Shown here piece after piece: positions 1 through 37,267 of a stretch of 37,267 nt of DNA. The stretch comes from a candidate division WOR-3 bacterium (GTDB lineage: Bacteria; Hydrothermota; Tepidihabitantia; Tepidihabitantales; DTDR01), in the NCBI GenBank assembly GCA_039801885.1, contig JBDRVN010000012.1, forward strand, positions 1 to 37,267, given 5' to 3'. Below the pieces are notes generated by a model that worked only from the letters and a program-made list of their open reading frames with translations, made no database searches and was not told where the DNA came from. The position numbers and the translations under genes are program-made. Each line of letters opens with the position of its first letter. Positions within the stretch are counted from its first letter, which is position 1.

Positions 1-1
1 C

Positions 2-790
2 GGAATTGGTGATGCCTTTCGAATTATTCCAGCAAGAATTAAAACCTTAGAAGAATTACCAGCTCCACCAATAGTAGCTGAATTAGTAAGAAAAAAAAGG
101 GGGTTAATTTTGGTTACCGGTCCAACGGGTTGCGGCAAATCCACCACTTTAGCAAGTATGATTGATTTGCTTGATAGAGAAAAAGCTTTAAGAATAATAA
201 CGATTGAAGACCCAATAGAATATGTTTTTAAAGAAAGGAATTGTTTGGTAAGTCAACGAGAAATAGGAATTCATTCCCGTTCTTTTGCTTCGGCTCTCCG
301 AGCTTGTTTACGAGAAGATCCGGATGTAATTTTAGTTGGCGAGATGCGAGATTTAGAAACTATTTCTTTAGCCCTTACGGCGGCGGAAACCGGCCATTTG
401 GTTCTTTCTACCCTTCATACGAACAATGTAGCAGAAACCGTTGATAGAGTAATTGATGTTTTTCCCGCCGAGCAACAAAATTTTATTAGACATATTTTTG
501 CCAATGTAATTCTTGGCATTATTTCTCAAATTTTAGTTCCGAGAAAAGAAGGAGGCAGAGCAGCAGCGATGGAAATTCTTGTTGGCACACCAGCAATAAA
601 AAATCTTATAAGAGAAAATAAATCCTATCAAATTCCTTCGCTTGTTCAAACCGGAACAGAACTGGGGATGCAAACATTAGACCAGTCTTTGATTAAACTT
701 TATCAACAAGGGATAATTACTCGGGAAATTTTATTTGAATACTGTGTAGATGAAAAATTTGTTAGGAGCGTTTTGAGTGGGGGTTTTTAA
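2..790 (+). CDS. pilT: Type IV pilus retraction ATPase PilT (5'-truncated by window edge)
   Basis: Frame is open from nt 2 (GIGDAFRIIPARIKTLEEL...GLILVTGPTGCGKST). Walker A, TIEDPIE Asp box, DPDVILVGEMRD Walker B, GHLVLSTLH His box and AIKNLIRE motif. Confidence 0.95.
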   Translation, partial: GIGDAFRIIPARIKTLEELPAPPIVAELVRKKRGLILVTGPTGCGKSTTLASMIDLLDREKALRIITIEDPIEYVFKERNCLVSQREIGIHSRSFASALRACLREDPDVILVGEMRDLETISLALTAAETGHLVLSTLHTNNVAETVDRVIDVFPAEQQNFIRHIFANVILGIISQILVPRKEGGRAAAMEILVGTPAIKNLIRENKSYQIPSLVQTGTELGMQTLDQSLIKLYQQGIITREILFEYCVDEKFVRSVLSGGF

Positions 791-1541
791 TAGAATTTTT
801 ACTTTTATTATTGGTTTAGTCTTTGGTAGTTTTTTTAATGTCTTGATTTATCGCACACCAAGAGGAATTTCGATTATAAAACCAAGTTCTTTTTGTCCCC
901 ATTGTCAAAAAAAGATTAGGTTTTATGATAATATTCCTTTGATAAGTTTTATTCTTTTAGGCGGCAGATGCCATTTTTGTAAAAAACCAATTTCTCTTCG
1001 TTACCCAATTGTTGAATTATTAACAGGCTTTATTTTTTTATTCAGTTATGAAAAATTTAATTTCTCTCTAAAAACAATTTCATTAATATTTTTATTAAGT
1101 GCCTTGTTAATAATTTTCTTTATTGACTGGGAATTTCAAATAATACCTGATTGGTTAAATTACCCGGGGATATTATTTGGTTTTTTATTTAATATGGATA
1201 AGTTTCCTTTATTTTCTTTATACGGAATTATCACTGGGGTAGGCTCTTTATTGATTTTAAGGTTAATATGGTTATTATTAAGAAAAAAAGAAGCAATTGG
1301 TGGTGGTGATATAAAAATGGCAGGATTTTTAGGTAGTTATTTTGGTTATAAAAATGTCCTTTTTATTGTATTTTTAGGAGCTTTTTTAGGTTTAATTATC
1401 TTTTTAATCTTGGTGGCAATTAGAAAAAGAGGTATAAAAGATTATATACCTTTTGGAAGTTTTTTAGCAATTAGTGCGGTTATAAATTTCTTCTGGGGTG
1501 AACATCTTTTTTATTGGTATCTTAATCTTTTTAAAAGATAA
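777..1541 (+). CDS. pilD: Prepilin peptidase/N-methyltransferase (A24 family)
   Basis: GSFFNVLIYR; two CxxC pairs (CPHC, CHFC); catalytic Asp motifs FIDWE and GGGDIK; IPFGSFL; multiple TM segments. Confidence 0.95.
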   Translation: MGVFNRIFTFIIGLVFGSFFNVLIYRTPRGISIIKPSSFCPHCQKKIRFYDNIPLISFILLGGRCHFCKKPISLRYPIVELLTGFIFLFSYEKFNFSLKTISLIFLLSALLIIFFIDWEFQIIPDWLNYPGILFGFLFNMDKFPLFSLYGIITGVGSLLILRLIWLLLRKKEAIGGGDIKMAGFLGSYFGYKNVLFIVFLGAFLGLIIFLILVAIRKRGIKDYIPFGSFLAISAVINFFWGEHLFYWYLNLFKR

Positions 1542-1959
1542 TCCTTTTCTTTTCTAATTTAAATTTGCCTTCAATTTCGCTATATTCTAAGAAGGAATCA
1601 ATCTTGATATTCTTACAAAGTTGGCGAATTTTAAATTCATATCCCTTTGGATAAAAAAGAGCAAAGTGTAAAGAAAGATTACAAAAGTCTTTCCATTCTT
1701 CGGCTTCTATTTCATCTAAAGTAGATTTGGTTTCTACTTCGGCGATCATGATTACCTTTTCGCTTCTTAAGTCAATTACCAATATATCCGGATAGCAATA
1801 TTCGCCATTTATATTATATATACCTTTATGCTTATCGGGATGGTTGGTATAAGTTTTCAAATAGGGATATTTTTCATTAGGATAACGATAAACAGTCTGT
1901 TTTAAACTAAGAATTAATTTATCATGAATTACCAATTCTTCGTAAGGCCTCTCTGCCAT
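1531..1959 (-). CDS. Hypothetical protein with PD-(D/E)xK-like motif
   Basis: 142-aa ORF with YPDILV...IAEVET, preceded by a promoter-like TTGACA-N17-CATATT. Confidence 0.6.
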   Translation of the reverse strand: MAERPYEELVIHDKLILSLKQTVYRYPNEKYPYLKTYTNHPDKHKGIYNINGEYCYPDILVIDLRSEKVIMIAEVETKSTLDEIEAEEWKDFCNLSLHFALFYPKGYEFKIRQLCKNIKIDSFLEYSEIEGKFKLEKKRIIF

Positions 1960-1966
1960 CTATTAA

Positions 1967-1995
1967 AATATGATCTAAAAAAATTTTTTTGTCAA
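1967..1995 (-). promoter_or_regulatory. sigma70-type promoter for the 142-aa ORF (probably leaderless)
   Basis: TTGACA (1995-1990), N17, CATATT (1972-1967); ATG 7 nt downstream; no SD. Confidence 0.5.
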
Positions 1996-2608
1996 CAATT
2001 AAAAGTTGGTAAATTAATAATAAAAATAAAAATATTGACATATTTAACTCTTATTAGTTACGAATAATTTAAAAGATTTAAGAAAAGGATCGTTTATAAA
2101 GTAGTTTGTTTTTTGAAGTTAAATTTTAAGCCGCCTCAAAAGGTAATAACCAGGATACTTATTGAAATGATTATAAGATAATAAAGAAGAGATTTTTTAT
2201 CTTTATGCAAATTTAATTTAAGCACATAATTTCAATAACTTATTTAAAATTTTCCTTTAAAAATTAGCGGCATTCGATGATACTGATAAGTTGAATAATA
2301 AGATAATATCTACCTTAGAAAAAGTATAACTAAAAGTTAAATTTTTATAATTATTAATTTTAAATGACTTATATATATTGAGAAATTTTTATGTAAGTGA
2401 TATAAAATCAAAGGATTAGATAAAATTATCCCTTTGGATAGGGGGCTATCTACTATAATGCCTTGGAGATGGCTTTAGAGGTAATTTTTTATTTTGTCAA
2501 GAGATAATGATTATTGTTAGTAAAAGGCGGATTAATTAAAATGGTATTTTAGTTTTTATTCTAAAATCTTGATGAGGTTTTAACTATTTAATAAATTATT
2601 TTGATAAG

Positions 2609-2636
2609 TTGACAATTATTTATTTTATTTTATAAT
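2609..2636 (+). promoter_or_regulatory. Consensus sigma70 promoter of yebC
   Basis: TTGACA-N16-TATAAT; SD CGGAGG at 2651-2656. Confidence 0.75.
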
Positions 2637-2660
2637 ATTTACAGAATAAACGGAGGAATT

Positions 2661-3419
2661 ATGGCTGGTCATTCTAAGTGGGCACAAATAAAACATAAGA
2701 AAGCAAAGGTAGATAAGGTTAAAGGTAAGTTGTTTTCTAAATTAGCAAGAGAAATAACGACTGCTGCTCGGTTAGGAGGAGGTAATCCGGAGTTTAATCC
2801 CAGATTAAGAGTAGCAATTGAAGCGGCTAAAGAAGCGAATATGCCCAGTGAGAATATTGAACGCGCGATTAAACGAGGAACCGGAGAAATTCCCGGCGTC
2901 ATTTATGAAGAGATTGAGTTTGAGGGGTATGGTCCGGAAGGTATAGCAATTATTGTCAAGACATTGACGGATAATCGAAATCGAACCGTCAATGATATCC
3001 GTCATATTTTTTCTAAATACGGAGGAAATTTAGGCCAGGCTGGTTCGGTATCTTGGCAATTTAAACCTAAGGGTGTGATTATAGTTAATAAGGAGAAGGT
3101 TGACGAAGAAACAATTTTTAGCATCGCTTTGGAAGCTGGTGCGGAAGATATAAAGGCCGATGAAACTTCTTATCAGATAATTACCTCCTTAGAAGATTTT
3201 TCTAAAATTAAAGAAAAATTAAAGGAAAACAATATCGCTATTGACCATTCAGAATTGACAAAGTTACCTTTAACCACGGTTAATATAACCGATGAGAAGG
3301 TTGCCGAAAAGATATTAAAATTAATTTCCGCCTTTGAGGAATTGGAAGAGGTTCAACAGGTCTATTCTAATTTTGACATCAACGAAAGTATTTTAGAAAA
3401 ATTCGCTGCCAAAGAATAA
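2661..3419 (+). CDS. yebC: YebC/PmpR (TACO1) family protein
   Basis: MAGHSKWAQIKHKK, NPRLR, EGYGP, TDNRNRT, VQQVYSN. Confidence 0.97.
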   Translation: MAGHSKWAQIKHKKAKVDKVKGKLFSKLAREITTAARLGGGNPEFNPRLRVAIEAAKEANMPSENIERAIKRGTGEIPGVIYEEIEFEGYGPEGIAIIVKTLTDNRNRTVNDIRHIFSKYGGNLGQAGSVSWQFKPKGVIIVNKEKVDEETIFSIALEAGAEDIKADETSYQIITSLEDFSKIKEKLKENNIAIDHSELTKLPLTTVNITDEKVAEKILKLISAFEELEEVQQVYSNFDINESILEKFAAKE

Positions 3420-3452
3420 GGAGTTAGGATTTTAAAGATTCCTAGATTACCT

Positions 3453-4877
3453 TTGGAAACAAAGTTAAAATTACTTATTACTATTTTTTTGTTTTTAATT
3501 TTAATATTTTTACCAGTTTTTTTTAATCTCAATTATCAATATTTAGGGAAAAGTGTGAATATCACCTATCGCAATATGTTTCAATATTTTATAAAGTTAA
3601 ATCCACCTTCTTATTTCTTATCGGAAACACCAAAACCTTTAATTGCTTTTTTTTCTTATATTTTTACTCCTCTGTTTAATTATCTTCTTATCTCTTTATT
3701 AATCTCATTAGGTTTTTTCTATTTTTTAAAAATTAGTGAAAATTTTTCTAACTTCTTTTTTAGTGGTTTATTAGCCTTTCTCTATGCTTTCCTTTTTTTT
3801 GAAGATAGTTGGCAGAATTTGCTTACTGGTTATTGGGTGTATATCTATATTCCAATAATGATTATTGCTATTTATTATTTTTTGATAAAAGATTATTTAA
3901 AATATGGCATATTAAATCTCTCGGCGGGTTTAATTAGACCAGATAGTTGGTTTATTGCGATTATTTTTCTTTTATTATCATTTTTTCAGAAAGAAAAGAG
4001 ATATCTTTTTTTATTTCTTCCCTTTTTGGCACCAATTATTTGGTTCTTTTTTGATTATCGTGCTTTTTCCCATCCTTTTTATTCTTTTATTATTACTGCT
4101 CGATATCCAATAATTACTGGAATTTCTTTAATAAAACCAAGAGAATTTTTCCCGGTAGTTCTTAAAGATATAAACAACCAAACTGGTTGGTTTTTCTTAA
4201 TGATAAGTTTTTTGGTAATTATTTTAGTAATTTATTCTCAAAGGAAAAATCTTAGAAATTATTTAGTTTTACTCATAATTATTTTTTCTCCTTTTATTTT
4301 TTATTTCTTTCTTTCCTTGCGGGGCGGAGTTTTACCGATGAGAAGATTCTTTTTATTGTCTCTATTTTTTTTAGCCTTTTTCTTGTTTCACATCTTTGAT
4401 ATATTTTTGAAAAAGAAAATCAGTAAGATTTTATTGCAGACTATTTTATTTTTATTTCTTTTTGTTATAAATTTTCCTGCAGATAAAATAAGAGACATTA
4501 AATGGAATTTAAAGGATGAGGAAGAGAAAATGATCGCAATAGAAACATCAATACCGGTAATAAAAAATTATTTATTGAGTTTAAAACCAAAATATTTAAT
4601 TATTCCTTTTAGAAGAAAAGCCATTTTTGAATATTACCTTCCTGAGGTAAAGAATAATTTAGAAAGTTTTCGCGAAATAGCCGCATTAAAAAAGAATATA
4701 AAAAATTATGAAAATTCAATGGTGTTTTATTTGATAAAAGATTTTGCTGGATTAGAGATATATTTTGATTTTCTTTCCCAATTACATCCCCATTTATTAA
4801 AAGAAGAAAATTTAATATTTGAACCTTTATTTTCTCATCCCTGGTATCGGCTTTATTTTCTTAAAAGAATTGAATAA
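3453..4877 (+). CDS. Polytopic membrane protein, GT-C (PMT/ArnT-like) glycosyltransferase-like
   Basis: About 10 or more hydrophobic segments, TPKPL loop, GLIRPD motif, MRRFFL, soluble C-terminal domain. TTG start is uncertain. Confidence 0.5.
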   Translation: METKLKLLITIFLFLILIFLPVFFNLNYQYLGKSVNITYRNMFQYFIKLNPPSYFLSETPKPLIAFFSYIFTPLFNYLLISLLISLGFFYFLKISENFSNFFFSGLLAFLYAFLFFEDSWQNLLTGYWVYIYIPIMIIAIYYFLIKDYLKYGILNLSAGLIRPDSWFIAIIFLLLSFFQKEKRYLFLFLPFLAPIIWFFFDYRAFSHPFYSFIITARYPIITGISLIKPREFFPVVLKDINNQTGWFFLMISFLVIILVIYSQRKNLRNYLVLLIIIFSPFIFYFFLSLRGGVLPMRRFFLLSLFFLAFFLFHIFDIFLKKKISKILLQTILFLFLFVINFPADKIRDIKWNLKDEEEKMIAIETSIPVIKNYLLSLKPKYLIIPFRRKAIFEYYLPEVKNNLESFREIAALKKNIKNYENSMVFYLIKDFAGLEIYFDFLSQLHPHLLKEENLIFEPLFSHPWYRLYFLKRIE

Positions 4878-4878
4878 T

Positions 4879-5277
4879 TTAACTACTAAGAAGATAGATG
4901 GCTATTAGGGTGAAAATAAATCCTAAAAGATGTTTGAAAGTCATTGGTTCTTTTAAAAATAGATAGCCTAAAATTACTGGAAAAACAATATAAAGTGAGG
5001 TTATTGGGAAGACAATAGATGCTTCGCCCTTGCTTAAAGCAAAATAAAAACCGATTGTGCCAATACCAGCAATCAAGCCATTTATTAAAGAATAGAAAGA
5101 AAATTTATTAATCGGTAGAGGAAACTTAAGAATAAAGAAGCAGAGAAAAATTACTGTGCCTACATTGGAGAAAAAAGATAAAGGAAAGGGAGGATAAAAT
5201 TTTCCTAATAATTTAGTGCCCAATCCCCAAAGTCCCCAACCAAGTAAAGCGATTAAGCAATATATCTGATAATCCAT
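4879..5277 (-). CDS. Single-domain EamA/DMT family transporter
   Basis: GWGLWG, FYFALSKGEASIVFPITSLY, LFLKEPMT; 5 TM helices. Confidence 0.85.
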   Translation of the reverse strand: MDYQIYCLIALLGWGLWGLGTKLLGKFYPPFPLSFFSNVGTVIFLCFFILKFPLPINKFSFYSLINGLIAGIGTIGFYFALSKGEASIVFPITSLYIVFPVILGYLFLKEPMTFKHLLGFIFTLIAIYLLSS

Positions 5278-5279
5278 AA

Positions 5280-6215
5280 TTAAATATACTCAATAGTTGA
5301 AGGTGGTTTATCAGTTATGTCATATAAAACTTTTACACAAGAAGGGATTTCACTAATTAAAGTATTCCGGATTTTCATTAATAATCGATAAGGTAATCTT
5401 TTAGCCTTGGCGGACAAAGCATCCTTAGATTCAACCGAGCGGATAACAATAATATCCCCTAATATCCTTTGATAATTCTTTATGCCGGTTGTCTTATCGC
5501 TTAATAATACTGGAAAAGTTTGAAAACTTCTAACTTTTTCTGTTAACTTTTCAACAATTTCAGTTGCCTTTCTAATAATTTCTACTCTTTCTTCGGTTAT
5601 CTCACCAAGTACCCGACAAAGTAATCCCGGTCCGGGAAAAGGTTTTCTTTGATAAACCTCTTTTGATAATCCCAGTCTTTTGGCTACCCTTCTTACTTCT
5701 GGCTTTAATAACTCTTTTAATGGTTCAATTATTTTTAATCCATATCTTTGGGGATTGATACCAATTTGGGATAAAACATTATGTTGAGTTTTTATTTTTG
5801 CTTCCGTTTCAATAATATCAGCTTTGATGGTTCCTTGGGCTAAAAATTCTGCTTTTTCTTCACTTATTATTTTTTGAAAAACCTTATAAAAGGTTTCGCG
5901 AAAAGCAATTCTTTTTTCTTCCGGATCGGTTAATCCTTTTAAAGCCTTAAAGAAAGCTTCAGCCTGATAATATACTTTTACTTTAATACCAAATTTTTCC
6001 AATTCTTCCTTTAAGAAATTCTCCTCATTTCTTCGCATTAAGCCATCATTGACGAAAACAGCGGTTAAGTTATCGCCAACTGCTTTATGAGTGAGCACAG
6101 CGGTTGTCATTGAATCAACGCCACCGGAGACTGCGCAAATTATTTTTTTATCGCCGACAGTATTTTTTATTTCACTAATTTTTTGATAAATAAATTTGAC
6201 AACATTTTTTAGCAT
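5280..6215 (-). CDS. guaA: GMP synthase ATP-pyrophosphatase subunit (split type, subunit B)
   Basis: PP-loop SGGVDS, GLMR, DPEEKR, QGT, IKTQHNV, PFPGPGL, YDITDKPPSTIEY; no N-terminal glutamine amidotransferase domain. Confidence 0.92.
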   Translation of the reverse strand: MLKNVVKFIYQKISEIKNTVGDKKIICAVSGGVDSMTTAVLTHKAVGDNLTAVFVNDGLMRRNEENFLKEELEKFGIKVKVYYQAEAFFKALKGLTDPEEKRIAFRETFYKVFQKIISEEKAEFLAQGTIKADIIETEAKIKTQHNVLSQIGINPQRYGLKIIEPLKELLKPEVRRVAKRLGLSKEVYQRKPFPGPGLLCRVLGEITEERVEIIRKATEIVEKLTEKVRSFQTFPVLLSDKTTGIKNYQRILGDIIVIRSVESKDALSAKAKRLPYRLLMKIRNTLISEIPSCVKVLYDITDKPPSTIEYI

Positions 6216-6231
6216 AAATAATTATAGTAAA

Positions 6232-6633
6232 TTAATAAGAAATATCAAATTTGGGAAATCGACCAGATACTGAGAAAAGATTCCCTTTATCATCTATTAA
6301 AGTTAAAACATACTTACCTTTCTGTTTACTTAAAAAAGGCGGAGAAGGAAAAATCCATAAGAATTGTTTATATTCATCAGGTTTTAATTCTAAAACTTGA
6401 TGATTGATACAACGCAAAGTTAAGTGTTCTATTTTTAAGACAATATCTTTCAAAATAAATCCTCTTTTACTTCCATTATATACGCCCACTAAGGCTTGGT
6501 AAGAACTTTGGTGGTTGGGAATTTCAATTACGATTGAATGTTTAAAATCACTTCTTGGGAAAAAATAATAAAGTTTATCCACAGTAATTTTAATTTTTGG
6601 TTTAGAAAAGAGCGAAAAAATACCTAAAGCCAT
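6232..6633 (-). CDS. Hypothetical protein
   Basis: 133-aa ORF filling the intergenic space, preceded by TTGACA-N17-TATCTT; no recognised motif. Confidence 0.6.
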   Translation of the reverse strand: MALGIFSLFSKPKIKITVDKLYYFFPRSDFKHSIVIEIPNHQSSYQALVGVYNGSKRGFILKDIVLKIEHLTLRCINHQVLELKPDEYKQFLWIFPSPPFLSKQKGKYVLTLIDDKGNLFSVSGRFPKFDISY

Positions 6634-6725
6634 CCTTTTAAAAAGATAATAAAAAATTTTAAAATGTCAAGAATTAAAACAATTTTACCAATTTGATTTT
6701 TCTCTTAAAAGTTTTATAATTTTCT

Positions 6726-7571
6726 ATGGATTCTTATTTTGCTAAAATATCTTCTTTACCAGGTGGAGAAGATTATGCTCTTTTAAAAGGTATTTTAAAG
6801 AAATATAATTTAAATACTGTTTGCGAAGATGCGAAATGTCCAAATTTGGGTGAATGTTTTAGTAGAAAATCTTTAACTTTTATGATTTTGGGCGATGTCT
6901 GCACAAGAAAATGCCTTTTTTGTGGGGTAAAAAAAGGGGTTCCTAATAAAATTTTAGAAGAAGAACCAGAAAAAATTGCTCTTGCTGTGAAAGAACTTTC
7001 TCTTACTTATTGTGTAATCACTTCGGTTACAAGGGATGATTTAGCAGATTACGGCGCCGGAATTTTTGCCCAAACAATTGAAAAAATAAGAGAGATATCT
7101 TTAAACACCTTGGTCGAAGTTTTAATCCCTGATTTTATGGGTGATTTTGAAGCCCTTAAAAAGGTGATTTTGAAAAAACCAAATGTTTTGGCACATAATG
7201 TTGAGACAACCAAGAGATTAACAAAAATTATTAGAGATAAAAAAGCAAATTATTTCCGTTCTTTATGGATTTTAAAAAAAACAAAAGAACTGGATGAAAG
7301 GATTATTACTAAGAGTGGTTTTATGGTCGGTTTAGGAGAAGAGGAAGAGGAAATTTATGAAACCTTGATTGAGTTAAAAGAAGCCAATGTTGATATTGTT
7401 ACCATTGGCCAATATTTGATGCCTTCCCGAGAGAGTTATCCCGTTAAAAAATATTATAAAGAAGAAGATTTTAAAAAATTTGCTAATTGGGGAAAAGAAA
7501 TTGGCATAAAAAAAGTTATTAGTGGTATTAAAATTAGGAGTTCTTATTTGGCAGATATTTATTTTCATTGA
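6726..7571 (+). CDS. lipA: Lipoyl synthase
   Basis: CX4CX5C (CEDAKCPNLGEC), radical SAM CX3CX2C (CTRKCLFC), TSVTRDDL, HNVET, RSSY. Confidence 0.97.
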   Translation: MDSYFAKISSLPGGEDYALLKGILKKYNLNTVCEDAKCPNLGECFSRKSLTFMILGDVCTRKCLFCGVKKGVPNKILEEEPEKIALAVKELSLTYCVITSVTRDDLADYGAGIFAQTIEKIREISLNTLVEVLIPDFMGDFEALKKVILKKPNVLAHNVETTKRLTKIIRDKKANYFRSLWILKKTKELDERIITKSGFMVGLGEEEEEIYETLIELKEANVDIVTIGQYLMPSRESYPVKKYYKEEDFKKFANWGKEIGIKKVISGIKIRSSYLADIYFH

Positions 7572-7596
7572 AATTTATTTTATAAATTATTATAAT
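7568..7596 (+). promoter_or_regulatory. sigma70 promoter of the fumarate hydratase beta/frd-like/truD cluster
   Basis: TTGAAA-N17-TATAAT, then SD AGGAGG at 7611-7616. Confidence 0.55.
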
Positions 7597-7622
7597 TTAA
7601 GTTTTTAAATAGGAGGTTAATA

Positions 7623-8177
7623 ATGGAGATTAAAAGAATTACAACCCCTTTAACAGATGAAGTATTAAAAGATTTAAAAGCCGGGGATCAAGTTTTAATA
7701 AATGGTATTATTTATTCGGCAAGAGATTTAGCTCATAAAAGGTTGGTAGAAGCAATTGGAAAAAAGGAAAGATTACCTTTTGAATTAAAGGGAGCAGTAA
7801 TTTATTATGTAGGTCCGGCTCCAGCAAAACCAGGTTATCCAATAGGTCCGGCAGGTCCAACTACTTCCGGAAGGATGGATCCTTATACACCAATTTTATT
7901 AGCTAATGGCTTAAAAGGAATGATTGGTAAAGGTAATCGGAATGAAGAAGTGAAAAAGGCGATGATGAAATATAAGGGAGTTTATTTTGGTGCGGTAGGG
8001 GGCGTGGCGGCTTTAACAATGAAAAAGATAAAACAAGCTAAAATAATTGCTTATGAAGACTTAGGTCCTGAGGCAATTTCCGAGTTGTTAGTAGAGGATT
8101 TTCCAGTGATTGTGATTAATGATATTTATGGTAATGATTTATATGAGTTAGGTGTTAAAAAATATGCAAAAACTTAA
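7623..8177 (+). CDS. Fe-S hydro-lyase (class I fumarate hydratase/tartrate dehydratase) beta subunit
   Basis: ARDLAHKR, YYVGP, GPTTSGRMD, MIGKG, DLGPEAI, DFPVIV. Confidence 0.93.
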   Translation: MEIKRITTPLTDEVLKDLKAGDQVLINGIIYSARDLAHKRLVEAIGKKERLPFELKGAVIYYVGPAPAKPGYPIGPAGPTTSGRMDPYTPILLANGLKGMIGKGNRNEEVKKAMMKYKGVYFGAVGGVAALTMKKIKQAKIIAYEDLGPEAISELLVEDFPVIVINDIYGNDLYELGVKKYAKT

Positions 8178-8185
8178 GTAGAACT

Positions 8186-8857
8186 ATGAAGAAAATAAGA
8201 ATCTATGTAATGGGAAAAGAATATTTAGTTCCGGAAGGTTTAACGATTATGCGAGCATTAGAAAATTGCGGATTTCTTTTTGTGCGCGGTGCCGGCTGTC
8301 GCGGTGGCTTTTGCGGTGCCTGTTCAACGGTTTATCGTAAAAAAGATTCTTTTCGTTTAAAAGTTGGTTTGGCTTGCCAGACAATGATAGAAGATGGAAT
8401 GTATTTAACTCAAATTCCTTTTTATCCAGGAAATAAAGCAATTTATAATATTGAAGGATTTGTTTATGACACACAAGTGTTTATAAAATATTATCCAGAA
8501 ATTTTAAGATGTATTTCTTGCGGGAGTTGTAATCGGATTTGCCCGCAGGATTTAAAAGTGATGGAATATATTAATGCAGCAATAAGAGGAGATGTTAAGA
8601 AGGTTGCTGAACTTTCTTTTGATTGTATTATGTGTGGTCTTTGTGCTTCTCGCTGCCCGGCTGAAATTACTCAATATTATGTGGGTCTTTTAGGAAGAAG
8701 AATTTATGGTCGGTTTATTCAAAAAAAAGCAAAAGATTTGCAAAAAAGAGTTAAAGAGATTGAAGAAAATAAATTTGAAAAAGAGTTAGAAGAATTGATG
8801 AAAATGCCGATTGAAAAATTAAAAGAGCTATACGAAAAAAGAGAAATTGAGCCCTAA
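8186..8857 (+). CDS. SdhB/FrdB-like iron-sulfur protein (2Fe-2S plus 4Fe-4S dicluster)
   Basis: GCRGGFCGAC...LAC and two CxxCxxCxxxCP motifs (CISCGSCNRICP, CIMCGLCASRCP). Confidence 0.88.
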   Translation: MKKIRIYVMGKEYLVPEGLTIMRALENCGFLFVRGAGCRGGFCGACSTVYRKKDSFRLKVGLACQTMIEDGMYLTQIPFYPGNKAIYNIEGFVYDTQVFIKYYPEILRCISCGSCNRICPQDLKVMEYINAAIRGDVKKVAELSFDCIMCGLCASRCPAEITQYYVGLLGRRIYGRFIQKKAKDLQKRVKEIEENKFEKELEELMKMPIEKLKELYEKREIEP

Positions 8858-8873
8858 AATAGGAGGTTTTTAA

Positions 8874-10505
8874 ATGTATCCTGATTATATGAAAGAATCA
8901 ATAAAAAAAGTTGGAAGTAGCCGGAAAAGAAGGATTGAAGAGATTTTCCCTAAATTAAAGGCTGAAGAAAAACAAGAACTTTTAAAAAATTACCATCCGG
9001 ATTATAAACCTGGAACAATAAGAGAAATTAAAGTTGGAGTAAATAAGGGAGCCTTGGTAGTTAATGAAATTGCTGACATTTTGGAAAGTTATTCTTATTT
9101 AAATCCGGAGAGTTTTAGATTGGAGAATATTGATTATGAGGTAGATGTTTTAATTATCGGTGGCGGCGGAGCTGGAGTAGCGGCAGCAATATCGGCTTAT
9201 GAATATACCAAGAATATTCTTTTAGTAACAAAGCTAAGGGTGGGGGATGCTAATACCATTATGGCTCAAGGAGGAATTCAAGCCGCAGACAAAGAAAGCG
9301 ATTCACCAACTATTCATTATTTGGATGTAATGGGAGGTGGCGGATATAAAAATATTTCTACTTTAGTTTATGCTTTGGTTATCGATGGTCCAAAGATTAT
9401 TAAATGGTTAGAAGATATGGGTGTGATGTTCGATAAAAAAGAAGATGGTAGTATGATTACTATTCATGGTGGAGGTACTTCTCGCAAAAGAATGCATACC
9501 TGTAAGGATTATACCGGAATGGAAATAATGCGGGTAATTAGAGATGAATTTTTTAATAAGAAAATTAATTATTTAGAATACACTTGTGCAATTGAGTTGT
9601 TAACCGATGAAGATGGAAGATGTTGTGGTGCTGTTTTGTTAAATTTAGAAAATGGCAAAATAATTATCGTTAAAAGTAAAGTAACGATTTTAGCAACAGG
9701 TGGTGCAGGTAGATTACATATTCAAGGTTTCCCTACTTCTAATCATTATGGAGCCACAGCAGATGGTTTAGTATTGGCTTATCGAGCAGGAGCAAAGTTT
9801 ATTTATCTTGATACTATTCAATATCATCCCACTGGTGTGGCTTTTCCGGAACAAATGTTGGGACAACTAATTACTGAGAAAGTTAGAAGTTTAGGAGCTC
9901 AATTAGTAAATTGTGATGGTGAGCAGTTTATCTATCCATTAGAGACAAGAGATGCGGTTGCTTCAGCGATAATTAGAGAATGTTTAAAAGAAAAAGGTAT
10001 AAGAACACCCAGCGGTTATTATGGAGTTTGGTTAGATACCCCTTTAATTGAAATTTTAAAAGGCGAAGGAACAATTGAGAAAGAATTGCCTGCAATGTTT
10101 CGTCAATTTTTAAGATTTGGGATTGATATGAGAAAAGAGCCGGTTTTAACCTATCCAACGCAACATTACCAAAATGGCGGAATTTTAATTAATGAAAATT
10201 GTGAGACAAATGTTTCAGGACTATTAGTTTGTGGTGAGGTGAGTGGTGGAGTTCACGGAAGAAACCGTTTGATGGGAAATTCTTTGTTAGATATATTGGT
10301 ATTTGGTAGACGAGCAGGAAAGAGAGCAGGCGAACTTTTAAAAGAATTGCCGCCGATTAAGAAATTAACTTTAAATCACTTAATTAATTATCATAAGGAA
10401 TTGAAGAAAATTGGTGCAGATGAAAGGAGAAAGTCGCCAAAAATTTTGCCTGATTATCGTAAAGAAGAGTTTCAACAAAAATTTCCCTTTTTGATAAACC
10501 TATAA
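8874..10505 (+). CDS. SdhA/FrdA-family flavoprotein (fumarate reductase-like)
   Basis: GGGGAG FAD motif, AQGG, LATGG, QYHPT, ITEKVR, TRD, HYQNGG, HGRNRLMGNSL. Confidence 0.9.
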   Translation: MYPDYMKESIKKVGSSRKRRIEEIFPKLKAEEKQELLKNYHPDYKPGTIREIKVGVNKGALVVNEIADILESYSYLNPESFRLENIDYEVDVLIIGGGGAGVAAAISAYEYTKNILLVTKLRVGDANTIMAQGGIQAADKESDSPTIHYLDVMGGGGYKNISTLVYALVIDGPKIIKWLEDMGVMFDKKEDGSMITIHGGGTSRKRMHTCKDYTGMEIMRVIRDEFFNKKINYLEYTCAIELLTDEDGRCCGAVLLNLENGKIIIVKSKVTILATGGAGRLHIQGFPTSNHYGATADGLVLAYRAGAKFIYLDTIQYHPTGVAFPEQMLGQLITEKVRSLGAQLVNCDGEQFIYPLETRDAVASAIIRECLKEKGIRTPSGYYGVWLDTPLIEILKGEGTIEKELPAMFRQFLRFGIDMRKEPVLTYPTQHYQNGGILINENCETNVSGLLVCGEVSGGVHGRNRLMGNSLLDILVFGRRAGKRAGELLKELPPIKKLTLNHLINYHKELKKIGADERRKSPKILPDYRKEEFQQKFPFLINL

Positions 10506-11650
10506 AAGTAAAAGTAAAACCAGAAGATTTTTTTGTTAAAGAGATAGCAAATCTACCTTTTAAAGAAAAGGGAGAATATGCGGTTTATTTGTTAGAGAAA
10601 AAAAATTTTAATACTTTAGATGTTATTTATATTTTGCAAAAAAGATATAAATTTGATAAAATTTATCGTTTAGGTTTAAAAGACCGCTATTCTTATGCTT
10701 TTCAATATTTAGCTTCTAAAAGAATAAGGAAAGAGATTATAAAAGAAAAGGATTTCTCCCTAAGTTTGATTGGTTTTTTAGAAAGACCTTTAAGAAATGA
10801 AGACCTATTAGGAAATTACTTTCAAATTACTATTAGAGATTTAAAAAAAGAAGAAGGGGAGAAGGTTATTAACAATTTTGAAAAGGTTGGTATTGATGGT
10901 TTGCCAAATTTTTATGATGAGCAAAGAATGGGCAGCGCCCGACATAAAGAAGGTTTTATTGCTTACTATTTAATAAAAAGAAATTATGAAAAGGCTTTAA
11001 AACTTTTCTTAGCGACTCCTTCTGTTTTTGATGAAAGTAAGGTTAAAAAATTAAAGAAATTTTTAAAGGAAAATTGGGGAAAATGGGAAGAAGCAAAGAT
11101 GTTTGCAGTTCGTGAATACTTACCAGTGATTAATTATTTAATACATAATAAAACAGATTATAAAGAAGCAGTTAAAAGGATTCCTTTTGAACTTTTGAAT
11201 ATTTTTATCAATGCCTATCAAGCATATATTTGGAATGAAACTTTGAATTTATATTTTAAAAAATTAGAAATTCCTTTTTCTCCGGTGAAATATCGTTTTG
11301 GTGAATTATATTTTTATAAAAGCCTACCTTTTTCTTTAAAAGAAAAATTATTCAATCTTTTTATTCCGGCACCTTCTTCAAAAATAAAAGAGAAAAACGA
11401 AATTACTGAGATTATGGAAGAAGTTTTAAAAAGAGAGAGCCTTTCCCTAAAAGAATTCAAAATAAAATTGAAAATGCGGGGTCTTTATTTCAAACCTTAT
11501 TTAAGAAAAGCTATCATTTTGCCAACAGAAATGAAGATTAGTGATTTATTAGCTGACGAATTATATAAAGGAAAATATAAAATTACTTTATACTATTTTT
11601 TACCAGCCGGATCTTATGCTACAATTCTTATAAAAAGATTAACGATTTAA
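10502..11650 (+). CDS. truD: tRNA pseudouridine(13) synthase TruD (start inferred at ATA 10502)
   Basis: In-frame upstream extension KVKVKPEDFFVKE, catalytic GLKD, GNYFQITIRD, PNFYDEQRMG, AYQAYIWN, LPAGSYAT. Confidence 0.9.
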   Translation: MKVKVKPEDFFVKEIANLPFKEKGEYAVYLLEKKNFNTLDVIYILQKRYKFDKIYRLGLKDRYSYAFQYLASKRIRKEIIKEKDFSLSLIGFLERPLRNEDLLGNYFQITIRDLKKEEGEKVINNFEKVGIDGLPNFYDEQRMGSARHKEGFIAYYLIKRNYEKALKLFLATPSVFDESKVKKLKKFLKENWGKWEEAKMFAVREYLPVINYLIHNKTDYKEAVKRIPFELLNIFINAYQAYIWNETLNLYFKKLEIPFSPVKYRFGELYFYKSLPFSLKEKLFNLFIPAPSSKIKEKNEITEIMEEVLKRESLSLKEFKIKLKMRGLYFKPYLRKAIILPTEMKISDLLADELYKGKYKITLYYFLPAGSYATILIKRLTI

Positions 11651-12123
11651 ATTTCTAAAATAGCAGCTTGGTTTTCTTCAATATTAAGAAGAGCAATTGT
11701 GGCTTTTTCCGTCAAAAGGCCACAGGCTTCGCCGGGATTAATGAAAAATATATTTTCTTCTTTTTTAATTTCGTATTTATGGGTGTGTCCGTAAATAACA
11801 TAATCTACATTTTTAATTTCTTCTTTTTTCAATTTATGGAAAATGAGGAAATTTTTATTACCAAAAGATATTTTAAAGGGTGCTTCGGAAAGGATAAAAT
11901 TATTTTCTTTTGCTACTTTTAATAAACCCTCTTTTTCGCCATCACAGTTGCCAAAAACTCCGTAAAACTTAGTTTTTAGATTAACAAATTCTTTTAAGGT
12001 GAAAGGAGCAATAAAATCTCCGCAATGGATCACACAAACCAAATCATATTGGTTAAAAATTTCTATTGCTTTTTTCACTTTTTCTATATGGTCGTGGGTG
12101 TCAGAAATAATTCCCAAAAGCAT
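11647..12123 (-). CDS. Metallophosphoesterase, YfcE/MJ0936 family
   Basis: ISDTHD, HCGD, GNCD, YGHTH, INPGE. Confidence 0.93.
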   Translation of the reverse strand: MLLGIISDTHDHIEKVKKAIEIFNQYDLVCVIHCGDFIAPFTLKEFVNLKTKFYGVFGNCDGEKEGLLKVAKENNFILSEAPFKISFGNKNFLIFHKLKKEEIKNVDYVIYGHTHKYEIKKEENIFFINPGEACGLLTEKATIALLNIEENQAAILEI

Positions 12124-13523
12124 TATTCATATTCAAAGGATAAAACTTTTATTTTTATATTACCCACAATATTTAAAACTTTAACCTGTTCTTCCACATC
12201 ACCAACTTTTAAAATTAAATGAACCGGAGAAGCCGGAAATTCACCAAAAGTAGGATCGCAAGAAATCCATTCATTTAGATAAACTTGGTTCCAGGCGTGA
12301 TAATAAAAACTATTACCAGCATATACTAAACCAACAACCACCCTTGTAGGTATTCCTAACGTCCGACAAAAAGCAGTATACAAAGTAGCATGTTCATTAC
12401 AATCACCTTCCAGATTTTTTAGAATCTCAATTGCCGAAGGATAAGAGGTAGTTGCTTTCTTTTTAAGATTTCGGAAAACCCAAATCAAAATTTTTTCAGC
12501 AATTGCTTGGTTGTCAGAGAGATTGCCAATAATTTCTAATGCTTTCTTTTTAATTAGCGGGTGATCAGATTGAATAGTCGGAGTAGATTTAAGATAAATT
12601 TTTTCTTTTTCCGAAATTTTAAGCTGGTTGGTTTCAATTAGTTTAGGTTTGGTAATTTCAATTATTAATGGTTTTTTACTTACAACTTTTTGATTAGGTA
12701 AATCAAGGTCTAGATAATCAAAAGAATCTATTCCTTGAATTTCCAATTTTAAAGATTTAAGTTTTGCTGGTTCAGGCAAAAAAGTATCTATTGTAATAGA
12801 AAAGAAAGAAAGAATATCTAAAAAATCTTTATTCCACTCAGCCATTGCTTTTTGAGGGGATTCTTTAATGCCAATAATTCCGCCAGCAGAAACTTCTTTC
12901 AATAAGTTTCCTAAGGAATCTAAATAATAAAAAGATTTAACCTTCGCCATCGTAATCTCATAAACCAATGTTTCATAAATAGTATCATTTATAATCATGG
13001 TTTCCTTGTTTTGAAAATGTATTTCTGCTGGTAAAATTGAAAAAAGAGTAAAATCTAAAAGATTGCCTTTCCAATTTTTTAAACCTTGGGAAGCAAGTAA
13101 ATAAGGTAATATCCCTATCGGATAAGTATTTGGAGGCAAAATTAAGTAATTTTTACTAACTTCGGAACCGGTTTGAAGAGTATAGTAAAGAGTATCTCTT
13201 TTAACTTTGCCGTTTATCTTTAAAATATTTTTGCCAGAAATTTGTTCGGATTCAAAGTTTTTTAATTTTAATTTAAAATCGGTAATAAGAAAAGTATTTG
13301 CCATAACTTCTTTTAATTCATTTCCTACCTTTAATCTTAATTTAATTCGATTATAAAATTTGATCGAAGAATCGCTAATATTAATTTTTGATAAAGAATA
13401 ACCAATTTTTGTTTGATTTAAATAATAGCTTAACCAATTTTCGACATTTTTAGAAACCGAAATTTTTTTTTGGCAGCTTATTAATAATACTAAAAAAAAT
13501 AAAAATTTTATATCTTTTAACAT
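12123..13523 (-). CDS. Transglutaminase-like domain lipoprotein
   Basis: Lipobox LLISC; Cys-His-Asp triad motifs GDCNEHA, YHAWNQVY, DPTFG. Confidence 0.85.
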   Translation of the reverse strand: MLKDIKFLFFLVLLISCQKKISVSKNVENWLSYYLNQTKIGYSLSKINISDSSIKFYNRIKLRLKVGNELKEVMANTFLITDFKLKLKNFESEQISGKNILKINGKVKRDTLYYTLQTGSEVSKNYLILPPNTYPIGILPYLLASQGLKNWKGNLLDFTLFSILPAEIHFQNKETMIINDTIYETLVYEITMAKVKSFYYLDSLGNLLKEVSAGGIIGIKESPQKAMAEWNKDFLDILSFFSITIDTFLPEPAKLKSLKLEIQGIDSFDYLDLDLPNQKVVSKKPLIIEITKPKLIETNQLKISEKEKIYLKSTPTIQSDHPLIKKKALEIIGNLSDNQAIAEKILIWVFRNLKKKATTSYPSAIEILKNLEGDCNEHATLYTAFCRTLGIPTRVVVGLVYAGNSFYYHAWNQVYLNEWISCDPTFGEFPASPVHLILKVGDVEEQVKVLNIVGNIKIKVLSFEYE

Positions 13524-13555
13524 AAATTTAGTGTTATAATTTTGTGTCCGAAAAT

Positions 13556-14671
13556 TTATGAACGATGTCTTCGGCCACCGTATTCAATTAATTCTCTTAG
13601 CGCTTTAGGATCAAAGGCATTTTGCATTGCTGTTTCGTAAGTAATCTTTCCTATTTTGTAAAGTTCAGCAAGATAGGCATCAAAAGTAATACTTCCTTCA
13701 GCCGAAGCCGTTTGCATTGCCGAGGGGAGATGTTCAATTTTTTTCTCCCGGATTAAATTTCTTACCGCCGGTGTCGCCATCATTATTTCAAAACAAGCGA
13801 TTCTCCCCTTTCCTTCGGCTCTTAAAAGTAATCTTTGAGAAAATACGGCTAATAAAGAGATTGAAAACTGTATTCTAATCTGGTCACGAATTTCTGGTGG
13901 GAAGATATCAATAAAACGAGTCACTGTCTCGGTAGCATTGGTGGTGTGCAAAGTTCCGATTACTAAATGTCCTGATTCGGCAGCCCAAACCGTCGCTTCA
14001 GCAGTAGCTAGGTCTCTGATTTCGCCAACAAGAATAACATTAGGATTAGAACGTAGTCCTTTCATTATCGCTTCTCGGAAAGAAGACACATCAACTCCTA
14101 CTTCTCTTTGGGTAATAATTCCTGCTTTATGATCATGGATAAATTCAATAGGGTCTTCGATTGTTAAAACATGTCTTGGTGAATTAAGAATATAATCAAT
14201 AAAACAGGCTTGCGTTGTTGATTTTCCAGAGCCTGTGGGTCCAGTTACTAATATTAAACCATGGGGTCTATCTAATAATGCTTTAATTTTAGGAATAAGG
14301 TGAGGAAGAAAACCAATTTCTTCAAAACTCATAATATGTTTAGGAATTAAACGAAGAGCGAGACCAAAGAAGCCTTTTTGTTTATAAATAGCTACTCTAA
14401 ATCTTCCGTGTTCGCCAAAATCTAAGCCAAAATCTCCTCCACCGCCATCATTAATTTGTGCCCTTAAATGTTTAGCATGTTGGGCAGCAATATCTTTAAA
14501 TTTTTCAGTCATTTCTGGAGTTAGGGTTGGTTCTCCTTCTACAGGATAAAGTTTACCGTCGATTCTTAAAGTGGGTGGACGTCCCACAGTTAAATGAATA
14601 TCTGAAGCTTTTTTCCGGACACATTCCATTAATAATCTATTAAAATATTCTTCTACATTTTCTACCTTCAT
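13556..14671 (-). CDS. pilT: PilT/PilU-family ATPase, second paralog
   Basis: ASDIHL, RIDG, GRFR, GPTGSGKST, TIEDPIE, VGEIRD, GHLVIGTLH, AVRNLIRE. Confidence 0.93.
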   Translation of the reverse strand: MKVENVEEYFNRLLMECVRKKASDIHLTVGRPPTLRIDGKLYPVEGEPTLTPEMTEKFKDIAAQHAKHLRAQINDGGGGDFGLDFGEHGRFRVAIYKQKGFFGLALRLIPKHIMSFEEIGFLPHLIPKIKALLDRPHGLILVTGPTGSGKSTTQACFIDYILNSPRHVLTIEDPIEFIHDHKAGIITQREVGVDVSSFREAIMKGLRSNPNVILVGEIRDLATAEATVWAAESGHLVIGTLHTTNATETVTRFIDIFPPEIRDQIRIQFSISLLAVFSQRLLLRAEGKGRIACFEIMMATPAVRNLIREKKIEHLPSAMQTASAEGSITFDAYLAELYKIGKITYETAMQNAFDPKALRELIEYGGRRHRS

Positions 14672-14753
14672 AATTATTTATACTAAATATTTTTTTTAAT
14701 TACTTACTCTTAATTATAACTTAAAAATTTTAATAAGTCAATAATTAATTTCT

Positions 14754-15062
14754 TTATTTATAAAGAACAAAGATTTTTATATCTTTTACTACTTTTAAAC
14801 CTATCTTTTCATTAATTTTGTTGATTAATTCATCTTTAAAATAATTCAGTTCTGTTTTCCATTCAGCGGAAGGAACTTTAAGATAAAGAATTTGTTTCTC
14901 TAAATCGACGGGTTGTATCTGGTAGGGGAAATTTTCGCCAACAATCTCTTTCCATTTAAAGATTACTTCTTTTTCAGCTAATTTATCCCAAAGTCCTAAT
15001 TTTTTAATAATTTCGGGCAAAAATTCTTTCAAAGAAGTTAATTTTTCGACCTTTTTTCTCAT
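14754..15062 (-). CDS. dciA: DUF721/DciA family protein
   Basis: WKEIVGE...[15 protein letters not shown]...LINKIN...VKDIKI pattern; about 100 aa; ATGA overlap with the rpoD stop. Confidence 0.8.
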
Positions 15063-16648
15063 TTTTCTAATAATTCTTTTAAAAAAGAAAATTCTTTTAG
15101 AATGGCAGGGTGGCGAAGCTTTTTTAAAGCTTTTGCTTCAATTTGTCTTACTCTCTCTCGGGTTATATTAAAAATTTGCCCAACTTCCTCTAAAGTTTTT
15201 TGAATACCATCACCGATTCCAAAGCGAAGTTTTAAAATTTTTTCTTCCCTTTTCGACAGATAGGTTTGTAATACTTTTTCTAATTTTTCATTTAACAAAG
15301 AAATTCCGGCTTTTCTTGCCGGTGAGGTTGTTTTTTCATCAGCCATAAAATCACCAATAAAACCAGATTCTTCATCATCTATAGGTTTATCCAAAGAAAC
15401 ACCATGCTGAACAATTTTTTGATATCTTTCAATTTTTTCCTTACTTATTCCTAATCGTTGAGCAATTTCACTAATTGTTGGTTCTCGGCCAAAGTTTTGT
15501 AAAAATTTTTGGCGGGCATGGGTAATTTTATTAATTGCATCTTGAATATGGGATGGGATTCTTACTGTTTTTGACTGTTCAGCAAGCGCTCTTGTAATTG
15601 CCTGCTTTATCCACCAAGTAGCATAGGTAGAAAATTTGTAACCCTTTTTATAATTAAACTTTTCTACTGCTTTTATTAAACCCACATTTCCTTCTTCTAC
15701 CAAATCAGAGAATTCCAATCCACGATTAGCATATTTTTTAGCAATTGAAACAACTAAACGCACATTGCCATTTATCATTTTATCTCTAGCAAATAGAATT
15801 TTATTTTGATACTTTTCTATATTTTTCCATGTTTCTTCTGCTTTTTCATAATTTTGGCCAAAAAAAATTTCGTATTCTTTTAACTTTTCTTTTAAGTTTT
15901 TAATTTCATTTTTATCTTTTGTATTTTTTATCTGATTTAGGATTTTTTTTGTTTCAACTATTTTAATATAAAAATCTTTAGCAAATTCATTAATAACAGA
16001 ATGTTGTAAACTTAAATTTTGGATTCTTCGGAAAATACTTTTCTTTTTTTCTTCAATTTTCTTTAAAACAACGGGTGTTGGTTTTTTCTCTAAAAGTTCT
16101 TTAAGCATAGTGGTTAATTTTTTTAAAGTCTTCACACGACGAATAAACAGTTGTTTCTTGTGAGACATAGCCCGGCGGTTAATTAGATATTCATATTCTA
16201 CCCGGACAATTTGGTCTAAATCTTTTTCTCCTTTTTCTACTAACTCACAGAGTTCAATTAATTTTTCAATAAGCGGTATGCTGTTAAAAAGGTAAGAGGT
16301 AATTTCGCGATAACCTTCCTCCATTATTTTAGAATATTTTATTTCTTCTTCCTTAGTTAAAAGAGGTAACCTTGCCAAATCACGAAAATAAAATTTGGTA
16401 GCACTTTCAAAGGGTTCTACAGGTACTTTTTTGGGCTTCCTTAAAATAATTTCTGTTGGTTCTTCTTCAACAATTTCAATTCCCATTTTATTAAGATTTA
16501 ATAAAATCTCTTCTACTTCTTCAGCAGTATTTAGTTCTTCAGGCAGAAGCGTGTTCAATTGGTCATAGGTTAATTTTTTATCCTTATATTTTAAAACTTC
16601 ATTATAAAATTTTTCCAAAATAGTTTTTTTATTTTTATTGTTGCTCAT
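15059..16648 (-). CDS. rpoD: Primary sigma factor RpoD
   Basis: Region 1.1/1.2 (PLLTKEEE), [30 protein letters not shown], region 4 TRERVRQIE. Confidence 0.97.
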
Positions 16649-18288
16649 TTTCCTCCCCTAATTAAATTTTTTTTAATTTCATAAATTTTTGCTAAAATTT
16701 TTTCATCCACTTCTCCAGAAAGTTGTTTATTATAATAATATTCATATAAATATCTGTTTAATAATCGTTTGAAATCTTCTTCTTTCATATTACTAATTAA
16801 TACTTTAGGCAAAAAAGATAGTAAAGCACATTTCTTTTTAAGTTCTTCACTTTTAATTTCTTCTAATATCAACCCAATATTTATCTTTTCTTTATCTTTA
16901 AAATCTTTGATTATTTCTATTAATTCTTTTATCTCCCCTGAAAAGATTTCTAATGGATATTCTTCAATAGCGGAAAAATATTTTGGATAGGTTAATAAAA
17001 CATTGATTATTTGGTCTTCTAATCTCTTTATTTCCACATTAAAAATAAAAATATTCTTCTCTCTTAAAAGGTTCAAAACTTGTTCTTTATTAAAATGAAA
17101 AACTTCACTTATCTTATTTAAATATAGCTCTTTTAAAGGTAAATCGCAAGTAAAATTTATAATTTCCAAAAGTTGTTTTAAAATCTTTCTTTTTTCAGAA
17201 ATTGTTTTGGGATCAGAAATTTTTAGATAAAAATCAATGAAGTCGTAAGAACGGTCAATAATTTTTTTAAGTTCTTCCATTCCTTTTTTGTTTACATATT
17301 CATCAGGGTCGTAACCATCGGGAAGCAAAGTAATTAATGGGTTTATTCCAACTTTTAGGGTGATTTCAATTGCCCTTTTTGTTGCTTCTTTTCCAGCATC
17401 GTCACCATCAAATAAAATTATTATTTCTTCGCTATATTTTTTTAATAATCTTGCTTGGTCAATTGTGAAACCAGTGCCTAAGGGTGCGACTAAATTTTTA
17501 ATTCCCTTATCAAAAAGAGAAAGTAAATCAAAGTAGCCTTCTACCAAGATTGGTTTGTTTTTTGTTAGAAATTGGCTTGTTTGATAAAGACCGTAGAGGT
17601 TTTCTCCTTTTTTAAAGATTACTGTCTCTGGTGAGTTAAGATATTTCGGTTCGGTTTCATCTAATACCCTCCCACCAAAACCTATAACCTTCCCACGGCG
17701 GTTAAAAATTGGGAAAATAATACGATTAAAAAACCATTCCCGAATTTCTTCTTTTTTAGAAGCTAAACCGCTTTCAATTAACGACTCCTCGGAATAACCT
17801 CTTTTTTTAAGCTTTTTAATTAAAAGGTTTCCACCGGGAGCGTAACCCAATTGAAATTCTTTTATTGTCGTTAATGATAATTTTCTTTTTTCGGTTAAAT
17901 AATTTAAAACTTGTGAATGAATAAAAAGTTGTTCCTGATAAAAATCACTTGCAAATTTAATAATTTCATAGATTTCTTGGTTTTTTTTCTCTACTTTCTC
18001 TTCGGTGAAACTTATTCCTAATTTTTCTGCTAAGAATTTTACTGCTTCAGGAAATCCCATTTTTTCATATTTCATTATAAAATGGATAACATTGCCACTT
18101 TCTTTACAACCAAAACAATGAAACAGTTGCTGTGAAGGGTTAACATAAAAAGAAGGTTTAGTATCACGATGAAAAGGGCATAAGGCTCGGTAATAATTAC
18201 CAACTTTTTTTAAAGGAAGATAAGAATTGATTAACTCTACAATATCGCAATTTTCTAAAATTTTTTCAATAATCTCTCTTTTCACCAT
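16645..18288 (-). CDS. dnaG: DNA primase
   Basis: Zn finger CPFH...[38 protein letters not shown]. Confidence 0.97.
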
Positions 18289-20305
18289 TTTCTTTTTTCA
18301 GTAATTTTACCTCATCTCTGGGAAGAGTGATCAAAAATTTTTCAGTTATAATTTTCAAAAGATTATTTTTAATTTCCACAATTGTGCCAATCTTTTTTAA
18401 TCTTTTAATATATACTTTATCACCAATTTTTAAATCTCTTTCTTCATCAAAAAAATACAGGAGATTTTTTTCTTCCTGAATTTCTGATAAATTAATTTCG
18501 ATAAATTTTTTAGCTTCTCTTATTGCTTCCTTTTTTTGGGTTTTAATTATTTTTAGGAAATTCTCCAGTTCTTTTCGAGCATTTAAAAAGAAATTTTCTT
18601 TTTCTTTTAAGAATTCTTTTTGATAATTTTTAAAAATTGTGAGTAATTCTTTGTTTTTTTCTTCGTAATCTTTTATCAACTTTTCTAATCTTTTTTCTTT
18701 ATCCTTTAATTCTTCTATTTTTTCTCGATATTTTTTTATTTCTTTTTCCCATTCACTCAATTTTGTTTTTAAAGTGAGAAAATCAGTTTTTAAATATTGG
18801 TTGGCTCTTTCAATTATTTCTTTTTCCAAACCAATTGTTTGAGCAATTTCTAAGGCACTAGATTGGCCCGGAATACCGATAATTAATCGATAGGTTGGTT
18901 TTTCTTTATATTCCATAGCAGCATTTAAAATTTTCGATGAGTTATGGGCAAAGATTTTTAAGCGGGGTGAATGAGTAGTAACAAAAACAAAAGAGTTCTT
19001 TTTAAATAGTTCTTCTAAAATTGCTATTGCTAATGCATCACCTTCTTCCGGAGAAGTATCCCTTCCTAACTCATCTAACAAAATTAATGAATTGGCATCT
19101 GCTTTTTCCAGAAATTCTTTTATTTTTTTTATATGAACATGAAAAGAGGACAATCCTCTTTCTAAAGACTGTTCATCTCCGATATCAGCAAAAATTTTTT
19201 TAAAAAATGGGATTTTACTGTTTATTCCTACCGGCGGAAATATTCCTGATTGAGTTAATAGCGAGATCATTCCAATTGTTTTTAAAGTTGCTGTTTTGCC
19301 ACCGGCATTTGGTCCAGAGATTAAAAGAATCTTTATCTCCTTTGGTAATTGAAAAGAGAGAGGTGTTACTTCTTTTTTTATTTTTAATAGAAGAGGATGG
19401 TAGGCAGAATTTATTTGAAATTCGTTATTTTCGGAAATTTCAATTCTTTGACAATGATACTCTTCAGTAAATTTTGCTTTGGCATTTAAAGCGTCTAAAT
19501 AAGCAATTGTTTCGCAGGTTTTATTTATATTGGGATATCTTTTAACCACTTCTTCCGTTAATTCTTTTAAAATTTTTTTCTTTTCTTCTGCTAATTGACG
19601 ATTAATTTTTATAAGTGAGTTGTTTTCTTCCACAATCTCTAAAGGTTCACAAAAAGCAGTTTTTTCTGTTTCGGAGTAATCGTGAACAATTCCTGGAAAT
19701 TTGCTAATTAAATTGGTTTTAATTGGTAGCACATATCGCTCTCCACACAAAGTATAATTGTTAATTGCTAAAAAATCTCTTTTTTCTTTAATTATTTTTT
19801 TTAATTTATTAATAATTTTCTCTCTTAAATTTTTTATTTCAGAAAGAATTTTTAAAAGTTGGGGAAAAGATTCGTATTTAATCTCGCCATCTTCTTCAAT
19901 TTTCTCTTCAATCATTGATATCAATTGTTGATAATTATTTAGATTATTTAAGTAAAATACGAAGGAGGAAGGAAGATTTTTTAAGGGGAAATATTTTTTA
20001 ATTTTTTCTACATCTTTTAAGAAGTTTTTTATCAAAATTAAGATTTTTCCATCAAAATAATAACCTTTTTTTAGCTCTTCCCTTAGGAACTCTGCCAAAT
20101 TAAAAAAACTTCGGTAGGAGGGTCTTTCTTTTAGAGAGAGATAATATTCCAAATGGCTGAATTCCTTTTTAATTGTCTCTATTTCAGAAGAAGGTAAAGA
20201 ATTTAAAACCAATTCCTTGCCTAAAGTAGTTTCGCAATAATCAGCAATTAAACTAAGCACTTTTTGATATTCTAAATTTAAAAGTGTTTCTTTATCGCAA
20301 ATCAC
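18266..20305 (-). CDS. mutS2: MutS2 (RqcU)-family ATPase lacking the C-terminal Smr domain; start inferred at GTG 20305
   Basis: ETLLNLEY N-terminus, GIVHDYS, HPLL, SGPNAGGKT, DIGDEQS, LSSF, LLDELG, TTH, PGQSSA, coiled coil, KOW-like LKIGDKVYI. Confidence 0.9.
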   Translation of the reverse strand: MICDKETLLNLEYQKVLSLIADYCETTLGKELVLNSLPSSEIETIKKEFSHLEYYLSLKERPSYRSFFNLAEFLREELKKGYYFDGKILILIKNFLKDVEKIKKYFPLKNLPSSFVFYLNNLNNYQQLISMIEEKIEEDGEIKYESFPQLLKILSEIKNLREKIINKLKKIIKEKRDFLAINNYTLCGERYVLPIKTNLISKFPGIVHDYSETEKTAFCEPLEIVEENNSLIKINRQLAEEKKKILKELTEEVVKRYPNINKTCETIAYLDALNAKAKFTEEYHCQRIEISENNEFQINSAYHPLLLKIKKEVTPLSFQLPKEIKILLISGPNAGGKTATLKTIGMISLLTQSGIFPPVGINSKIPFFKKIFADIGDEQSLERGLSSFHVHIKKIKEFLEKADANSLILLDELGRDTSPEEGDALAIAILEELFKKNSFVFVTTHSPRLKIFAHNSSKILNAAMEYKEKPTYRLIIGIPGQSSALEIAQTIGLEKEIIERANQYLKTDFLTLKTKLSEWEKEIKKYREKIEELKDKEKRLEKLIKDYEEKNKELLTIFKNYQKEFLKEKENFFLNARKELENFLKIIKTQKKEAIREAKKFIEINLSEIQEEKNLLYFFDEERDLKIGDKVYIKRLKKIGTIVEIKNNLLKIITEKFLITLPRDEVKLLKKENGEKRDY

Positions 20306-20306
20306 T

Positions 20307-20498
20307 TTACATCTGTTGTATCTTTTTTCGCCATCTTCGTGTTGCTTCAGCCAGGCGTTTCTTTTTCTTTTCGCTGGGTTTTTCATAATATTCTTTTCTT
20401 TTAATATCTTGTAGAATCCCAGCTTTTTCCACTGCCCGGCGGAAACGGCGAATAAAGCTTTCAAAAGGTTCGCCATCCCGAACTTCAATTTTGGTCAT
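20307..20498 (-). CDS. rpsU: 30S ribosomal protein S21
   Basis: EPFESFIRRFRR...KEYYEKPSEKKK; SD GGGGGTG upstream. Confidence 0.97.
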   Translation of the reverse strand: MTKIEVRDGEPFESFIRRFRRAVEKAGILQDIKRKEYYEKPSEKKKKRLAEATRRWRKKIQQM

Positions 20499-20524
20499 TT
20501 TTTCACCCCCTTTTACTGTGAAAA

Positions 20525-21262
20525 TTAAATATTATTGAATTCATATAAAATTAAACTGATTGCGACAATCCCTGCGGTTTCGCTTCTTAATCTTCTTTTT
20601 CCTAGGGAAAAAAATTGTGCTCCTTCTTCTTCGGCCATTTTTACTTCTTTTATAGTAAAACCGCCTTCCGGACCAATTATTAATAGGATGGTTTTAATAT
20701 TTTTTTTAATAATATTAGCTAATTTAGTTTCGCTATCTTCATAGGCTAAAAGGACTAAATCGAAAGAGGAGAAATTATTAATTAATTCCTTAAAAGTTAA
20801 TGGTTTATAAATTTTCGGTAAAAGAGTACCAGCCGATGTTTTTAACGAAGCGATAGAAATTTTTTTTAATCTTTTTAATTTATTTTCATTTATCTTAACT
20901 ACCGTATTTTGAAAATAAACCGGAATAAAACCACTAATTCCTAATTCGGTTGCCTTTCCTAACATTATTTCTGTATTTTCGCCTTTTAACGGTGAGCTTG
21001 CTAACGTAATTTTAATATCTGGCTCTCTTGGTAAAAATTTTTTACTCAAAACTTCTCCAGTTAATTTCTCTTTTTCGACACCGGTTATTAGAAGCTCATA
21101 TTCATAACCATAACCGTCGGTTAATTTTATTTTATCACCAACTTTGTGTCTCATTACCTTTAAAATATGTTTTGCTTCGTCATTTTTTATTATTATATTT
21201 TCACCAATTTCTAATCTCTGGGGATAATAATAAATTTCGCAGGATAAAAAATCTCTCCTCAT
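20525..21262 (-). CDS. rsmE: 16S rRNA m3U1498 methyltransferase
   Basis: [31 protein letters not shown]. Confidence 0.95.
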
Positions 21263-22407
21263 TTGGTTTCTTTAGGACGTCTTGGCGGTGGCGGGGGTTC
21301 GGTAGATTTTTTCTTTAATTCTTCCAATAATTTTTTTTCTTCTTCGGAAAGAAAACTGGGAAAAAAGATTTTAATTTTTACTAATAAATCACCACAGGAA
21401 TTAGATGTCTTTAATCCTGATTCTTTAATTCTAATTATTTGTCCATCTTGGATACCAGGATTAATTTTAATTTTTTTATTGCCTCTCAAAGTGGGTACTT
21501 CAATTTCACCACCAATTAAAGCAGTAGTATAATGAATAGGAATTTCTACCATTAAATCAAGCCTCTTTCTTAAAAAAAGAGGATGAGGAATTTCTTCAAA
21601 TTCAATAATTACATCTCCTTTCCCATCTTCGCCATAATGACCTTCGCCCTTTAAAATTAAGTAATTATTTTCGATAATTTCCTTAGGAATTTTAATTTTA
21701 AATATTTTTCTTTTTTTTAGTCGGCCGCTTCCTCCACAAACCTTACAGGCTTCTTTAATTACCTTTCCAGTTCCGCCACAATTATGACAAGTAGTAATTT
21801 TGATTATCTGGCTAAAGGCACTTCTTTGAATCTGTTGAATTTCTCCTTTACCTTTACAAATCGGACAGGTAGTTTTACCTTTACCGCCAATTCCTTGGCA
21901 CTCGGGACATTTTTCATAACGTTCTAATTCAAAAGTTTTTTCCTTGCTTTCAGCAATATCTTCTAAGGTTAATTTCATTTTTACTACTATATTGCCGCCA
22001 ACAACTTTTCTTTTTCTTTCTTTTGTTGGTCTTTCCCAAATATCAAAAATAGGTTCTTCTTCAAAAAACTTTTTAAGAAATTCAAAGGGGTCAAAAGTAC
22101 CTCCAAAAATATCTCGCCATTCATTGGTATGAGTAAAATGTTCCCAGGTAAAACCACTTGGTCCAAATTTCTGGGATACTCCTTCATGACCATAAAGGTC
22201 GTACAATCTTCTTTTTTCATCGTCTAATAGAACTTCATAGGCTTCGGAGATTTCCTTGAATTTTTCTTCGGCTTCTTTTCGATTGTTAGGATTCATATCT
22301 GGATGGTATTTTTTGGCTAAACGGCGATAAGCCTGTTTAATTTCTTCTTTAGTAGCGTTTCGTGATACTCCTAAAATTTCGTAATAATCTTTCTTCGTTT
22401 TTTCCAT
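21259..22407 (-). CDS. dnaJ: Chaperone DnaJ
   Basis: J domain with HPD, G/F-like region, four CxxCxGxG repeats, C-terminal domain. Confidence 0.96.
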
Positions 22408-22470
22408 AATAAAGAAATAACTACAATCTCTTATTTATAAATAATTAAAATTTTTTTGAAAACCTTTTCG

Positions 22471-22923
22471 TTAACTAACCTTTATTCTTTTTGCTTTTAA
22501 TAATGGTTGGGCAGCTTCTTCTAACTCTTTTATCGTTATGTTAATTATTCTTTTGTCTTTTTTGATTAATGCTTTCTTTAATCTTTCTAACCTGTCTTCG
22601 ATTTGTTTTCTTTCCTTATTACTTAAAGAGCCACCATATTTTTTTAATTTATTTTGAATAGTAAAATACTTAATTCGACCACGCATCAGCGGTTTTTTAA
22701 GTTCTTTGAGAGCGGTAATCAACTCTTTACTTGCGAATCTCCTTAAAATCCTTTCTTCAATTTGTCGCACTCTTTCGCGGGTGATATTAAGTTTATTGCC
22801 AATTGCCTGCAAAGTGTGAGGAATTTCGCCGCCCAAGCCATAACGTAACCGAATAACTTCTTCTTCTCTTTTTGTTAATGATTTAAGTATTTTTTCCAGT
22901 TTTCCATCTAAATTACTTAACAT
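22471..22923 (-). CDS. Sigma70 region-4 domain fused to a DnaK C-terminal lid-like domain
   Basis: SD AAGGAG. aa 5-63 align with RpoD region 4 of this window; aa 88-144 align without gaps with DnaK aa 538-594 of this window. Confidence 0.85.
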   Translation of the reverse strand: MLSNLDGKLEKILKSLTKREEEVIRLRYGLGGEIPHTLQAIGNKLNITRERVRQIEERILRRFASKELITALKELKKPLMRGRIKYFTIQNKLKKYGGSLSNKERKQIEDRLERLKKALIKKDKRIINITIKELEEAAQPLLKAKRIKVS

Positions 22924-22935
22924 AGTTTCTCCTTT

Positions 22936-24798
22936 TTAAGATCTATTATCTTCATCATAAACTTCATAATCTTTTTTATCTTTTTCTTCTTTTTTAGCTT
23001 GAGCCTGTTGATACATTGCTTCGGCTAAACGATGACTAACTTTTTGTAATTCCTCAATTGCTCTTTCTATTTCTTCCTTATTATCTCCTTTCATTACTTC
23101 CTTTAATCGATTTAATTTTTCTTCTATCTCCCTTTTATCATTTTCGGAAATTTTATCCCCAAACTCTTTTAAATTTTTTTCAATAGTATAAGCTAAGGTA
23201 TCGGCTTTATTTCTGGTTTCAACCAATTCTTTTTTATGTTGATCTTCTTCTCGATATATCTCAGCTTCCTTAACCATTCTTTCAATTTCTTCTTTTGTCA
23301 AACCAGAAGAAGGGATAACTCTCATACTTTGTTCTTTTTTGGTAGCTAAATCTCGAGCGGTGACATGTAAAATTCCGTCAGCATCGATATCAAAGATAAC
23401 TTCGATTTGGGGAACTCCTCGCGGAGCCGGAGGAATACCATGAAGTTCAAATCTTCCTAAACTTTTATTATCAGCGGCCATCGGCCTTTCACCTTGTAAA
23501 ATATGAATTGTGACTGCTGTTTGATTATCTTCGGCGGTTGTAAAGATTTGACTCTTTCTTGTGGGAATAGTGGTGTTTCTTTCAATAATTTTAGTGAAAA
23601 CACCGCCAAGCGTTTCAATGCCTAAGGAAAGGGGAGTAACATCCAAAAGGACAATATCTTTAATTTCACCGGCAAGAATTGCTCCTTGGATAGCAGCACC
23701 AATTGCCACTACCTCATCAGGATTAATTCCTTTGTGTGGTTCTTTACCAAAGAAATCTTTTACTACTTCCTGAACTCGCGGCATTCTCGTTTGGCCACCG
23801 ACTAAAATTACTTCGTCAATATCTTCCGGCCGTAATTTAGCATCGGCTAAGCAATTTTTAACCGGTTCCAAAGTTTTTTGAATTAAATCCTCCACCATCG
23901 CTTCTAAACGCGCACGAGTCAGTTTTAATTCTAAATGGATAGGTCCTCTTTCCGGGTCAGAATAAATGAAAGGTAAACTTATTAAGGTTTCATATTTGGT
24001 AGAAAGTTCTCTTTTTGCTTTTTCTGCCGCCTCTCTAATTCTTTGTAAGGCAGTCCGGTCCCTAGAAAGATCAATTTTAAATTCTTTTTTTGCTTCTTCT
24101 AATATCCATTGAACAATTCTGGCGTCAAAATCATCGCCGCCTAAATGAGTGTTTCCATTAGTGGCAATAACTTCAAAGACCCCTTCACCAATTTCTAAAA
24201 TAGAAATATCAAAAGTACCTCCACCTAAATCATAAACAGCAATTTTTTCATTTTTTTTCTTATCTAAACCATAAGCAAGGGAAGCGGCAGTTGGTTCATT
24301 AATAATCCTTAATACTTCTAAGCCGGCAATCTTGCCAGCATCCTTGGTAGCCTGTCTTTGGGCATCATTAAAATAAGCAGGAACAGTAATAACCGCTTTA
24401 TCGATCTTTTCGCCAAGATATTGTTCAGCAGCATTTTTTAAATATTCTAAAATTAGTGCAGAAATTTGGGGTGGTGAATACTTTTTCTCTTCTACTTCCA
24501 CCCAAGCATCACCATTATCTGCCGGAACCACTTTATAAGGAACCAGTTTTATCTCTTCGGTAACTTCGGAGTATTTCCTTCCCATAAAACGTTTTATAGA
24601 ATAAATTGTTTTATCAGGATTGATTATTGCCTGCCTTTTCGCAAGGGTGCCAACCAGTCTTTCTTTGCCAAAAGCAACCACCGAGGGAGTGGTTCTTTCT
24701 CCTTCCGGGTTGGGAATAACTACTGTTTGACCCTTTTCCATCACTGCCACAACAGAAAAGGTTGTTCCTAAATCTATGCCAATTACTCTTTTTCCCAT
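22936..24798 (-). CDS. dnaK: Chaperone DnaK (Hsp70)
   Basis: [49 protein letters not shown]. Confidence 0.98.
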
Positions 24799-24836
24799 CT
24801 TACCTCCTTTATCCTTTCTACATTTATTAGACTCAT

Positions 24837-25304
24837 TTAATCCTCCAAAGGATTTTGTTTTTCTTTGCTCACGATTACTTGCGCTGGTTTTAAAATATAG
24901 TCCTTGTAAAGATAGCCTTTACTAACTTCTTCCACAATTTTGTTAGGTGGAACCTTATTTGTTTCCACATAACCAATAGCCTCAGCATATTTTGGATCAA
25001 AGTCTTTTTCTAATAAAGAATATTCTTTTAATCCGTATTTTTCTAAAACATTTCTCATTTGATTATAGATTATTTCCAAACCTCTCTTTAAACTTTGAAA
25101 ATCATTATTTAATTGAGAATGAAATAGAGCCCGATTGAAATTTTCTAAAATTGGGATGATATCAACAAAAAAGTCTTTCAAGCTTAATTCCTTAGCAATT
25201 GAAACTTCTCTTTCCTTCCTTTTCCGAAAATTATCAAATTCGGCTAACAAACGTACATAACTATCTTTTAATAAAGTTACCGGTCCGACTTTTTTCTTTT
25301 CCAT
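24837..25304 (-). CDS. grpE: Nucleotide exchange factor GrpE (start likely ATG 25304)
   Basis: [37 protein letters not shown]. The upstream TTG start overlaps the promoter. Confidence 0.92.
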
Positions 25305-25330
25305 CTTGACTTTTATTATTTTAATATTAT

Positions 25331-25359
25331 AATATACCAAAAAATTTATGATTTGTCAA
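25331..25359 (-). promoter_or_regulatory. sigma70 promoter of the grpE-dnaK cluster
   Basis: TTGACA-N17-TATATT with extended TG; overlaps a plus-strand TTGACT-N16-TATAAT (25306-25333). Confidence 0.65.
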
Positions 25360-25383
25360 CAAGTAAAGATTTAAGGAGGAGAT

Positions 25384-25866
25384 ATGGAAATAAAGATAAT
25401 TGAAATAAAAAAACCGGTGGAAGTGAATGTTATTTTAGGACAAAGCCATTTTATTAAAACCGTTGAAGACTTATATGAAATAATTGTTAATACCAATCCA
25501 AGTGCGAAATTCGGGATTGCCTTTTGCGAATCTTCTGGACCTTGTTTAGTGCGTGCCGAAGGTAATGATGAGGATTTGAAAAATTTAGCAATTGAGAATG
25601 CTTTAAACATTAGTGCTGGTCATTCCTTTATAATTTTTTTAAAGGATGCTTACCCAATAAATATTTTAAACGGAATAAAACAGGTTTGTGAGGTCTGTTC
25701 AATCTATGCGGCAACAGCTAATCCTTTAAAAGTGATTGTAGTTGATGATGGAGAGGGCCGAGGAATATTAGGAGTGATTGATGGTTTGAAACCTAAGGGC
25801 GTAGAAAAAAAAGAAGATATTGAAAAAAGAAAAAAATTTTTGCGAGATATTAAATATAAATTATGA
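25384..25866 (+). CDS. Adenosine-specific kinase family protein (DUF355)
   Basis: [55 protein letters not shown]. Confidence 0.88.
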
Positions 25867-27149
25867 TCTGGATAGAAAATATTAGCGAATACGAGGGAAA
25901 AGAAATTCTTTTAAAGGGTTGGGTTTATAATAAAAGATCTTCAGGGAAAATAAGATTTTTATTAATAAGAGATGGGACAGGAATCGTCCAAGCTGTTTTT
26001 AGTGCTGATGAGATTGATGAAAATTCTTTTGAACTTGCGGATAAGGTTACTCAAGAATCTTTGGTTGAATTAAAAGGAGTTGTGAGAAAGGATAACCGAG
26101 CACCAGGAGGATTTGAAATAGTTGCCAAGGAATTAAAACTTTTAAGTCCTTCGGAAAACTATCCGATTACTAAAAAAGAGCACGGCATTGATTTTCTTTT
26201 GCAAAATCGCCATCTTTGGTTTCGTTCAAGGAAGCAGTTTGCTATTTTAAGAATACGGGCAGAGGTGATTAAGGCTTGTCGTGATTTTTTAGATAACAAA
26301 GGTTTTGTTTTAATTGATGCACCAATTTTGACGCCAGCTTCTTGCGAAGGGACAACAACTTTATTTGAAGTCAATTATTTTGATAGAAAAGTTTATCTTT
26401 CCCAAAGTGGTCAGCTTTATAACGAAGCCGCAGCTGCCGCCTTTGGTCGGGTTTATTGTTTTGGCCCAACTTTCCGGGCAGAGAAATCAAAAACAAGAAG
26501 GCATTTAACCGAGTTTTGGATGGTGGAACCAGAGGCAAGTTTTATGGAACTTTTTGATATTATCAATTTGGCAGAAGATATGGTTTCTTATATTGTTGAA
26601 AGAGTTTTAGAAAAAAGAAAAAGAGAATTAGAGATTTTAGAAAGAGATATAAACTCATTATTAAATATCAAAAAACCTTTTCCAAGGATAACTTATGATG
26701 AGGCAATAAAAAAATTACAGGGAAAGGGGTTTAAAATAAATTGGGGAGACGATTTTGGCGGCGATGAAGAGACTTTCCTGTCAAATCTTTATGATAAGCC
26801 CTTAATAATTTATTACTATCCAGCCAAATGTAAAGCCTTTTATATGAAAAGATTGAAAGAGAATCCTGAGATTTCTTTGTCGGTTGATATTTTAGCACCA
26901 GAAGGATATGGTGAGATTGTTGGTGGTGGACAAAGAGAGGATGATTTAAAAGAATTGGAGAAAAGATTAGTAGAATATAATTTACCAAGAGAATCTTTGG
27001 AATGGTATTTAGATTTAAGAAAGTACGGTAGTTTTGTTCATTCGGGATTTGGTTTAGGAATTGAAAGAACCGTTGCTTGGATATGTAAGATTAAACATGT
27101 GCGCGAAGCAATACCTTTTCCCCGAATGATTGATAGAATTTATCCCTAA
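25863..27149 (+). CDS. asnS: Asparagine--tRNA ligase
   Basis: OB fold [50 protein letters not shown]. Confidence 0.93.
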
Positions 27150-27150
27150 A

Positions 27151-27738
27151 TTATTTTATAAGAGTTTTTAAAAAATTCTTTAATTGGAAAAGGGCTTTTG
27201 CCCGATGGCTTATTTTATTTTTTTCTTCGTTTAAGAGGGCGAAAGTTTTATTATAGCCCTTAGGAATAAAAATTGGGTCATAGCCAAAACCTTTATTTCC
27301 CATTTTCTTTTCACTAATATAACCTTCACATTCGCCTTCAAAAAATTTTACTTTTTTTAGTGATAGAGCTAAAGCGATTACGCATTTAAATTTTGCCTTC
27401 CTTTTTTCTTTTTTTATACCTTTTAATAAACTCAGAACTTTTTTAATATTTTCTTTAGTATTTTTCTTTTTAGTAAAACGAGCCGATTTTAAACCCGGAG
27501 CACCGTTTAAATAATCAATCATTAAACCGGAATCTTCACCCATAGTAACATAACCAGTTTGTAATAAACCAGCAATCGCCTTTTTATAAGCATTTTCATA
27601 AAAACTATCGCCATCTTCTTTACAGGCAAATTTAATTTTTAAATCCTGCGGAGTTAAAATTTCAATGTTTAAATCAGAAAGGATTTTTTTTATCTCTTTT
27701 ATCTTTCCTTTATTATTGGTGGCTAAAAAAATCTTCAT
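27151..27738 (-). CDS. rdgB: dITP/XTP pyrophosphatase (RdgB/HAM1)
   Basis: ATNNKGK, ENAYKKA, EDSGL, GFGYDPIF, KNKISHR. Confidence 0.96.
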   Translation of the reverse strand: MKIFLATNNKGKIKEIKKILSDLNIEILTPQDLKIKFACKEDGDSFYENAYKKAIAGLLQTGYVTMGEDSGLMIDYLNGAPGLKSARFTKKKNTKENIKKVLSLLKGIKKEKRKAKFKCVIALALSLKKVKFFEGECEGYISEKKMGNKGFGYDPIFIPKGYNKTFALLNEEKNKISHRAKALFQLKNFLKTLIK

Positions 27739-28820
27739 AGGTATTTTTGATATTTTTTGCTTTCTTTCAATATTTTTAAGAAATTTTTTATTTTATCAAA
27801 CTCTTTCTTATCACAGACAAAAATAAGATCCTTTTCTTTTATCAGAATAAAATCTTTTATCCCTAAAGAAAAAATTGGTAAATCTTTTGTATAAAAGATA
27901 GAATTCTCTGTCTCTTTAGTAAAGATATTTCCGATTTTTATGTTATTCTTTTCATCTTTATCATAATATCTTTCTAAGGCTAAAATTGAGCCAACATCAT
28001 CCCAATCAAAAGTACCCTTTACTACGGCAATTCTTTCTGCCTTTTCCATAATGGCATAATCGACCGAAATATTTTCCACTTTTTCGTAAATCTTTTCTAA
28101 CAATTTCTTTTCTTTTTTAGTTCCTAAATATTTTTCTAATAATTTTAAATCTTCATAAAGAAGAGGCATAAACTTTTCTACCTGTTTTAAAAAATAACCG
28201 ACTTTCCAAATAAACATTCCGCTATTCCAAAGAAATCTTTTGCTTTCCAAAAATTCCTTTGCTTTTTCATAATCAGGTTTTTCAACGAATCTTTTTACTA
28301 AATAACTGGTCAAATTGTTTTCTTCTTTTATCAAATTATCAATTTCGATATACCCATAACCGGTTGCCGGATAAGTAGGCGGAATTCCAAAAGTTACGAG
28401 ATAATCTTCTTTGGCAATCTGGAAGGCGAAATCCACACATCTATAAAATTCTTTTAGATTTTTAATCAAATGGTCGGCTGGTAGGATAATAGTTAGAGCA
28501 TCGTTAATTTCTTTTTTGATATAAATTGAAGCAAGGGCAATGGCAATGGCGGTATTTTTTGATTGCGGCTCGAGAACTAAATTATTTTCTTTTAATTTTA
28601 ATAAATCTTTGGTATTTTTTGCCAAATCTTTAGGCACAACATATTTTTGGTATTTTAAAGGAATAATTTTACTTATTCTTTCTTTTGTTAATTTTAATAA
28701 TGATTTATTATAAAAAAGTTTTAAAAATTGTTTCGGTCTTTTAAAGCGACTGAGAGGCCAGAATCTTTCTCCTCGGCCACCAGCAATGATTATTGCATAT
28801 CTTTTTAAACTATCTCTCAT
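27735..28820 (-). CDS. manC: Mannose-1-phosphate guanylyltransferase
   Basis: AGGRGERFWPLSR...PKQF, PADH, TGYGYI, FVEKP, WNSGMF, SVDYAIME, WDDVGS. Confidence 0.94.
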   Translation of the reverse strand: MRDSLKRYAIIIAGGRGERFWPLSRFKRPKQFLKLFYNKSLLKLTKERISKIIPLKYQKYVVPKDLAKNTKDLLKLKENNLVLEPQSKNTAIAIALASIYIKKEINDALTIILPADHLIKNLKEFYRCVDFAFQIAKEDYLVTFGIPPTYPATGYGYIEIDNLIKEENNLTSYLVKRFVEKPDYEKAKEFLESKRFLWNSGMFIWKVGYFLKQVEKFMPLLYEDLKLLEKYLGTKKEKKLLEKIYEKVENISVDYAIMEKAERIAVVKGTFDWDDVGSILALERYYDKDEKNNIKIGNIFTKETENSIFYTKDLPIFSLGIKDFILIKEKDLIFVCDKKEFDKIKNFLKILKESKKYQKYL

Positions 28821-29463
28821 AATCTCTAATTACTGCCTTTAAAAAACCACCGAAAAAATTTGTTTTAATAATCAAAGGTAAATAATCTTTCTCTTCTTGG
28901 ATATAAATACTTCCTAAAATTTTTGCTTTTGGTTTTGTTTGGGGATAAATTTCCCAAGCATAGAAAGAGCCAATATTGGTAGTGATAAACAATCTTCTTT
29001 TCTTTTCTAAGACTACTTCATAATTTTTCTTGTTATAATGAAGAAAACAGTTTTTAGCCATTTTATTTTCGGCAATAATTTTACGCGTATAAAACCAAAA
29101 AGTCAAGATATCTTTTATTTCATTAATTAACGGGAAAATTGTATTATCACTGTAAATAATCTTATTGTTTTTATAATCAAAATAAAGACTACATCTCTCT
29201 TTAAAATTTTTCTCATTAATACTTTTATAAGCGAATAAGGTTTTAAAATCAAAATCGGTATAACTTATTAAGGTATCGGCAATTTCCACAAAGGGAGATA
29301 AATTTTTATTGGAATTTAGATAAGAGGAAAGCTGATAAACTTCTTTTTCTTGATAAATTATTTTTTTACTTTCTAATTTTAAAGAGCCAACTTTAATAAA
29401 TCCTAAATAAAGGTCATAATAAATTGTTTCGTTAAATAGATTAAATATTAAGAAAAAAAGCAT
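28810..29463 (-). CDS. DUF3108-like exported protein
   Basis: ETIYYDLYLGFIKVG N-terminus, IGSFYAW, YLPLIIK...GFLKAVI C-terminus resemble DUF3108. Confidence 0.6.
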   Translation of the reverse strand: MLFFLIFNLFNETIYYDLYLGFIKVGSLKLESKKIIYQEKEVYQLSSYLNSNKNLSPFVEIADTLISYTDFDFKTLFAYKSINEKNFKERCSLYFDYKNNKIIYSDNTIFPLINEIKDILTFWFYTRKIIAENKMAKNCFLHYNKKNYEVVLEKKRRLFITTNIGSFYAWEIYPQTKPKAKILGSIYIQEEKDYLPLIIKTNFFGGFLKAVIRDYER

Positions 29464-29470
29464 ATAAAAT

Positions 29471-29503
29471 AAAAAAAGCCCCGAGAATTTGCTCTCGGGG
29501 CTT
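29471..29503 (-). terminator. Rho-independent terminator after the lipoprotein gene
   Basis: Inverted repeat AAGCCCCGAGA/TCTCGGGGCTT with a 6-nt loop, followed by U7 on the minus strand. Confidence 0.88.
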
Positions 29504-29520
29504 CCTAATAAAGATTTTGG

Positions 29521-30291
29521 TTATTGAGTTTTTACCCAACGGAGTCCTGGAACTTTTTGATAGGCGATTTTGATGTCTATCCGAGTTCCGCTAATCGCTT
29601 TAATTAAAATCTTGCCGAAATTGTCATTAGTTGTTTGATTATTATTGTCTCGGTCTAACCAAAGATAGTAGACACCGTTAACAGCGATTTCTCTTTGGGT
29701 TAGATAATTTCCTGGTGCTGGTGCCATATTTTCGTTATCAAAATTACCAGAAGCAAGAGAAGAGATGGCATTTCCTTTGGTATTGAAAGGTGGTGTATAA
29801 TCACCAGGATTCATTATAGATACTGGTCTATTTCTATCTTCAAAGATATAATCTAAATTGGGCCAATTTGCTTGATTACTAATTGCCAAAGGAATGGCAC
29901 CGTTATCGGTTAATTGTAAGCCGCTTGGATGATTTGGGTCAGGGTCACTTGCACCATAAACGCTCACTTCACTTACCTCTGGTGTTAAATCTAAATTCCA
30001 TTTTTGACTTTCTTCATTCTTTTTGTAAGCGGATACTTCAATTAGTTTTGCCGGACCACTTATATCATAAGAGGTAACCGTTGAGGATAAAGAGGTATCT
30101 TTTACGCCATCTACATAAATGTAATATCCATCAGCATTAGCTACCTGGTTCCAAGTTAAACGGAGTTTTGCACCATTATCAATTGCCTGATAAGAAACAG
30201 TTGGTTTTTCTGGTCTTTCAACTACTTGTTCGCAACCAATGAAAATAATAAATAAGGAAAGTAAAAAAATAAGTTTGATATACTTCTTCAT
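29521..30291 (-). CDS. Lipoprotein with N-terminal FN3-like domain
   Basis: Lipobox FIGC; LRLTWNQVANADGYYIY FN3-like signature; SD GGGAGG. Confidence 0.75.
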   Translation of the reverse strand: MKKYIKLIFLLSLFIIFIGCEQVVERPEKPTVSYQAIDNGAKLRLTWNQVANADGYYIYVDGVKDTSLSSTVTSYDISGPAKLIEVSAYKKNEESQKWNLDLTPEVSEVSVYGASDPDPNHPSGLQLTDNGAIPLAISNQANWPNLDYIFEDRNRPVSIMNPGDYTPPFNTKGNAISSLASGNFDNENMAPAPGNYLTQREIAVNGVYYLWLDRDNNNQTTNDNFGKILIKAISGTRIDIKIAYQKVPGLRWVKTQ

Positions 30292-30304
30292 TTTAACCTC
30301 CCTT

Positions 30305-30577
30305 TTACTTTCTTGTTGGTGGTTTTACTTTTGGTGCCGGCGGAGCAGGTGGTTTCGGTGCGGGTGTTACTGGTTTTTTCGCATGGAATTGTTGATAATG
30401 TTCTTCGTAAACCATCTTTAACGAATCCAAAGTAGCAGAGAGAGTATTTATTTTTTCTTTCAATTGGGTTATTTCGCTATTTAGTTTATCCATCTGTTGG
30501 GTTATCTGCTGACCTGGCTGACAATTGAAAAATAATAATATACTAAAAAATAAAAAGAAAGTGATTAAATATCTCAT
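30305..30577 (-). CDS. Small lipoprotein with coiled coil and Pro-rich tail
   Basis: SD AGGAGG before ATG 30577; signal peptide ending FFNC; heptad segment; PVTPAPKPPAPPAPKVKPP. Confidence 0.7.
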   Translation of the reverse strand: MRYLITFFLFFSILLFFNCQPGQQITQQMDKLNSEITQLKEKINTLSATLDSLKMVYEEHYQQFHAKKPVTPAPKPPAPPAPKVKPPTRK

Positions 30578-30605
30578 TTTACTTCCTCCTTTTAAATAAG
30601 AAGAA

Positions 30606-31133
30606 TTATTTTTTACCATTAATATAGGATAACAAATTTTTCAGATTTGTCAAATAGTTTCTTTTTAAAAATTTTTTCTCAATTATTGAAGAAAATTGAT
30701 TGCCATAATTATATAATTGAAAAGTAAGGTAGGATTTTTTTATAAAATCTTCACTTTTTGGATAGATATTTAAAGAAAGAAAGATAAAAAACCAAATTAA
30801 AATAAGACCTTTAACGGTTTCTAAGATACCGCCCAAAAGATTATCCAACCAATTTAGATGAAGGGCTTTTAAAATTACTGCCAAAAGATAACCGATTAAT
30901 TTAAAAATAAAAAATAAGATAATAAAGAGAAAAAGATAGATTAAGATTTTAGAAAGAAATAAAGGAAGGTGATAGGGTTTTAGAAAATTAAAGAATTGAT
31001 TATAATATTTATCAAGAATTTTTATTCCAACAATTATTGCTAAAATTGAAGAGATAGAAAAGAAAAAGCCCTTTTTAATTCCTCTTATAAAAAATATTAT
31101 TAAAATAATTAAAAAAATAATTGTTATTAAAAT
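30606..31133 (-). CDS. cvpA: CvpA (colicin V production) family membrane protein; no canonical in-frame start
   Basis: Frame extends 83 codons upstream of the track ORF (ILITIIFLIILIIFFIRGIKKGFF...); contains LNWLDNLLGGI; SD AGGAGG lies 6 nt before ATT 31133. Confidence 0.75.
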   Translation of the reverse strand: MLITIIFLIILIIFFIRGIKKGFFFSISSILAIIVGIKILDKYYNQFFNFLKPYHLPLFLSKILIYLFLFIILFFIFKLIGYLLAVILKALHLNWLDNLLGGILETVKGLILIWFFIFLSLNIYPKSEDFIKKSYLTFQLYNYGNQFSSIIEKKFLKRNYLTNLKNLLSYINGKK

Positions 31134-31164
31134 CCCACACCTCCTGCCTTTATGTTTCTATAAT

Positions 31165-31234
31165 ATTATAACAAAAATTTTTTATTTTGTCAATAGATAT
31201 GTTTATTGACTTTTTTTATTAATTTCATTATAAT
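31165..31234. promoter_or_regulatory. Divergent near-consensus sigma70 promoters
   Basis: Minus strand: TTGACA (31193-31188)-N17-TATAAT with extended TG. Plus strand: TTGACT (31206-31211)-N17-TATAAT. Confidence 0.75.
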
Positions 31235-31301
31235 TTAGTTAAGAAAACGTAATTCTCGCTAAATTTTTAGGGAATTACGCAAAAGAAAAATGGAGGATAT
31301 A

Positions 31302-32903
31302 ATGAAAGTAAAAATCTTAATTATCTTCTTTTTTATTTTTTTAATTCAAAAAAGCGATGCGGGCTTTATCAATGGATTTGAGAACTATCAACCACCAAGA
31401 GAAATTAACTCACCAGTAAGACTTTATGGAACGTTTATTAATCAAGAAGTGGAATATCCTTATGATTGGGGAAGGGATGCTTTGATTGATACTTCACGAC
31501 TTTATGATTTTGATGGTGATTATGATGAGAATAATGGTTGGCTTTGGGTAGTTTTGGCACCGAGATACGATTCGGTATTTAGGGTTTATCGTTCTACTGA
31601 CCGAGGTTTTCATTGGACATTATGTTATGAATTTTATCACTCTCCAAGTAGTTTATATCCAAAAGTTGGTATTGTTCTGGGCAGAGGTGATTCTAATTAT
31701 GTTTATGTATTTATTCGTCATAGTGGTTTAAATAATACCGGTGATATTGGCGGTATAAAAATTAAATTTGATTTATCAGATTGGAGTGATTTTTGGGTTA
31801 CCTGGGATAATGATACGATAAACGATTTCTCTGTCTGTAAAGATTTCCGTTCTAACTATTGGCTATATTGCATTGCCAGTAACGAGAATCGAGGTGAATA
31901 TAATACAAAAATATATCGCTCTTCTGATTATGGCCGAACTTGGGATAGTCAAACAGGTTATAATATTTATGACCCACATATTGTCTTTGGGACAGGTTCT
32001 AATTTCTTTTTAACTTTTGTTCGACCAACAAGGGATACCGTATATTTTCAAAGAAATACCAATTATGGTACTCCTGGCTATTGGCGAGATTTAACAAATT
32101 TACATAGTTCATCTTCTCGTAAATATTGTCCAAAAGTTTCTCCTGCTTTTACTACTCCTGATAGTTGGGCAACAACTTGGGTTCTTTATGAAATGGATTT
32201 CCTTAATACTGGCGATATTGATATTTGGTATGCGGTTCGTTCTCACGCCTGGGGCGATACCTGGCGAAAAATGAATACTCTTTCTGCCTCAAGTCTTTTA
32301 GATGAAAGGGTTCCTGATGTTAAATATTATAAATCAACAGGAAATATTTATATCAATGCTGCCTATGTTATTTATGATTCAAGTTATAGCGAAACAAGTT
32401 ATGTCTATTCCCGTTGGAGTGATGCTAATAATCCTTTTGATTTTCACGAAAGAACTAAAGTAAATGATTCGGGAACTCAAGTAGGAACTTGGTTTGGTCC
32501 AAAAACTTGCGGTCCGAAAATAATTTATTCTCCTGGTGCACCGGCTCCGGGTGGTGGTGTTTTGTATGCAAGGATGACAGGTTTCTATTTACCAAAAGGC
32601 TTGTATTTTGATGCTCCTTGGTTCCCAAGCGCAATTGAAAGAGAAAAAGATTATAAGACAAAAATCTTAAAGATAAAGACAATTTCTCAAAAGGAAATTG
32701 CTTTTCAATTTACGAAAGAGGTTAGCGAAGTAGCGATTTATAATTTAGAAGGCAGATTGGTAAAATCCTTTATTAATAAAGATAAAAAAATCATTTGGAA
32801 TGGTAAAGATAATTCAGGTAGAGATGTAGCAACCGGTGTTTATTTAGTTAAATTCAAAACTGATAAAAAAGAATTTACCCAGAAATTTGTTTTCTTAAGA
32901 TAA
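31302..32903 (+). CDS. Secreted Asp-box (BNR) protein with C-terminal FlgD-Ig/T9SS-CTD-like domain
   Basis: Signal peptide; YRSTDRGFHW and YRSSDYGRTW Asp boxes; IYNLEGRLVK...WNGKDNSGRDVATGVYLVK...TQKFVFLR tail; GGAGG before ATG 31302. Confidence 0.8.
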   Translation: MKVKILIIFFFIFLIQKSDAGFINGFENYQPPREINSPVRLYGTFINQEVEYPYDWGRDALIDTSRLYDFDGDYDENNGWLWVVLAPRYDSVFRVYRSTDRGFHWTLCYEFYHSPSSLYPKVGIVLGRGDSNYVYVFIRHSGLNNTGDIGGIKIKFDLSDWSDFWVTWDNDTINDFSVCKDFRSNYWLYCIASNENRGEYNTKIYRSSDYGRTWDSQTGYNIYDPHIVFGTGSNFFLTFVRPTRDTVYFQRNTNYGTPGYWRDLTNLHSSSSRKYCPKVSPAFTTPDSWATTWVLYEMDFLNTGDIDIWYAVRSHAWGDTWRKMNTLSASSLLDERVPDVKYYKSTGNIYINAAYVIYDSSYSETSYVYSRWSDANNPFDFHERTKVNDSGTQVGTWFGPKTCGPKIIYSPGAPAPGGGVLYARMTGFYLPKGLYFDAPWFPSAIEREKDYKTKILKIKTISQKEIAFQFTKEVSEVAIYNLEGRLVKSFINKDKKIIWNGKDNSGRDVATGVYLVKFKTDKKEFTQKFVFLR

Positions 32904-32910
32904 GAAAAGG

Positions 32911-32953
32911 AAAAGGCTCCGGTTAGATTAATTTCTTTGACCGGAGCCTTTTT
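32911..32953. terminator. Bidirectional Rho-independent terminator
   Basis: AAAAGGCTCCGGT...ACCGGAGCCTTTTT between convergent genes. Confidence 0.88.
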
Positions 32954-32958
32954 AATTT

Positions 32959-34101
32959 TTAACTAATTAAACTTCGGGCAATAACAATTTTCTGGATTTC
33001 GGAAGTTCCTTCGTAAATTTCCATACATTTGGCGTCACGGTAGTATCTTTCTACTGCGTAATCTTTGGTATAACCATAGCCACCATGAATTTGGACGGCT
33101 AATCTGGTTGCCTCAACTGCTACTTGAGAAGCAAAGTATTTCGCCATACTGGATTCTTTGGAAAATCTTGGAGCTCCCTTATCTTTTAAAGAAGCAGCAT
33201 AATAGACAAGTAATCTTGCTGCCTGAATCTTTGTTGCCATATCAGCAAGCATCTCTTGAATCATTTCAAATTCATAAAGATATTTTCCAAATTGTTTTCT
33301 CTCTTTACTATAAGTTAATGCCTTTTCTAAGGCGGCTTGAGCAATGCCGACTGATTGCGCACCGATATCAATCCGCGAAACATCTAAGGTATGCAAGGCA
33401 ATTTTAAATCCTTCGCCGATATTTCCCAAAAGATTTTCTTTCGGAACTTTACAATCTTCAAAGATTAATTCACAATTGGCAGTCGAACGTAAGCCCATTA
33501 AATCTTCGTGTTTGCCAATACTAAATCCTTCAAAATCTCTTTCAACAATTAATCCACAAATTCCTTTATGCTCTTTCTCTTTATCAATTGTCGCAAAAAC
33601 AACAAAGATTTTTGCTTCGCCACCATTGGTGATAAATCTTTTTGTGCCATTTAATAAGAAATAATCTCCCATATCTTTTATTGTTGATTCTAAATGGGCT
33701 GGGTCACTACCAACATTCGGTTCGGTTAAGGCAAAGGCACCAAGCGCCTTGCCGGTTGCTAAAAGGGGTAAATATTTTTTCTTCTGCTCTTCTTTACCAA
33801 AGGCTAAAATTGGATAGGCACACAAGGAATTGTTAACCGCCATTATCACACCAATTGAACCAGATGACTTAGAAATTTCTTCTACGGCAATTGCCAAACT
33901 GGTAAAGTCTAAACCTGCGCCACCATACTCTTCCGGAATAATCATTCCCATTAATCCCAGTTCTGCCATCTCTTTGATTATTTCAGAAGGAAATTCACCA
34001 GTCTTATCAATCTCACTGGCAATTGGTTCAATTTTCTCTTGGGCAAATCTTCTTGCGGTATCTTGGATTAATTTTTGATTTTCATTTAATTCAAAATCCA
34101 T
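32959..34101 (-). CDS. Acyl-CoA dehydrogenase (short-chain/butyryl-CoA type)
   Basis: FALTEPNVGSD, NGTKRFITNG, ERKQFG, QIHGGYGY, catalytic IYEGTSEIQ. Confidence 0.95.
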   Translation of the reverse strand: MDFELNENQKLIQDTARRFAQEKIEPIASEIDKTGEFPSEIIKEMAELGLMGMIIPEEYGGAGLDFTSLAIAVEEISKSSGSIGVIMAVNNSLCAYPILAFGKEEQKKKYLPLLATGKALGAFALTEPNVGSDPAHLESTIKDMGDYFLLNGTKRFITNGGEAKIFVVFATIDKEKEHKGICGLIVERDFEGFSIGKHEDLMGLRSTANCELIFEDCKVPKENLLGNIGEGFKIALHTLDVSRIDIGAQSVGIAQAALEKALTYSKERKQFGKYLYEFEMIQEMLADMATKIQAARLLVYYAASLKDKGAPRFSKESSMAKYFASQVAVEATRLAVQIHGGYGYTKDYAVERYYRDAKCMEIYEGTSEIQKIVIARSLIS

Positions 34102-34111
34102 ATTTCCTCCT

Positions 34112-35233
34112 TTATTTAAAATTTTTTAAAGCTTCCTTGGCAATTATTAATTTCATTATTTCAGAAGTTCCTTCACCAATCTCACAAATTTTAGCGTCTC
34201 TAAAAAATCTTTCTAATTTTACTTCTTTGTTTATTCCGTAATAACCATACAAAGAGATAGCATAATCGCAAATTTTTACTGCTGCCTCGGAAGCATATAG
34301 TTTGGCATTGGCACTCTCTTTATCTGCCCTTTCTCCTTGATTTTTTAATAAGGCAGAATAATAAGTTAGAAGTGAGGCACTTTCTATTAAAGTATCTGCC
34401 TCGGCGATAATTTTATAAACAATCTCGGATTTTGTTTCTCTTTTTGCTTCCCACTCAAGTATCATTTCATATGCCTTTTTGGCAATTCCCAAAGAAAAGG
34501 CAGCAATACTAACCCTACCACCATCTAAAGTTTCCATTATATATTTATATCCTTCGCCTTCTTTTCCTAAAAGATTTTCTTTTGGACATAAACAATCTTC
34601 AAAGATAAGTTCACAAGTAGAAGAGCCACGAACACCAAGTTTATCTTCTTCTTTTCCGACAGTAAAACCTTTAAAATTCTTTTCAATTATAAAAGCAGTA
34701 ATCCCCTTTTTGCCCAAATTTCTATCTAAAGTGCCAAGCACAACAAAAATTTCTGCTTCTTGGGAATTGGTGATAAATCTCTTCGTGCCATTTAGAATAT
34801 AAAAATTGTTATCTTTCTTTGCCTGTAATTCAATTGTACTCGCATCACTTCCGGCATTTGGTTCGGTCAATCCCATGGCACCAATCTTCTCACCTTTTGC
34901 CAAAGGAATTAAGTATTTTCTCTTCTGTTCTTCATTACCATATTTAAAGATGGGAAAAGAACATAAACTTGTATGGGCAGCCACTGCCAAACCAGTAGAA
35001 GGGCAAATCTTTGATATCTCTTCAATAATAATTGCGTAATGTAAATAATCTAAACCTAAACCACCATACTCTTTTGGATAGGGAACTCCTAAATAGCCTT
35101 TATCTTTAAGAAGATTTAGATTCTCTTTTAATAAATCGGGAAAATAGTCATCCAGTTCTTTTATATTTTTTAAATTTTCTTTTACTTTTTCCTGAAATTC
35201 CAAATATTTTTTTAAATTATTAAGTTTTAGCAT
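34112..35233 (-). CDS. Acyl-CoA dehydrogenase paralog, divergent C-terminal domain (start likely ATG 35233)
   Basis: GLTEPNAGSD, NGTKRFITN, KLGVRGS, GGRVSIAA, IGEGTSEI. Confidence 0.9.
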   Translation of the reverse strand: MLKLNNLKKYLEFQEKVKENLKNIKELDDYFPDLLKENLNLLKDKGYLGVPYPKEYGGLGLDYLHYAIIIEEISKICPSTGLAVAAHTSLCSFPIFKYGNEEQKRKYLIPLAKGEKIGAMGLTEPNAGSDASTIELQAKKDNNFYILNGTKRFITNSQEAEIFVVLGTLDRNLGKKGITAFIIEKNFKGFTVGKEEDKLGVRGSSTCELIFEDCLCPKENLLGKEGEGYKYIMETLDGGRVSIAAFSLGIAKKAYEMILEWEAKRETKSEIVYKIIAEADTLIESASLLTYYSALLKNQGERADKESANAKLYASEAAVKICDYAISLYGYYGINKEVKLERFFRDAKICEIGEGTSEIMKLIIAKEALKNFK

Positions 35234-35234
35234 T

Positions 35235-35996
35235 TTAAATATAAAGCCGGTCTTTATCAACTTCTTCCCTTAATATTTTAAGTTCCTGTTCAGTCGGTTC
35301 TTTTGTGATTTCAATCTTCTCAGGAATAATTAATTCAAAATCAGTATTTTCTATTATCTTTTCAATGGAAACTCCTGGATGACAAGAGATAACCTTCATT
35401 CTTTTTGTCTCTTCATCAAAACCAAAAAGTCCCAAATTAGAAATTACCCGATAAGGACCAGTATTCGGTGGTAATCCGGCTTTCTCTCTTCCATCTTTAC
35501 CATCTAAATAACCCGGAGTTGTCATAAAATCAAGTTTTCTAACAAATCTCTTCTTATCGTGTTGTCGCATAATAATGATTGTTTTCCAACAATGAGAACC
35601 AACATCATTTGCTCCACCACTTCCCGGCAATCTTACTTTTGGTCTTTCGTATTCACCAATAACGGTTGTGTTTAGATTGCCATACATATCAATCTGGGCA
35701 CCGCCAAGAAAACCATATTCAATAAATCCTCTTTGAGCAGTCTCCATTATGTCACAAATACCACTTGCCGCAATTCCTTTATAAAAAGTTCTCGAATCAC
35801 CAACTCCTAAAGGTAATTTTTCTAACCGAGCACCAGTACCGCCAAACTCAAAGACACATACCAAATTGGGCGCATAAAGTTTCTGCGCCAATGCTGCCGC
35901 CAACATCGGAATACCTGTGCCAATAAAGGCAGTTTTTCTATCTTCCATTAACCTTGCTGCTACACAGATAATTAATTCGGTCTCGCTATAATTCAT
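35235..35996 (-). CDS. Family I CoA-transferase subunit B (glutaconate/3-oxoadipate type)
   Basis: FIGTGIP, catalytic Glu in VFEFG, GFLGGAQIDMYGNLNTT, RLPGSGGAND, TTPGYL. Confidence 0.9.
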   Translation of the reverse strand: MNYSETELIICVAARLMEDRKTAFIGTGIPMLAAALAQKLYAPNLVCVFEFGGTGARLEKLPLGVGDSRTFYKGIAASGICDIMETAQRGFIEYGFLGGAQIDMYGNLNTTVIGEYERPKVRLPGSGGANDVGSHCWKTIIIMRQHDKKRFVRKLDFMTTPGYLDGKDGREKAGLPPNTGPYRVISNLGLFGFDEETKRMKVISCHPGVSIEKIIENTDFELIIPEKIEITKEPTEQELKILREEVDKDRLYI

Positions 35997-35998
35997 CT

Positions 35999-36970
35999 CT
36001 ACCTCCCTTGAATCATTTTACTTAACTTCTCTAATCTATCCCTGCCAATCAAATTTAAATACTCCTCATGATTCTTAACACCATAAACATATTTATCAAG
36101 ATATTCCTTTGTCTTTTTCTCGTCTTTTGATAGTTCCAAGAATTCTTTTAAATGCTCTTCATCTCGCCAATATTTATAACACATCTCACCAGGATGAGAG
36201 CCATAAGGAGCCAAAACAACCGCATCAACCAAATAATAGGGGATAATTGTTCTTTCCGGATATTTTCTTATCTCTTCATTATCAATCAACTCTTCACAAG
36301 AGACAATCAATCTTTTACAAGCCCGAGCAAATTCAAAGGCAAAACCACTAATTCCATCTATCTGACAATTGCCATATTTATCTGCCCGATGGACGTGAAT
36401 AAATCCAACATCCAAATATAAAGCCGGTAATAAGACTACCTTTCTTTTGGTAAAAGGACATTCAACAATTTTTGCGGCACTCGCCTTAAAAGTATCGGTT
36501 CCGAGCATAGAAAAAGTAGGAACAAAAGGCACACCCATTGCTGCCGCTTTAAAACGCCAGGCAATTGCTGCATTACTCCATTCAACAGTTTTTACTTTGC
36601 CACTTTCAATCGCCCTTCTTAAAATGTTAGAAATACCATAGACTTCATAACCGACATAAGTAATATCCATTTCCGAAACCAAATCTGCTGCCAATAATAA
36701 ATCAATCTCAAATATTCCTTGACCAGCAACCCTTAAATTCTTTTTCCCTTGTCTAATAAGTTCTCTGATCAAAGAGATCGGTGCGCGGACTGTTCCGTAT
36801 AACTCGGTTCCAATGTAGTCTCCATCCTTGACAAACTTTGAAATTGCCTCTTGCTCACTCATCAATTTTTCCTTCATTGCCAAATCTTTATTTTTATGGA
36901 CAAATTCTCGGAAGAGAAAAGGGTCAGAATATTGAATTAATTTCCCCTTACCTTCTTCAATAATCTTCAT
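35999..36970 (-). CDS. Family I CoA-transferase subunit A (GctA-like)
   Basis: FVKDGD, RELIRQG, AAAMGVPF, HVHRADKYGN, VDAVVLAPYGSHP; SD GGAGG. Confidence 0.9.
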   Translation of the reverse strand: MKIIEEGKGKLIQYSDPFLFREFVHKNKDLAMKEKLMSEQEAISKFVKDGDYIGTELYGTVRAPISLIRELIRQGKKNLRVAGQGIFEIDLLLAADLVSEMDITYVGYEVYGISNILRRAIESGKVKTVEWSNAAIAWRFKAAAMGVPFVPTFSMLGTDTFKASAAKIVECPFTKRKVVLLPALYLDVGFIHVHRADKYGNCQIDGISGFAFEFARACKRLIVSCEELIDNEEIRKYPERTIIPYYLVDAVVLAPYGSHPGEMCYKYWRDEEHLKEFLELSKDEKKTKEYLDKYVYGVKNHEEYLNLIGRDRLEKLSKMIQGR

Positions 36971-37194
36971 AAAACCTCCATTTTAAAATTCTATATTATG
37001 ATAAAGAAAAAAATATAAAAATCAACCTCTAACAACAAAATTTGTCATTAGATTAAATAAAAAAGGTGGTAACCTTTTTGCCTTGTTATCCGTTATATAT
37101 ATAGGTGATTTTTGGTGATATTTGGTGATTTTTTTATTTACTGTCAAGGTATTTTTATCTATATTATTAGTGATGGTTTTAAAAAGGAGTTTTT

Positions 37195-37239
37195 ATGAAT
37201 AATAATATTAAAGAAAGAGAACATTTAAGTTTAATTACT
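37195..37239 (+). pseudogene. 14-codon ORF, possible remnant of a four-helix-bundle (23S rRNA IVS protein-like) gene
   Basis: SD AAGGAG, then MNNNIKERTFKFNY*; IKERTFKF resembles that family's N-terminus from memory. Confidence 0.25.
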
Positions 37240-37267
37240 AATTCGCCAATTACTATCTCTTGTGAAA

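Follow-up and report, generated by a model that had tools for sequence, protein, structure and literature searches.

A chimeric gene of sigma region 4 and a recharged DnaK lid between dnaK and dnaJ in one WOR-3 genus, a candidate regulator of the chaperone operon

In the 37,267-nucleotide stretch of DNA that was analysed (hereafter the window), the gene between dnaK and dnaJ encodes a protein that is, judged from its sequence, a new domain architecture built from two well-known parts: region 4 of the primary sigma factor in its N-terminal half and the helical lid of DnaK, recharged to basic, in its C-terminal half. An earlier note on this DNA had described such a two-part chimera, and Pfam, hhalign and a structure model now agree on it. 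We refer to the gene and its product as X, and we consider X to be probably a regulator of the chaperone operon that binds DNA or RNA polymerase.

The features of the locus are collected in Table 1. In the window, dnaK ends with a stop codon at 22936-22938, and a spacer of 12 nt leads from there to the ATG of X. The Shine-Dalgarno sequence that the earlier note had placed in this spacer is present, and the 12-nt stretch is invariant in 6/6 genomes of the genus. The spacer between X and dnaJ is 63 nt long, AT-rich and free of any terminator-like site, and a consensus scan of 20400-25500 found neither promoter-like nor terminator-like sites between dnaK, X and dnaJ, the promoter upstream of grpE being the sole strong minus-strand site in that range. 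Because of the 12-nt spacer, the ribosome-binding site of its own and the lack of an internal promoter or terminator, we infer that X is an internal gene of the chaperone operon, co-transcribed from the grpE promoter. Two runs labelled metatranscriptomic contained short pieces only (shares 0.07 and 0.05), leaving 22471-22923 almost uncovered. Beyond rsmE, rpsU and mutS2 lie between the operon and rpoD.

Table 1. Features of the X locus (positions in the window)
Feature	Positions	Strand	Basis or remark
rpoD, 5.8 kb downstream of X	15059..16648	-	nearest relative of the N-terminal half of X
rsmE, beyond dnaJ	20525-21262	-	
dnaJ, adjoins X on the downstream side	21259..22407	-	Pfam DnaJ, CXXCXGXG and DnaJ_C
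Gene X (P0001), chimeric, 150 aa, ATG start	22471..22923	-	ORF list and translation
X aa 87-144, DnaK lid helix copy (long-helix end and three-helix bundle), recharged to basic	22492..22665	-	BLASTP, hhalign, model
X aa 80-86, junction of the two source genes, basic, within helix aa 66-99	22666..22686	-	similarity limits and model
X aa 1-79, copy of the primary sigma C-terminal end (region 4.1/4.2 and tail)	22687..22923	-	BLASTP, Pfam, model
X aa 46-56, region 4.2 recognition helix, 11 aa	22756..22788	-	identical to own RpoD 494-504
AAGGAG ribosome-binding site in the dnaK-X spacer	22929..22934	-	sequence; invariant in 6/6 genus genomes
dnaK, adjoins X on the upstream side	22936..24798	-	Pfam HSP70, E 3.2e-264
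grpE, first gene of the operon	24837..25304	-	Pfam GrpE, E 6.8e-40
Sigma-A-type promoter of the grpE-dnaK-X-dnaJ operon: TTGACA, 17 nt, TG-TATATT	25331..25359	-	11/12 hexamer matches

At the grpE promoter, the 13-nt block TTGTTGACAAATC, which contains the perfect TTGACA, and the -10 region are invariant in 6/6 genus genomes. The promoter is overlapped by a divergent one (TTGACT-16-TATAAT) of the neighbouring adenosine-kinase-like gene. No operator or repeat separate from the promoter hexamers was found there, and no inverted-repeat operator of the CIRCE or HAIR kind was seen. With up to two mismatches, TTGTTGACAAATC occurs at 119 places in this genome of 31% G+C, so many that the count is uninformative as an operator search. 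Elsewhere, groES lies directly behind another ORF, and no TTGACA was seen by eye upstream of clpB. As to the start of grpE, comparison across 6 genomes points to the conserved ATG at 25304; the TTG at 25340 that the ORF list gives lies within the promoter.

The N-terminal half of X was aligned by BLASTP to the genome's own RpoD (X residues 2-79 to RpoD 449-527 of 529 amino acids; 35/79 identical, 44%, E 1e-16), so that the copy reaches the very C-terminus of RpoD; the earlier count by eye, about 31/60, was of the right order. Pfam Sigma70_r4 (PF04545) matches residues 13-62 (22738-22887) with 52.4 bits (E 3.7e-14) over a cut-off of 24.1, Pfam and NCBIfam together place region 4 at residues 3-75, and the NCBIfam RpoD models match X by their last ~70 positions only. 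Neither sigma region 2 nor region 3 was detected in X by Pfam or NCBIfam. Lacking region 2, X cannot act as a sigma factor, which is what the earlier note had stated. The recognition helix of region 4.2, whose residues we take to be those that read the -35 element, is invariant in 8/8 X orthologues and in 13/14 RpoDs of the order, the fourteenth having S for N. As the note had it, 5/11 of its codons differ synonymously from those of rpoD. Among the region-4 columns that are invariant in the 14 RpoDs, 24 keep their residue in all 8 X sequences, and at 16 others all 8 share a different one (e.g., an invariant Glu is Gln at X39).

Similarity to RpoD stops at residue 79 of X, and similarity to DnaK begins at residues 86-87. 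The note had counted 19/57 identities, without gaps, to DnaK 538-594; BLASTP gives 19/58, also gapless, between X 87-144 and DnaK 537-594 (E 2e-7). When a profile built from 9 X sequences was compared with one built from 10 DnaKs of the order, hhalign aligned X 86-142 to DnaK 536-592, again gapless and in the same register, at 95.7% probability and E 8.9e-9. Pfam HSP70 reaches 11.7 bits on X 88-143, below its cut-off of 20.6 (E 0.074), and it is matched at profile positions 540-595 of 599 alone, the Hsp70 nucleotide-binding (ATPase) domain and the beta-sandwich being absent from X. A six-frame search of the 1.56-Mb genome with X at E<=10 returned only X itself, rpoD, one alternative sigma gene and the 3' end of dnaK, matches that exceed what would be expected by chance.

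The most conspicuous change in the lid copy is that of charge. Over X 87-144 the net charge is +7 to +10 in 8/8 X sequences vs. -1 to -3 in the identical columns of 14/14 DnaKs, confirming the acidic-to-basic swaps of the earlier note. The lid-derived half contains 26 K/R vs. 10 D/E, and at four columns an acidic residue found in all DnaKs has given way to a basic one in all X sequences, whereas the columns of the hydrophobic core are common to both. One of the four is D533 of DnaK, which is Asp in 14/14 DnaKs and Arg (R83) in 8/8 X and which we take, from the structural register, to be the latch Asp540 of the E. coli DnaK lid. The whole protein has a net charge of +21 in 150 amino acids, and its charge per residue falls in the 99th percentile among the 1278 crude ORFs of the genome. 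Since the acidic character of the DnaK lid has been lost, including D533, the lid copy is not a simple DnaK-lid mimic, and in this respect we depart from the earlier note.

An AlphaFold2 model of X, built from a 9-row alignment, has a mean pLDDT of 84.3 and a pTM of 0.75, with pLDDT of 88-93 over residues 81-140. It predicts four helices in the sigma domain (5-13, 18-28, 38-45 and 49-63), followed by a long helix (66-99), inside which the junction of the two source genes is located, and by helices 102-121, 124-137 and 139-143. Residues 5-66 of the model superpose on domain 4 of S. aureus SigA (4g6d_A) with an rmsd of 1.8 A over 62 residues (Z 9.7). Residues 72-147 superpose on E. coli DnaK 529-604 (4jnf), a stretch that comprises the greater part of lid helix B together with helices C to E, with an rmsd of 1.4 A over 76 residues (VIA-align, Z 10.4). 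The fit to a second E. coli DnaK structure (4b9q_A) is 1.2 A over 73 residues, and the lid fits range from 1.2 to 1.5 A, so that the C-terminal half models as an Hsp70 lid, as the note had anticipated. Generic three-helix bundles are also matched by the model (SCIN, Z 8.4), and Z values under about 13 are common for helical bundles; the lid assignment therefore rests on the fold in combination with the in-register sequence homology. For P0007, the most divergent of the orthologues, folding from the single sequence gave low confidence overall (pLDDT 64) but recovered the lid helices at pLDDT 78-90. In Foldseek, the best rows for the model are chimeras of SigA region 4 and the beta-flap tip (8cwt, 7kuf and others); the BFVD fold search gave region-4 matches only, and a search of the ESM Atlas with X gave no usable match. 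Prediction of a complex of full-length DnaK and X, run without controls, scored 0.00 and 0.30, where the mark to reach is 0.32; these values argue neither for nor against binding.

X is restricted to a single genus of uncultured bacteria from hot springs. It is present intact and at full length in 6/6 genomes of this WOR-3 genus (the source genome and 5/5 others), in 0/35 genomes of four other families of the order by whole-genome search, and in 6/272 genomes of the phylum, that is, in 1/110 genera. The gene order grpE-dnaK-dnaJ-rsmE-mutS2-...-rpoD is conserved in 13/13 loci compared, with X between dnaK and dnaJ in the 5/5 loci of the same genus among them. Overall, 6/6 genus genomes are syntenic, and thus homologues with both halves and the dnaK-X-dnaJ arrangement, which the earlier note had asked about, do exist. 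In the 8 loci from four sister families X was found in 0/8, dnaJ following dnaK after 7-335 bp without an ORF, in one case across a spacer that contains a run of N. No remnants of X were seen on reading the two spacers of 235 bp (G016) and 335 bp (G013, the one with the run of N). X, present in the loci of the genus and absent from those of the other families, is therefore an insertion that arose on the stem lineage of a single genus.

Searches of much larger collections agree with this narrow distribution. A word-index search of 5.8 billion proteins yielded 161 matches at E<=0.001 among 508 candidates, of which only 7 (the query and P0002-P0007, 149-151 amino acids long and 78-91% identical) have at least 95% coverage of X; the remaining matches listed cover at most 62% of it, and all are sigma-factor region 4. 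The seven clusters, the query's own included, come from several sources. When residues 76-150 alone were used as the query against proteins of 82-263 amino acids, 6 proteins were matched, all of them X. An exhaustive profile search of 1.84 billion representatives returned 32,873 proteins at E<=0.001. Only 2 of these reached E<=1e-30, X's own cluster and a 938-amino-acid protein with 11 region-4 stretches, and none of the best 150 matched beyond residue 112 of X. Ten of these 150 were inspected: they have region 4 in tandem or joined to tails of unrelated sequence. A second protein with both halves was thus not found among the 1.84 billion representative proteins, nor was a paper on such a protein found in open-access text, in keeping with the earlier remark that no described protein of this architecture was known. 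Names assigned by a source place the genomes with X in candidate division WOR-3, and this DNA is present in hot-spring metagenomes.

X stands on a long branch in the region-4 tree (29 rows; 2.27 changes per column) and on long branches in the lid tree (22 rows; 3.03 + 2.3). It branches from an unresolved polytomy among the RpoDs of the order, with no sister relationship to the genes of its own genus, in a region-4 tree in which the distant sigma outgroups are poor, with very long branches. Identity of X is 51-58% to RpoD and 33-38% to the DnaK lid, alike across all 14 genomes, and X is no closer to the rpoD and dnaK of its own genus than to those of the sister families. The two pieces may come from local duplication with fast early divergence or from import from elsewhere.

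Selection on X was estimated as dN/dS by the method of Nei and Gojobori, pooled over the 15 pairwise comparisons among 6 genomes; pS is about 0.6 for every gene and segment. The value for the whole gene is 0.062, unchanged when computed with Biopython, and by segment it is 0.025 for residues 1-64, 0.020 for residues 65-86 and 0.103 for residues 87-150. For the neighbouring genes it is 0.025 (dnaK), 0.039 (grpE), 0.058 (rpoD), 0.087 (dnaJ) and 0.140 (rsmE). The earlier claim of selection, as opposed to a dN/dS near 1, is therefore sustained. In addition, another sample of the same study yielded a 1983-nt contig that spans 22361-24343 with 5 differences and bridges dnaJ, X and dnaK as well as the internal junction, which is thereby spanned by independent sequence. 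These data indicate that X is a real gene under strong purifying selection.

We propose that X arose by the joining of two pieces, the final ~80 codons of a primary-sigma gene and ~65 codons from a dnaK lid, that the new gene was placed between dnaK and dnaJ, and that strong purifying selection has maintained it since. Transcribed with the chaperones from the grpE promoter, it would bind -35-type TTGACA as a free protein through its intact region-4 helix-turn-helix, and the basic, recharged lid-derived helices might add contacts to the DNA backbone or promote self-association. In this way X might block sigma-A promoters or tune their activity, among them that of its own operon with its perfect TTGACA, and the outcome would be feedback on chaperone synthesis, as with the operon-encoded HrcA and HspR elsewhere. 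We hold this specific form, an operon-co-transcribed regulator reading -35-type TTGACA (e.g., at its own grpE promoter), as our tentative first choice, at somewhat short of an even chance.

Several observations argue for a reader of the -35 element. Region 4 in X is complete to the end of RpoD and over the Pfam cut-off, its recognition helix is kept letter for letter, and the 24 retained RpoD-invariant columns are found in 8/8 X; the protein has become strongly basic while the DnaK lid stays acidic in the same genomes. A consensus TTGACA, invariant across the genus, stands at the grpE promoter, and X is encoded in a dnaK operon, as known regulators are elsewhere. Moreover, HrcA was found in 0/41, CtsR in 0/41 and RpoH over cut-off in 0/41 of the genomes of the order that were searched. 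On the other side, isolated sigma region 4 binds -35 DNA weakly, a strong sigma-A promoter would conserve the block around the -35 element anyway, and all X differ from RpoD at 16 of the columns that are invariant there. The position in the operon also implies an abundance of X nearer to that of a chaperone than to that of a classical repressor. Further, the 8 loci of the four sister families have the same operon and TTGAC(A/G)AA-type promoters without X, and X is therefore not needed for basic control, which, like the lost acidic character of the lid copy, weighs against the earlier suggestion that it stands in for HrcA, HspR or sigma-32.

Alternatively, X might act on RNA polymerase, docking on the tip of the beta flap where sigma-A region 4 would otherwise sit and either weakening -35-dependent initiation globally or serving as an adaptor that brings the lid domain, and perhaps DnaK, to the polymerase. 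The phage factors T4 gp33 and AsiA occupy the flap, and X would work likewise. The group-1 sigma type of its N-terminal half, the 24 columns kept and the flap-tip chimeras at the head of the Foldseek rows are in line with this, and expression at the level of the operon would suit a stoichiometric competitor. However, the 16 columns changed in all X may speak against a mimic of region 4, and the strongly basic second half points to nucleic acid over a protein surface. We regard docking on the flap as unlikely, though worth keeping in view.

That same basic character would also fit a general small nucleic-acid-binding protein, associated with the nucleoid or RNA and without a specific heat-shock role, as would the high expression expected of X and its thermophilic habitat, the hot-spring metagenomes. 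However, a sequence-specific recognition helix kept letter for letter at a dN/dS of 0.025 exceeds the need of unspecific binding, and we think such a role rather improbable. We are similarly doubtful of a fuller form of the regulatory hypothesis, in which X would be a heat-shock feedback regulator of a new class, its sigma-A region 4 placed on the -35 element or the flap and its lid copy bound by DnaK (or DnaJ), and the amount of free chaperone would directly govern sigma-A-dependent transcription of the operon.

It is also conceivable that X is primarily a partner of the chaperone cycle, whose lid domain contacts DnaK or DnaJ, with free chaperone setting the activity of X or X modulating the DnaK cycle. 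Residues 86-142 are homologous to the lid of the neighbouring DnaK, X lies between dnaK and dnaJ in 6/6 genomes, and its charge, opposite to that of the acidic DnaK lid, might allow electrostatic pairing. Yet homology indicates origin and need not mean partnership, no binding partner is known for a lid fragment by itself, and the Asp of 14/14 DnaKs is Arg in 8/8 X. On balance, this seems improbable.

Two further explanations fare worse. X could supply region 4 to a split sigma factor of the SigO-RsoA kind known from Bacillus subtilis; two-subunit sigma factors exist (PMC10141391), and region 4 is the only sigma region of X. In this genome, 5/5 ORFs with region 2 have a region 4 of their own (four by PF04545, while the fifth covers positions 3-163 of a 165-position ECF model), and region 4 of X is of the primary-sigma type, which makes this very improbable, even though the genome is 91% complete and a region-2 partner could be unassembled. 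The least likely reading, that X is a non-functional relic or an artefact of assembly or annotation, suggested by a young, lineage-restricted gene whose halves resemble its neighbours, is refuted for practical purposes by the intact gene in 6/6 genomes, the seven clusters of 149-151 amino acids from several sources, the dN/dS of 0.062 at pS 0.60 and the contig of another sample that spans X with 5 differences.

The interest of X does not depend on a single reading. It is a clean, datable gene birth by fragment fusion from rpoD and dnaK, two essential neighbouring genes, and selection on it is as strong as on grpE or rpoD. If X does regulate the chaperone operon, it would represent a principle of heat-shock control in an order where HrcA, CtsR and RpoH were not found in 41 genomes, and would illustrate the conversion of a promoter-reading module into a free regulator. 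Should the free chaperone set its activity, a further solution would stand beside sigma-32 titration, HrcA/GroEL and HspR/DnaK, with the regulator's birth by domain capture still legible in the genome. Even if X is not a regulator, it indicates that the Hsp70 lid can be repurposed by charge inversion. Since X is small and helical, it should express easily and suits in vitro work.

Compared with known systems, X resembles region 4 of the group-1 sigma factors RpoD/SigA in sequence (44% over 79 amino acids), fold (1.8 A over 62 residues), recognition helix and C-terminal reach, but differs in lacking regions 1-3, in its 16 refixed columns and in its fusion to a foreign domain. Likewise, it resembles the alpha lid of the substrate-binding domain of DnaK/Hsp70 in its gapless alignment, its fold and its core hydrophobic columns, but lacks the ATPase domain and beta-sandwich and has inverted charge, Arg in place of D533 and a Pfam score below cut-off. 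Stand-alone Sigma70_r4 proteins of phages (BFVD, 94-136 amino acids) are likewise small but consist of region 4 only, and the tandem region-4 proteins P0133, P0148, P0204 and P0260 carry two region-4 copies each; none of either kind has a lid-like half. In SigO-RsoA of B. subtilis, the sigma domains reside on separate polypeptides (PMC10141391), whereas X derives from a primary sigma and its genome, at 91% completeness, contains no region-2-only partner.

HrcA and HspR are repressors encoded in dnaK operons, with activity set by GroEL or DnaK. X shares with them its position, as a small protein of DNA-binding type in a grpE-dnaK-dnaJ operon, and the autoregulatory logic proposed here, but is unrelated to them in sequence (a Pfam scan at E<=1 found no homology to HrcA, HspR or CtsR in X) and has no CIRCE- or HAIR-like repeat at its promoter. 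For HspR, DnaK as corepressor is named in a title cited in PMC2687793. In Chlamydia, as described in a preprint (PMC12154930), a lineage-specific protein feeds back on HrcA, a reminder that lineage-restricted additions to heat-shock circuits exist.

In none of the 41 genomes of the order that we searched (G000-G040) did we find HrcA (PF01628), CtsR (PF05848) or an RpoH scoring over the TIGR02392 cut-off. The 264-aa sigma factor of genome G000 (see the table) is a candidate stress sigma factor; its top NCBIfam partial matches are RpoS and RpoH, all far under their cut-offs. Frames resembling it, 266-296 aa long, were found at E<=1e-20 in nine other genomes, belonging to families f1, f3 and f4, and none were found in families f2 and f5 at this threshold.

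Upstream of the operon, the 79-bp intergenic region between grpE and the adenosine-kinase-like gene contains two divergent, consensus-like promoters with overlapping -10 regions. The six genomes of the genus show no variation in either -35 hexamer or in the -10 region common to the two promoters. In the ORF list, grpE begins with a TTG (25340) that falls within the promoter; an ATG at 25304 (MEKKK...) is the grpE start conserved in all six. Elsewhere in the window, rpsU overlaps the listed mutS2 ORF, the real start of which is probably further downstream; mutS2 orthologues are 674-705 aa long.

Coordinates of promoters and genes discussed in the text
Feature	Location	Strand	Description
Promoter toward grpE	window 25306-25359 region	minus	TTGACA-17-TATATT
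Promoter toward adenosine-kinase-like gene	window 25306-25359 region	plus	TTGACT-16-TATAAT
rpsU	window 20307-20498		ribosomal protein S21, 63 aa
mutS2	window 18266-20488		long TTG-started ORF
264-aa sigma factor	G000 contig C2, about 58014-58808 (L040:1378-2172)		group-3-like; gene directly after htrA/degP

Unusually long dnaK-dnaJ spacers occur in two genomes of a single genus (L035:10244-10478 in G016 and L036:6821-7155 in G013). By eye, these resemble what remains of the acidic C-terminal tail region of dnaK after an early stop codon, and one of them includes a run of N. No remnants of X, the chimera of sigma region 4 and DnaK lid, were seen in either spacer.

Database searches with X also returned metagenomic proteins built from sigma region 4 repeats (P0121, P0133, P0148, P0204 and P0260), which are a kind of region-4-only protein: one of 938 aa carries 11 copies, and those of 150-180 aa carry two. 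Further, among the BFVD matches of the predicted structure model m78b72645fb42 are several phage proteins of 94-136 aa annotated as Sigma70_r4 domain only, and free region-4 proteins therefore exist in viruses too.
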